Part shown: positions 1-8,899 of the stretch, in pieces
How positions within the stretch are numbered: position 1 is the first letter of the stretch
How the letters are laid out: each line of letters opens with the position of its first letter
IMG/VR virus record: IMGVR_UViG_2600255005_000007
Coordinates: 1 to 8,899 of that record
Source of the DNA: a virus
Lineage: Duplodnaviria; Heunggongvirae; Uroviricota; Caudoviricetes
DNA: 8,899 nt
Strand: one strand, 5' to 3'
Program-made: the position numbers and the translations under genes
The notes under the pieces: generated by a model
Seen by the model: the letters and a program-made list of their open reading frames with translations, nothing else
Told to the model about the DNA's origin: nothing
Databases searched by the model: none

Positions 1-480
1 GTGATAAAGCGTGTTTTGCAGGCTGCGTTCGATGTCATCAACGCTGCGCCGCTGGCTGGCAGAGAGCGAGGCAATAAACGCTTCGGCTTTTTCCGGCGAC
101 TGCTGGCGATAAAGATTCGCCAGCCCGCGCACGGCGTTAGTGTTGCTACTGTCCATACGCAGCGTCTGCTGGTAATAGCGTTCAGCGGCGGGGTAATCTT
201 TGCGCGCCATCGCCACATCGCCCAGCCCCAGCACCGCATAGCTGTCGGCGTTATCGACATTGCGCGCCTGCTGGAACAGGCGTTCTGCCCGGTCGGGATT
301 ATTGGCTTTCAGCGCAGCATCGCCCTGCTGGATCGCCAGCCAGTAGCGATTCACCTTCAGCAGACTGTTCCATTTGTCGTTGTTGCTGCTGTGCGGATCC
401 AGCGCGAGGGCTTTTTCCAGATTCGCCACCGCATTAGCACGATCGCCATTCTGAGAATACGCCTGCCCCAGCGCCCCCGG
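1..480 (-). pseudogene. bcsC: Cellulose synthase operon protein C (BcsC) TPR-region fragment; 5' part of the gene missing (replaced by inserted DNA at about 480), 3' part continues beyond the window start
   Basis: Reverse-complement translation of 1-477 reads GALGQAYSQNGDRANAVANLEKALALDPHSSNNDKWNSLLKVNRYWLAIQQGDAALKANNPDRAERLFQQARNVDNADSYAVLGLGDVAMARKDYPAAERYYQQTLRMDSSNTNAVRGLANLYRQQSPEKAEAFIASLSASQRRSVDDIERSLQNTLYH, which I recognise as the TPR region of enterobacterial BcsC. Similarity stops at 478-483 and an in-frame stop follows at 496-498. Absent from the ORF track because the frame runs off the window edge. Confidence 0.7.
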
Positions 481-2088
481 AACGCGGCGAAAACATCAGA
501 GACGAATGCAGGTAACAGCGCGAAAGCGGCAGCTTCTTCAAAAACAGCCGCACAAAATGCAGCAACAGCGGCAGAACATTCAGAGACAAATGCCCGTGCG
601 TCAGAGGAAGCCTCCGCAGACAGTGAAGAGGCTTCCCGCCGTAATGCAGAGTCAGCCGCTGAAAATGCCGGAATCGCCACCACAAAAGCGCGGGAGGCCG
701 CAGCAGACGCAACAAAGGCCGGGCAGAAAAAGGATGAGGCTCTGTCGGCAGCGACACGAGCAGAAAAGGCGGCAGACCGCGCAGAAGCCGCAGCGGAAGT
801 GACTGCAGAGCCCTATGCGAATATAGTGCCGCCGCTGCCTGATGTATGGATACCGTTTAACGATACACTGGATATGATTACGGGGTTTTCGCCATCATAT
901 AAAAAGATTGTTATTGGTGACGATGAAATAACAATGCCAGGCGACAAGATTGTTAAGTTTAAACGTGCTTCAACAGCAACGTATATTAATAAGTCCGGCC
1001 AACTCAAGCTTGCTGAAGTTGATGAACCGCGATTTGAGCGCGATGGCTTATTGATTGAAGGACAGAGGACAAATTATCTGAGGAACTCAAATAAACCAGA
1101 CTCATGGACTGTTCATTCCGCACTGAATAAAACATTTGGCACTGATAAACAGGGGTTCAATTATGCCACGGTGACACCCACGGAAAGTATAGTGGGAACA
1201 ACAGGTGGCTATACTGTGCATGGTGTGGTTGCAGCAGACAGATTCCCGCTGGCAAGTGGTGAATGTTTCACTTTTTCGTGCCGGGTTAAAGGCGCTAAAG
1301 CACGATGCAGGTTAAGAGTTTCAGTTATTATTGGTGGAACAGATACATTCTCTGCTGACTCTTATCTTGATCTGGATACCCGGATCGCAACAGTAAGCGG
1401 TAATACATCCCTTATAACAGCCAAAGCTGAACAACAGGGCGAGTGGACCTACTATGAGGCCACTTATACAGCTAATACGGACATTGATACCGTTAACTGT
1501 GCTTTTTATATGACAAATAAAATAAGTAATGAGCCATTCTATGATGACTCAACATTAACCATGACGACGCCGCAAATTGAACTGGGCAATACGGCATCGT
1601 CATTTATTGTAACTACAATGCCAACAACACGCGCAAGTGATGTGGTTACTATCCCATCGCAGAATAACCTGTCAACACGGCCTTTTACGGTATTGTGCGA
1701 AGTAAGCAGGAACTGGAGTACACCGCCCAATGTTGCGCCAAGGATATTTGATGTTGGAGGGCACAGTATTGATGATAATTATTTATCGCTGGGGTTTGTT
1801 TCAACAGGAAAGATAAGCGCCAACGTAGGAATGGTTCAGCCACAAATTTCCTCAGATGGAGAAAGGTTCATTGTGGGTGTGAGAGCTAAATCTGATTTAT
1901 CAGTAAATGCAATATGCAGTGGTAATTATACAACAAACCTTAATGGTAAAATATTTGGAGTTACAGCAACATCGTACCGGTTTGGTGGGCAGACCGCAGC
2001 AGGAACGCGTCATTTGTTTGGACACATCAGAAATTTCAGAGTCTGGTTTAAAGAATTAAATGACAGGCAAATCAAGGAGGCAGTATGA
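481..2088 (+). CDS. Phage side tail fibre protein, shaft repeats plus C-terminal receptor-binding region; 5'-truncated and fused in frame to antisense bcsC sequence (ORF 1..2088)
   Basis: From about 490 the + frame gives Ser/Ala/Glu-rich SETNA-type repeats (SETNAGNSAKAAASSKTAAQNAATAAEHSETNARASEEASADSEEASRRNAESAAEN...) typical of lambdoid side-tail-fibre shafts, then about 430 aa ending in FGHIRNFRVWFKELNDRQIKE (2017-2085), which resembles the C-terminal motif of concanavalin-A/LamG-like lectin domains. No N-terminal tail-attachment domain is present. The first 160 codons of the ORF are antisense bcsC and not fibre sequence. Confidence 0.7.
   Translation, partial: NAAKTSETNAGNSAKAAASSKTAAQNAATAAEHSETNARASEEASADSEEASRRNAESAAENAGIATTKAREAAADATKAGQKKDEALSAATRAEKAADRAEAAAEVTAEPYANIVPPLPDVWIPFNDTLDMITGFSPSYKKIVIGDDEITMPGDKIVKFKRASTATYINKSGQLKLAEVDEPRFERDGLLIEGQRTNYLRNSNKPDSWTVHSALNKTFGTDKQGFNYATVTPTESIVGTTGGYTVHGVVAADRFPLASGECFTFSCRVKGAKARCRLRVSVIIGGTDTFSADSYLDLDTRIATVSGNTSLITAKAEQQGEWTYYEATYTANTDIDTVNCAFYMTNKISNEPFYDDSTLTMTTPQIELGNTASSFIVTTMPTTRASDVVTIPSQNNLSTRPFTVLCEVSRNWSTPPNVAPRIFDVGGHSIDDNYLSLGFVSTGKISANVGMVQPQISSDGERFIVGVRAKSDLSVNAICSGNYTTNLNGKIFGVTATSYRFGGQTAAGTRHLFGHIRNFRVWFKELNDRQIKEAV
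2074..2080 (+). promoter_or_regulatory. Shine-Dalgarno AAGGAGG for ORF 2085..2363
   Basis: AAGGAGG 4 nt upstream of ATG 2085; the ATG overlaps the fibre stop (ATGA 2085-2088), suggesting translational coupling. Confidence 0.55.
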
Positions 2089-2363
2089 AAGATTTAACTT
2101 TGAAATTTCCTGGTAACAGAGAGTTTAAATCCTTCCTGTCATCTCTTGACTGGGAGGAAGATGAAGACCTCCAGAATAAACTGTTAGTCGATGAAATTGG
2201 TTTCACCTACACAGAAACAGGGGTAACTGAAGAGGGAGAACCTGTCTGTATCCGGAATAACGGTTATTTTGTCAACATTCGCATTCTTGATGACTTGTTT
2301 GATGTTTCTGTATTCTCTGATTATGTCGTGGAGCTGGAAACACCGCTTCGGGAATGGAGCTGA
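2085..2363 (+). CDS. Hypothetical small acidic protein (92 aa) coupled to the tail fibre gene
   Basis: Complete ORF with strong SD and start overlapping the upstream stop. Asp/Glu-rich. No similarity to classic Tfa tail-fibre assembly proteins that I can recognise. Confidence 0.55.
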   Translation: MKDLTLKFPGNREFKSFLSSLDWEEDEDLQNKLLVDEIGFTYTETGVTEEGEPVCIRNNGYFVNIRILDDLFDVSVFSDYVVELETPLREWS

Positions 2364-2370
2364 AAGGAGG
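2364..2370 (+). promoter_or_regulatory. Shine-Dalgarno AAGGAGG for ORF 2376..2669
   Basis: AAGGAGG followed by 5 nt spacer and ATG 2376. Confidence 0.55.
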
Positions 2371-2375
2371 AAATA

Positions 2376-2669
2376 ATGGATATAAGCCCCTTACTTCATG
2401 CACTTTGTGCTGTGGCTGCGCAGATACTGGTTGGTCTTTTTACCGGAAACTGGGCTTACGGAGCGATAGCCGGTTGTACGTTCTTCATTGCGCGTGAACA
2501 TACCCAGGCAGAATATCGCTGGATTGAAATGTTCGGGCATGGCAAGCGAATGAATATGCCGTGGTGGGGCGGATTTGATCCGCGCGCGTGGGATGTGGCA
2601 AGCCTGATGGATTTTGCTGTGCCGGTGGTGGCGTGTCTGCTGGTCTGGCTGTTGGTTAATCGTGGGTGA
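2376..2669 (+). CDS. Hypothetical small membrane protein (97 aa, two predicted hydrophobic helices)
   Basis: Strong SD; hydrophobic stretches LLHALCAVAAQILVGLFTGNWAYGAIAGCTFFIA and LMDFAVPVVACLLVWLLV; lies 12 nt after the previous ORF. Confidence 0.5.
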   Translation: MDISPLLHALCAVAAQILVGLFTGNWAYGAIAGCTFFIAREHTQAEYRWIEMFGHGKRMNMPWWGGFDPRAWDVASLMDFAVPVVACLLVWLLVNRG

Positions 2670-2700
2670 AAAAAGGTGGGCTGTATATGCAACGGAGGAA

Positions 2701-3033
2701 GAAACCCGGGAGAAAGCGCGGATACAGAAACCGGGTGCCTGTCACATCTTCCGGCACTCGATGGCAACGCAGATGCTGGACAACGGCGCAGACACGCGGC
2801 ACATCCAGGCGATCCTCGGCCATGAGAAGCTGGAGACGACGCAGATCTACACGCGGGTAGCCATCGGTCACTTACAGGAAGTTCACGCGCTGACGCACCC
2901 GGAAGAGCAGGACGAGACGTGGACGGATCGGCACGTTGCGGATGCGGTGGCAGAGCCGCAGACGCGCCGGGAGCGTAATCACGCAGAGATGGAGCGGGCG
3001 CTGGTCAGCAGGAAACGCCGCCGGAGACGCTGA
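2701..3033 (+). pseudogene. Tyrosine recombinase (phage integrase / XerCD-like) C-terminal fragment, 5'-truncated
   Basis: Translation ETREKARIQKPGACHIFRHSMATQMLDNGADTRHIQAILGHEKLETTQIYTRVAIGHLQEVHALTHP matches the C-terminal catalytic box of tyrosine recombinases (H-x-x-R-H, LGH, TTQIYT with the catalytic Tyr). No N-terminal or core-binding domain lies upstream, where fibre-associated ORFs sit instead. The reported ORF 2614..3033 begins inside the previous gene in another frame. Confidence 0.55.
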
Positions 3034-3993
3034 TGCAGGCCGGAAGCGTGATCATCGCCGGACTGCCTGAAAAGTTAGCGGGCGATCCCTGTAAGGCCGT
3101 GGGGTGAGGTGCAGGGCAGACAACCGCCTTCCCTGGCGGTTGACTGCCCCCTGCCAGCGGAGTGCGCGGGGGTAAATGCCGTTCGCCCCGTGGAGGCAGG
3201 CGTGTCCCATGCGGCCACGGCGCACGGGGCAAACGTCATTCAACATAATGCGGGGGATTATGCGCACTCTCGCCGGGTGGCAACGGCGGCGAACCCGACC
3301 CGCTGTGCGCGGCTCGTGTTCGCACAATCCGCATTATGTCTTGCGCCCCCGCGTTCAGCCCCTTAACCAGTGCCACGCGCAGCAGCTCGCTGGCGCTCGC
3401 TCCTGCCGTCTCAGCGGCGGTGTCCTTCCTCAGCGCCGCAGTCGCCGCCATCCCTGGCGGCTCCGGTGCCGTTCTGCGGCGGCGTCATCGTGTGGCAGTC
3501 AGTCAGAAAAGGGTGTCGGCCTGGCGGCCTCCGCTTGTAAGGGCTTTATGCCCGCCCGGCGTCGTCTGGCTGCGGCGGCTCGTGCCGCGCAAAAAGGCCG
3601 CGCGTCACTCGTTCCCGCCTCGCCAGCTTCCGCTGCCCGCCCCGGTCCGGTGTGGTCATGCAAAGGCCAGCTCCGGTCAGGCAGCGGTGCCACAGAGCGC
3701 CGTTCCGTCGCTTGCGGACTCTCTGCCGCCCGCACCCGCAGACCCCGCGCCGTGGCCCCGCCATGCCGCCGGAGGCGGCCTGGCGGCCCCCCGTCACGGG
3801 TTGCCGGAAACGGACTTAGTGGAAAGCGGAATGACAGGTTCGTGGCGGTGGTGATATGGTGAGCGGGCGTGAAAACGCGCGTCGGGAAAGCCGGGTTAAC
3901 GTGCTGTTAAATAATTAAAAGGTGATAGCCGTGAAGCCAGAAACGGCGCGGGCGGTAGCGTGTTAAAAAGTATGACCCGCACCGGATCGTCCC

Positions 3994-4401
3994 GATGACC
4001 CGATAGGGCTGAGAGGCGGATTAAACTTATACCAATACGCGCCTAATCCAGTAAACTGGATCGATCCTTTGGGTTTGAAATGTGGGCAACCTGAATGGAC
4101 AAATCATGGATACAAACATTTTCCTCCAAAAAACAAATCATGGAAGGATATAATTAAATCAACAAAATCAGGCCCGGCAAAATATTCTCCAGATATTGAT
4201 ATTAAAACGTTGGAATACGATGTTTTTAATACAGGCACACCTGTTACGAACGGTAAACCATGGAAAGTAAAAGATATGGGAAAAGTTATTGGGGCCAGTG
4301 AGGGTAAAGAATCTCAATGGGTTCGAGTTGAACTTAGCGGTGGGACAATACATGGACATCCTATATCAATCGATGAATTCCGAAGGCTAACAACATCATG
4401 A
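3994..4401 (+). CDS. Orphan Rhs C-terminal toxin module 1 (core-end [27 protein letters not shown] at 3997-4077 plus about 105 aa toxin domain of unassigned family); no start codon, no upstream core
   Basis: Frame opens after TGA 3973-3975. Conserved Rhs core-end peptide, then [15 protein letters not shown]...[19 protein letters not shown]. First in-frame ATG lies deep inside the domain; the ORF track start at 4069 is a TTG. Confidence 0.65.
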
Positions 4402-4691
4402 ACATTGATTTCTTAGGAAAAAAAGGGAATATAGTTTTTAATGACTTCTCCCTGAAACAAAGCATCCCTCTTAATGAACAGCGAGATGAACTTAAGGAAG
4501 ATATGCTCCAGGTTGAATATCCTGGTGGGTATCTTTTGGATGTTGGGTGGCGACCATCTTTTGATATAAATGGGAAGTTTTATATTTGTTTAATAAAGGA
4601 TTTTGATTGGGATTATCCCATTTATAATGGTTCTGCGAAAGATATTGTCTCATTATTATTTGAAATTAACCAAGCTATAAATAAACTTTAA
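4398..4691 (+). CDS. Putative immunity protein for Rhs-CT 1 (97 aa)
   Basis: ATG overlaps toxin stop (ATGA 4398-4401); AT-rich small ORF directly downstream of a polymorphic toxin domain; followed by a terminator hairpin. Confidence 0.6.
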
Positions 4692-4707
4692 ATAAACTTT
4701 AAAAAAA

Positions 4708-4746
4708 CTGGGAAGAAAATTAAATCTTCCCGGCTTTTTATTATTT
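4708..4746. terminator. Bidirectional intrinsic terminator between convergent immunity gene 1 and SymE-like gene 1
   Basis: Stem CTGGGAAGA (4708-4716) / TCTTCCCGG (4725-4733) with 8 nt loop, followed by CTTTTTATTATTT on + strand and preceded by AAAAAAA (a T-tract on the minus strand). Confidence 0.55.
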
Positions 4747-5006
4747 AACTCTCGTTCAGCACACTAAACATCCCGTTCCGCATCCCCTTAACCGCCTGTT
4801 TGACCTGGTAAAGTTCCCTGCGCAGTTCCTGTACTTCGTTGTTATCCGCTAGCAGGATCAGGCAACCTTCCGAGATCTTCACGGTAACGCCCGTGCCGAT
4901 CTCAAATCCCGCTTCTCTCAGCCATTTGGCGCTGATTTTGATCACCGGCGTGTCGCTTCGGTTGGGCAGATAGCCCACGGTACAGTGGCGCTGTGTTTTG
5001 GAAATG
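4719..5006. repeat. Direct repeat copy A (about 288 bp), carrying part of the terminator and the SymE-like ORF
   Basis: 4719-5006 aligns with 7311-7599 at roughly 97 percent identity by eye (a handful of substitutions and one extra T). Similarity ends abruptly after ...GTTTTGGAAATG. Confidence 0.8.
4745..4978 (-). CDS. SymE-family (type I toxin SymE-like, AbrB/SpoVT-fold) protein, probably 5'-truncated
   Basis: Translation GYLPNRSDTPVIKISAKWLREAGFEIGTGVTVKISEGCLILLADNNEVQELRRELYQVKQ aligns with the conserved core of E. coli SymE (TV.Y...P.I...WL..AGF..GT.V.VK..EGC..L) as I recall it. Starts at GTG with no SD; frame is open upstream to a stop at 5063-5065 with no ATG. Confidence 0.6.
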   Translation of the reverse strand: MGYLPNRSDTPVIKISAKWLREAGFEIGTGVTVKISEGCLILLADNNEVQELRRELYQVKQAVKGMRNGMFSVLNES

Positions 5007-5171
5007 ATATTTTTGTATTTAACCTGCTGATTAGATAGTAAAATAAACTTCGTGCAGATAGCTTACTTTGTCAGGGTGTGGCGGTAGCGTATGAACTATG
5101 ACGTGATGGTTTTAGTGATTTATAGACGAAACTGACAGTACGATCCGGACTTCGATTAGATTGCGCGATTT

Positions 5172-5621
5172 GACCCGATAGGGCTGGCGGGGGGGCTGAA
5201 TCTTTATCAGTATGCGCCGAATCCGTTAAACTGGATCGATCCGCTTGGATTAAGTTGCTCTAGTGATGCAAAAAAATTATCTGGTAATTTAGGATCAGCA
5301 CCAAGTAGTCACTATCGACCACATCATATGGTTATGTCTAATTCCAGCGATGTGCGTATGCGGTGGTTACGTAGAAGGATGGATCGGTTAGGTATAGATA
5401 TAAACGATTCCAAAAATGGTGTATGGCTACCCAAAAACTCTGATTATCGGTTACCGGGGACAAAAGCTACTGCTCATGGTGGTGAAGGTGTACATGGAAA
5501 TGCATATAAACAACATGTGTGGGATACGTTGAAAAATGCAAGAACAAAAGCTGATTTTGAAGCAGGGCTTGCGCAACTTAAAGTAGAGCTAAGTACTGGC
5601 AAAACGTTTCCTGTCCAATAA
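5172..5621 (+). CDS. Orphan Rhs C-terminal toxin module 2 (core-end [27 protein letters not shown] at 5172-5252 plus HNH/AHH-type nuclease-like domain); no start codon at 5' end
   Basis: Frame opens after TAG 5157-5159. Domain contains PHHMV (HH at 5322-5327), NGVWLP (5415-5432) and [14 protein letters not shown], matching the His-His...Asn...His layout of AHH-family HNH-fold toxins. The ORF track start at 5328 is the Met inside the HHM motif. Confidence 0.65.
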
Positions 5622-5625
5622 GGAG
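5620..5625 (+). promoter_or_regulatory. Shine-Dalgarno AAGGAG for immunity gene 2
   Basis: AAGGAG, 9 nt spacer, ATG 5635; the SD overlaps the toxin stop TAA 5619-5621. Confidence 0.5.
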
Positions 5626-5634
5626 TATGATCAC

Positions 5635-6252
5635 ATGAAAGATTTTCTGAAAAGTTTATATGAAGATTACAATGGAAAGTATTCGGAACTGATAGAACAG
5701 ATGAACGGAGAAAAGGCTACTTGTAGATGGGGGTATGGTGTTATGCCTGCCTTCTCTATAGAACCTTATGCATCCGAGCTTTTAGGTCATAAACCGGGAC
5801 GAATGTTGAAAAATAACTCAATCGCAGGAGTAAATAAACAATGCTATTATGTTGATGAACAAAACAGGATAATAGAAGGAATTACATACGCCAGCCATCG
5901 TAAGAAAGATAATGAATGGATTGTGTATAGAAATTTTTATATTTACCAAGAAAATACCATTCTTGGGCTTTTGTATAGTAGTACATTTGAAGATAGTAAA
6001 AACACAGGATTGAATAAGATTGTATTTATAAGCATTGATAATAAATTAATAAATAATAAGTATACTTTCATGTATGATGGGGAGTATTCTGAGGTAGATT
6101 ATATTTATAATAAAGATAAAATAATAAAAATAGACCAAAGGGTATGGTCTTCGTTTTATTTTGAACGCACTTATCTGATAGAGTCAAATGATCCATTGAT
6201 TATTAATGAATACTTAGAAAATAGTGGGAACATCAGGATCTACCCTACTTAA
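5635..6252 (+). CDS. Putative immunity protein for Rhs-CT 2 (205 aa)
   Basis: Complete ORF with good SD immediately after the toxin domain; visibly AT-rich relative to flanking DNA. Confidence 0.6.
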   Translation: MKDFLKSLYEDYNGKYSELIEQMNGEKATCRWGYGVMPAFSIEPYASELLGHKPGRMLKNNSIAGVNKQCYYVDEQNRIIEGITYASHRKKDNEWIVYRNFYIYQENTILGLLYSSTFEDSKNTGLNKIVFISIDNKLINNKYTFMYDGEYSEVDYIYNKDKIIKIDQRVWSSFYFERTYLIESNDPLIINEYLENSGNIRIYPT

Positions 6253-6357
6253 TTTATCAAAGTAAGAGACTAATATATGGACTATGATGCGGCTGTTTCA
6301 GGGATATGCGATTGAAGCCAGTAGTATGATCCTGCGATGGGGTAGATTCACCGTCCT

Positions 6358-6801
6358 GATCCGATAGGGCTGGCGGGGGGAATAAACCTCTATGCTTATG
6401 CGCCGAATCCAGTAAACCACATTGATCCTCTTGGGCTATCTTGTGGAAAGGTTGGTAACGTTGAATATCGTAATTTTGAGCGTTCTCCGGGAATGTTTTC
6501 TCGGTTATTAAAGAATAAACGTGACTTTGATTATGTTGCCAGATATAACATCTCAAGATATAAAGCTACATTGAGAAAAAATAATCCGGATGGTTTTGGT
6601 AATATTAGCCATTATTTCGATGGTGTAGATGCAAAAGGAAATAAAGTCGTTATTGAGGTGGCGAATACAGGGCATAAATCTTCAAGCGGTGGTTTTGAGC
6701 CTCCACATATTAAAATTCAAATAAAAGACGCTGATAACAAAGTGATACATAATGCCAAATATTTTTTGGAAGATGATATATATAGAATTACGGGCAAATA
6801 A
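6358..6801 (+). CDS. Orphan Rhs C-terminal toxin module 3 (core-end [27 protein letters not shown] at 6358-6438 plus about 120 aa toxin domain of unassigned family); no start codon at 5' end
   Basis: Frame opens after TAG 6343-6345. Domain SCGKVGNVEYRNFERSPGMFSRLLKNKRDFDYVARYNISRYKATLRKNNPDGFGNISHYFDGVDAKGNKVVIEVANTGHKSSSGGFEPPHIKIQIKDADNKVIHNAKYFLEDDIYRITGK. The ORF track start at 6493 is an internal Met. Confidence 0.65.
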   Translation, partial: DPIGLAGGINLYAYAPNPVNHIDPLGLSCGKVGNVEYRNFERSPGMFSRLLKNKRDFDYVARYNISRYKATLRKNNPDGFGNISHYFDGVDAKGNKVVIEVANTGHKSSSGGFEPPHIKIQIKDADNKVIHNAKYFLEDDIYRITGK

Positions 6802-7260
6802 ATGAAAAATATTAGAGAGTTAAATAATGCAGAATTCTCCGGGCTTATTAACAATGCTTTACCATTCTTACATATTAATCCTATAAGCGAAGCTGTTTGT
6901 ATTCATGCAGAAGCTTATAAAAGTGGTATTGATGTTAACTATATCCGTTGCAACGTTGACTGGGAGGGGTTTTCTTCTTTAACTGAAGCGTTGGAAACGT
7001 TATACCATGAATTATTTAAAGATGGTATTCCATCAGGCGAATTGTTGTTTTTTTACCCGTTTGATAGAACAAAGAAAGGGAATTATGGTGTTATACTGGA
7101 ATCATCTCAGCTATTAGATTTCTTAATAAAAGAGCATTTGAAGATTTATCCTGAATGTTTTAATGTAGAAATGTGTAGCTTCGGTTTTTATTTTATAGAT
7201 CACGAAATATTTTACGGCATGGAACATCCTGATTTTTTATATAGTTTCTGTGTAAGATAA
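6802..7260 (+). CDS. Putative immunity protein for Rhs-CT 3 (152 aa)
   Basis: ATG immediately follows the toxin stop (TAA-ATG at 6799-6804); AT-rich; followed by a terminator hairpin. Confidence 0.6.
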   Translation: MKNIRELNNAEFSGLINNALPFLHINPISEAVCIHAEAYKSGIDVNYIRCNVDWEGFSSLTEALETLYHELFKDGIPSGELLFFYPFDRTKKGNYGVILESSQLLDFLIKEHLKIYPECFNVEMCSFGFYFIDHEIFYGMEHPDFLYSFCVR

Positions 7261-7296
7261 TTAATAAAGTGAGGAGTATATTTCTCTTTCTTAATC

Positions 7297-7335
7297 GCCG
7301 GGAAAGGTAGATTAAATCTTCCCGGCTTTTTTATT
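7297..7335 (+). terminator. Intrinsic terminator after immunity gene 3
   Basis: Perfect 8 bp stem GCCGGGAA (7297-7304) / TTCCCGGC (7319-7326) followed by TTTTTTATT. No T-tract in the minus-strand direction. Confidence 0.55.
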
Positions 7336-7599
7336 ATTTAACGTTCGTTCAGCACACTAAACATCCCGTCCCGCATCCCCTTAACAGCCTGTTTAACCTG
7401 ATAAAGTTCCCTGCGCAGTTCCTGTACTTCGTTGTTATCCGCTAGCAGGATCAGGCAACCTTCCGAGATCTTCACGGTAACGCCCGTGCCGATCTCAAAT
7501 CCCGCTTCTCTCAGCCATTTGGCGCTGATTTTGATCACCGGCGTGTCGCTGCGGTTGGGCAGATAGCCCACGGTACAGTGGCGCTGTGTTTTGGAAATG
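7311..7599. repeat. Direct repeat copy B (about 289 bp), partner of 4719-5006
   Basis: See copy A. The right end abuts GC-rich primase-like sequence at 7599/7600. Confidence 0.8.
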
Positions 7600-7619
7600 G
7601 TGGGCCGCACTGCTGGCAC
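7338..7619 (-). CDS. SymE-family toxin-like protein, copy 2; the N-terminal 10 codons come from unrelated sequence beyond the repeat boundary
   Basis: Near-identical to copy 1 over the shared part (ISKTQRHCTVGYLPNRSDTPVIKISAKWLREAGFEIGTGVTVKISEGCLILLADNNEVQELRRELYQVKQAVKGMRDGMFSVLNER). The ORF start at 7619 is a GTG lying antisense inside the primase-like region, with no SD. Confidence 0.55.
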   Translation of the reverse strand: MPAVRPTISKTQRHCTVGYLPNRSDTPVIKISAKWLREAGFEIGTGVTVKISEGCLILLADNNEVQELRRELYQVKQAVKGMRDGMFSVLNER

Positions 7620-8899
7620 ACGGCGTCAGGCAGGTACTGATCGCCTACGACAACGATCCGGCGGGCAATGAGGCGGCGGTGAAACTGGCTTCTTCCTTAG
7701 CCGCTTCCGGGATCGCCACGTTCCGCGTACTGTTCCCGGCGGGCATGGATGCGAACGGTTATCTGTGCAGTGTGGCAGAGCCGGAACAGGCGTTCAGTCT
7801 GTTGCTGGATGGCGCGGTGCCCATGAGTGACCTGGCCGATGCGGAGAGTATCGCGCCGCAGGCCAGCGCGGAGCCTGCACACCTGACTTCATTAGCTGCC
7901 GGGGTTGCGGTCTTACCCGCAGCCGCCGCGCCTGCACCGGGCGTCAGCGTGGAAACCCTGGCCGATGGCGAACTGATGGTAGCCTTACCCGGCGAACGCT
8001 GGACTATCAGGGGCGTAAGCCGCAAACCGAACGTCGCCGCGATGAAGGTCAATGCGCAGGTGCTGGACACCAACAGCGGCGTGGTGTTCGCTGATGCGGT
8101 GGATATGATGAGCGCCCGCAGCCGTTCCGGTTATGCGCGGGCCGCAGCGGCAGAGCTTGGGCTTGCCGAAGGCGACCTGCGCCGTTCGCTGGGTAAGGTG
8201 CTGCTGGCGCTGGAGCACTGGCAGGCGGCACCGGAGCCGGAGAGCGTCGCCCCGGAGATGACGCCGGAAGATCGGGAGGCGGCGCTGGATCTGCTGCGCG
8301 ACGAGTGTCTTGCCGGGCGCATCGCTTCTGATATGGCGGCGTGTGGCGTGGTGGGTGAGTCCACCAACCTGACGGCGGCGTATCTGGCGGCGGTGTCACG
8401 CAAACTGGAGCGCCCGCTTGCCGTTCTCATCCAGTCGTCGAGCGCGGCGGGTAAGTCCAGCTTAATGGATGCGGTGCTCAATCTGATCCCGCCAGAGGAA
8501 CGGCTGCAATACAGCGCCATGACCGGGCAGAGCCTGTTCTACCTCGGCGAAACCAACCTGCAACACAAGATCCTCGCCATCGCAGAAGAAGAAGGTGTGC
8601 GCCAGGCGGCGTATGCGCTGAAACTGTTGCAATCAGACGGGGAACTGACCATCGCCAGTACGGGCAAGGACGACGCCAGCGGCAACCTGGTCACCAAACA
8701 GTACACGGTGAAAGGCCCGGTGATGCTGATGCTGACCACCACGGCGATCGACGTCGATGAAGAACTGTTAAACCGCTGCCTGGTGCTGACGGTGAACGAG
8801 TCGCGGGAGCAGACGGAGGCCGAACTGCTCTTTAACAATTTATCAGACAATCTGTGTGGGCACTCGAAGATACGGATTCTTAACGTCCTCGGACGATAA
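7600..8899 (+). CDS. Toprim-domain primase-like protein with downstream P-loop-like region, N-terminally truncated at the repeat junction (integrative/conjugative-element type replication or mobilisation protein)
   Basis: VLIAYDNDPAGNEAAVKL resembles the Toprim DxD motif region; a Walker-A-like SSSAAGKSSL follows after an Ala/Pro-rich linker. GC-rich coding sequence with good third-position GC bias. The conserved Toprim Glu region expected upstream is missing. The reported start at 7586 is a GTG inside the SymE repeat. Confidence 0.55.

Follow-up and report, generated by a model that had tools for sequence, protein, structure and literature searches.

The 8,899-nucleotide stretch of DNA analysed here (referred to throughout as the window) sets part of bcsC, read on one strand, directly against a phage tail-fibre gene read on the other, and the question that it raises is whether this junction records a real disruption of the cellulose operon or a fault in the deposited sequence. 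The earlier note had taken the former position: foreign DNA was held to have replaced the 5′ portion of bcsC at about position 480 and the operon to be probably inactivated, with misassembly named as a possibility to exclude. The window is an exact substring (bases ~4231089–4239987) of AEMF01000001.1 (GCA_000208585.2), the lone 4,463,584-bp record of a 2011 draft assembly for Escherichia sp. TW11588. This strain was isolated from soil and belongs to cryptic clade IV, now placed in E. ruysiae (strain tables). No N characters were present in the 28.9 kb of this record that were examined.

The minus strand of positions 1..478 carries an internal fragment of bcsC from the TPR region, corresponding to codons ~306–464 of 1157 by alignment to the E. 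ruysiae gene. Over this region the identity of the gene was borne out: positions 1–477/478 match annotated bcsC at 90–97% DNA identity in 5403 of 5426 complete E. coli genomes, the closest intact gene is the 1157-aa bcsC of E. ruysiae CABVLQ01 (98.9% identity to the window fragment), and the translation is a clean TPR segment that matches TPR Pfam families, as had been read from the letters alone. The alignment to a close relative, which the earlier note had called for, places the break at BcsC codon 306; 305 N-terminal codons are therefore absent at this place, including the signal peptide (MRKFTLNILTLSLGLAV...), in good agreement with the approximately 300 codons estimated before. To the left, the bcsC piece extends beyond the window as far as codon ~932, where it is cut a second time, leaving a piece of ~1.9 kb that comprises the middle of the gene only. 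A complete bcsC, with signal peptide, TPR region, C-terminal BCSC_C beta-barrel and a position downstream of bcsZ, was thus not found (only codons ~306–932 are present), and neither bcsZ nor bcsB adjoins the fragment in the TW11588 record. Codons 1–305 were not found within 10 kb on either side, and a comparison of the N-terminal 305 amino acids with a collection of 5.8 billion proteins yielded 41 clusters of fragments, none of them on the 4,463,584-bp record, although cluster representatives may hide a match. The bcsC side of the break does not lie at a known repeat (median of 1 copy per E. coli genome).

On the other side of the break, positions 479..2088 (plus strand) carry a lambdoid prophage side tail-fibre gene that lacks its first 415 nt (~138 codons), as assigned by alignment and PHROG matching. 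Similarity to E. coli prophages (98–99.8%) begins at 476–479, 415 nt inside a reference gene of 2025 nt, and PHROG matching assigns the product to family 1419 (‘tail protein’; E = 6e-198), confirming the earlier reading of a tail fibre on the opposite strand beyond position ~480. E. coli genomes carry the absent 5′ module in multiple copies (in a median of 2 and up to 7 places) and the part that is kept in a single copy, so position 479 marks a boundary between multi-copy and single-copy sequence. The same boundary (L001 3003|3004, equivalent to window position 479) separates two modules of the tail fibre, with a widely shared, multi-copy N-terminal module upstream and a rarer, single-copy receptor-binding part downstream; in some annotated E. 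coli records the gene is given as two CDS that meet exactly here. The rest of the prophage piece (2085..2707, plus strand; alignment and PHROG) contains two small phage ORFs (2085–2363, PHROG 1361; 2376–2669, PHROG 1443) and, at its end, the first bases of a tail-fibre-assembly remnant, giving a total of ~2.2 kb (479–2707).

Base-level alignment to the closest bcsC and the closest tail-fibre gene places the join between them at 478|479. The join is blunt, with 0 shared bases, no duplication and no N spacer, and no att site, IS end or integrase marks it. A prophage insertion is expected to leave a duplicated att core, with the other half of the target beyond the prophage, and 478|479 shows no repeat of this kind. 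Neither do the aligned joins, each of which passes straight from one known gene into another, show the terminal inverted repeats, transposase or target-site duplication of an IS or transposon, and the 28.9 kb of the TW11588 record contain no transposase gene. The junction 40-mer is absent from the GTDB species-representative genomes, and the bcsC and tail-fibre sides occur together in none of the 5426 complete E. coli genomes. In the chimeric ORF 1..2088, on the plus strand, the tail-fibre fragment is fused in frame to an open frame that runs antisense to bcsC. The earlier description of this ORF as artificial-looking holds: it exists, the source record annotates it as a gene of 695 aa, and no other assembly on record has the products that span the junctions (695 aa and 437 aa).

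The junction is not the only one of its kind. Within ~21 kb there are eight or more joins, which link fragments from six or more unlinked loci and are all absent from close relatives, and the supposed replacement of the bcsC 5′ portion by foreign DNA, being one of these joins and bearing no hallmark of insertion, is not upheld. The six joins that could be aligned to both parents share 0–2 bases, and none shows a duplication, IS end, att repeat or spacer. Besides 478|479, the window itself holds three mid-gene joins. At 2707..2708, with 2 shared bases, the phage piece (in its tail-fibre-assembly remnant) meets the middle of a xerC-type integrase gene; at 7601..7602 a SymE gene meets the middle of a primase gene; and at 8821|8822 the primase gene meets a putative rrn leader. 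Across the 28.9 kb, the record runs from sitABCD through an inverted Rhs-array end to bcsC codons ~306–932; these are followed by the 5′-cut tail fibre with its two phage ORFs and the 3′ third of xerC, then by a GC-rich stretch, three orphan Rhs tips, SymE and an internal primase fragment, and then by the rrn leader, a complete 16S gene, 45 nt of spacer and an internal fragment of a YadA-type adhesin gene that belongs at the mtlR–lldP locus. The last part of the order is mobB-mobA-yihD-rdoA-dsbA-yihF-yihG.

The piece between the second and third joins of the window (2708..7601, plus strand) derives from an Rhs orphan array and is 99.98% identical to E. ruysiae L007 7072–11968. The 3′ third of xerC extends to 3033, and a GC-rich stretch of ~0.9 kb (3034–3950; 67–70% GC) separates it from the first orphan Rhs tip. 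In E. coli Rhs arrays this stretch is conserved at ~90%; no Pfam family matches its longest ORF (3176–3862), and nothing in Rfam matches the stretch above the gathering threshold. Orphan Rhs C-terminal tips, each with a downstream ORF at the position of an immunity gene, occupy about 3997–4691, 5171–6252 and 6358–7260, the ORF downstream of the second tip (5635–6252) encoding 205 aa. All three tips start at the conserved DPxGL core end, and the second has an AHH nuclease domain, the first and third being without a Pfam match. SymE genes are present on the minus strand at 4745–4978 and, cut at the 5′ end, at 7338–7601. The following piece (7602..8821, plus strand) is an internal fragment of a CHC2/Toprim primase gene with 100% identity to L007 13465–14684. 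Between these two pieces, the join at 7601|7602 skips 1496 bp of the sister sequence (L007 11969–13464), comprising the SymE 5′ end, an HTH gene and the 5′ part of the primase gene. Its left side is the edge of a 164-nt exact repeat, and in a self-comparison of the sister Rhs array (20 kb) one of four Rhs-array breakpoints fell at a repeat edge.

The Rhs orphan arrays of E. coli and E. ruysiae (L004, L005 and L007) have an organization of their own, in which a module with the order SymE, HTH regulator, ~980-aa CHC2/Toprim primase, XerC-type recombinase, GC-rich stretch and orphan Rhs tip is present twice or more per array. This repetition suggests that the module moves or recombines as a cassette and so brings in new Rhs toxin tips.

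The window closes at 8822..8899 (plus strand) with what we take to be rrn leader sequence of E. coli type, which, past the end of the window, leads directly into a complete 16S gene. With ~150 nt of leader and ~45 nt of spacer (L006 13188–14925), this lone 16S gene is flanked by the primase and adhesin fragments; no promoters were found upstream of it, and no tRNA, 23S or 5S downstream. A 16S gene that lies between gene fragments without promoters, spacer tRNA, 23S or 5S is best read as a collapsed-repeat contig, of which 8822..8899 is the beginning.

Intact counterparts of the Rhs-array genes are found in four sister assemblies (L007–L010: CABVLQ01 of E. ruysiae, a pair of metagenome scaffolds and another NCBI draft genome), which share the Rhs array at 99–100% identity, with primase and xerC intact. 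The sister assemblies are collinear, without any of the joins of TW11588, and in E. ruysiae CABVLQ01 the 1157-aa bcsC lies intact within a contiguous bcs operon. Moreover, two pairs of pieces that are separated in the TW11588 record adjoin base-for-base in intact genomes. The prophage piece (479–2707) has L002 6229 as its last base, and L002 6230 is the first base of the sitD block, which lies inverted ~6 kb upstream of the window; the primase piece (7602–8821) ends at L007 14684, and another block, inverted ~9 kb upstream, begins at L007 14685. As the members of each pair abut to the base in the intact sequences and lie inverted and kilobases apart here, continuous DNA has been cut between adjacent bases and its halves scattered.

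Relative to near-identical relatives, sitC (L018 2334–3190), the second copy of xerC (L006 801–1902) and bcsC of the TW11588 record are all split by 1-base indels, mostly in homopolymers. Such gene-splitting homopolymer indels are the mark of a low-accuracy draft consensus, and they indicate that sequencing errors are present throughout AEMF01000001.1. In bcsC the change is a 1-nt deletion at about window position 12 that shifts the frame (SLQNTLYH in the window against SLQNDRLSQQ in E. ruysiae). As this one gap is found against both E. coli 06-00048 and E. ruysiae, it could be argued that, the join aside, bcsC of TW11588 is a genuine pseudogene. We consider this unlikely, because similar indels break two other genes in the same 29 kb and are typical of sequencing error.

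Together, these results make it very probable that unrelated sequences of a draft pseudomolecule were falsely joined at 478|479, where contig ends were pasted together or through an equivalent error of an assembler or scaffolder, and that the junction is not biological. This reading draws on the blunt, multi-fragment mosaic, the separated pieces that abut elsewhere, the lone 16S gene and the repeat boundary on the phage side, together with the homopolymer indels, the intact sister loci and the restriction of the junctions to one assembly. Short assembly pieces would have been placed end to end, in arbitrary orientation and without gap characters; the pieces resemble contigs or the nodes of an assembly graph, and some of them end at the edge of a repeat. 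Base 478 would then be the end of a 1.9-kb piece from the middle of bcsC, and base 479 the start of a 2.2-kb piece, at the point where the unique part of the tail fibre begins. We infer that contigs were pasted together at the joins, or that an assembler erred to the same effect, and that TW11588 itself has a contiguous bcsC, as do the sister strains. If 478|479 is a false join, the sequence says nothing on the state of bcsC or on cellulose production. The description given in the earlier note therefore stands in its parts (the TPR segment, the break, the absent codons and the chimeric ORF), and the misassembly that it had thought necessary to exclude is the explanation favoured by the mosaic of false joins; its reading of a biological inactivation does not stand, as the sisters are collinear with an intact bcsC and the join is best explained as an artefact. 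The record matches what is seen in draft pseudomolecules concatenated without gaps, which are alike in their blunt joins between unlinked pieces of 1.2–4.9 kb, in a collapsed rRNA repeat, in a break between multi-copy and single-copy sequence, in chimeric ORFs confined to one assembly and in frameshifting homopolymer errors. It differs in one respect: concatenated pseudomolecules normally carry N spacers that flag the joins, and the 28.9 kb examined of the TW11588 record are without them.

The main biological alternative is a real event in TW11588, either prophage insertion or a deletion or rearrangement, that replaced the 5′ third of bcsC and so inactivated cellulose export. The deposited sequence does contain the junction, a frameshift is present in the bcsC piece as well, and the protein-cluster search did not find the 5′ part of bcsC elsewhere in the record; furthermore, bcs operons do decay in some Escherichia and Shigella lineages. 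We nevertheless regard such an event as very improbable. Both genes are cut mid-gene, bcsC at both of its ends; no att site, duplication, integrase or IS is present at 478|479; and the prophage piece is only 2.2 kb long, is itself joined to the middle of xerC and has its continuation, sitD, inverted 6 kb upstream. A real event would also have to account for at least eight breaks among at least six unlinked loci in 21 kb, an orphan 16S gene included, with every join absent from the sister genomes. A lambdoid prophage integrated between attL and attR likewise brings a host gene up against phage DNA, but here an integrase-proximal end and an att duplication are both lacking, the prophage is incomplete, and the phage sequence starts within a gene and ends 2.2 kb on in an unrelated one. 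Natural inactivation of a cellulose operon, of which the bcsQ stop codon in E. coli K-12 is an example, would also leave a defective bcs operon, but it takes the form of point mutations, IS insertions or clean deletions at the native locus, whereas the bcsC fragment in the TW11588 record is separated both from bcsZ/bcsB and from the 3′ end of the gene. To break bcsC, the prophage, the Rhs array, an rrn operon and the adhesin gene all at once would take a chromothripsis-like cluster of at least eight blunt rearrangements, which we consider extremely improbable. Two or three inversions that might restore the lost adjacencies were also considered and rejected, as each mends one adjacency and leaves the ends at bcsC, 16S, the adhesin and xerC unexplained.

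How the false join came about is a separate matter. An assembler or a reference-guided scaffolder may have introduced chimeric joins, or cut and re-ordered contigs, in place of simple pasting; we hold this as a tentative explanation. The matching pieces lie 6–9 kb apart and are not spread over the 4.46 Mb, which suggests guided ordering, as does the placement of the 16S piece near mobB, close to the position of rrnA on the E. coli K-12 map. The exact, overlap-free abutment of the separated pieces would also fit graph nodes or cut contigs. Against this, the sequence features are the same as those of plain concatenation, and the consequence for the finding is identical. Restriction and ligation products were rejected as a source of the joins: CCGG or GGCC motifs are present near some of them, inconsistently from one join to another.

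The bcsC/tail-fibre junction is thus almost certainly not a real feature of the organism. Although AEMF01000001.1 resembles a finished 4.46-Mb contig, it holds unmarked false joins, chimeric called genes and frameshifts, and scans of it will yield spurious gene disruptions, fusions and rearrangements. The record is unfit for structural or gene-integrity inference, and E. ruysiae GCA_902498915.1 is the assembly to use for comparison.

Finally, the alignments drew attention to E. coli 06-00048 (NZ_CP015229; L003 and L020), which carries a second bcsC beside pflA that is 97% identical to the window, compared with ~94% for other E. coli. The YadA-type adhesin gene of the same strain is 99% identical to the TW11588 fragment, compared with 82–83% for other E. 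coli, and the E. ruysiae-like DNA in this strain may reflect introgression between Escherichia species.

Follow-up and report, generated by a model that had tools for sequence, protein, structure and literature searches.

The abrupt homology breaks and truncated genes in the 8,899-nucleotide stretch of DNA analysed here (the window) very probably result, as judged from the sequence, from separate draft contigs having been butt-joined, and the Rhs array that underlies them is an ordinary one. The window corresponds at 100% identity to bases 4,231,089-4,239,987 of AEMF01000001.1 (Escherichia sp. TW11588), a draft deposited as a single record of 4.46 Mb; TW11588 belongs to clade IV, E. ruysiae. 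The first-pass annotation had seen in the breaks a recombination hotspot, which, as posed, would be a site that shreds large genes yet spares toxin cassettes. The alignment with relatives that it had proposed gave the outcome that it had named beforehand as speaking against this claim: the same gene order with full-length genes is found in E. ruysiae OPT1704T and in several other assemblies at 99.98-100% identity. With this finding, a spurious "hotspot", spurious pseudogenes (bcsC, xerC, primase, SymE, and tail fibre), and a pair of spurious chimeric proteins can be kept out of later work. The apparent contiguity of AEMF01000001.1 is also untrustworthy for analyses of synteny or gene loss.

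Breaks and junctions in the draft record

Five homology breaks lie in the window, at 477/478, 2706/2707, ~3896-3995, 7601/7602, and 8821/8822. Unrelated fragments meet at four of them, and the order across these false-looking joins is the interior of bcsC, a tail-fibre gene from codon 138, xerC from codon 258 with the sequence that follows it, codons 289-695 of a primase, and the leader of an rrn operon. The homology breaks that had been claimed are present in the sequence, within 36 nt of the positions given for them; the fifth, at 8821/8822, where the primase passes into the rrn leader and its boxA, had been overlooked. Their description as composition breaks holds only in part: GC does not change at 480 (0.59 on either side), the drop occurring at ~840, inside the fibre gene, and the sharpest GC steps (4748, 841, 7341, and ~3800-3900) are natural boundaries of genes or cassettes. 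Similarly, bcsC, the fibre gene, the integrase, and the primase are indeed cut, but the truncations are very probably an artefact of the record, SymE, the primase, and XerC being full-length in OPT1704T.

At each junction the change is abrupt, the two sides having 0-5 nt in common, and inspection of the junction sequences revealed no IS ends, att sites, tRNA, target duplications, or Ns. At join 1 (477/478), which leads from the bcsC interior into the tail-fibre interior with neither an IS end nor an att site, the ~5 nt in common are due to chance. Join 2 (2706/2707) leads from a tfa remnant to codon 258 of xerC. Join 3 (7601/7602), where the overlap is 1 nt only, skips 1,496 bp of the OPT1704T sequence, and at join 4 (8821/8822) the interior of the primase gene is followed by the rrn leader.

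The leftmost piece is an internal fragment of bcsC on the minus strand (1-477, with homology to 477/481), of which approximately codons 185-344 lie within the window; it is 93-97% identical to E. coli, continues beyond the window on the upstream side as far as approximately codon 810 of 1035, and is cut at both ends. The next piece (478-2706, plus strand, with homology from 476) is a side-tail-fibre module of a lambdoid (Rac-type) prophage, which is 99% identical to E. coli B REL606 and to lambda-like phages, has matches to phrog_1361 and phrog_1443, and is present in tens of thousands of assemblies. All its genes are on the plus strand. The side tail fibre runs from codon 138 (of 674) to its stop codon and occupies 478-2088; after it come two small phage ORFs, at 2085-2363 and at 2376-2669, and then a tfa remnant, of which the first 19 nt are present. 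In its usual context elsewhere, the fibre gene is complete, with 673-686 aa.

On the other side of the window, the boxA and leader that begin an rrn block (8822-8899, plus strand) run past the window edge; the whole block, of 1.75 kb, contains the leader from boxA, the 16S gene, and the first ~56 nt of the spacer, without tRNA, 23S, or 5S genes. This is the portion common to the seven rrn operons. A 5'-truncated gene for a YadA-type adhesin directly follows it. Two chimeric ORFs, one of 695 aa (1-2088) and a second of 437 aa, occur in this record only among all indexed assemblies, and none of the joins is spanned in any complete E. coli genome searched.

The intact locus and the origin of the breaks

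The reference for the intact locus is OPT1704T, a closed chromosome of the same species assembled from Illumina and Nanopore data. Window positions 2706-7602 correspond contiguously to OPT1704T 7072-11968, with 1 mismatch in 4,897 (99.98% identity), and positions 7602-8821 correspond to 13465-14684 at 100%. The intervening 1,496 bp contain the rest of SymE, an HTH gene, and primase codons 1-288, such that OPT1704T carries full-length SymE, HTH, primase (983 aa), and XerC (366 aa) genes. Gene order is intact as in OPT1704T at three further loci (L007-L009), in the last of which the primase is split, and independent short-read assemblies are interrupted at these points too, with whole contigs that begin in xerC and finish in SymE/HTH (L010-L014). 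Relatives of the primase are mostly on contigs of 4-8 kb. The pieces from bcsC, the tail fibre, and rrn come from unlinked loci that were simply set side by side in AEMF01000001.1. The remainder of the primase, with XerC and the spacer (OPT1704T 14685-17657), is found elsewhere in AEMF01000001.1 as the reverse complement, ~4.4 kb upstream of the window start, and ends 1.87 kb before it; the cut between the primase halves is exact (OPT1704T 14684|14685), and the first 210 nt past it carry copy-1 alleles.

One explanation is that the mosaic is real and that, in TW11588, serial illegitimate recombination at one site joined the cut bcsC, fibre, xerC, and primase genes. The deposited sequence does show a mosaic, Rhs loci were historically termed "rearrangement hot spots", and a junction microhomology of 0-5 nt fits illegitimate recombination. 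This explanation is nevertheless extremely unlikely: it requires at least seven independent mid-gene joins within 23 kb, an rrn operon pared down to 16S alone, and the halves of a single cut ending up 10 kb apart and inverted, whilst a strain with 99.98-100% identity over the locus has all the genes intact. Moreover, the joins are absent from every other assembly, and two of them lie exactly on repeat edges.

We infer from the sequence how the record was built. AEMF01000001.1 would be a draft "pseudochromosome" in which short contigs follow one another with no spacers between them, and six such pieces would meet in the window or at its edges, including bcsC, the tail fibre, the Rhs array (2707-7601), the primase piece of 1.2 kb, and a collapsed 16S block. 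Repeats bring assemblers to a halt, and those in the genome are prophage fibre modules, the SymE-HTH-primase-XerC element (two copies), and the seven rrn operons. The pieces would end in mid-gene because assemblers stop at repeats and because all the pieces but bcsC are repeated; their abutment would then generate false truncations and false chimeric ORFs. Joins 2 and 3 fall on exact-repeat edges: a 165-nt exact repeat between the two OPT1704T element copies begins precisely at the base of join 3, and an exact-repeat run between these copies stops 4 nt before join 2.

Not every end follows this pattern. No demonstrable repeat accounts for the ends of the bcsC piece, behind which a second bcsC paralogue, such as that in E. 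coli 06-00048, is a possibility. The cut at 14684|14685 lies away from any repeat edge in OPT1704T; de Bruijn contigs usually overlap one another, whereas the sides of this cut abut without overlap, which requires the assumption that sequence was cut or trimmed there. Otherwise, the record resembles reference-ordered draft pseudomolecules, in having mid-gene ends at the boundaries of rrn operons, prophages, and multi-copy elements, a lone 16S block, a displaced inverted flank, and chimeric ORFs confined to one record; it differs from them in that its joins lack N spacers, so that it looks contiguous.

Another possibility is that the outer joins (bcsC|fibre, fibre|xerC, and primase|rrn) are artefacts, whereas TW11588 has truly lost the 1,496 bp at 7601/7602, a deletion that would have inactivated the copy-2 SymE, HTH, and primase genes. 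Naturally decayed copies are known (the short SymE at 4745-4978, the split primase of L009, and pseudogenised pieces in E. coli), and the overlap at 7601/7602 is only 1 nt. However, the left end of the gap is the very base at which the 165-nt repeat starts, as expected of an assembler break and not of a random deletion, and the 1.2-kb piece on its right ends at another artificial cut. These facts make a true deletion very unlikely.

It might also be supposed that the assembler mis-joined reads, or contaminating DNA, rather than that finished contigs were later concatenated. The practical outcome, false joins at repeats, would be the same, and the prophage piece is 99% E. coli-like as against 90-94% for the rest. 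A shared sequence of 0-5 nt is, however, too short for mis-joins based on overlaps or k-mers; a high identity is to be expected of a mobile phage module found in so many assemblies; and the block structure fits contigs of collapsed repeats. A mis-join by the assembler is therefore unlikely, and we retain the concatenation of finished contigs as the preferred reading.

The orphan Rhs array

The array of Rhs orphan toxin/immunity genes is the real biology of the locus and is of a known, ordinary type. The first-pass annotation was right that toxin/immunity cassettes accumulate here and are intact: between 3.9 and 7.6 kb, there are three Rhs C-terminal tips, all in frame with their DPxGL tails, together with predicted immunity genes. 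All three orphans are on the plus strand. Orphan 1 (3996-4691) consists of a DPxGL tail and C-terminal toxin up to 4401, followed by a predicted immunity ORF at 4398-4691. Orphan 2 (5137-6252) has a decayed core end, a tail, an AHH-nuclease tip up to 5621, and a predicted immunity ORF of 205 aa (5635-6252). Orphan 3 (6323-7260) has a decayed core end, a tail, a tip up to 6801, and a predicted immunity ORF of 152 aa (6802-7260).

In each, a hyperconserved DPxGL...DPLGL tail is in frame with a variable C-terminal domain, without an N-terminal core or start codon; the tails belong to a repeat family of 81 nt (D2). The small ORF immediately downstream of each tip is the putative cognate immunity gene, and family searches with the three ORFs gave no match. 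The full-length rhs gene, which encodes more than 1,550 aa with PAAR, RHS, and YD-shell domains, lies upstream of the array in OPT1704T and is outside the window here. Three promoter-less tips with conserved tails and a small ORF after each are what the C-terminal displacement model describes (Jackson et al. 2009, PMC2935791), and, compared with such arrays, there is nothing unusual in the present one.

The element beside the Rhs tails

The array is embedded in a GC-rich element of 6.2 kb with the order SymE-HTH-primase-XerC. Positions 2706-4075 (the 3' end of xerC, a GC-rich spacer, and an Rhs tail) are ~90% identical to E. coli. The xerC part (2707-3033, plus strand) encodes the last 109 codons (258-366) of an XerC-type tyrosine recombinase; the whole OPT1704T protein, of 366 aa, scores 527.6 bits with NCBIfam NF002331, for which the cut-off is 371. 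An integron integrase was rejected as its identity (124 bits with TIGR02249 against a cut-off of 265, and 73 with NF011946 against 435). The spacer that follows (3034-3895; 69% GC) holds a called ORF of 217-228 aa, which is probably spurious, no frame being conserved across genera and no Pfam, NCBIfam, or Rfam match and no fold signal being found. After it comes a conserved non-coding "pre-tail" (3896-3995, plus strand), where, at a real and natural boundary, the GC-rich element gives way to the AT-rich Rhs tips; the arrangement is the same in E. coli, E. ruysiae, Pectobacterium, Photorhabdus, and Xenorhabdus.

The primase piece (7602-8821, plus strand) is 100% identical to copy 2 of OPT1704T and covers codons 289-695 of 983, that is, the Toprim domain and the start of the P-loop part. 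The full-length OPT1704T primase has a CHC2 zinc ribbon and Toprim and is thus of the DnaG type; the zinc ribbon is lacking in the window only because of join 3. Two SymE-family genes are on the minus strand, a short copy (4745-4978) followed by a tail without the body of the element, and a second copy (7338-7601) that lacks approximately its first 10 codons owing to the jump at 7601/7602. The short copy is within the repeat D1 (4735-5006), a stretch that recurs at 7328-7599 with 97% identity. As in the SymE/SymR type I toxin-antitoxin system, the SymE_toxin domain (Pfam) is matched by both ORFs; a putative antisense RNA is suggested by plus-strand isrA-like matches over their 5' parts, which score 32-34 bits, below the Rfam gathering threshold of 51.

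Small integrative elements and P4-like or PICI-like satellites combine an integrase, a primase-helicase, and a cI-like repressor. The present element has the same minimal set, namely a tyrosine recombinase, a cI/RstR-like HTH protein, and a DnaG-type primase that combines a Zn ribbon and Toprim with a P-loop part at the C-terminus, but it is without capsid-hijacking or packaging genes, and it lies beside Rhs tails instead of tRNA genes, in tandem copies. It also resembles integrons and the polyimmunity loci with an adjacent XerC/D, which are recombinase-associated cassette loci (Zhang et al. 2012, PMC3482391), in that an XerC/D-type tyrosine recombinase adjoins tandem toxin/immunity cassettes with a short conserved junction sequence; here, unlike in those systems, what serves as a cassette is no free gene but a toxin tip that is fused to a structural gene, and the recombinase is accompanied by a large primase. 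A search of open-access text found no paper on a SymE-HTH-primase-XerC element beside Rhs tails. The element may be new and is the one lead worth pursuing, a testable candidate for the exchange of Rhs toxin tips, with its recombinase and primase beside Rhs tails in many bacterial groups.

It is conceivable, as a tentative proposal, that the unit of SymE, HTH, primase, XerC, spacer, and pre-tail is a "tip-swapping" element for Rhs toxins that replicates itself and acts site-specifically. A circle made up of a DPxGL tail, a new toxin, its immunity gene, and the element would recombine, via its own XerC, with the DPxGL codons of the chromosomal rhs gene; as a result, the Rhs shell would be fused to the incoming toxin, and the old tip would be displaced downstream as an orphan. 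If so, the C-terminal displacement model would gain from the element the two things that it lacked, an integrase and a stable circle. Two small circular "plasmid" records do consist of the element plus tips, and they could be assembler products of tandem repeats.

In favour of this proposal, the architecture of the element recurs at 73 loci, in Escherichia, Xenorhabdus, marine Gammaproteobacteria, Burkholderiales, and beyond, and five genera share the conserved non-coding pre-tail. An Rhs tail lies 1-3 kb upstream of 26-28 of 38 primases and 967-1041 nt downstream of 12 XerC genes. In Xenorhabdus TCT-1, the homology between the tail of the main gene and the tail after the element begins exactly at the D codon.

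The source record and its joins

All 8,899 bases of the window agree (100% identity) with positions 4,231,089-4,239,987 of AEMF01000001.1 (assembly GCA_000208585.2), a single record of 4,463,584 bp from Escherichia sp. TW11588, a soil strain from Puerto Rico that belongs to cryptic clade IV, now E. ruysiae. In a look-up of public contigs, the 695-aa ORF (1-2088) and the 437-aa ORF (7586-8899) were each found in exactly one, AEMF01000001.1, and at least 24 others encode the 205-aa immunity protein (5635-6252).

BLAST searches of 5,426 complete E. coli genomes, of phage records and of fetched loci placed the block edges. The window begins with an internal piece of bcsC on the minus strand (1-477/481), followed by a Rac/lambda-type side-tail-fibre module (476-2706, 99% identity), by the 3' end of xerC with a GC-rich spacer and an Rhs tail (2706-4075), by three Rhs tips (orphan C-terminal toxins) with immunity ORFs and two SymE genes (3996-7600), by the interior of a primase gene (7602-8821) and, finally, by an rrn leader starting at boxA (8822-8899). 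These blocks have sharp edges, with 0-5 nt common to both sides at the junctions, which bears out the abrupt homology breaks reported in the first-pass annotation; the four breaks that it listed exist, and a fifth, between the primase and the rrn leader at 8821/8822, had been overlooked. The truncation of the large genes is also true of the record, where bcsC is cut at both ends, the tail fibre begins at codon 138, and only codons 258-366 of XerC (the integrase) and 289-695 of the 983-codon primase are left. The three tips are intact, as annotated, and each continues the frame of its DPxGL tail.

The composition break claimed at 480 is not there: the GC step lies at ~840, within the fibre gene. 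GC content is 58% in the Ala/Glu-rich linker of this gene (478-840) and about 42% in its receptor-binding part beyond ~840. The step is a natural composition change within a single gene, mistakable for a junction. The sharpest GC steps in the window are ordinary gene or cassette boundaries.

The intact locus in E. ruysiae and the nature of the joins

The first-pass annotation had explained the breaks by a recombination hotspot and had named, as evidence that would refute this, related genomes sharing its gene order with all genes at full length. Such genomes were found. In OPT1704T, an E. ruysiae chromosome of 4,651,588 bp closed with Illumina and Nanopore reads, window 2706-7602 is unbroken, with one mismatch in 4,897 bases, window 7602-8821 is 100% identical and xerC is, unlike in the window, full length upstream. 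The two segments are separated in OPT1704T by 1,496 bp that contain the first codons of SymE, the HTH gene and primase codons 1-288. The intact order is also present in two metagenome scaffolds (L007 and L008) and an isolate contig (L009).

The OPT1704T locus starts with rhs (>1,550 aa) and its immunity gene, after which comes a first SymE-HTH-primase-XerC-spacer copy; its middle consists of tip 1 with an immunity gene, a SymE remnant, tip 2 (an AHH nuclease) with an immunity gene and tip 3 with an immunity gene; and it ends with a second SymE-HTH-primase-XerC-spacer copy, a deaminase tip with an immunity gene and SymE. The true locus is a standard Rhs orphan array. To this extent, the idea that cassettes accumulate serially holds; the hotspot itself is almost certainly not a real feature. 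The break at ~3896-3995 is natural and conserved, being the border of the GC-rich element against the AT-rich Rhs tips, and the same arrangement is found in E. coli.

The flanks of the window in the record are also disordered. A stretch of 2,971 bases, ending 1.87 kb short of the window, is OPT1704T 14685-17657 in reverse complement; it holds the remaining primase, XerC and spacer, which would be expected directly after window 8821 (= 14684). The cut at 14684|14685 is exact, with zero overlap and zero gap, and the sole content between this displaced block and the window is a 1.87-kb bcsC piece (codons ~185-810). One real inversion was considered as an explanation for the displaced primase/XerC block and was rejected, given that the bcsC|fibre, fibre|xerC, SymE|primase and bcsC|rrn joins would remain. 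On the other side, from window 8822, a single collapsed rrn block of 1.75 kb (11237-12982 of L004, the fetched locus comprising the window and its flanks) carries the rrn leader, a complete 16S gene and ~56 nt of spacer, which is the portion common to the seven rrn operons; tRNA, 23S and 5S genes are absent from this block, which directly abuts a 5'-truncated YadA-type adhesin gene. Altogether, 23 kb of the record contain at least seven mid-gene joins and no Ns.

Assemblies classically break at repeats such as prophage fibre modules and rrn operons. The two 6.2-kb element copies in OPT1704T are 92.7% identical overall, with long exact runs, of which one of 165 nt starts at the very base of the window jump (11968 = window 7602) and another stops at 7068, 4 nt before the start of the Rhs block (7072 = window 2706). 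Right after 14684|14685, the TW11588 sequence takes the copy-1 alleles for ~210 nt, which suggests a repeat or conversion tract in this strain. In independent short-read drafts (L010-L014), whole contigs run from within xerC to SymE/HTH, and the relatives of the primase in other genera lie mostly on contigs of 4-8 kb. At the ends of the bcsC piece, no repeat was demonstrated. Judged from the sequence, the joins at 477/478, 2706/2707, 7601/7602 and 8821/8822 are very probably contig ends abutted in a pseudomolecule. On this reading, the exact cut at 14684|14685 presupposes some step in which sequence was trimmed or cut. Elsewhere in AEMF01000001.1, further false joins and collapsed rRNA operons are probable. 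The second join (2706/2707) had no exact match in the GTDB representative genomes, an uninformative result because the species is represented there by OPT1704T and not by TW11588.

The bcsC piece is most similar (97%) to a second bcsABC cluster, located beside pflAB in E. coli 06-00048; the match to the canonical bcsC is lower (~94.7%). E. ruysiae may have a paralogous cellulose-synthase cluster.

An Rhs-linked primase/XerC element

The GC-rich unit beside the Rhs tails is an element of 6.2 kb comprising SymE, an HTH gene, a 983-aa DnaG-type primase, a 366-aa XerC-type recombinase (528 bits against NF002331) and a spacer of ~1 kb. Parts of it occupy 2707-3995 and 7261-8821 of the window, and the complete copies lie at 2171-8433 and 11659-17873 of the fetched OPT1704T locus (L006). 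The primase (CHC2 zinc ribbon, Toprim and a P-loop part) and the recombinase co-occur with a cI-like HTH protein and usually with SymE.

A scan of species-representative genomes revealed the element beside Rhs tails, often in tandem, at 73 loci (L015-L087) in Escherichia, Scandinavium, Dickeya, Pectobacterium, Photorhabdus, Xenorhabdus and Samsonia, as well as in many marine Gammaproteobacteria, Burkholderiales and a few other phyla. For 38 primases the upstream sequence is long enough, and 26-28 of these are preceded by an Rhs tail at a distance of 1-3 kb; downstream of XerC, a tail is present in 14-18 of 32 cases (twelve at 967-1041 nt). Only 63 of the 5,426 complete E. coli genomes contain the element, at a median of four places each, all of them chromosomal. 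PADLOC gave only generic DnaG-like and HTH matches on the element and no defence-system assignment.

Two circular 'plasmid' records, NZ_CP055112.1 (8,758 bp, S. flexneri) and NZ_CP072857.1 (11,289 bp, Lonsdalea populi), consist of the element with Rhs tips and immunity genes, and the former equals one period of a tandem array in the chromosome of E. coli EC10. These records may reflect true excision as circles or may be products of the assembler. Zhang et al. 2012 (PMC3482391) noted XerC/D beside polyimmunity loci; in the part of the literature covered, no description of the Rhs-linked primase/XerC element was found. A site-specific circle that swaps tips is a plausible and testable model for the element, to be entertained only tentatively.

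Spacer, pre-tail and small features

The spacer is ~1 kb long with 60-69% GC, even in the low-GC Xenorhabdus and Photorhabdus. In the window (3034-3895) it reaches 69%, and both its length and its high GC content are kept in Escherichia, Pectobacterium, Photorhabdus and Xenorhabdus. Within it no reading frame is conserved, Rfam yields no match and the fold z-scores (-0.8 and -1.8) give no signal; a structured RNA was rejected on the latter two grounds. The ORF of 217-228 aa within it was likewise rejected as a gene, having no family match, no conserved frame and an Arg/Ala/Pro-rich product, and looks spurious.

The spacer ends in a non-coding pre-tail (window 3896-3995), which an alignment (A1) shows to be conserved across five genera. 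The pre-tail (TAAAAAGTAYGAC...CCC.A[TA]GACCC) directly precedes the DPxGL codons, and its Photorhabdus and Xenorhabdus copies have a boxA-like GCTCTTTAACA ~95 nt upstream. The pre-tail seems to be a frame-shifted remnant of the end of the Rhs core and could be a site of recombination. In Xenorhabdus TCT-1, the main-gene and post-element tails match each other from exactly the D codon of DPxGL onward.

Identical copies of a hairpin with a T-run (GGGAAGAaaattaaaTCTTCCCGGCTTTTT), probably a bidirectional terminator, are located at 4712-4745 and 7304-7338, between an immunity gene and a convergent SymE. Inverted repeats of 16 nt (3906-3921 versus 4734-4749 and 7328-7342) were considered as element ends or Xer sites; this reading was dropped because the right-hand copies are part of a hairpin with a T-run, probably a terminator, in AT-rich DNA, and because many similar chance pairs are present. 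Each SymE gene is overlapped in its 5' part by an antisense, sub-threshold Rfam match to isrA (4875-4982 and 7468-7575, plus strand), which would fit the position expected of a SymR-like antitoxin RNA. Sub-threshold Rfam matches to Shigella Ssr1 lie at 4575-5008 and 7057-7601, again on the plus strand.

Follow-up and report, generated by a model that had tools for sequence, protein, structure and literature searches.

Rhs and other polymorphic toxins diversify by swapping their C-terminal tips, and orphan tips accumulate with their immunity genes in arrays; the arrival of new tips has been attributed loosely to recombination. The stretch of DNA analysed here (8,899 nucleotides in full length, hereafter the window) contains such a tip with its immunity gene and, between a recombinase gene and this cassette, a segment of about 0.9 kb (3034-3990) for which the initial annotation weighed three options, namely that it could give rise to a structured RNA, that it could bind a protein or resemble an origin, or that it could be the end of a GC-rich integrative element in decay. 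What is this segment, and what could it do for the DNA that carries it? In this study, we compared its copies across bacterial genomes, and our results indicate that it is a conserved control region, rich in hairpins, which belongs to a mobile element that appears to be undescribed and lies between Rhs toxin cassettes.

Results

The segment differs sharply in composition from its surroundings, with a GC content of 0.66-0.71 across 3001-3900 versus 0.33-0.46 in the flanking cassettes, and the GC-richness first noticed for 3034-3990 is real, at 66-71%. The view that it holds no credible coding frame was also upheld. No Pfam match was obtained for any of its eight long ORFs, on both strands, 27 of the 29 indels among close copies are not multiples of three, and the substitutions are without codon periodicity, while the adjacent xerC, which served as the control, has a third-position excess. 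On these three grounds, a protein-coding reading was rejected. RefSeq annotates nothing within the segment in most genomes and a "hypothetical protein" in a minority of them, with ORFs that vary from genome to genome; a reading frame with YD repeats or Rhs-core homology is absent from the segment, except for the frameshifted stretch at 3950-4009. The features of the window are collected in Table 1.

Table 1. Features of the window discussed in the text, with the evidence for each.
Feature	Positions	Strand	Basis
XerC-family tyrosine recombinase gene, 3' end (~109 codons), truncated at 2706	2706-3033	+	Homology to E. coli D6 xerC from 2706
GC-rich non-coding cis region of the element	3034-3949		GC, Pfam, indels, periodicity, linkage to xerC
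Hairpin H1: GGGCAGAC-AACCGCC-TTCCCT-GGCGGTT-GACTGCCC, with conserved A.A / T.T mismatch	3114-3149	-	Inverted repeat and alignment
Three-way domain; closing helix P1 (3168-3171 with 3346-3349) around H2 and H3	3164-3353	-	RNAalifold, pair counts
Hairpin H2, stem 3176-3191 with 3224-3239, variable loop	3176-3239	-	Covariation
dif-like site, extended 9-nt centre: AGTGCGCATAA-TCCCCCGCA-TTATGTTGAAT	3238-3268	-	E. coli dif arms
Hairpin H3 (the inverted repeat first annotated); outer stem 3242-3251/3331-3340, asymmetric internal loop, inner stem 3257-3264/3321-3328	3242-3340	-	Inverted repeat, covariation
Inverted second dif-like site, 6-nt centre: gTTCGCACAA-TCCGCA-TTATGTCTTGC	3317-3345	+	Read directly from sequence
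Hypervariable patch just past the hairpin domain, where copy relationships switch	3363-3440		Copy comparison
Conserved islands: 3443-3460 (second CCGCC-ATCCCT-GGCGG hairpin), 3513-3535 (GGCC-TGGC-GGCC), 3706-3742	3441-3800		Alignment
Predicted sigma-70-like promoter toward the toxin/immunity cassette	3831-3860	+	ATGACA-18-TATGGT with TG; 1 site vs 0.1 expected
Frameshifted Rhs core-end relic (..YDPH.G.....DPIGL)	3950-4009	+	Alignment to the core-end relics that precede other orphan cassettes
Cargo: Rhs C-terminal toxin tip (to 4401) and immunity gene (4398-4691)	3996-4691	+	PxxxxDPxGL motif at expected distance from xerC; ORFs; RHS fragments annotated in E. coli
SymE-family toxin gene closing the cassette, 5' truncated	4745-5006	-	SymE annotation in homologous loci; antisense Ssr1/isrA Rfam matches
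DnaG-type primase / P-loop protein of the next unit, internal part; HTH gene and first ~290 codons missing	7602-8820	+	91% DNA identity to D6 primase

Comparison of the copies placed the segment in a repeating unit composed of an HTH repressor gene (minus strand), a gene for a 940-aa DnaG-type primase/P-loop protein, xerC, the GC-rich spacer and then the cargo, which runs from an Rhs core-end relic through an Rhs-CT toxin and an immunity gene to SymE (minus strand). The window fits this backbone order, with the 3' end of xerC before the segment and part of a primase gene after the cargo. In E. coli, 56 of 5426 genomes carry the unit in their Rhs loci, in one to six places each, and it was also found in Citrobacter, Erwinia, Photorhabdus and Xenorhabdus. 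The segment itself occupies 195 places in 56 E. coli genomes, its left and right halves sharing the same places in the same genomes, and in Enterobacterales (E. coli, Citrobacter, Photorhabdus, Xenorhabdus) it invariably lies between xerC and the Rhs core-end motif. The XerC-family gene is directly upstream of it in every copy, and the order in which xerC follows the primase gene and precedes the segment is the same in loci L001, L004, L005 and L083-L085 and in those of Photorhabdus and Xenorhabdus. The copies that we examined are located at rhsE and rhsC, where SymE lies on one side and Rhs core-end fragments on the other, and the arrays examined terminate in CT-immunity-SymE beside pptA or ybgA. 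Beyond these bacteria, the HTH-primase-xerC trio was found at 77 loci in many phyla, often in tandem with a period of 7-9 kb; ten cargo ORFs from distant phyla gave only one weak Tox-SHH match and one HTH match.

The full-length xerC homologue scores 528 bits on the NCBIfam model PRK01287 ("XerC") and matches Pfam Phage_integrase. The full-length primase has Zn-ribbon, Toprim and P-loop domains; its homologues number 4478, most of these entries being partial and on contigs of 1-5 kb, and for its C-terminal half a PDB sequence search gave no match and the AlphaFold model was too poor for a structure search (pLDDT 58). The repressor is of the Cro/cI type (RstR-like), and neither a rolling-circle Rep nor a relaxase was seen among the annotated genes of the unit. 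An 8758-bp circular record corresponds to one repeat unit, although it might have arisen when a tandem repeat was assembled. At its cargo side, the sequence conserved in the element stops at GACCCGATAGGGCTG, the copies being identical through ...GATAGGGCTG and divergent beyond, and through the core-end relic the element is homologous to rhs genes. A search for an unoccupied locus, using the concatenated flanks as query, returned only further occupied loci.

Two other origins for this DNA were considered and rejected. A phage origin was dismissed since no match was obtained in 50,697 phage records and the recombinase has no close relative in IMG/VR, where the best match is 33% identical. A match to an IncHI2 plasmid proved to be an assembly chimera, bounded by Ns and carrying the flanks of a chromosomal ISKpn21 copy. 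Repeats of the element break short-read assemblies and also yield chimeric records.

The perfect inverted repeat initially described is indeed present, with ACATAATGCGG (3243-3253) complementary to 3329-3339 and with arms that reach to about 3242-3268 and 3316-3340, including an internal asymmetry, around a spacer of about 47 nt. This repeat is H3, and two further hairpins that had not been listed, at 3114-3149 (H1) and 3175-3240 (H2), accompany it. Using RNAalifold and pair counts over an alignment of 23 related copies, we found that positions 3110-3355 form covarying hairpins, with changes on both sides in 20 of the 49 predicted pairs. Cells of the alignment were paired in 96.7% of cases, compared with 87.6 ± 0.6 in shuffles (0 of 500 as high) and 35-44% when the partners were slid. 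Between clades, the inner stem of H1 changes from AACCGCC/GGCGGTT to AGCGCGC/GCGCACT and to TGCGCGC/GCGCACA, and in H2 both sides have changed in 9 of the 13 pairs, for example from GCCCCGTG/CACGGGGC to GGGCGGCC/GGCCGCCC. The arms of H3 are likewise conserved and covary in the 23 related copies, and over 24 distinct copies they give 391 Watson-Crick cells, 34 minus-strand G.T, no A.C and 7 mismatches. A covariance model (R1) recovers the three-way domain downstream of xerC in distant loci, and the copies found with it carry the hairpin core into Beta- and Gammaproteobacteria.

Folding was one of the checks put forward for this region. Folded as single-stranded DNA, the 197 nt of 3160-3356 reach -66.8 kcal/mol on the minus strand (z = -6.7, 0 of 200 shuffles as stable), so that the repeat exceeds what chance would give. 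For the hairpin domain, the plus strand reaches -57.5 kcal/mol, so that the minus strand folds better by 9 kcal/mol. The same asymmetry is seen in the wobble cells (G.U/G.T), of which 71 are on the minus and 8 on the plus strand, or 70 and 11 with structures predicted on both strands. Since they occur almost only on the minus strand, the wobble pairs show that this is the folded strand; they do not tell whether it folds as DNA or whether it is recombined.

H3 carries two inverted dif-like sites. The one with the extended centre, at 3238-3268 on the minus strand, matches the arms of E. coli dif in 20 of 22 specified bases, which none of 200 shuffles does; its arms are kept in L040, L065, L071 and others, and its centre spans 7-11 nt in the copies examined. 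Copies from Beta- and Gammaproteobacteria recovered with model R1 retain the arms GCGCATAA...TTATGTT. The arms of the plus-strand site, TTCGCACAA-TCCGCA-TTATGTC, fit the duplex Xer core of two arms of about 11 nt around a 6-8 bp centre, although its core TCGCACAATCCGCATTATGT as a short pattern alone is not above chance. This second site appears, from reading the six copies examined in several clades, to keep a 6-nt centre. Every copy has H3 intact and in an internal position, and the halves of the segment were never found apart; H3 is therefore not a chromosomal junction, unlike attP of CTXphi. This candidate role was discarded on the 195 places shared by the two halves in 56 genomes and on the examined arrays, which end in CT-immunity-SymE by pptA or ybgA. 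No dif-like sites that could serve as attL or attR were found in the units beyond those of H3. The "YAPNP" codons of Rhs, as read from the sequence, hold GCGCATA on the opposite strand, without a second arm.

At the edge of the hairpin domain, the relationships among copies switch. Identity between the window and L004, its neighbour in tandem, is 98% over 3034-3242 and 77% over 3340-3560, and two "alleles" around the hypervariable patch are common to copies in different combinations; for this breakpoint pattern, homologous recombination within conserved blocks fits equally as well as site-specific exchange. Farther on, 3561-3800 is 94-99% identical among all E. coli-clade copies, and blocks of 37 nt retain 89-97% identity between Escherichia and Photorhabdus or Xenorhabdus. 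Outside 3110-3355 the sequence is conserved and covariation is scarce. Run-based scans across and within clades gave short helices only, and full-length RNAalifold within clades gave no discrimination between strands, so we make no structural claim for 3355-3950.

The loose direct repeats proposed near the end of the segment did not withstand comparison: GGTGATA does occur twice (3850 and 3921), but at least two copies are also found in 39 of 200 shuffles, Tandem Repeats Finder reports nothing on the segment, and the words, which are at chance level, are not conserved outside the Escherichia clade. The proposed covariance-model search was run against Rfam 15 and matched no family, with no hit at E ≤ 1 inside 3034-3990 on either strand; the sole real Rfam matches in the window are the SymE-antisense Ssr1/isrA.

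Discussion

Our analysis retains part of what was first suggested for this segment and revises the rest. Among the three options, a recombinase-binding type of site and a GC-rich mobile element both find support. The segment is not decayed, since from Escherichia to Xenorhabdus its copies show conservation and compensatory changes, and the core extends into Beta- and Gammaproteobacteria; nor is it the end of an element in the E. coli arrays, as its two halves are never found apart. Setting side by side the non-coding status, the conservation, the covariation and its strand asymmetry, the dif-likeness and the linkage to the recombinase and primase genes, we lean towards reading the segment as a cis region with a folded Xer-type recombination site and accessory hairpins, on which the neighbouring recombinase would act when copies are circular or in tandem. 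We infer that this recombinase acts on H3, that it does so on the folded strand, and what the resulting reaction would be.

The proposed mechanism would work as follows. The backbone of the element comprises the repressor, the primase/P-loop protein and the XerC-family recombinase, to which an Rhs tip, its immunity gene and SymE are added as cargo in Enterobacterales. H3 consists of two inverted dif-like cores, one with a canonical 6-nt centre and the other with one extended to 7-11 nt, and its stem, once folded, would have a "XerC-type" arm on the inside and a "XerD-type" arm on the outside of a bulged centre. The folded strand, which might come from cruciform extrusion or replication intermediates, could be acted on by the recombinase encoded next to it, perhaps with host Xer proteins, and the folded site would then serve to fuse copies of the element in circles or in tandem and to resolve them. 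In this model H1, H2 and the closing helix P1 would play an accessory architectural part. The 3' part of the segment carries the conserved islands (a candidate origin for the primase), the predicted outward promoter and the Rhs core-end relic. The model is analogous to attP(+) of CTXphi and to attC of integrons, which are recombined as folded single strands. The switch of copy relationships at the edge of the hairpin domain and the circular record of one unit speak for it, with the reservations given above; the internal position of H3 and the failure to see, among the annotated genes of the unit, a rolling-circle Rep or relaxase that would produce single strands speak against it.

H3 has the architecture of the attachment site of CTXphi, the cholera toxin phage and an IMEX. 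In CTXphi, attP(+) contains two inverted dif-like sites, with centres of 12 bp and 5-7 bp, 90 bp apart (PMC4246890). Here too, two inverted dif-like sites lie tens of nucleotides apart and pair within one strand (3242-3264 with 3321-3340), with one over-long centre (7-11 nt versus 12 bp), one of 6 nt versus 5-7 bp, and a bulge at the centre of the stem; an RstR-type repressor and tandem arrays are further points in common. Importantly, there are clear differences. CTXphi encodes no recombinase and relies on host XerCD, whereas this element, which is not a filamentous phage, encodes a XerC-family enzyme itself. The target of CTXphi is chromosomal dif, with the hairpin at the prophage junction, while the element resides in Rhs loci with its hairpin internal and intact. 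Single-stranded DNA is provided in CTXphi by rolling-circle replication (RstA), and no such gene was seen here, only the primase. With integrons, the element has in common an imperfect one-strand hairpin with unpaired central bases, next to an XerC/D-related tyrosine recombinase, and arrays of small cassettes. The recombinase nevertheless scores below the integron-integrase thresholds (124.6 bits on TIGR02249 against a cut-off of 265, and 71 against 435 on PRK15417), the arms are dif-like rather than the R and L boxes of attC, and there is one hairpin per unit of 7-9 kb with its own recombinase and primase, rather than one per promoterless cassette.

The same data could also reflect a structured non-coding RNA, made from the minus strand and antisense to the 3' region of xerC. 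Such an RNA, formed by a three-way junction (P1, H2, H3) and H1, would regulate the element, for instance the expression of the recombinase or primase, the copy number or the expression of the cassette. Compensatory changes in 20 of 49 pairs with G.U on one strand are a classic RNA signature, and a compact multi-branch domain of 190 nt is recovered by covariance model in distant taxa. The strand asymmetry does not single out RNA, however, because G.T wobble is tolerated in folded DNA too. Moreover, apart from the lack of an Rfam match in 3034-3990, no minus-strand promoter-like site was found in the segment, and the only minus-strand terminator-like site (3988-3974) is upstream of the region. 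An RNA also fails to explain why, across proteobacterial classes, one arm of H3 keeps the dif consensus (GCGCATAA / TTATGTT) and the other drifts via wobble, and we consider this reading unlikely.

The dif-like sites could also be ordinary duplex sites, in which case the site with the 6-nt centre would be a resolution or integration core like cer, psi or dif and no folding would be involved; the second inverted copy and the flanking palindromes would be accessory protein-binding sites that co-evolve with their proteins. The layout here, a recombinase gene beside roughly 200 bp of accessory flank, is like that of cer and psi, and elements replicating as circles need a resolution site. H3 is comparable to dif, cer, psi and pdif modules in its 11-nt arms (GCGCATAA / TTATGTT) around a 6-8 bp centre and in its flanking accessory DNA, one arm appears to have the canonical 6-nt centre in every copy examined, and a shared role in resolving circular multimers is likely. 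Those systems, however, are single duplex sites acted on by host XerCD, either with the accessory proteins PepA, ArgR and ArcA or with FtsK, whereas here we have a covarying inverted pair with strand-specific wobble. Co-evolving protein sites should vary randomly, but where the arms differ they do so by G.T on one strand (34 versus 0 in H3, 71 versus 8 over the domain), and whole stems of H1 and H2 change between clades with pairing kept, which is hard to reconcile with sequence-specific recognition by a protein. We therefore judge duplex sites without folding quite unlikely as the full explanation.

Another proposal would make the segment a replication origin or priming signal for the primase of the element, its hairpins being single-strand initiation signals and the dif-like repeat either incidental or a separate resolution site. 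Strand-specific, GC-rich hairpins are typical of priming signals, and those seen here, in an element with its own primase, are in this respect like the G4 origin and ssiA/ssiB of RSF1010; the difference is that these hairpins include recombinase-type sites. A DnaG-type primase fused to a P-loop domain, the circular record of one unit and the islands at 3441-3800, otherwise unexplained, all speak for an origin. Against it, iterons and an AT-rich unwinding element were not found in the segment, the P-loop domain is not identifiable as a helicase (no PDB sequence match, poor structure model), and the hairpin domain adjoins the gene for the recombinase, not that for the primase. As the whole function of the segment an origin is very unlikely, but it is compatible with the folded recombination site that we favour and not exclusive of it. 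Finally, that the segment is a decayed gene, either an eroded Rhs core or a frameshifted coding sequence in which hairpins arose by chance in GC-rich DNA, is barely credible: its final 45-60 nt are a frameshifted core-end relic and a minority of RefSeq genomes carry a gene call, but Pfam, indel phase, codon periodicity and the disagreement of the annotated ORFs between genomes oppose it, and blocks up to 97% conserved across genera together with compensatory changes are unlike a decaying pseudogene.

The loci concerned are those of the known Rhs orphan arrays (Jackson et al., 2009, PMC2935791; Zhang et al., 2012, PMC3482391), in which a full-length rhs gene precedes orphan CT/immunity modules, each beginning at the DPxGL core end. 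Recombinase genes of the XerC/D type beside some polyimmunity loci were already noted by Zhang et al. (2012, PMC3482391), in which the word "primase" is absent. What the parts consulted of these accounts of "C-terminal displacement" (PMC2935791; PMC3482391) do not describe is the primase-recombinase backbone, the structured spacer and the dif-like hairpin, and a description of the element was not found in the literature searched.

Conclusion

Our results tie the Rhs arrays to a concrete conserved machine, with a recombinase, a primase and a structured site of CTXphi-like design. As a broader and tentative proposal, about which we have more doubt than confidence, the trio of repressor, primase and XerC, together with its folded dif-like hairpin, may represent a widespread, so far undescribed class of small elements (7-9 kb) that replicate as circles, rely on a Xer-type recombinase of their own acting at a folded single-stranded DNA site, and carry polymorphic-toxin tips, along with the immunity genes, into rhs and related loci; they would then be the physical vehicle of "C-terminal displacement" and of the orphan arrays. 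CTXphi is the best-understood case of single-stranded DNA integration, and this would be a relative in design with its own enzyme and a different address. If the folded site works in the way we propose, single-strand Xer-type recombination would reach beyond filamentous phages and integrons, and there would be a testable mechanism for the traffic of toxin cassettes in E. coli, Photorhabdus, Xenorhabdus and, judging by the distribution of the trio, many other phyla.

Results

Window 3034-4060 is 99.9% identical to the Escherichia ruysiae locus L005. Of 5426 complete E. coli genomes, 56 contain spacer copies about 92% identical, at one to six places per genome, and these copies are annotated, without exception, as xerC, then nothing or a hypothetical, then an RHS fragment. 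The rhsE locus of E. coli D6 starts with vgrG, a full-length rhs and an immunity gene; the repeated units that come after consist of an orphan Rhs-CT, immunity, SymE(-), HTH(-), a 940-aa primase, xerC, a GC-rich spacer of ~950 bp and an Rhs core-end fragment. Single-copy examples in rhsE and rhsC keep this order, and CT-immunity-SymE closes the arrays examined, adjoining pptA or ybgA. Against NCBIfam PRK01287 'XerC' the recombinase reaches 528 bits. The primase combines a DnaG zinc ribbon and a Toprim domain with a C-terminal P-loop half without an assigned fold, on which the precomputed Pfam family PF27228 lies (homologues P0001-P0120); RstR is the family closest to the repressor. Entries for primase homologues are mostly 'partial' and on 1-5 kb contigs, so assemblies regularly break at these repeats.

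Most Rhs-CT/immunity orphan modules, whether or not a primase-xerC block is nearby, are closed by a SymE-family gene in opposite orientation (E. coli loci L001, L083, L084 and L085; rhsE and rhsC), and SymE may be a second homology arm in cassette exchange. Rfam matches to Ssr1 (260 and 265 bits; gathering score 820) and to isrA lie antisense to the two SymE genes of the window and probably mark the region in which these type I toxin genes have a SymR-like antisense RNA.

Features of the spacer and its surroundings (window positions)
Feature	Position	Strand	Remark
Hairpin H1	3114-3149		just 5' of the inverted repeat
Hairpin H2	3175-3240		just 5' of the inverted repeat
Helix P1	3168-3171 with 3346-3349		short; encloses H2 and H3, giving a three-way domain
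Hairpin H3	3242-3340		inverted repeat; arms about 3242-3268 and 3316-3340
Small hairpin CCGCC-[T/A]TCCCT-GGCGG	3124-3139; 3445-3460		first copy inside H1
Predicted sigma-70-like promoter	3831-3860		faces the cassette; promoter prediction
Terminator-like hairpin and T run	3974-3988	-	inside the Rhs core-end relic
Ssr1 and isrA matches	4575-5008; 7057-7601	+	antisense to SymE

G+C is 66-71% over window 3001-3900 against 33-46% in the cassettes 3' of the spacer. The long ORFs of the spacer overlap one another in several frames and none has a Pfam match; 27 of 29 indels among close copies are of non-triplet length, and substitutions fall evenly on the three phases. The control, the xerC coding sequence next to it, has the expected third-position excess. 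The spacer is therefore non-coding, as the initial annotation had proposed. The inverted repeat that it described (ACATAATGCGG / CCGCATTATGT) is present at the coordinates it gave and, past an asymmetric interruption, extends to the longer arms listed in the table. Its loose direct repeats did not hold up: two copies of GGTGATA are also reached in 39 of 200 shuffles, and a search for tandem repeats was empty.

An alignment of spacers from three clades shows conservation in islands, and some islands reach 89-97% identity between genera over 37 nt; the differences within 3095-3365 are compensatory. The H1 stem changes from AACCGCC/GGCGGTT to AGCGCGC/GCGCACT and TGCGCGC/GCGCACA, that of H2 from GCCCCGTG/CACGGGGC to GGGCGGCC/GGCCGCCC, and the inner stem of H3 from ATTATGCG/CGCATAAT through ATTAAGCG/CGCTTAAT and ATTATACG/CGTATAAT to ATTAGGCG/CGCCTAAT. 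RNAalifold, on a 23-sequence minus-strand alignment, gave 49 pairs, 20 of them with changes on both sides; pairing holds in 96.7% of cells, against 87.6 +/- 0.6 in column shuffles (0/500) and 35-44% with partners slid, and the covariation score is 0.281 against 0.127. Outside the hairpin domain little covariation could be demonstrated, although conserved sequence is present there. The TCCCT loop of the small hairpin, which may be a protein-recognition motif, is kept in Photorhabdus too.

The fold is strand-specific. In paired columns, G.T cells number 71 (11 pairs) in the minus-strand reading and 8 (3 pairs) in the plus-strand reading, or 70 and 11 when the predictions made separately for each strand are combined. 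Across 24 distinct copies of H3, distant ones included, we counted 391 Watson-Crick cells, 34 minus-strand G.T, no A.C and 7 mismatches. As single-stranded DNA, 3160-3356 folds at -66.8 kcal/mol on the minus strand (z = -6.7) and at -57.5 on the plus strand (z = -3.0). From this excess of minus-strand G.T and the better minus-strand fold, we infer that the functional molecule would be a single strand of minus-strand sequence, either DNA or RNA.

H3 also resembles a pair of inverted dif sites. Its minus-strand arm reads AGTGCGCATAA-TCCCCCGCA-TTATGTTGAAT, with a centre of 9 nt rather than 6, and agrees at 20 of 22 positions with the XerC/XerD arms of E. coli dif (GGTGCGCATAA / TTATGTTAAAT; 0 of 200 shuffles match); the other arm, in plus-strand reading, has a 6-nt centre (TTCGCACAA-TCCGCA-TTATGTC). 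Folding places the 'XerD-type' arm in the outer helix and the 'XerC-type' arm in the inner one, with the centre as an asymmetric, C-rich internal loop. A covariance model of P1-H3-H2 found the domain on the same strand just 3' of the recombinase gene in Erwinia (locus L028), and likewise 3' of the recombinase in the Beta- and Gammaproteobacterial loci L045, L048, L037, L065, L034, L071 and L040 (22-69 bits). The recombinases of these distant loci are only 44-49% identical to that of E. coli, one arm retains GCGCATAA / TTATGTT, and in the copies read the centre is 6 nt at one site and 7-11 nt at the other. No dif-like site other than H3 was present in the units.

A scan of one genome per species gave 77 recombinase loci, from Proteobacteria to Acidobacteria, Actinobacteria, Planctomycetes and Verrucomicrobia. 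The primase gene lies 5' of the recombinase gene in nearly all, an HTH gene could be detected upstream of about one in three, and units are frequently tandem with a period of 7-9 kb. Behind the recombinase stop codon, the Escherichia, Citrobacter, Photorhabdus and Xenorhabdus loci have 0.83-1.38 kb of GC-rich DNA (58-73% GC in otherwise AT-rich genomes) and then the Rhs motif PxxxxDPxGL. In distant phyla (L078, a Verrucomicrobia MAG, at 7376-7939; L031, L035, L044, L068) ORFs lie between xerC and the next unit, without Pfam matches apart from one HTH hit and one weak hit to Tox-SHH (HNH/EndoVII polymorphic toxin; E = 0.0024); the latter hints that toxin tips are cargo there too.

The window is homologous to the unit from a sharp boundary at 2706 onwards, with breaks at 7600 and 8820; these junctions reflect either genuine rearrangement or chimeric assembly of repeated DNA from short reads. 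Window 1-2705 carries a TPR-like gene fragment (-) and then phage tail-fibre genes up to the junction inside xerC. At 7600 the sequence passes from the SymE 5' end straight into the interior of the primase gene, so that the HTH gene and ~290 primase codons are absent. The final 79 nt (8820-8899) may correspond to an rrn leader. The SymE 5' word GTGTTTTGGAAATG continues differently in window 4990-5010 and 7590-7602, in L001 (~7430) and in L084, namely into a full SymE and HTH, an AT-rich linker and Rhs core-end relic, or the internal primase point, and may be a recurrent breakpoint.

Phage records and IMG/VR contained no close relative. The 'plasmid' matches are two. L002 (NZ_CP055112.1, Shigella flexneri), a circular record of 8758 bp entered as a plasmid, matches a single repeat unit exactly (HTH, SymE, immunity, ISEc1, spacer, xerC, primase), and represents either a real circle, excised or replicating, or a tandem repeat closed by the assembler. 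In L003 (the IncHI2 record pGD27-37, NZ_MN232191.1) a window-like copy of 3005-3505 lies at 2356-2621 and 4897-5132, bounded by N characters and split by ISKpn21. We rejected a plasmid home for this copy: it is an assembly chimera, which looks like the flanks of a chromosomal ISKpn21 copy. ISKpn21 is flanked there by a 9-bp duplication, ACTCTCGCC, equivalent to window 3266-3274, so it is able to insert in the H3 loop.

Discussion

The layout of H3 is that of the CTXphi attachment region, where two inverse dif-like sites, 90 bp apart and with centres of 12 bp and 5-7 bp (9 nt and 6 nt in the window), pair within the (+) single strand to form a Xer recombination substrate (PMC4246890). Rhs tip displacement is well described (PMC2935791), and XerC/D genes beside polyimmunity loci were mentioned in passing by Zhang et al. 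(PMC3482391). The primase-recombinase element, its structured spacer and the dif-like hairpin had no description in the literature searched, whose coverage is incomplete and no proof of absence. Folded Xer-type and attC sites are already known.

A structured RNA from the minus strand would account for the covariation and the one-sided wobble as well as a folded site does; it leaves the retention of the dif arms unexplained, and neither the promoter search nor Rfam, which matched the segment to no known RNA family, supports it. The terminator-like hairpin would halt antisense transcription from the cassette ahead of the spacer. An origin or priming signal is compatible with a folded recombination site rather than exclusive of it. 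Purely duplex sites that do not fold explain neither the one-sided wobble nor the wholesale turnover of the H1 and H2 stems. A decayed gene is contradicted by the lack of a Pfam match, the non-triplet indels and the even substitution phases.

H3 is not itself the junction with the chromosome, because both arms are in every copy and the two halves of the spacer (left, 3040-3340; right, 3600-3950) are found at 195 places each, in the same 56 genomes. Element-conserved sequence runs on through the frameshifted Rhs core-end relic to GACCCGATAGGGCTG (about 4009), past which copies split into different toxin tips. We therefore consider entry into rhs loci through core-end homology, and perhaps SymE homology, more likely than entry over H3. 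Between the window copy and L004, the tandem neighbour from the same genome, identity is 98% over 3034-3242 but 77% over 3340-3560, with the switch between 3306 and 3363; copies whose recombinase tails are only ~50% identical reach 94-100% over 3561-4009. These patterns fit recombination between elements at or near H3, and homologous exchange inside conserved blocks would give the same picture.

Based on our results, we propose that the adjacent XerC-family recombinase would act on H3, possibly with host Xer proteins since the arms are nearly identical to host dif. The substrate would be the folded minus strand or the extruded hairpin, given the strand-specific wobble and the conserved bulge. 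H1, H2 and P1 would supply the architecture of the recombination site, other conserved islands of the spacer may serve the primase, and the predicted promoter faces the cassette. The reaction at H3 would join or resolve circular and tandem copies, which would account for the arrays as well as for the one-unit circle.

Follow-up and report, generated by a model that had tools for sequence, protein, structure and literature searches.

Organization of the locus

The stretch of DNA analysed here (8,899 nt; hereafter the window) carries three orphan Rhs C-terminal modules, each composed of a DPIGL...DPLGL linker, a toxin domain and a putative immunity gene; the sequences ahead of their DPIGL codons are referred to as junctions O1, O2 and O3 (Table 1). 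The recombinase gene piece near the left edge is collinear with xerC of E. coli EC10 and R12, and its full-length homologue matches NCBIfam NF002331 'XerC' (527 bits). The spacer behind it is 92-94% identical to the E. coli and E. ruysiae copies and is non-coding: its substitutions (49/47/44) show no codon periodicity, and indels are present. E. coli A37 keeps the orphan 2 immunity gene together with the toxin and the downstream junction, and profile searches of the Pfam/NCBIfam type gave no family match for the orphan 3 immunity gene. Orphan 3 is the cargo (left) end of element copy D and is followed by immunity gene, symE and primase gene in the same order as in the E. coli elements. In copy D, whose primase gene piece begins at 7620, there is no HTH gene, and ~280 codons are missing from the start of the primase gene; from residue ~288 onwards the window primase shares 93-95% amino-acid identity with the E. 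coli element primase, which in its full form carries a CHC2 zinc finger, a DnaG core and Toprim.

Table 1. Genes and junctions in the window.
Feature	Position	Strand	Basis or remark
Xer-like tyrosine recombinase gene, 3' part (~110 codons)	2706..3033	+	Pfam Phage_integrase; last gene of element copy A; 5' part outside window
GC-rich non-coding spacer of the element	3034..3900	+	most conserved part 3534-3833
O1 leader-like motif GTGCTGTTAAAT...GGTGATAGCCGTG...GGCGGTAGCGT	3901..3961	+	motif search and alignment; 93-97% identity across five element right ends
Out-of-frame YDP…stop	3971..4006	+	translation; within the element's conserved right end
GACCCGATAGGGCT, O1 DPIGL codons	3997..4010	+	att-like core; limit of element-derived sequence
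Orphan 1: DPIGL...DPLGL linker and toxin domain (KCGQPEW...)	3997..4401	+	TIGR03696 tail
Orphan 1 putative immunity gene	4398..4691	+	ORF; homologue behind same toxin in E. coli
symE-like gene copy 1, diverged 5' end	4745..5005	-	Pfam SymE_toxin, tblastn; part of right-end module symE-leader-vestige
O2 leader GTGCAGATAGC..TTTGTCAGGGTGTGGCGGTAGCGTATGAA	5039..5095	+	nhmmer E=5e-14
O2 decayed 27-codon core remnant	5091..5171	+	stops TGA 5133-5135 (codon -13), TAG 5157-5159
Orphan 2: DPIGL...DPLGL linker and AHH-family nuclease toxin	5172..5621	+	Pfam AHH, E=1e-10
Orphan 2 putative immunity gene, 205 aa	5635..6252	+	ORF
O3 junction	6253..6357	+	diverged partial leader 6253-6276; 27-codon remnant 6277-6357; stops TGA 6313-6315 (codon -15), TAG 6322-6324 (codon -12), TAG 6343-6345
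Orphan 3: DPIGL...DPLGL linker and toxin	6358..6801	+	TIGR03696 tail; no family assigned
Orphan 3 putative immunity gene	6802..7260	+	ORF
symE-like gene copy 2	7338..7619	-	Pfam SymE_toxin, E=8e-15
DnaG-type primase gene, internal part (Toprim and P-loop region)	7620..8821	+	Pfam Toprim

Stop codons and leader of the O2/O3 junction family

The translation of O2 reads ...MNYDVMVLVIYRRN-stop-QYDPDFD-stop-IARF up to DPIGL (5172-5186), the last stop being a TAG that is followed by ATT (5160-5162), and that of O3 reads MDYDAAVSGICD-stop-SQ-stop-YDPAMG-stop-IHRP up to DPIGL (6358-6372), again with TAG followed by ATT (6346-6348). A previous sequence-only reading had noticed this TAG-ATT four codons ahead of DPIGL, and its strings and coordinates were reproduced, as was the YDP…stop that it had described in O1, one nucleotide out of phase with DPIGL (3997-4011). 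The canonical core end is ...YYDPxxG(R/Q)(F/Y)xxxDPIGL, in which TAG-ATT fills the R/Q and F/Y codons.

The junctions were aligned with each other and with core ends; the same reading had proposed aligning all three with the core end of the rhs gene from the same genome. Ungapped alignment of O2 with O3 gives 47/81 identical positions (z=6.4 relative to shuffled sequences), so the two are homologous; both have ATG at codon -27, YD at -25/-24, a stop at -12/-13 and TAG-ATT at -5/-4; because of this homology, the TAGATT hexamer is shared beyond chance. At the DNA level, either junction resembles real core ends weakly (42-52% identity, z about 1-2). O1 showed no significant similarity to O2 or O3 (z<1.5), nor did its out-of-frame segment to core ends, and its YDP is not kept, the closest relatives having CDP, YDL or CDL. 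The earlier claim that each orphan retains a vestige of the core holds for O2 and O3, as decayed remnants, but in O1 the YDP is not demonstrably core.

The junction family, i.e. a conserved non-core leader (GTGCAGAT…TATCAGGGT..GGCGGTAGCGT) and then a decayed core remnant of ~27 codons with several stops, has representatives in at least six enterobacterial genera (Escherichia, Citrobacter, Entomohabitans, Mangrovibacter, Scandinavium, Serratia, Brenneria). Eleven family members have Ile at -4; seven of them carry a stop as their -5 codon, and the other four a sense codon, each one step from TAG (TGG, TGG, GAG, TAC); since four of the 11 relatives carry sense codons, this codon is unprotected. 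O2 and O3 are paralogous junctions, copies of one widespread family, and their TAG-ATT is therefore identical by descent. The matching stop positions are a matter of inheritance, neither coincidence nor demonstrated selection. The proposal of a shared junction is supported in this specific form for O2 and O3, and the comparison across strains that had been suggested recovered the same family in other genera. All three junctions have the leader motif (diverged in O3); O1 belongs to another sub-type.

It is highly improbable that the three junctions decayed independently in place and that the TAG position matches by coincidence. A quarter (25%) of DPIGL sites have CAG, CAA or CGA at -5 and are so stop-prone, and an independent G-stop-Y case exists in Citrobacter; however, O2 and O3 are 58% identical over 81 nt, the TAGATT hexamer needs at least two changes from any intact core, and the same junction recurs in other genera. 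The O2/O3 homology effectively refutes coincidental placement.

Selection on the stops, which would prevent translation of displaced toxins up to the point at which recombination returns them to the main rhs gene, is also unlikely. None of the about 20 leader-family junctions is open from the ATG at -27 to DPIGL: each is interrupted in frame by one or more stops, one of them always at -12, -13 or -15; in Entomohabitans the TAG at -5 has become TAC, yet a new TGA lies three codons downstream; and TAG-ATT is invariant in five sequences with strongly differing flanking codons. Against selection stand the sense codons at -5 in four of 11 Ile(-4) members, as well as an unbiased survey in which only four of 41 orphan-like sites had a stop at -5, only one of these four being TAG-ATT. 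In many orphans elsewhere the vestige (15-28 codons) is fully open, without any stop, and presumably only the missing start codon keeps these orphans silent. A frame that has two or three stops is expected to stay closed under neutrality, and leaky expression would not be lethal because the cognate immunity gene is retained downstream. In addition, Salmonella orphan toxins owe their expression to internal promoters and a CTG start (PMC7043789). The alternative of selection for silence, raised in the sequence-only reading, is unsupported, so that this reading as a whole is supported in part.

The most conserved part of the leader is GGCGGTAGCGT, which lies 46 nt from DPIGL in O1 (at 3951-3961) and 92 nt in O2; O3 has only a diverged form of the leader (about 26/38 identity by hand count). 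The O2-type leader is present in Citrobacter, Entomohabitans, Serratia, Brenneria, Scandinavium and Mangrovibacter, and it is conserved between genera while the remnant decays. Its spacing to DPIGL varies (46, 67, 92, 102 nt), which is awkward for a rigid recombinase site, and in 85% of the E. coli genomes (4608 of 5426) it also lies about 280-400 nt upstream of an annotated vgrG or rhsE, which suggests a promoter or regulatory role instead. We infer that the leader is an accessory site of the integrase. A possible but less probable function, compatible with our preferred explanation, is that of a promoter/operator for the orphan module, mainly for its immunity gene, the remnant being an untranslated 5' leader. 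The conservation of the leader over the remnant, its position upstream of vgrG/rhsE, the O2 sequence TTGTCA-16 nt-TATGAA at 5068-5095 (read by eye) and the Salmonella internal promoters near the core/CT junction (PMC7043789) fit this function. However, a consensus scan calls no promoter at the leader, promoter-like sites in total are fewer than the shuffle expectation, and conservation is poor in the putative -10 (TATGAA, TTTACA, TGATTA, TGTCTG) but highest in the 'spacer' GGCGGTAGCGT; neither a conserved RNA fold nor an Rfam family was found for the leader. Within the literature searchable here, the shared leader motif appears to be undescribed.

The integrase/primase element and the O1 junction

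The O1 junction is the right end, at least 93% identical among copies, of a ~7-kb element that contains cargo toxin, immunity gene, symE, a gene for a Cro/CI HTH protein, a gene for a 987-aa DnaG-type primase, an Xer-like tyrosine recombinase (integrase) gene and the GC-rich spacer. The DPIGL codons GACCCGATAGGGCT form its boundary on both sides: identity among copies extends to this 14-15-mer and is lost directly after it, left ends begin there, and E. coli homology to the O1 toxin begins at 3997/4000. Behind xerC, E. coli EC10 (in both of its copies), R12 and E. ruysiae have a sequence 93-97% identical to the junction, and the two EC77 copies align closely with it; seven different displaced toxins, that of the window included, lie behind this type of right end. 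The two EC10 copies are 100% identical on the left from exactly GACCCGATAGGGCT and ~97% identical on the right as far as GACCCGATAGGGCTG, with unrelated flanks, and in EC77 attL and attR have 24 nt in common. The element occurs in 56 E. coli genomes at 194 places (median four per genome) and sits at two separate Rhs loci (ansP-yddH and ybfA-ybgA), and in every autonomous copy the recombinase gene lies at a fixed distance from the junction. Primase and Xer-like integrase genes also share one 8-kb stretch with an Rhs DPIGL site in Buttiauxella and in Gallionella and Desulfobacteraceae MAGs; in such a stretch Serratia silvae has the primase alone and an Enterobacter the integrase alone. In E. coli R12 a full-length Rhs carries the O1 toxin as a fusion, and in PapRG-06-5 the fusion partner is a long core fragment. 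We regard O1 as a different junction sub-type, the right end of a primase/Xer-type integrase element. Such an integrase-bearing element inserted at DPIGL codons appears to be undescribed in the literature searchable here.

Junctions move with the upstream module and not with the toxin behind them. The match between window positions 5171-6410 and E. coli A37 starts at the O2 DPIGL and runs until about 50 nt beyond the O3 DPIGL, where a different toxin follows; Entomohabitans L045 has the symE-leader-remnant module (4703-5242) at 92% identity, flanked on either side by other toxins; and the O3 junction is 90.5% identical in five E. coli genomes, again with a different toxin behind. The A37 homologue of orphan 2 has an intact vestige, RYYDPESGRFTQP, where the window has stops.

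Several observations count against insertion at DPIGL. Breakpoints are not always at the 14-mer, as the 50-nt extension into the A37 linker indicates, and the KCGQ toxin is found with three different linkers; both can be explained by gene conversion or homologous recombination acting on the conserved 81-nt linker. Two insertions were checked for an uninterrupted 'empty' target site, and no such site turned up for either; no attP-type circular junction (…CGTCCCGAT-GACCCGATAGGGCT-cargo linker) was seen, and the main rhs gene of the genome lies outside the window. A circular 8.76-kb record (NZ_CP055112.1) corresponds to a single period of a tandem array and may have arisen as an artefact of assembly.

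An array built by RecA-dependent homologous recombination alone, via circular intermediates as Jackson et al. (2009) proposed, with integrase and primase as passengers or serving only element maintenance, is conceivable but rather less probable. It would account for the breakpoints that vary within the DPIGL...DPLGL linker, for the mosaic linker of one toxin and for the 8.76-kb circle, a repeat unit expected from direct-repeat recombination; in Salmonella, recombination with the main rhs gene is known to reload orphans (Koskiniemi 2014, as given in PMC5727410). However, the element is multicopy at separate loci, its recombinase gene keeps that fixed distance from the junction, and the remnants cannot supply homology because they are about 45-50% identical to real cores. 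Moreover, attL and attR are identical over only 14-24 nt with unrelated flanks, which would be short for efficient RecA recombination.

Proposed cassette stacking at DPIGL and comparison with known systems

The three junctions look like right-end scars of mobile toxin–immunity cassettes inserting at the DPIGL codons of rhs. Beyond the observed junction homology, family distribution, gene content, boundaries and copy number, we consider it probable, with considerable reservation, that the window is part of an Rhs C-terminal cassette array stacked by successive insertions at the DPIGL-coding sequence. A cassette would start with GAYCCGATAGGGCT, contain linker, toxin, immunity gene and often symE, with HTH regulator, DnaG-type primase and Xer-like integrase added in autonomous cassettes, and end with the conserved leader motif and a short core remnant. 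Entry of a new cassette, a step that we infer is catalysed by the Xer-like integrase, would join its toxin in frame to the Rhs core and displace the previous toxin downstream, behind the newcomer's right end. O1 would be the right end of the integrase/primase element, and O2 and O3 those of smaller derivatives in which the integrase and primase genes are gone. Their TAG-ATT and other stops would stem from the common ancestor of the right-end family, as neutral relics of a decayed core fragment that were neither independently placed nor selectively maintained as silencers.

Orphan silencing and C-terminal displacement are already known. Rhs displacement arrays, described as dissociated tips or orphan rhs-CT/rhsI modules (Jackson et al. 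2009, PMC2935791; Poole et al. 2011, PMC3150448; Koskiniemi et al. 2014), likewise hold DPxGL-demarcated toxin and immunity pairs without Rhs shell or translation start, some with frameshifts or premature stops; new tips push older ones downstream, and a circular intermediate was postulated. In the window, by contrast, the remnants are at most about 27 decayed codons behind a conserved non-core leader, and one junction ends an element that encodes integrase and primase and has its boundaries at DPIGL codons. Salmonella Rhs-CT/RhsI pairs are internally expressed as TA-like modules (Starsta et al. 2020, PMC7043789), and there, too, regulatory potential lies directly upstream of DPxGL and orphan toxins are not necessarily silent. 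However, the Salmonella P2 promoter is located in an intact core, 89 nt upstream of the motif, whereas the window orphans have a non-core leader.

The element resembles tyrosine-recombinase integrative elements (Xer-dependent IMEX, integron cassettes) in its Xer-like recombinase gene close to one end, direct repeats of 14-24 bp at either end, multiple copies, tandem arrays and apparent non-autonomous derivatives with a common end motif. It differs in that its excision and integration are putative, in having no dif-like 11-6-11 site recognisable by eye, and in a target inside a protein-coding motif, so that the C-terminal domain of a host protein would be replaced in frame. Possibly related arrays are the recombinase-associated polyimmunity or acquired interbacterial defence ('rAID') loci. 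At such loci (Zhang et al. 2012, PMC3482391), XerC/D-type recombinase genes adjoin arrays of immunity genes and toxin fragments, which suggests an analogy with the window. Polyimmunity loci, however, are immunity islands without a delivery gene, whereas the window cassettes keep full toxin domains, placed for fusion to the Rhs core.

Junctions of the three orphan genes

Translation of the window reproduced the junction strings and coordinates that the sequence-only reading had reported for the three orphan Rhs toxin genes (O1, O2 and O3), each of which starts at its DPIGL codons. In the following, codon numbers count back from DPIGL, and the DNA just before DPIGL is called the junction. The DPIGL...DPLGL linker, with the conserved DPxGL motif at which the variable C-terminal toxin starts, is present in all three orphans; the last 27 core positions are matched by TIGR03696 and NF041261, and the TIGR03696 core tail was found on all three linkers. 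When O2 and O3 are aligned with the end of the main Rhs protein of Escherichia coli A37 (...DPLGL), their TAG-ATT takes the place of the R-F codons of 'GRF'. The nearest in-frame stops of the window orphans lie 4-7 codons before DPIGL, and the orphans are without YD-repeat shell or PAAR domain; no ATG, GTG or TTG was found between the last stop and DPIGL in any of the three. The main rhs gene is absent from the window, while the collinear E. coli loci have a full-length rhs. The ORFs directly after the toxins accompany the same toxins in E. coli and are putative immunity genes, for which Pfam and NCBIfam gave no family match.

Positions of the junctions and associated features in the window and of the leader motif in E. 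coli
Feature	Position	Description	Basis
Tyrosine-recombinase fragment	2706-3033	3' part of the gene	Pfam
GC-rich spacer	3034-3900	about 0.9 kb, integrase gene to leader; non-coding	substitutions without codon periodicity, indels
Stretch of the spacer	3534-3833	300 nt, only 4-7 variable sites per 100 nt	five copies
O1 YDP string	3971-4006	11 residues; one nt out of phase with DPIGL (3997-4011)	translation
Putative immunity ORFs	4398-4691, 5635-6252, 6802-7260	directly after the toxins	
Regions antisense to symE copies (+)	4575-5008, 7057-7601	Ssr1, 260-265 bits, sub-threshold (gathering score 820)	Rfam
Hairpin and T-run	4708-4733	terminator-like on both strands; between O1 immunity gene and symE 3' end	
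O2 junction	TAG 5157-5159, ATT 5160-5162; second stop TGA 5133-5135	MNYDVMVLVIYRRN-stop-QYDPDFD-stop-IARF, then DPIGL	translation
O3 junction	TAG 6343-6345; further stops TGA 6313-6315, TAG 6322-6324	MDYDAAVSGICD-stop-SQ-stop-YDPAMG-stop-IHRP, then DPIGL	translation
Similar hairpin/T-run sequence	~7300-7330	after O3 immunity gene	by eye
Toprim primase fragment	7620-8821		Pfam
Leader motif, E. coli yncH-rhsE/vgrG intergenic region	L003 855-907, L004 849-900, L245/L246 4001-4054 (E. coli loci)		

The proposal that each orphan keeps a vestige of the Rhs core was examined by aligning the junctions with core ends of E. coli and Pantoea. For O2 and O3 it is plausible, although the remnants, decayed core pieces of about 27 codons, bear only a weak likeness to these core ends (42-52% identity, z 1-2), with position-specific matches at YD (-25/-24), Y (-17), YDP (-11 to -9) and G (-6). 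A vestige is not demonstrable for O1, whose junction has no significant similarity to core ends, O2 or O3, and resembles only its own relatives, the closest of which read CDP, YDL or CDL in place of YDP. Assigning the O1 YDP to either the YD (-25/-24) or the YDP (-11 to -9) of an O2-type remnant was ambiguous, the sequence being too short and the tripeptide not conserved in relatives. O2 and O3 are 58% identical, ungapped, over the 81 nt before DPIGL (z = 6.4 against shuffles) and are thus homologous; the same stop position in the two is not chance, because they are of common descent. The earlier idea of a shared junction left by one formation mechanism is supported in a specific form: O2 and O3 are one family by descent, and the leader motif described below occurs in all three junctions (diverged in O3), O1 being a different sub-type, the right end of an element described below.

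Alignment of the closed junctions revealed a common non-core leader directly upstream of codon -27, with the consensus ...GTGCAGAT(A/T-rich)TATCA(G/A)GGT..GGCGGTAGCGT-ATG.... By nhmmer profile, the leader was found in Citrobacter, Entomohabitans, two species of Serratia, Brenneria, Scandinavium, Mangrovibacter and some metagenome contigs; the pattern GTGCAGAT-N(8-26)-GGCGGTAGC was too loose for metagenomes, true leaders making up 5 of 120 loci. Nine members have GGCGGTAGCGT 92 nt before DPIGL; in four others the distance is 102 nt, and one has 67 nt. In the 11 members with Ile at -4, codon -5 is a stop in seven (window O2 and O3, E. coli A37 and EC10, Mangrovibacter and two Brenneria), TGG in two, GAG in one and TAC in one, the last three codons each being a single step from TAG. 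Other family members retain an intact GQF (CAG-TTT), and a stop at -12, -13 or -15 is present in every member.

The orphan junctions were also compared across strains and species. A survey with the pattern GAYCCGATAGGGCT-N4-GGNGG..., one genome per species and blind to upstream sequence, matched at least 120 loci; the sample comprised 132 DPIGL sites among the matches listed, with four E. coli loci that had been analysed separately left out, and the window adds three. Among these listed matches, 68 sites have at least 150 open core codons upstream and 41 are orphan-like, with the nearest in-frame stop 1 to 149 codons upstream; CAG, CAA or CGA, one mutation from a stop, occupies -5 in 25% of all sites. 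A stop at -5 is found in only 4 of the 41 listed orphan-like sites (TAA-ATA, TAA-TAC, TAA-GAT and TAG-ATT). In many orphans the remnant is open throughout; one such case is E. coli A37 (stop-LATRLHYNLFRYYDPESGRFTQP, then DPIGL), in which it sits before the same AHH toxin that follows stops in the window. The exact string GAYCCGATAGGGCT occurs in more than 120 species, including Pseudomonas, Vibrio, Methylobacter, deltaproteobacterial, Gemmatimonadales and Kiritimatiellia genomes, in a sample selected by the pattern itself. It encodes Ile by ATA and Gly by GGG, which are rare codons in E. coli, and a nucleotide-level constraint such as a recombination site is a possible reading.

The alternative that selection keeps the orphan toxins silent is unsupported: codon -5 is a sense codon in 4 of the 11 members with Ile at -4, and several stops are present. 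With two or three stops per junction, a closed frame is the neutral expectation, pointing to descent rather than demonstrable selection. As judged by sequence comparison, the stops match because the junctions belong to one family with a common ancestor. Two other roles for the TAG-ATT were considered and rejected: for TAGATT as a -10 box, no consistent -35 at 16-19 nt was seen across the family by eye and a consensus scan called nothing, and for reinitiation at ATT after TAG, no consistent Shine-Dalgarno sequence was seen by eye.

The integrase/primase element and its right end

Similarity to E. coli begins right at the orphan DPIGL codons (window 3997/4000 for O1 and 5171 for O2). Window 5171-6410, from the O2 DPIGL to about 50 nt past the O3 DPIGL, is 92% identical to E. 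coli A37 and spans the AHH toxin, a 205-aa ORF and the O3 leader and remnant, after which a different toxin follows. Window 4703-5242 comprises a terminator, symE, the O2 leader and remnant and the first 70 nt of the linker; it shares 92% identity with Entomohabitans teleogrylli, where the toxins on either side differ. Therefore, the unit of exchange runs from one DPIGL to the next, and leader plus remnant form its right end.

From 2706 to 8821 the window runs collinear with Rhs loci of E. coli, which have the order vgrG, DcrB-like, rhs, immunity, symE(-), HTH(-), primase and xerC, followed by about 0.9 kb of GC-rich DNA, a short 'Rhs' pseudogene, toxin, immunity and so on. The Pfam and NCBIfam matches in the window include an AHH nuclease in O2 and SymE in each of the two minus-strand ORFs. 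The 196 nt that lead up to the O1 DPIGL share 93-97% identity with the DNA after xerC in E. coli EC10 (two copies), E. coli R12 and E. ruysiae, and this right end also aligns closely in E. coli EC77 (two copies). Seven different toxins follow it, window copy included (KCGQ..., SGVGIPY..., KSCFSS..., NGHCAF..., ATVDVTF..., CKTDVEN... and SKTHTGY...). On the left, the EC10 copies are 100% identical, starting exactly at the G of GACCCGATAGGGCT, upstream of which lies a double-stop remnant in one copy and an intact core fragment in the other; on the right, they are about 97% identical up to GACCCGATAGGGCTG and then diverge immediately. The short direct repeat GACCCGATAGGGCT(G) is thus present at both ends of both EC10 copies, with unrelated flanks, and in EC77 attL and attR have the 24 nt GACCCGATAGGGCTGAGAGGCGGG in common. 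The repeats enclose a cargo toxin with an immunity gene, symE, an HTH gene of the Cro/CI type, a DnaG-type primase of 987 aa that includes a P-loop region, and the non-coding GC-rich spacer. Between them, near one end of the element, also lies a Xer-like recombinase of 351 aa, which has Phage_integrase and SAM-like domains and matches NF002331 at 527 bits. Among 5426 complete E. coli genomes, 56 carry the right end, at 194 places in all and with a median of 4 copies each, and the element resides at two Rhs loci, ansP-yddH and ybfA-ybgA. Among the matches listed, an 8-kb stretch with an Rhs DPIGL contains both primase and Xer-like integrase in Buttiauxella and in MAGs of Gallionella and Desulfobacteraceae, only the primase in Serratia silvae and only the integrase in an Enterobacter.

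The O1-type right end has GGCGGTAGCGT 46 nt before DPIGL, after a leader-like GTGCTGTTAAAT...GGTGATAGCCGTG. The same motif is present in the O1 and O2 junctions, and a diverged form in O3 (about 26/38 identity by hand count). The difference between the 46-nt and 92-nt leader spacings, 46 nt, is not a multiple of three, which accounts for the frame offset of O1 noticed in the sequence-only reading.

Several features of the window lie beside this argument. One possibility is that the GC-rich spacer serves the primase as a replication origin; another is that it specifies a non-coding RNA. At 2706 the integrase gene is truncated at its 5' side and borders on unrelated DNA, which contains a large ORF (1-2088) and, up to 2669, small ORFs; at about 7600-7620 the second symE is fused directly to mid-primase, with loss of the HTH gene and of about 280 codons of the primase; and neither 1-2705 nor 8822-8899 is collinear with E. 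coli Rhs or element loci, the last ~80 nt not being primase. The joins at ~2706, ~7600-7620 and ~8821 are either real deletions or rearrangements or chimeric assembly joins at repeats. The two symE copies, both matched by SymE_toxin (Pfam), lie in a direct repeat of about 300 nt (98.8% amino-acid identity), and antisense to them are, besides Ssr1, sub-threshold isrA matches in Rfam of ~32-34 bits; these regions may be SymR-like antisense RNAs. symE-like genes share an 8-kb stretch with an Rhs DPIGL in about one quarter of 120 loci listed, in many genera, and in the sampled loci symE mostly follows the immunity gene directly, on the opposite strand. To our knowledge, the Rhs-symE association seen here is much tighter than that known from the literature.

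Proposed insertion at the DPIGL codons and possible roles of the leader

The preferred reading is that the junctions are right-end scars left by toxin/immunity cassettes that target DPIGL, and that one of these cassettes is the integrase/primase element. From left to right, the window would comprise the end of an element A (integrase fragment, spacer and leader), cassette B with O1 (toxin, immunity, symE, leader and remnant), cassette C with O2 (AHH toxin, immunity, leader and remnant), and O3 as the cargo end of an element D (toxin, immunity, symE, primase and so on). The order A-B-C-D is exactly what successive insertions at rhs DPIGL codons would give, with the newest cassette nearest the core and each displaced toxin behind its successor's right end; cassettes B and C would be derivatives from which the HTH, primase and integrase genes have been lost.

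We infer that the Xer-like integrase catalyses this insertion. The short att-like repeats, the unrelated flanks of the copies, the constant position of the recombinase gene and the copy number all argue for integrase-mediated insertion; however, some breakpoints fall within the 81-nt linker, the spacing from leader to core varies, and composite queries for an empty target site gave no contiguous match in 5426 E. coli genomes. The attP junction of an excised element, which would read ...GGATCGTCCCGAT-GACCCGATAGGGCT-(cargo linker/toxin), was likewise not seen, the plasmid search for an excised circle giving only one circular record, a tandem-array unit; nor did the right end match the viral contigs scanned. 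That record, NZ_CP055112.1 of Shigella flexneri (8758 bp), deposited as a complete circular plasmid, is exactly one period of the EC10 tandem array (primase, xerC, spacer, right-end junction, ISEc1, Rhs core fragment, toxin, immunity, symE and HTH), and is either a genuine recombination-derived, excised replicating circle or an assembly artefact. The process has otherwise been ascribed to a circular intermediate integrated by homologous recombination, as proposed by Jackson et al. (2009, PMC2935791).

The leader may serve the recombinase as an accessory site, or it may be a promoter or operator. RNAalifold gave no conserved RNA fold on either strand, no Rfam family covers it, and in the one sigma-70 arrangement that is plausible its most conserved part, GGCGGTAGCGT, would form the spacer. 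Within the leader, GTGCAGATAA resembles the XerC arm of dif; as the half-site spacing varies from 2 to 7 nt, a dif-like XerC/D site there is speculative. In 4608 of 5426 complete E. coli genomes, a leader lies in unannotated DNA about 280-400 nt upstream of the vgrG/rhsE annotation at the yncH-rhsE locus, and in EC10 and R12 the first annotated ORF begins about 250 nt after the motif, the distance to the rhsE or vgrG annotation being about 280-360 nt in other strains.

Comparison with known Rhs systems

The stops themselves are ordinary, silent and degenerate orphan Rhs tips having been known since 2009. The junctions matter since they point to how tips are exchanged. Later work remarked only on integrases associated with Rhs. 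Integrase-like genes beside Rhs were noted in bee-gut bacteria, their role being left open (Steele et al. 2017). XerC/D genes adjoining polyimmunity loci were noted by Zhang et al. (2012, PMC3482391). Here, the DPIGL codons flank an element that combines a toxin/immunity pair with an integrase and a primase; it is multicopy and has a different displaced toxin behind it each time. No description of the element or of the leader was found in the full texts searched on Rhs together with primase, XerC, symE, integrase or site-specific recombination, which cover only part of the literature, so that an earlier description is possible. If the integrase inserts the element, a major class of T6SS effectors would exchange toxins by a programmed, transferable process and not by occasional homologous recombination, the process would be open to direct test, and the leader motif would offer a sequence handle for genome-wide cassette finding.

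More broadly, we tentatively suggest, with somewhat more doubt than confidence, that small replicative integrative elements with a Xer-like integrase and a DnaG-type primase, targeted to DPIGL, drive Rhs toxin diversification in Enterobacterales and perhaps wider. Together with non-autonomous cassette derivatives, they would enter site-specifically at the rhs DPIGL codons, deliver a new toxin/immunity pair in frame and leave the displaced toxin behind a conserved 'leader + remnant' scar, with the leader serving as the recombinase's accessory site. If this is true, toxins would be swapped in integron-like fashion, and the elements would supply the 'circular intermediate with an integrase' that the C-terminal displacement model has lacked.

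Salmonella Rhs-CTs have been shown to use a CTG start and internal promoters (Starsta et al. 2020, PMC7043789); therefore, a stop upstream of DPIGL does not alone guarantee silence. Earlier work described silent orphan tips, of which some have frameshifts or premature stops, and their displacement by inserted tips (Jackson et al. 2009, PMC2935791; Poole et al. 2011, PMC3150448). Like the orphan modules of Jackson et al. (2009), the window orphans have the DPxGL motif, no shell and no upstream start. However, associated and dissociated core regions within a locus were always identical in that study (PMC2935791), whereas the O2 and O3 remnants of the window are only distantly similar to E. coli and Pantoea cores and O1 has no significant match.

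Follow-up and report, generated by a model that had tools for sequence, protein, structure and literature searches.

The window, by which we mean the whole stretch of 8,899 nucleotides analyzed, carries three orphan Rhs modules with a copy of a recombinase-primase backbone on either side (Table 1). A search of the window with the back-translated pattern DPIGLxGGxNLYxYAPNPxNxIDPLGL located the 27-codon Rhs core-end three times, always on the plus strand, as the earlier note had claimed, and each time with 0 mismatches; none of 200 dinucleotide-preserving shuffles, used as chance control, contained a match (0 expected by chance). The three 27-residue segments each cover the final 28 positions (49–76 of 76) of the NCBIfam profile TIGR03696 (Rhs_assc_core), with E-values of 2.2e-8, 4.1e-8, and 1.3e-7 for core-ends 1, 2, and 3, respectively. 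Against a curated cut-off of 32.5 bits, two of the scores pass, and the remaining one falls slightly short at 32.1. Since TIGR03696 aligns all three segments, the HMM search that the earlier note had proposed as a check speaks for its reading, and the profile-search failure that it had named as a refutation did not occur.

Each core-end is fused in frame to its own C-terminal domain, and CT1, CT2, and CT3 are mutually unrelated, in agreement with the claim of a different domain in each module. The three 81-bp core-end copies share just 73–75% DNA identity. The description of modules with neither a YD-repeat core nor a 5′ start codon also holds: in-frame stops lie 7, 4, and 4 codons 5′ of core-ends 1, 2, and 3, no ATG, GTG, or TTG stands between the nearest upstream in-frame stop and the motif at any of the three, and YD-repeat sequence is absent from the window. 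The ORFs downstream of the CTs are small and AT-rich (GC 0.27–0.38) and start at or overlapping the toxin stop, again as described. Their supposed independent expression has a ribosome-binding context in its favor, yet the number of promoter-like sites shows no enrichment (10 versus 12.1 expected).

CT1 matches residues 1426–1529 of the Salmonella bongori PAAR-Rhs toxin in PDB entry 8QJC with an E-value of 9.9e-63, a toxin whose RNase fold was predicted by the depositors (bioRxiv 10.1101/2024.02.26.582050). In E. coli A36 the same CT stands behind an incomplete rhs core, accompanied by putative immunity gene 1 (90% identity). CT2 exceeds the family cut-off of Pfam PF14412 AHH (E 1.2e-10); its relatives, 93% identical, are orphans at the rhsC locus of five E. 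coli genomes, and putative immunity gene 2 is co-conserved with it. The junction ahead of core-end 2 is also present in E. coli rhsC-locus arrays. CT3, with only 5 relatives in 1.8 billion representative proteins, shows 59% amino acid identity to the tip of the full-length 1557-aa Rhs WP_341857516 of E. coli 21F61, and the ORF 3′ of this related full-length gene resembles putative immunity gene 3 at 30% identity (E 4e-16). Putative immunity genes 1 and 2 had no match in the family searches. The right half of the terminator that follows immunity gene 1, ATTAAATCTTCCCGGCTTTTT, recurs at 7311–7331. The core-end profile, the homologues of CT1 and of CT3 with its downstream ORF, and the CT2 family all support the assignment made in the earlier note: the three CT/immunity-type pairs are genuine orphan Rhs modules, of the ordinary kind.

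Table 1. Features of the orphan array and of the flanking backbone copies (window coordinates).
Feature	Position	Strand	Evidence or remark
XerC-like tyrosine recombinase, 3′ fragment (about aa 256–366)	2706–3033	+	Pfam, NCBIfam, tblastn
Spacer, GC ~67%, without convincing ORF	3034–3996	+	
dif-like site 1: ATTCAACATAA / TGCGGGGGA / TTATGCGCACT	3238–3268	-	9-nt centre rather than 6
dif-like site 2: TGTTCGCACAA / TCCGCA / TTATGTCTTGC	3318–3345	+	6-nt centre; inverted relative to site 1
Orphan 1: core-end (3997–4077) and CT1, 107 aa, predicted RNase-type toxin	3997–4401	+	TIGR03696, PDB 8QJC
Putative immunity gene 1, 97 aa	4398–4691	+	Start overlaps CT1 stop (ATGA at 4398)
Intrinsic terminator, bidirectional, between immunity gene 1 and symE	4708–4733	both	
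symE-family type I toxin gene, 5′-truncated, 77 aa	4745–4978	-	Pfam SymE_toxin, E 2.5e-11
Junction remnant ahead of core-end 2: decayed rhs core end, frameshifted YDPxxG and stop codons	5007–5171	+	
Orphan 2: core-end (5172–5252) and CT2, AHH (HNH/EndoVII) nuclease domain	5172–5621	+	
Putative immunity gene 2, 205 aa	5635–6252	+	AGGAG 9 nt 5′ of ATG at 5635
Junction remnant ahead of core-end 3: decayed rhs core end	6253–6357	+	
Orphan 3: core-end (6358–6438) and CT3, 120-aa domain, rare uncharacterised family	6358–6801	+	
Putative immunity gene 3, 152 aa	6802–7260	+	TAA-ATG junction with CT3 (TAAATG at 6799–6804)
Second symE-family gene, 5′ end cut	7338–7619	-	Pfam SymE_toxin, E 7.9e-15
CHC2-zinc-finger/Toprim primase, internal fragment (about aa 290–695 of 983)	7602–8821	+	

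The recombinase-primase backbone

The backbone, of ~6 kb and GC-rich, is composed of symE and an HTH repressor gene on the minus strand, a 983-aa primase and a XerC-like tyrosine recombinase on the plus strand, and a spacer of ~960 bp; this context of the orphans is missing from the earlier note. Both backbones in the window are truncated, and CT2 and CT3 are without a backbone of their own. The recombinase fragment matches Pfam Phage_integrase (E 2e-13), the XerC subfamily NCBIfam NF002331 (E 1.5e-40), and, in tblastn, E. coli XerC aa 256–362 (92%); its N-terminal two thirds are absent because the window breaks at 2706, where the homology to Escherichia ruysiae starts. An assignment as the integron integrase IntI was rejected (NCBIfam integron integrase, 61 bits versus a cut-off of 265). 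The first symE gene is 97% identical to the second over 272 nt, its homology to the intact copy stops at 5006, and Ssr1/isrA matches on its antisense strand are sub-threshold. The first codons of the second symE ORF are unrelated sequence, because a breakpoint lies at 7602. The primase fragment matches Toprim_2 (E 6e-8) and, in tblastn, aa 290–695 (95%); missing from the window are the HTH gene and the 5′ end of the primase (1497 bp).

The spacer was recovered in 37 copies from several genera, of 820–1089 bp and GC 0.58–0.67, with no single conserved reading frame among them. Its last ~30 nt (3967–3996) form a junction that abuts the DPIGL codons, with the consensus AAAGTAyGAy...CCtaa/GAyCC, and this junction before DPxGL is kept from Escherichia to Xenorhabdus. 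Compared with dif of E. coli K-12, the sequence of which was verified, each arm of dif-like site 1 agrees with the reverse complement at 10 of 11 positions. The dif-like pattern has 0 occurrences expected by chance and is confined to spacers. At 24 loci the pair of sites makes up a conserved inverted repeat, or hairpin; 7 of the 24 pairs carry compensatory changes, and the sites covary across genera. In folding energy the hairpin does not stand out (z = -1.6).

In a synteny set of 68 loci from a species-representative scan, the backbone lies behind rhs genes in ten enterobacterial genera, often in tandem. A core-end is found ≤3.5 kb 3′ of 39 of the 54 XerC copies (at 800–1200 bp in 32/54), the primase is immediately 5′ of XerC in 51/62, and a long Rhs core lies 3.5–7 kb upstream in 18/35. 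The AT-rich cargo (GC 0.31–0.40) sits between the GC-rich backbone (0.58–0.64) and the GC-rich rhs core (0.54–0.63 in all but one of 12 loci, Serratia silvae having 0.47), the backbone and cargo ranges holding regardless of host. Tandem backbones are near-identical in X. japonica, where 5955-bp copies with 99.5% identity flank unrelated CT/immunity pairs, and divergent in other arrays, where 66–71% identity points to separate acquisitions. Within E. coli, the architecture is seen at two separate rhs loci. On an IncFII plasmid of Enterobacter, HTH-primase-XerC-DinJ/RelE units stand in tandem, and VENN-motif tips, small ORFs, and a dif-like pair come after every unit; these VENN-type tips are CdiA-type cargo of a related backbone. 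Two circular "plasmid" records are composed only of backbone-cassette units, one of them with two core-ends, and could be assembler artefacts of tandem repeats. The XerC/spacer pair occurs in 56 of 5426 complete E. coli genomes, with up to 6 copies per genome, but Rhs orphans are common, so most orphan arrays persist without the backbone. The XerC tree roughly tracks host taxonomy, which would also fit long residence. No relative turned up in viral contigs, and no transfer function was identified.

Origin of the window

The window is a patchwork, pieced together cleanly at 2706, 7602, and 8821. Among the joined pieces are part of bcsC, the tail fibre of a prophage, the 3′ end of XerC, and the internal primase fragment, after which comes what is presumably an rrn leader. 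An independently assembled E. ruysiae genome is collinear with 2706–7602, the part that contains all three cassettes, and 99.98% identical to it, and 7602–8821 is 100% identical to positions 17167–18386 of E. ruysiae L006. In L006, the upstream sequence encodes DcrB and a 1550-aa Rhs that has both a PAAR motif and RHS repeats, and two complete backbones are present. The statement that no full-length rhs lies upstream thus describes the patchwork window rather than the locus. That the array stands isolated, between a truncated recombinase and a primase without 5′ end, is probably an artefact of assembly or sequence construction without biological meaning, given the unrelated pieces joined at clean breakpoints and the similarly scrambled E. 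coli assembly of strain IH5; such an artefact touches only the flanks, as the collinearity of 2706–7602 attests.

Discussion

The best explanation, to which we give a probability of about 0.65, is that the cassettes are genuine orphans from the T6SS PAAR-Rhs locus of E. ruysiae or a near relative, where they lie between backbones, and that the Xer-like unit adds cassettes. We infer a mobility in which backbone and cargo would form a circular unit, inserted or excised by the Xer-like recombinase at the dif-like sites, each insertion adding new toxin/immunity cassettes 3′ of the resident rhs. Lacking a start codon, and with stop codons close upstream, the cassette toxin would be silent; what preserves the cassette would be its immunity gene, along with its potential use as a new tip. 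The dif-like sites lie elsewhere than the rhs core-end, so the joining of the first cassette to a full-length rhs cannot be put down to Xer recombination alone; tip loading would need a second crossover within the 81-bp core-end, expected to be rare in this genome. No excision or integration product was observed, and no attB target was found outside an existing spacer.

Orphan rhs-CT/rhsI modules and C-terminal displacement have been described in Enterobacteriaceae (Jackson et al. 2009, PMC2935791; Poole et al. 2011, PMC3150448; Koskiniemi et al. 2014). The present cassettes resemble them in the core-end fragment without YD core or start codon, the AT-rich polymorphic tip, the small immunity ORF alongside, and the position 3′ of a GC-rich full-length rhs (here in the E. 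ruysiae reference); unlike them, they retain just 81 bp of intact core homology, 67–75% identical to the resident gene, and are interleaved with the recombinase-primase backbone. Their tips might stem from classical displacement and form a RecA-dependent silent reservoir at the core-end, with the recombinase and primase genes as bystanders, an origin that we consider unlikely. It would account for the 27 codons being intact and in frame in all orphans while the sequence immediately 5′ is decayed, and for the mosaic 81-bp segments of E. coli, with long identical stretches and then divergence, as crossovers inside would give; in Salmonella, an orphan tip can be activated via recombination with the main rhs, according to the account of Koskiniemi 2014 cited in PMC5727410. 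In E. ruysiae, however, orphan and resident core-ends agree at only 54–61 of 81 nt, the longest uninterrupted matches being 11–22 nt, and at 22–26 of 27 residues, a low nucleotide but high residue identity that indicates past selection on the protein. Core-ends with such identity are a poor substrate for RecA, given its requirements. Because of this nucleotide divergence, reloading of tips by homologous recombination looks inefficient in this genome, judged from the sequences; of the reservoir model in the earlier note, the modules are confirmed and the loading is doubtful here. Bystander genes would also leave unexplained the fixed position of the backbone relative to rhs in ten genera and the spacer junction abutting the DPxGL codon.

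A tentative case can be made that the array is mainly a poly-immunity locus, guarding against the same toxins fired by neighbours, or a set of internally expressed toxin-antitoxin pairs, the toxin parts being incidental remnants. None of the three downstream ORFs is disrupted, their start contexts are plausible, and CT and immunity genes are conserved as pairs in other genomes. XerC/D genes have been noted next to polyimmunity loci (Zhang et al. 2012, PMC3482391), and orphan Rhs of Salmonella can reportedly work as a type II TA module (PMC7043789). Poly-immunity arrays of Xenorhabdus/Photorhabdus reportedly stand beside Rhs toxins with Xer-type systems nearby (Martinkus 2026, as cited in bioRxiv 10.64898/2026.07.13.738213), and that study (Martinkus et al., Curr Biol 2026) may already cover some of the present picture; the XerC family of the window has 50–66% identical members in those genera, with the same synteny behind rhs. 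Selection for immunity only, however, would not keep the toxin ORFs undamaged and in the reading frame of an equally undamaged core-end, and the lack of promoter enrichment also counts against this role. A poly-immunity function is compatible with cassette addition by the Xer-like unit, and the two do not exclude each other. Quite improbable, in our view, is that the backbone is a resident, domesticated part of the Rhs locus, a local inversion switch or multimer-resolution relic and no cassette vehicle. The arrangement of the dif-like sites, inverted and only ~50 nt apart, speaks for inversion or a hairpin more than for excision; XerC similarity falls roughly with host distance, and neither transfer genes nor viral relatives were found. 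Residence is hard to reconcile with an element that reaches 6 copies in an E. coli genome but is found in just 1% of them, with the divergence of backbones within one array, with their presence at different rhs loci and on plasmids with CdiA-type cargo, and with a GC content foreign to AT-rich hosts; as for a local switch, a centre-to-centre spacing of 80 nt is very short for synapsis of two duplex sites.

The preferred reading, cassette addition by the Xer-like unit, has partial parallels in other systems. The rAID clusters of Bacteroidales reportedly contain a tyrosine recombinase beside orphan immunity genes and toxin remnants. The recombinase likewise adjoins an array of orphan immunity genes here; phylum and recombinase differ, a single recombinase heads the rAID array, rAID is without primase, symE, or dif-like hairpin, and the toxin tips are intact here. 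The attP(+) hairpin of CTXphi is said to consist of two inverted dif-like sites serving Xer integration. The present sites are also inverted, tens of nt apart, and by pairing can give a single Xer-type site whose arms match perfectly around a bulged, mismatched centre; unlike CTXphi, the present element encodes its own Xer-like recombinase, sits at rhs loci rather than at chromosomal dif, and is without filamentous-phage genes and without a known single-stranded stage. As in integrons, promoterless cassettes in one orientation are stacked beside a tyrosine recombinase, whereas attC sites are absent here and there is one recombinase per unit rather than per array. The main interest of the locus lies in the orphans being placed between recombinase-primase copies: an element behind rhs may bring new toxin tips.

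Three Rhs core-ends with unrelated tips

The final 27 codons (81 bp) of the Rhs core, here termed the core-end (DPIGLxGGxNLYxYAPNPxNxIDPLGL), are encoded on the + strand at positions 3997, 5172 and 6358; the back-translated pattern matches these three sites only and had no match in 200 shuffles. The proposal of the earlier note that these segments are Rhs core-ends was borne out by a profile search, in which all three aligned to positions 49–76 of the 76 in the NCBIfam model TIGR03696 (Rhs_assc_core), both DPxGL motifs included, with scores of 34.5, 33.6 and 32.1 bits for a cut-off of 32.5 bits (E-values from 2e-8 to 1e-7). Their 5′ ends indeed lack YD repeats and a start codon: an in-frame stop precedes each core-end, by 7, 4 and 4 codons respectively, with no start codon in between, and no RHS-repeat sequence is present anywhere in the window. 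Each core-end is fused in frame to its own C-terminal tip (CT1, CT2 and CT3, which are mutually unrelated), followed by an AT-rich ORF (imm1 to imm3) whose start context is as first described. The 27 codons are the sole part kept intact and in frame in every orphan. The finding is real and, as stated, corresponds to an ordinary orphan rhs-CT/rhsI array of E. ruysiae. Orphan Rhs tips and C-terminal displacement are themselves well established (PMC2935791, PMC3150448, PMC5727410).

The first 14 nt of the core-end (GAYCCGATAGGGCT, 3997–4011) are near-invariant across the Escherichia copies, synonymous positions included; the remaining positions of the 81 bp vary freely at synonymous sites, and genera beyond Escherichia use other codons. 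The near-invariant stretch contains an ATA codon, which is rare in E. coli.

CT1 (107 aa past DPLGL) matches residues 1426–1529 of PDB entry 8QJC, the ‘core and toxin’ of a PAAR-Rhs from S. bongori (E = 1e-62), for whose toxin the depositors predicted an RNase fold (bioRxiv 10.1101/2024.02.26.582050). CT2 is a predicted AHH-type HNH/EndoVII nuclease (Pfam PF14412, 41.8 bits for a cut-off of 22.3, E = 1.2e-10), with the motif read by eye as PHH instead of AHH. Its close relatives are short proteins only, of 81–209 aa, and five E. coli genomes have CT2 together with its downstream ORF (93% identity) as an orphan at rhsC. For CT3, an exhaustive search of 1.8 billion representative proteins gave five relatives, a word-index search returned no match, and no family could be assigned; its single-sequence AlphaFold model (pLDDT 52) was of too low confidence for a meaningful fold search. 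CT3 shares 59% identity with the tip of an Rhs of 1557 aa from the vgrG-DcrB-rhs locus of E. coli 21F61, and imm3 is 30% identical to the ORF adjoining this full-length rhs; in toxin/immunity pairs, the toxin is usually conserved and its partner evolves faster. Two of the tips are thereby also carried by full-length Rhs elsewhere, CT1 in S. bongori and CT3 in E. coli 21F61.

Family profile searches gave no match to a known immunity family for imm1, imm2 or imm3. The CT/imm pairs are genetically linked and co-vary across genomes, and imm1–3 are regarded as putative immunity genes from their position and co-inheritance. In the region 3800–7700, terminator-like sites are enriched (10 observed, 3.2 expected), among them a bidirectional terminator that separates imm1 from symE; promoter-like sites are not (10 observed, 12.1 expected), a count that lends no support to promoters belonging to the immunity genes themselves.

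The array lies downstream of a full-length rhs gene in E. ruysiae

Positions 2706–7602 of the window are 99.98% identical, and positions 7602–8821 100% identical, to the E. ruysiae contig NZ_CABVLQ010000001, relative to which 1497 bp are absent at 7602. The flanking segments have other relationships (see table), and the terminal one is presumably an rRNA-operon (rrn) leader. Neither repeats nor insertion sequences occur at the breakpoints, which are clean. A 695-aa ‘ORF’ at 1–2088 spans one of the patchwork joins.

Coordinates of the dif-like sites and of the window segments outside the E. ruysiae locus
Feature	Positions	Sequence or relationship	Basis
dif-like site 1	3238–3268	arm ATTCAACATAA, centre TGCGGGGGA, arm TTATGCGCACT	sequence reading
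dif-like site 2	3318–3345	arm TGTTCGCACAA, centre TCCGCA, arm TTATGTCTTGC	sequence reading
bcsC fragment	13–481	~94% to E. coli	
Prophage tail-fibre and assembly region	479–2707	98.9%	
Terminal stretch, 78 bases	8822–8899	unrelated to the E. ruysiae locus	

RHS repeats are found 6.6 kb upstream in the E. ruysiae contig (RHS_repeat, E = 1.5e-77; PAAR_motif, E = 6e-9). The gene order is DcrB, an Rhs of 1550 aa that contains RHS repeats and a PAAR motif, its immunity ORF, symE and an HTH gene (both on the – strand), a 983-aa CHC2/Toprim primase, a 366-aa XerC-like recombinase, a spacer of ~960 bp, CT1/imm1, a truncated symE, CT2/imm2, CT3/imm3, and then a second symE, HTH, primase and XerC. In this contig the orphans lie downstream of the full-length rhs and in the same orientation; the window itself breaks at 2706. 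Because the window is a patchwork broken at this point, the absence of rhs upstream describes the window and not the locus, and the apparent isolation of the array is a window artefact. The earlier statement that no full-length rhs gene lies upstream is correct for the window but does not hold for the locus. A comparable case is seen in E. coli IH5 (CP168949), where positions 1–29253 of a ‘complete’ chromosome consist almost entirely of truncated unrelated gene fragments, a piece of the recombinase among them; this region is probably a mis-assembly in the same style.

A recombinase-primase element accompanies rhs across Enterobacterales

The symE-HTH-primase-recombinase-spacer unit, referred to as the backbone, is represented in the window by the complete spacer, the two symE genes, the last third of the first recombinase (2706–3033) and a central part of the second primase. 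The truncated recombinase belongs to the XerC subfamily NF002331 (E = 1.5e-40), its full-length E. ruysiae counterpart contains Phage_integrase and SAM-like N-terminal domains, and the symE genes carry a SymE_toxin domain (E = 8e-15 and 2.5e-11). Antisense to both symE genes (4575–5008 and 7057–7601, + strand), sub-threshold Rfam matches to the Shigella sRNA Ssr1 (265 bits, cut-off 820) and to Salmonella isrA (34 bits, cut-off 51) would fit either an antisense RNA of the SymR kind or transcription reading through from the cassette operon.

The recombinase with its spacer is present in 56 of 5426 complete E. coli genomes, in a median of four copies, at the rhsE-type (ansP...pptA) and rhsC (kdp-ybfA...ybgA) loci, and at both locus types it directly follows a full-length rhs and its immunity gene. 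The backbone is missing from most orphan arrays in E. coli: 220 genomes of this species have the rhs-linked symE flank, vs 56 with the recombinase. With one genome scanned per species, 68 loci were obtained in ten genera (Escherichia, Citrobacter, Scandinavium, Pectobacterium, Dickeya, Brenneria, Edaphovirga, Serratia, Photorhabdus and Xenorhabdus), and one further locus is in a metagenome-assembled genome labelled Bacillota. The gene order is the same throughout: the primase is directly 5′ of the recombinase gene in 51/62, a core-end follows the recombinase at 800–1200 bp in 32/54 and within 3.5 kb in 39/54, a long Rhs core lies 3.5–7 kb 5′ of it in 18/35, and the arrays have a period of ~6.6–7.8 kb. 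The context of the array is this recombinase-primase element, which has dif-like sites of its own and is found with rhs across Enterobacterales.

Backbone and rhs core have a GC content of 0.54–0.64, vs 0.31–0.40 for the intervening cargo (the E. ruysiae locus L006, the X. japonica locus L063, loci L013, L045, L054, L073 and others), with the exception of the Serratia silvae rhs core (0.47). Both remain GC-rich in Xenorhabdus and Photorhabdus, the genomes of which are AT-rich. This common composition suggests a shared origin or a shared constraint.

The spacer carries an inverted pair of dif-like sites

In comparison with the canonical 28-bp site (two 11-bp arms and a 6-bp centre; dif was confirmed in E. 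coli K-12 as GGTGCGCATAATGTATATTATGTTAAAT), the arms of site 1, compared with E. coli dif as its reverse complement, agree at 10/11 and 10/11 positions around a 9-nt centre, which is 6 nt long in one E. coli copy. Site 2 has a 6-nt centre and arm matches of 8/11 and 6/11. No occurrence of this arm pattern is expected by chance. The sites are confined to the spacers, with one pair per backbone, and no dif-like sequence is present in the 81-bp core-end. The use of the core-end as att by XerC, suggested by the right junction of the element adjoining DPIGL, was dropped as the primary model, the dif-like sites being in the spacer only. No external target site for recombination at the dif-like sites was found.

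Together the two sites constitute a 20-bp interrupted inverted repeat, observed in 24 diverse copies from Escherichia to Xenorhabdus, with compensatory changes in 7 of the 24 pairs; this covariation could reflect base-pairing or two sites fitting the same protein. The geometry resembles that of CTXphi attP(+), which forms a hairpin. Folded as DNA, positions 3228–3356 do no better than shuffles (z = –1.6), and covariation is the only evidence for such a structure.

As to the rest of the spacer, an encoded protein was rejected: ORF conservation is spread over several frames and both strands, which points to conservation at the DNA level. No known RNA was matched by Rfam in the ~960 bp. The most conserved block (GGACTCTCTGCCGCCCGCACCCGCAGACCCC, ~3717–3746) has a mean column identity of 0.85 across genera, with no apparent symmetry or coding potential. 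Solo spacers that might act as landing pads were sought in E. coli and none was found, the spacer always being accompanied by XerC.

Behind the recombinase, the ~30 nt 5′ of the DPxGL codons are conserved in all genera (AAAGTAyGAy...CCtaa followed by GAyCC), often ending with a stop codon; this junction reads as a probable remnant, shortened and frameshifted, of the end of the rhs core (YDxxTGxxIxP). CT2 and CT3 are preceded by variants of this remnant, which adjoin the truncated symE or directly the previous immunity gene, so that both look like cassettes (core-end, tip and immunity ORF) from which the backbone was deleted. Cassette boundaries consist of rhs core-end remnants, unlike those of integrons, where cassettes are bounded by attC; models of integron integrases also scored far below their cut-offs, and integron-like capture was rejected.

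Possible mobility of the element and proposed routes of tip loading

Several observations favour mobility. Backbones within single arrays are 66% to 100% identical. In X. japonica, two 5955-bp backbones (6110–12064 and 12848–18802) are 99.5% identical and flank unrelated CT/imm pairs, their homology running from ~150 bp before symE to the precise end of the 81-bp core-end. Two circular-plasmid records, from S. flexneri (CP055112, 8758 bp) and Lonsdalea populi (CP072857, 11289 bp), are made solely of backbone-cassette units and may be either circles that were excised or tandem arrays misassembled as circles; as proof of excision they are ambiguous, the draft-assembly contigs of the Lonsdalea element being merely short. 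Against mobility, no excision product was seen, no transfer genes were recognisable in the element, and most orphan arrays in E. coli are without the backbone. Carriage by phages was rejected, as no relatives occur in viral contigs and the PHROGs matches are to generic primase, integrase and repressor families.

A further observation in favour of mobility comes from the IncFII plasmid CP074171 of Enterobacter sp. JBIWA003 (113–21015), where at least three HTH-primase-XerC-DinJ/RelE units lie in tandem, with a primase ~54% identical to that of the rhs-linked backbone. In each of the two complete units, two ‘adhesin’-annotated ORFs beginning at VVENN follow; the units also carry small hydrophobic ORFs, and a dif-like pair after the VENN ORFs. 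The VENN motif is the tip boundary of CdiA, and these ORFs resemble cdiA-CT/cdiI orphan cassettes carried by a related backbone.

The most far-reaching interpretation, to which we give a probability of about 0.35, is that the cassettes are the cargo of widespread, previously unrecognised, GC-rich elements of ~7–8 kb, integrative and possibly self-replicating, which would ferry polymorphic-toxin tips cut exactly at the demarcation motif (DPxGL in Rhs, VENN in CdiA). Each would carry symE, genes for a repressor and a primase, an Xer recombinase of its own and a CTX-like inverted pair of dif sites. In our working model, units would be inserted at the spacer sites by Xer-type recombination, and a rare crossover in the core-end would then set the tip onto the full-length rhs. 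Alternatively, entire circles integrate via one homologous core-end crossover and the Xer system merely resolves multimers. In E. ruysiae, the core-ends of the orphans and of the resident rhs share 54–61 of 81 nt, with longest exact runs of 11–22 nt, and 22–26 of 27 residues; the low nucleotide and high residue identity reflects past selection at the protein level. Such short, diverged core-ends are, by the requirements of RecA, a poor substrate. The E. coli copies are mosaic 81-bp segments, so crossovers within the core-end do occur on evolutionary time scales. The view that the displaced tips form a reservoir reloaded at the core-end by homologous recombination is consequently weakened for E. 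ruysiae and retains support from the E. coli mosaics.

Relation to known systems and significance

Jackson et al. 2009 (PMC2935791) made the explicit point that rhs had no known accompanying integrase. Integrase-like genes associated with Rhs were described in bee-gut bacteria by Steele et al., and XerC/D beside polyimmunity loci by Zhang et al. (PMC3482391). As cited in bioRxiv 10.64898/2026.07.13.738213, Martinkus et al. 2026 describe poly-immunity arrays by Rhs with Xer-type systems nearby. The literature searched contained no account of the backbone with its primase and symE, of the paired inverted dif sites or of the relatives with CdiA-type cargo.

On the plain reading alone, the locus would be one more ordinary orphan array, from E. 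ruysiae, and the point of interest is its recombinase-primase context rather than the array itself. Short orphan arrays should not be taken as ready-to-use reservoirs, because the DNA shared here has neither the length nor the similarity needed for RecA to exchange it efficiently. To our knowledge, new tips on Rhs and CdiA toxins have been explained solely by homologous recombination with DNA of unspecified origin; the present locus and its relatives point to a specific candidate for the carrier, whose genes and sites are defined. The tip-ferrying elements, if true, would be the long-sought vehicle of C-terminal displacement.

Follow-up and report, generated by a model that had tools for sequence, protein, structure and literature searches.

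Do the two near-identical, symE-bearing direct repeats in this array of Rhs toxin tips encode working toxins, or do they provide passive homology for the exchange of tips? Rhs and CDI toxins diversify by swapping their C-terminal tips, and the arrival and displacement of these tips have so far been a model on paper. For new tips, Jackson et al. 2009 (PMC2935791) postulated arrival through a circular intermediate, with old tips being pushed downstream, and pointed out that an integrase accompanying Rhs was not known. The 8,899-nt stretch of DNA from strain TW11588 analysed here (the window) supplies the second named homology arm of such an array, a symE remnant with a terminator, and natural variants differ exactly there. 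This arm is tied to a backbone that encodes a primase, a recombinase, a repressor and a toxin-antitoxin pair and that is also found on a small plasmid, and the tip-exchange question becomes experimentally approachable.

Anatomy of the array

The window contains three rhs core stubs (at 3996, 5171 and 6357), each in frame with a CT ORF that is followed by an immunity-sized ORF. This repeated DPxGL-(18)-DPxGL core end with a variable CT and a small immunity ORF identifies the region as an Rhs orphan array. A full-length rhs gene is not present in the window; L006, a sister strain, has a PAAR-Rhs gene of 1,550 aa one element upstream. The features are as follows.

2706..3033, plus strand: 3' end (~109 codons) of a XerC-like tyrosine recombinase gene of the preceding element (Pfam Phage_integrase, 53.4 bits)
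3034..3995, plus strand: GC-rich (~70%) spacer ending directly at the rhs stub (base composition)
3996..4076, plus strand: 81-nt rhs core stub 1 with spacer-type upstream context (repeat search, translation, stub-context comparison)
4077..4691, plus strand: module 1, CT1 to 4401 in frame with stub 1, imm1 4398-4691 (ORFs, translation)
4702..4738, both strands: bidirectional intrinsic terminator between imm1 and copy A (terminator-like matches 4708-4733 and 4731-4710)
4718..5006, minus strand: repeat copy A, a solo symE remnant (repeat search, MAFFT, Pfam)
5007..5170, plus strand: remainder of the linker, AT-rich sequence X (~80 nt) followed by decayed rhs core (~84 nt) (translation)
5171..6252, plus strand: module 2, stub 2 5171-5251, CT2 to 5621, imm2 5635-6252 (repeats, ORFs, Pfam, translation)
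6273..7260, plus strand: module 3, decayed core 6273-6356, stub 3 6357-6437, CT3 to 6801, imm3 6802-7260 (repeats, ORFs, translation)
7311..7602, minus strand: repeat copy B, symE cut at codon 10/11 (MAFFT, Pfam, BLAST against sister strains)
7603..8821, plus strand: internal fragment of a DnaG-type primase gene, nt 866-2085 of 2,952 nt (Toprim domains, BLAST)

Fragments of one backbone unit thus flank the array in the window (2706-3033 and 7603-8821). The xerC fragment is cut at 2705/2706 by prophage tail-fibre DNA, the left flank of the window being prophage and bcsC DNA, and from there on the sequence matches L006 from 5905 onward with 99.98% identity. The primase fragment is 100% identical to L006 12298-13517; the remainder of the primase gene is found, together with xerC and the spacer, in inverted orientation upstream of the window in this genome. 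The spacer is apparently non-coding, as judged by substitutions without 3-periodicity and the lack of a GC3 bias, with xerC as control, and by its longest ORF, which had no match in Pfam, NCBIfam or PHROG. In every element the spacer comes after xerC, and it meets the stub at the same junction in all those examined.

CT1 and imm1 matched no family in Pfam or NCBIfam profile searches; CT2 matched the AHH nuclease domain (Pfam, 35.9 bits). The terminator is built from an A-run, a GGGAAG...CTTCCC hairpin and a T-run, and the hairpin is kept behind 28 different immunity-gene contexts. The decayed core of the linker contains conserved in-frame stops (RMNYDVMVLVIYRRN*QYDPDFD*IARF), and no similarity was found between the linker remainder (5007..5170) and the GC-rich spacer.

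The repeats are nearly identical and recur in independent assemblies

A repeat search of the window revealed a 272-nt direct repeat (4735-5006 and 7328-7599, 97% identity, spacing 2593), and alignment by MAFFT widened the shared stretch to 4718-5006 and 7311-7599/7600. Over these ~290 nt, copies A and B differ by seven substitutions and one 1-nt indel; BLAST gave 97.2% identity over 289 nt. All three methods bear out the ~97% identity stated in an earlier note on this DNA, and a direct repeat so long and so alike by far exceeds what chance would give in 8.9 kb. The two symE copies are on the minus strand, and each converges with its immunity gene: imm1 ends at 4691, facing the symE stop codon of copy A at 4745-4747, and imm3 ends at 7260, facing that of copy B at 7338-7340, in agreement with the placement proposed before. 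The repeats enclose core stub-CT2 (AHH nuclease)-imm2-core stub-CT3-imm3, and ORFs, in-frame translation and profile search all agree with the CT2-imm2-CT3-imm3 content given in that note.

The note had named an assembly duplication as the finding that would undo its reading, and a duplicated or collapsed repeat in the TW11588 assembly has points in its favour. Relative to its sister strains, TW11588 has four unusual junctions (481, 2706, 7602 and 8821), and the symE'-primase junction of copy B was present in 0 of 5,426 complete E. coli genomes. Nevertheless, the same two copies in the same arrangement, with their seven distinguishing substitutions and the enclosed block, recur at 99-100% identity elsewhere in Escherichia ruysiae and relatives, in eight or more assemblies; the eight come from different projects and comprise five draft genomes, two metagenome scaffolds and, from E. 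ruysiae CABVLQ01, a 4.65-Mb contig. Further, the junction of copy A is contiguous in three complete E. coli genomes (R32_14_1F, 06-00048 and AR_0077; window 4703-5253, ~92% identity). An artefact is refuted for the repeat itself, and as an explanation of the locus it is extremely improbable.

Both copies are truncated relatives of a symE/symR pair

The SymE-like toxin ORF that had been assigned to each copy was upheld as to family and had to be corrected as to integrity. Both ORFs exceed the curated cutoff of Pfam SymE_toxin (PF08845, 29 bits), copy A with 43.9 bits (E 2.5e-11) and copy B with 55.1 bits (E 7.9e-15), which settles the other reservation of the earlier note, that a SymE profile match might be missing. 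However, both are 5'-truncated and lack symR.

Copy A comprises 86 codons up to a junction, J, at 5006/5007. Its longest conventional ORF (4745-4978, 77 aa) starts with GTG; ahead of this internal GTG at Val20 there is no ATG, GTG or TTG, and neither a Shine-Dalgarno/ribosome-binding site nor a promoter-like site was found in the sequence upstream. In copy B, homology to copy A stops at 7599-7601 and homology to the full-length sister-strain gene at 7602, and the first six codons come from antisense primase DNA. In the sister strains L006-L012 and L017, the corresponding gene has its full 97 codons and begins with MAEHDITPEVTISKTQRH. A 1,496-bp deletion joins copy B to the primase, by which the symE start, symR, an Xre-type HTH gene and the primase 5' end are gone. 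Copy B would thus be the backbone's own symE, decapitated in TW11588 by this 1.5-kb deletion. Three features common to all full-length copies are missing from both: the initial 10 codons, the ribosome-binding site AGGAG and the gene for the SymR-like antisense RNA. Judged by their sequence, both appear to be remnants.

The full-length relatives have a distinct conserved N-terminus (MAEHDITPEV) and an ATG preceded by AGGAG. Against the NCBIfam equivalog NF010128 they scored 47.3 and 49.5 bits (cutoff 132), and one shared 46% identity over 68 residues with K-12 SymE, indicating a distinct clade and not an orthologue of K-12 SymE. A SymR-like antisense RNA overlaps their start codon: in L006 (10825-10899), the whole Rfam symR model was matched with 48.7 bits (cutoff 61; E 3e-8). 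Across 17 distinct sequences, compensatory changes occur in nine pairs of its second hairpin; pairing holds in 97.7% of cells, compared to 27-53% with the partners slid, and the observed number of double changes was reached by 0 of 500 shuffles. The intact unit is predicted to be a type I toxin-antitoxin pair of the SymE/SymR type. In the window, Rfam searches up to an E-value of 1 gave no symR match, the region being deleted or absent in both copies, and neither copy has a translatable toxin ORF with a ribosome-binding site or a cis-antisense RNA over the start, as a type I system does.

Could both repeats nonetheless be live type I toxin genes, each adding an addiction function to its neighbouring module? 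Both ORFs lie above the Pfam threshold, PGAP names the 77-86-aa versions SymE family toxins, and the solo copies have an intact frame in 11 of 12 distinct sequences with rare amino-acid changes (pN/pS 0.18), which could reflect a retained function. However, alleles are common to solo and full-length contexts, so that conversion can explain the intact frame and the pN/pS value, and the constraint may be borrowed. Since copy A also has no start before Val20 and copy B starts in antisense primase, with the losses common to both, we consider live toxins unlikely. For annotators, this means that "SymE family toxin" calls of 66-86 aa within rhs arrays probably mark remnants in many cases.

A symE/symR pair and terminator usually follow Rhs cassettes

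Downstream of Rhs tip/immunity cassettes, the usual neighbour is the pair of symE and symR together with the bidirectional terminator. Among species-representative genomes of Enterobacterales, a convergent Rhs core end was found within 3 kb (median 833 nt) of 50 of 75 SymE loci and 83 of 111 copies, which supports the suggestion that a symE-like gene usually neighbours Rhs modules downstream. In the papers that could be searched, SymE near CDI, Rhs or Hcp genes was mentioned merely in passing; the claim that SymE is new as a component of Rhs orphan arrays is thus roughly right, yet RefSeq annotation already labels symE genes of this kind.

Based on these findings, we propose that symE and its terminator would form the downstream boundary of each CT/immunity cassette in an Enterobacterales-wide clade of T6SS-linked rhs loci, and the 81-nt rhs core stub the conserved upstream boundary. 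Probably, the truncated symE with its terminator is such a conserved cassette boundary and the window copies are passive homology and not working toxins; neither would act as a toxin gene, their role being that of ~290 bp of direct homology.

Strains differ at the seams between modules

After an identical imm1, strains carry solo symE followed by AHH/CT3, by Deam_C or by ART-HYD1, or a full-length symE directly; the latter shares 262 nt with the copy A type at 99.6% identity. That strains differ in content between the imm1-linked copy and the next full copy fits recombination at the repeats. The lineages compared around imm1 are 91-100% identical and are not parent-product pairs. The same linker was found ahead of different CTs and behind different immunity genes. 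Array remnants retain the symE 3' end without the 5' end and the copy at the end of the array is full length, as the displacement model with a circular intermediate predicts (Jackson et al. 2009, PMC2935791). What the data show directly is the anatomy, its conservation, the truncations and the variation between strains, the last falling precisely on these seams. Recombination events at the repeats were not observed directly; the differing modules after identical imm1 lend indirect support to the earlier proposal that such recombination reshuffles the array, and RecA-type recombination as the agent, as well as the direction of events, is what we infer.

The layout of copy A (symE 3' part, junction J, 80 nt, decayed core, stub) suggests a possible route. 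Through a single crossover in symE, a circle made up of X-stub-CT2-imm2-stub-CT3-imm3-symE' could integrate, and copy A would then end at the closure joint of the circle; alternatively, copy A could have been brought in together with module 1. A crossover in the opposite direction would delete the block or release it as a circle.

Instead of by homologous exchange, the block could have been moved by site-specific recombination, with the repeats or junction J as sites of a XerC-like recombinase. A gene for such an enzyme lies within the same conserved unit, and the J-type linker has one fixed junction across genera, J being identical in E. coli, E. ruysiae, Entomohabitans, Kosakonia and an Erwinia-labelled MAG. 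Moreover, the deletion in copy B begins merely 1-3 nt from J, so that two independent truncations lie no more than 3 nt apart; this coincidence counts against the main reading and may indicate a specific breakage site rather than random illegitimate events. However, the symE remnants of other arrays are cut at many positions (around codons 20, 28, 33, 40 and 50), J and the spacer/stub junction share no resemblance by eye, and stub crossovers map to differing positions in different strains, which is typical of homologous exchange. A 15-nt sequence, GACCCGATAGGGCTG, is common to all stub types. Descent of a single linker lineage accounts for the fixed J: by its sequence, copy A appears to be an old solo linker with one fixed junction that travels between genomes of several genera. 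Site-specific movement is thus quite improbable, and homologous exchange at symE and stub remains our preferred reading.

The full symE opens a conserved backbone

The full symE opens a conserved backbone, which the earlier note had missed, consisting of the Xre repressor, the DnaG-type primase with a P-loop domain, the XerC-like recombinase (full gene 525.7 bits with NCBIfam NF002331, XerC subfamily), the GC-rich spacer and the 81-nt rhs stub. The Xre-primase-XerC block adjoins Rhs ends at the yafV/T6SS and ybfA-ybgA loci of Escherichia and was also found in Citrobacter, Erwinia, Buttiauxella, Scandinavium, Salmonella and Ralstonia. A recombinase, a replication gene and a regulator in one conserved block at different loci and in different hosts characterise it as a probable mobile element; a pair of empty and occupied sites (parent and product) was not found for it. 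Lonsdalea populi harbours the backbone on a circular plasmid of 11,289 bp, along with two SymE genes and two stub-CT-immunity cassettes. A circular record of 8,758 bp from Shigella corresponds to one period of a tandem array in a chromosome and could be an artefact of the assembler. In a sister lineage, a VENN stub replaces the rhs stub, and the element has CdiA tips and, in place of SymE, DinJ/RelE.

The backbone may be the long-postulated vehicle for Rhs tip exchange. Tentatively, and with slightly less than even confidence, we suggest that symE/symR is the addiction module and left boundary of replicative-integrative "tip shuttles" that displace rhs/cdiA tips, solo linkers being their decayed footprints. 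Such shuttles, present as plasmid-like circles, would integrate at the 3' end of rhs or cdiA, where the resident delivery gene would be fused to their toxin tip and the former tip displaced downstream; they would thus be the physical agents of C-terminal displacement. No published description of such a small replicative-integrative family was found.

Relation to known systems

The window ORFs belong to the same Pfam family as K-12 SymE (symE b4347, symR b4625, near hsdS and mcrB), whose protein is now annotated as nucleoid-associated. K-12 SymR is likewise antisense over the start codon, as in the full-length relatives here. Unlike the K-12 pair, the window copies lack start codon, ribosome-binding site and symR. 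The full-length relatives differ from K-12 symE, which lies in a restriction-gene region, by sitting behind Rhs cassettes, by being the second gene behind an Xre-type repressor and by lacking a LexA box: no CTG-N10-CAG was found within 180 nt upstream of a full-length relative, and the best match to the LexA consensus was 12/20, inside the HTH gene, compared to 15/20 for the K-12 control.

As in known Rhs orphan arrays (PMC2935791; Koskiniemi et al. 2014, PMC3967940), modules of core fragment, CT and immunity gene stand in series, and the DPxGL-(18)-DPxGL stub is the upstream homology of the displacement model. Unlike in these arrays, the downstream boundary here is also a conserved, recognisable gene (symE with terminator), and truncated symE copies form inter-module linkers.

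Neither attC-like sites nor features of an integron integrase were found for the backbone, the best NCBIfam match being the XerC subfamily. In the recombinase-associated immunity-gene arrays of Bacteroidales and in integrons, a recombinase is likewise linked to arrays. In bee-gut bacteria, Rhs-associated integrases, for which a role in capture or transfer was suggested (Steele et al. 2017, PMC5727410), link a tyrosine recombinase to toxin-fragment/immunity arrays, as here. Compared to all three, the backbone here adds a DnaG-type primase, the Xre repressor and a toxin-antitoxin module, and has a target-gene stub, tandem arrays downstream of rhs and a small circular plasmid.

The antisense strand of both copies gave sub-threshold matches to Rfam isrA (32-34 bits, cutoff 51) and Ssr1 (260-273 bits, cutoff 820), which appear to reflect common symE-region sequence. 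The published island sRNAs IsrA and Ssr1 may be re-read as parts of the symE region, to which a conserved SymR-like RNA is added. For Salmonella Typhimurium, IsrA was reported as a cis-antisense RNA of STM0294.1n, the two being inversely expressed (PMC2330248). In Shigella flexneri, Ssr1 was mapped to the interval that separates yafV from the Rhs-family gene SF0268 (PMC4782007); neither paper ties its RNA to SymE or to Rhs cassette structure. The mapped Ssr1 RNA is ~150 nt long and starts 130 nt inside the predicted region of 654 nt; it is apparently located upstream of symE and not over it, and its position is that of the array's last symE in E. ruysiae.

Two symE-containing direct repeats enclose Rhs modules 2 and 3

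A repeat search of the window revealed a 272-nt direct repeat (4735-5006 and 7328-7599, 97% identical, spacing 2593). Alignment with MAFFT widened the common stretch to 4718-5006 (copy A) and 7311-7599/7600 (copy B), which differ by seven substitutions and one 1-nt indel; by BLAST, the two copies were 97.2% identical over 289 nt. Each copy adjoins, in convergent orientation, an immunity-sized ORF, copy A that of module 1 (imm1) and copy B that of module 3 (imm3), and each contains an ORF that scores above the cutoff of Pfam SymE_toxin (29 bits):

4398-4691, ORF of imm1
4745-4978, minus strand, copy A ORF, 77 aa, SymE_toxin 43.9 bits
6802-7260, ORF of imm3
7338-7619, minus strand, copy B ORF, 93 aa, SymE_toxin 55.1 bits

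Judged by the profile match, membership of both ORFs in the SymE family is settled. Between the copies lie two modules, each made up of a stub of the Rhs core end (81 nt, DPIGL...DPLGL) and of ORFs for a C-terminal toxin and an immunity protein; the toxin tip of module 2 (CT2) is an AHH nuclease. The earlier note had thus described the arrangement of repeats, convergent immunity genes, SymE ORFs and enclosed modules accurately, and its family assignment was right. A PDB sequence search with the SymE profile gave chance matches only, and SymE had no match in PADLOC or PHROGs. Rhs orphan arrays are an established phenomenon, as is tip displacement (PMC2935791; PMC3967940), and the finding in the window is a moderately interesting variant of this known array type.

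Exact-protein look-ups showed that the window is 100% identical to part of AEMF01000001.1 (GCA_000208585.2), which a strain table (PMC12446263) assigns to Escherichia ruysiae strain TW11588 from soil. Both symE copies, together with the substitutions that distinguish them, recur at 99-100% identity in a 4.65-Mb contig of a sister E. ruysiae isolate (L006, from CABVLQ01), two metagenome scaffolds and five draft assemblies. The repeats are therefore not an assembly duplication, a possibility that the earlier note had raised.

Full-length Rhs-linked symE and a SymR-like RNA

SymE/SymR is an established pair in K-12. In L006, the whole Rfam symR model was matched at 10825-10899 on the strand opposite the symE start, overlapping the start codon, with 48.7 bits (E 3e-8), which falls under the gathering score of 61. 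The geometry, antisense over the symE start codon, is the same as that of K-12 symR/symE. The region was compared in 17 distinct versions from Escherichia, Erwinia, Buttiauxella, Scandinavium, Yokenella, Winslowiella and Enterobacter. RNAalifold predicted two hairpins from these sequences, and nine pairs of hairpin 2 had compensatory double changes. In a pair count, 97.7% of cells were paired vs 27-53% with the partners slid, and 45 double-change cells were found vs 15 in shuffles, none of 500 shuffles reaching the observed value. A putative symR promoter, TTGGAA-16-TAATAT, was read from the sequence and ends 7 nt before the predicted 5' end. The coding sequence of full-length symE is under purifying selection (pN/pS 0.09). 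The full-length Rhs-linked symE appears to be half of a SymE/SymR-type pair. The predicted SymR-like RNA, with its strong covariation, goes with full-length Rhs-linked symE in several genera and, being under the gathering score, would be missed by automatic annotation.

The full-length relatives differ from K-12 SymE, to which they are 46% identical over 68 residues, and miss the NCBIfam equivalog cutoff by far. Unlike K-12 symE, which served as control, they have no LexA box and are the second gene behind an Xre repressor. They are a distinct SymE clade.

Both symE copies in the window are truncated

L006 and seven other assemblies have the counterpart of copy B as a complete gene of 97 codons, which starts MAEHDITPEVTISKTQRH and has AGGAG 8 nt before the ATG. 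The window is without 1,496 bp present in L006 (10802-12297), which take in the first ten symE codons with a 79-nt leader, the gene of an Xre-type HTH protein and 865 nt from the 5' end of the primase gene; codons 1-6 of the 93-aa copy B ORF are antisense primase sequence. Since this chimeric ORF had no match in the exact-protein look-up and the junction of symE with primase was found in none of 5,426 E. coli genomes, copy B is truncated in TW11588 alone, or else seems so through an error in that assembly. In copy A, the frame stays open for 20 codons past the right edge of the repeat (5006/5007, termed J) with no ATG, GTG or TTG, and the first conventional start is a GTG at Val20 that is not preceded by a Shine-Dalgarno sequence. 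No promoter-like site was found upstream of the copy A ORF, and the window gave no symR match. Of the claim that each repeat carries a SymE-like toxin ORF, the family match stands, but both ORFs are 5'-truncated and most likely dead remnants.

Solo copies, that is symE remnants acting as linkers between Rhs modules, may nevertheless keep a function, as their frame is open in 11 of 12 distinct sequences and pN/pS is 0.18. However, the same alleles occur in solo and full-length contexts, so that conversion can account for both the open frame and the low pN/pS. We also considered that Xre and SymE form a type II pair, loss of the former forcing truncation of symE; this was weakened by several full-length symE genes without an adjacent HTH gene. 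The TW11588 deletion begins 1-3 nt from J, and both positions lie between -35 and -10 of the putative symR promoter; the closeness of the two is an unexplained coincidence.

symE is the usual downstream neighbour of Rhs cassettes

One genome per species was surveyed, which gave 75 loci with relatives of the window SymE. At 50 of the 75 loci (83 of 111 copies), the 3 kb beyond the symE stop contained an Rhs core-end motif on the other strand, at a median distance of 833 nt, which corresponds to one toxin tip plus one immunity gene. This bears out the suggestion that a symE-like gene is the usual downstream neighbour of Rhs modules. The genera with Rhs-linked SymE include Escherichia, Citrobacter, Kosakonia, Enterobacter, Yokenella, Yersinia, Erwinia, Winslowiella, Rahnella, Buttiauxella, Scandinavium and Atlantibacter; SymE loci lacking Rhs are of another clade, which has the N-terminus MATTPTQT... 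and varied contexts. The copy A region had matches in 233 of 5,426 complete E. coli genomes, at a median of 3 and a maximum of 9 places per genome. Between each immunity gene and symE stands a hairpin with an A-run on one side and a T-run on the other, which is kept behind 28 different immunity contexts. Just before this terminator, an 11-nt unit, AAATAAACTTT, at 4680-4705 overlaps the imm1 stop codon; it is a small variable-number repeat with two copies in the window and 1, 3 or 4 in other strains.

RefSeq annotation already labels Rhs-linked symE genes. In the open-access literature, SymE beside polymorphic-toxin genes is mentioned only in passing: close to hcp orphans of Pantoea (PMC3942780), within a cluster of CDI orphans of Proteus and E. 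coli (PMC11278526) and in the hecA and T6SS regions of Dickeya (PMC8386352). A description of symE/symR as a structural part of Rhs cassettes was not found in the open-access literature.

Two small RNAs have been described earlier: IsrA of Salmonella, antisense to STM0294.1n (PMC2330248), and Ssr1 of Shigella, between an Rhs-family gene and yafV (PMC4782007). Their Rfam models gave sub-threshold matches on the antisense strand of both window copies, and IsrA and Ssr1 probably belong to the same symE region. Ssr1 was rejected as an antisense regulator of symE, since the Rfam model spans all of the intergenic region predicted between Rhs and yafV, and the RNA as mapped apparently lies upstream of symE. 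The family seed is this predicted Shigella region with a frameshifted symE and not a defined RNA. The Ssr1 model (654 nt) matches 4575-5008 and 7057-7601 on the plus strand, ending exactly at the right edge of the repeats.

Arrays differ at symE and at the stub

The solo linker unit in the window consists of copy A followed, beyond J, by 80 AT-rich nt, 84 nt of decayed Rhs core and the 81-nt stub that comes next. The J junction recurs with 88-100% identity in E. coli, E. ruysiae, Entomohabitans, Kosakonia and an Erwinia-labelled MAG, where linkers of this type stand behind different immunity genes and ahead of different toxin tips. The 164 nt right of copy A had no similarity to the tail of the GC-rich spacer of the backbone, and a simple internal deletion of the backbone was rejected as their origin. 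The decayed core precedes stubs 2 and 3 (5087-5170 and 6273-6356) with in-frame stops at the same positions (…RRN*QYDPDFD*IARF), which are kept between E. coli and E. ruysiae linkers; orphan tips would thus be untranslatable from upstream until a crossover inside the 81-nt stub.

In other arrays symE remnants are cut elsewhere, but all retain the 3' end and have lost the 5' end, whereas the last symE of the array is full length. The circular-intermediate displacement model predicts such a pattern if the donor fragment reaches into symE (Jackson et al. 2009, PMC2935791). An identical imm1 protein was found in several array contexts:

Contexts of the identical imm1 protein
Relatives of the window: solo symE, AHH and CT3 modules, full symE
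L095 and L100: solo symE, Deam_C module, full symE
L102: solo symE, ART-HYD1 module
L094: full-length symE directly, then HTH and primase, with nothing between

Over the common 262 nt, symE of L094 is 99.6% identical to copy A vs 97.3% to copy B. Given these contexts of imm1, natural strains either have the block between the repeats, have something else in its place or lack it, and the differences start and end in symE and the stub. Copies A and B differ mainly toward the immunity gene and not at all in the 48 nt that precede J, a pattern compatible with a crossover near J. The proposal that recombination at the repeats reshuffles the array is well supported by the comparative evidence, the variants being not parent-product pairs. 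The agent would be RecA-type recombination; as to direction, either a circle may have been inserted through symE or copy A may have hitch-hiked with module 1.

A primase-recombinase backbone accompanies the cassettes

Escherichia loci run from an Rhs tip and its immunity gene through symE and Xre HTH (both reverse) to primase, XerC-subfamily recombinase, spacer, stub and next tip, and the backbone unit is often found in tandem repeats. Its components downstream of the HTH gene are:

Primase, 983 aa, DnaG zinc ribbon, Toprim domain and P-loop region
XerC-subfamily recombinase, 366 aa, NF002331 525.7 bits
Spacer, ~960 bp (window 3034-3995), 70% GC, apparently non-coding
rhs stub, 81 nt, after the spacer

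The window keeps just the xerC tail with the spacer (2706-3995) and an internal primase fragment (7603-8821). The junction of spacer and stub was identical in all elements examined. A protein-coding spacer was rejected (no family match, no codon periodicity of substitutions, no GC3 bias); the spacer might instead contain an origin, arm sites of the recombinase or an RNA. Between compared element copies the spacer is ~90-92% identical.

The backbone also borders on Rhs ends in Citrobacter, Erwinia, Buttiauxella, Scandinavium and Ralstonia, and a Salmonella contig has it with SymE. On the megaplasmid of Ralstonia solanacearum Po82, one copy without SymE is found between an rhs gene and an Rhs core fragment. 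A circular plasmid of Lonsdalea populi (NZ_CP072857.1, 11,289 bp) has xerC, primase, HTH and SymE twice, as well as RelE/DinJ; nearly all of it is accounted for by RelE/DinJ, one complete and one incomplete copy of the backbone, and two cassettes, an Endonuclea_NS_2 tip with Imm-NTF2 and a WHH/colicin-DNase tip, each behind an 81-nt stub in a spacer-type context. A circular record of 8.8 kb from Shigella corresponds to a single period of a tandem array on the chromosome and may be a true circle or an assembler artefact. CdiA toxin tips have the VENN motif as a hallmark. An Enterobacter plasmid (NZ_CP074171.1) has a sister backbone, with a 54% identical primase, in tandem 8.4-kb units without SymE, which contain DinJ/RelE and two ORFs starting at VENN motifs, i.e. 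CdiA-like tips.

Taken together, these occurrences of the backbone suggest a family of elements that would bring toxin tips to rhs and cdiA genes and of which a toxin-antitoxin module would be a standard accessory. Since neither an attachment-site pair nor a parent-product pair was found among the elements compared, we put this forward as a hypothesis. Rhs-linked integrases have been noted in bee-gut bacteria, with no mechanism given (PMC5727410). No description of a primase-XerC/recombinase backbone as carrier of Rhs or cdiA-CT tips was found in the open-access literature, and a term search in Poole et al. 2011 gave no match. What makes the finding valuable is that it points to a SymE/SymR boundary conserved at Rhs cassettes and to a candidate vehicle by which tips would be exchanged.

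Possible rearrangements in TW11588

TW11588 departs from all the relatives that carry both symE copies at four places, which are either real rearrangements or assembly errors:

Breakpoints of TW11588 in the window
~481: bcsC fragment joined to tail-fibre gene
2705/2706: tail-fibre DNA joined to the middle of the xerC gene
7602/7603: symE joined to the middle of the primase gene
8821/8822: end of primase homology

The primase gene is broken twice in this strain, and its 3' part is found with xerC and spacer in inverted orientation a few kb upstream of the window, next to bcsC' (L013, 1-2971). Within the window, 13-481 (minus strand) is a fragment resembling bcsC (~94% to the E. coli gene), which runs into a tail-fibre gene of a prophage without its N-terminus (479-2088); two small phage ORFs come next. 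The DNA of 1-2705 abuts the middle of xerC at 2705/2706, and sister strains have none of it at this locus.
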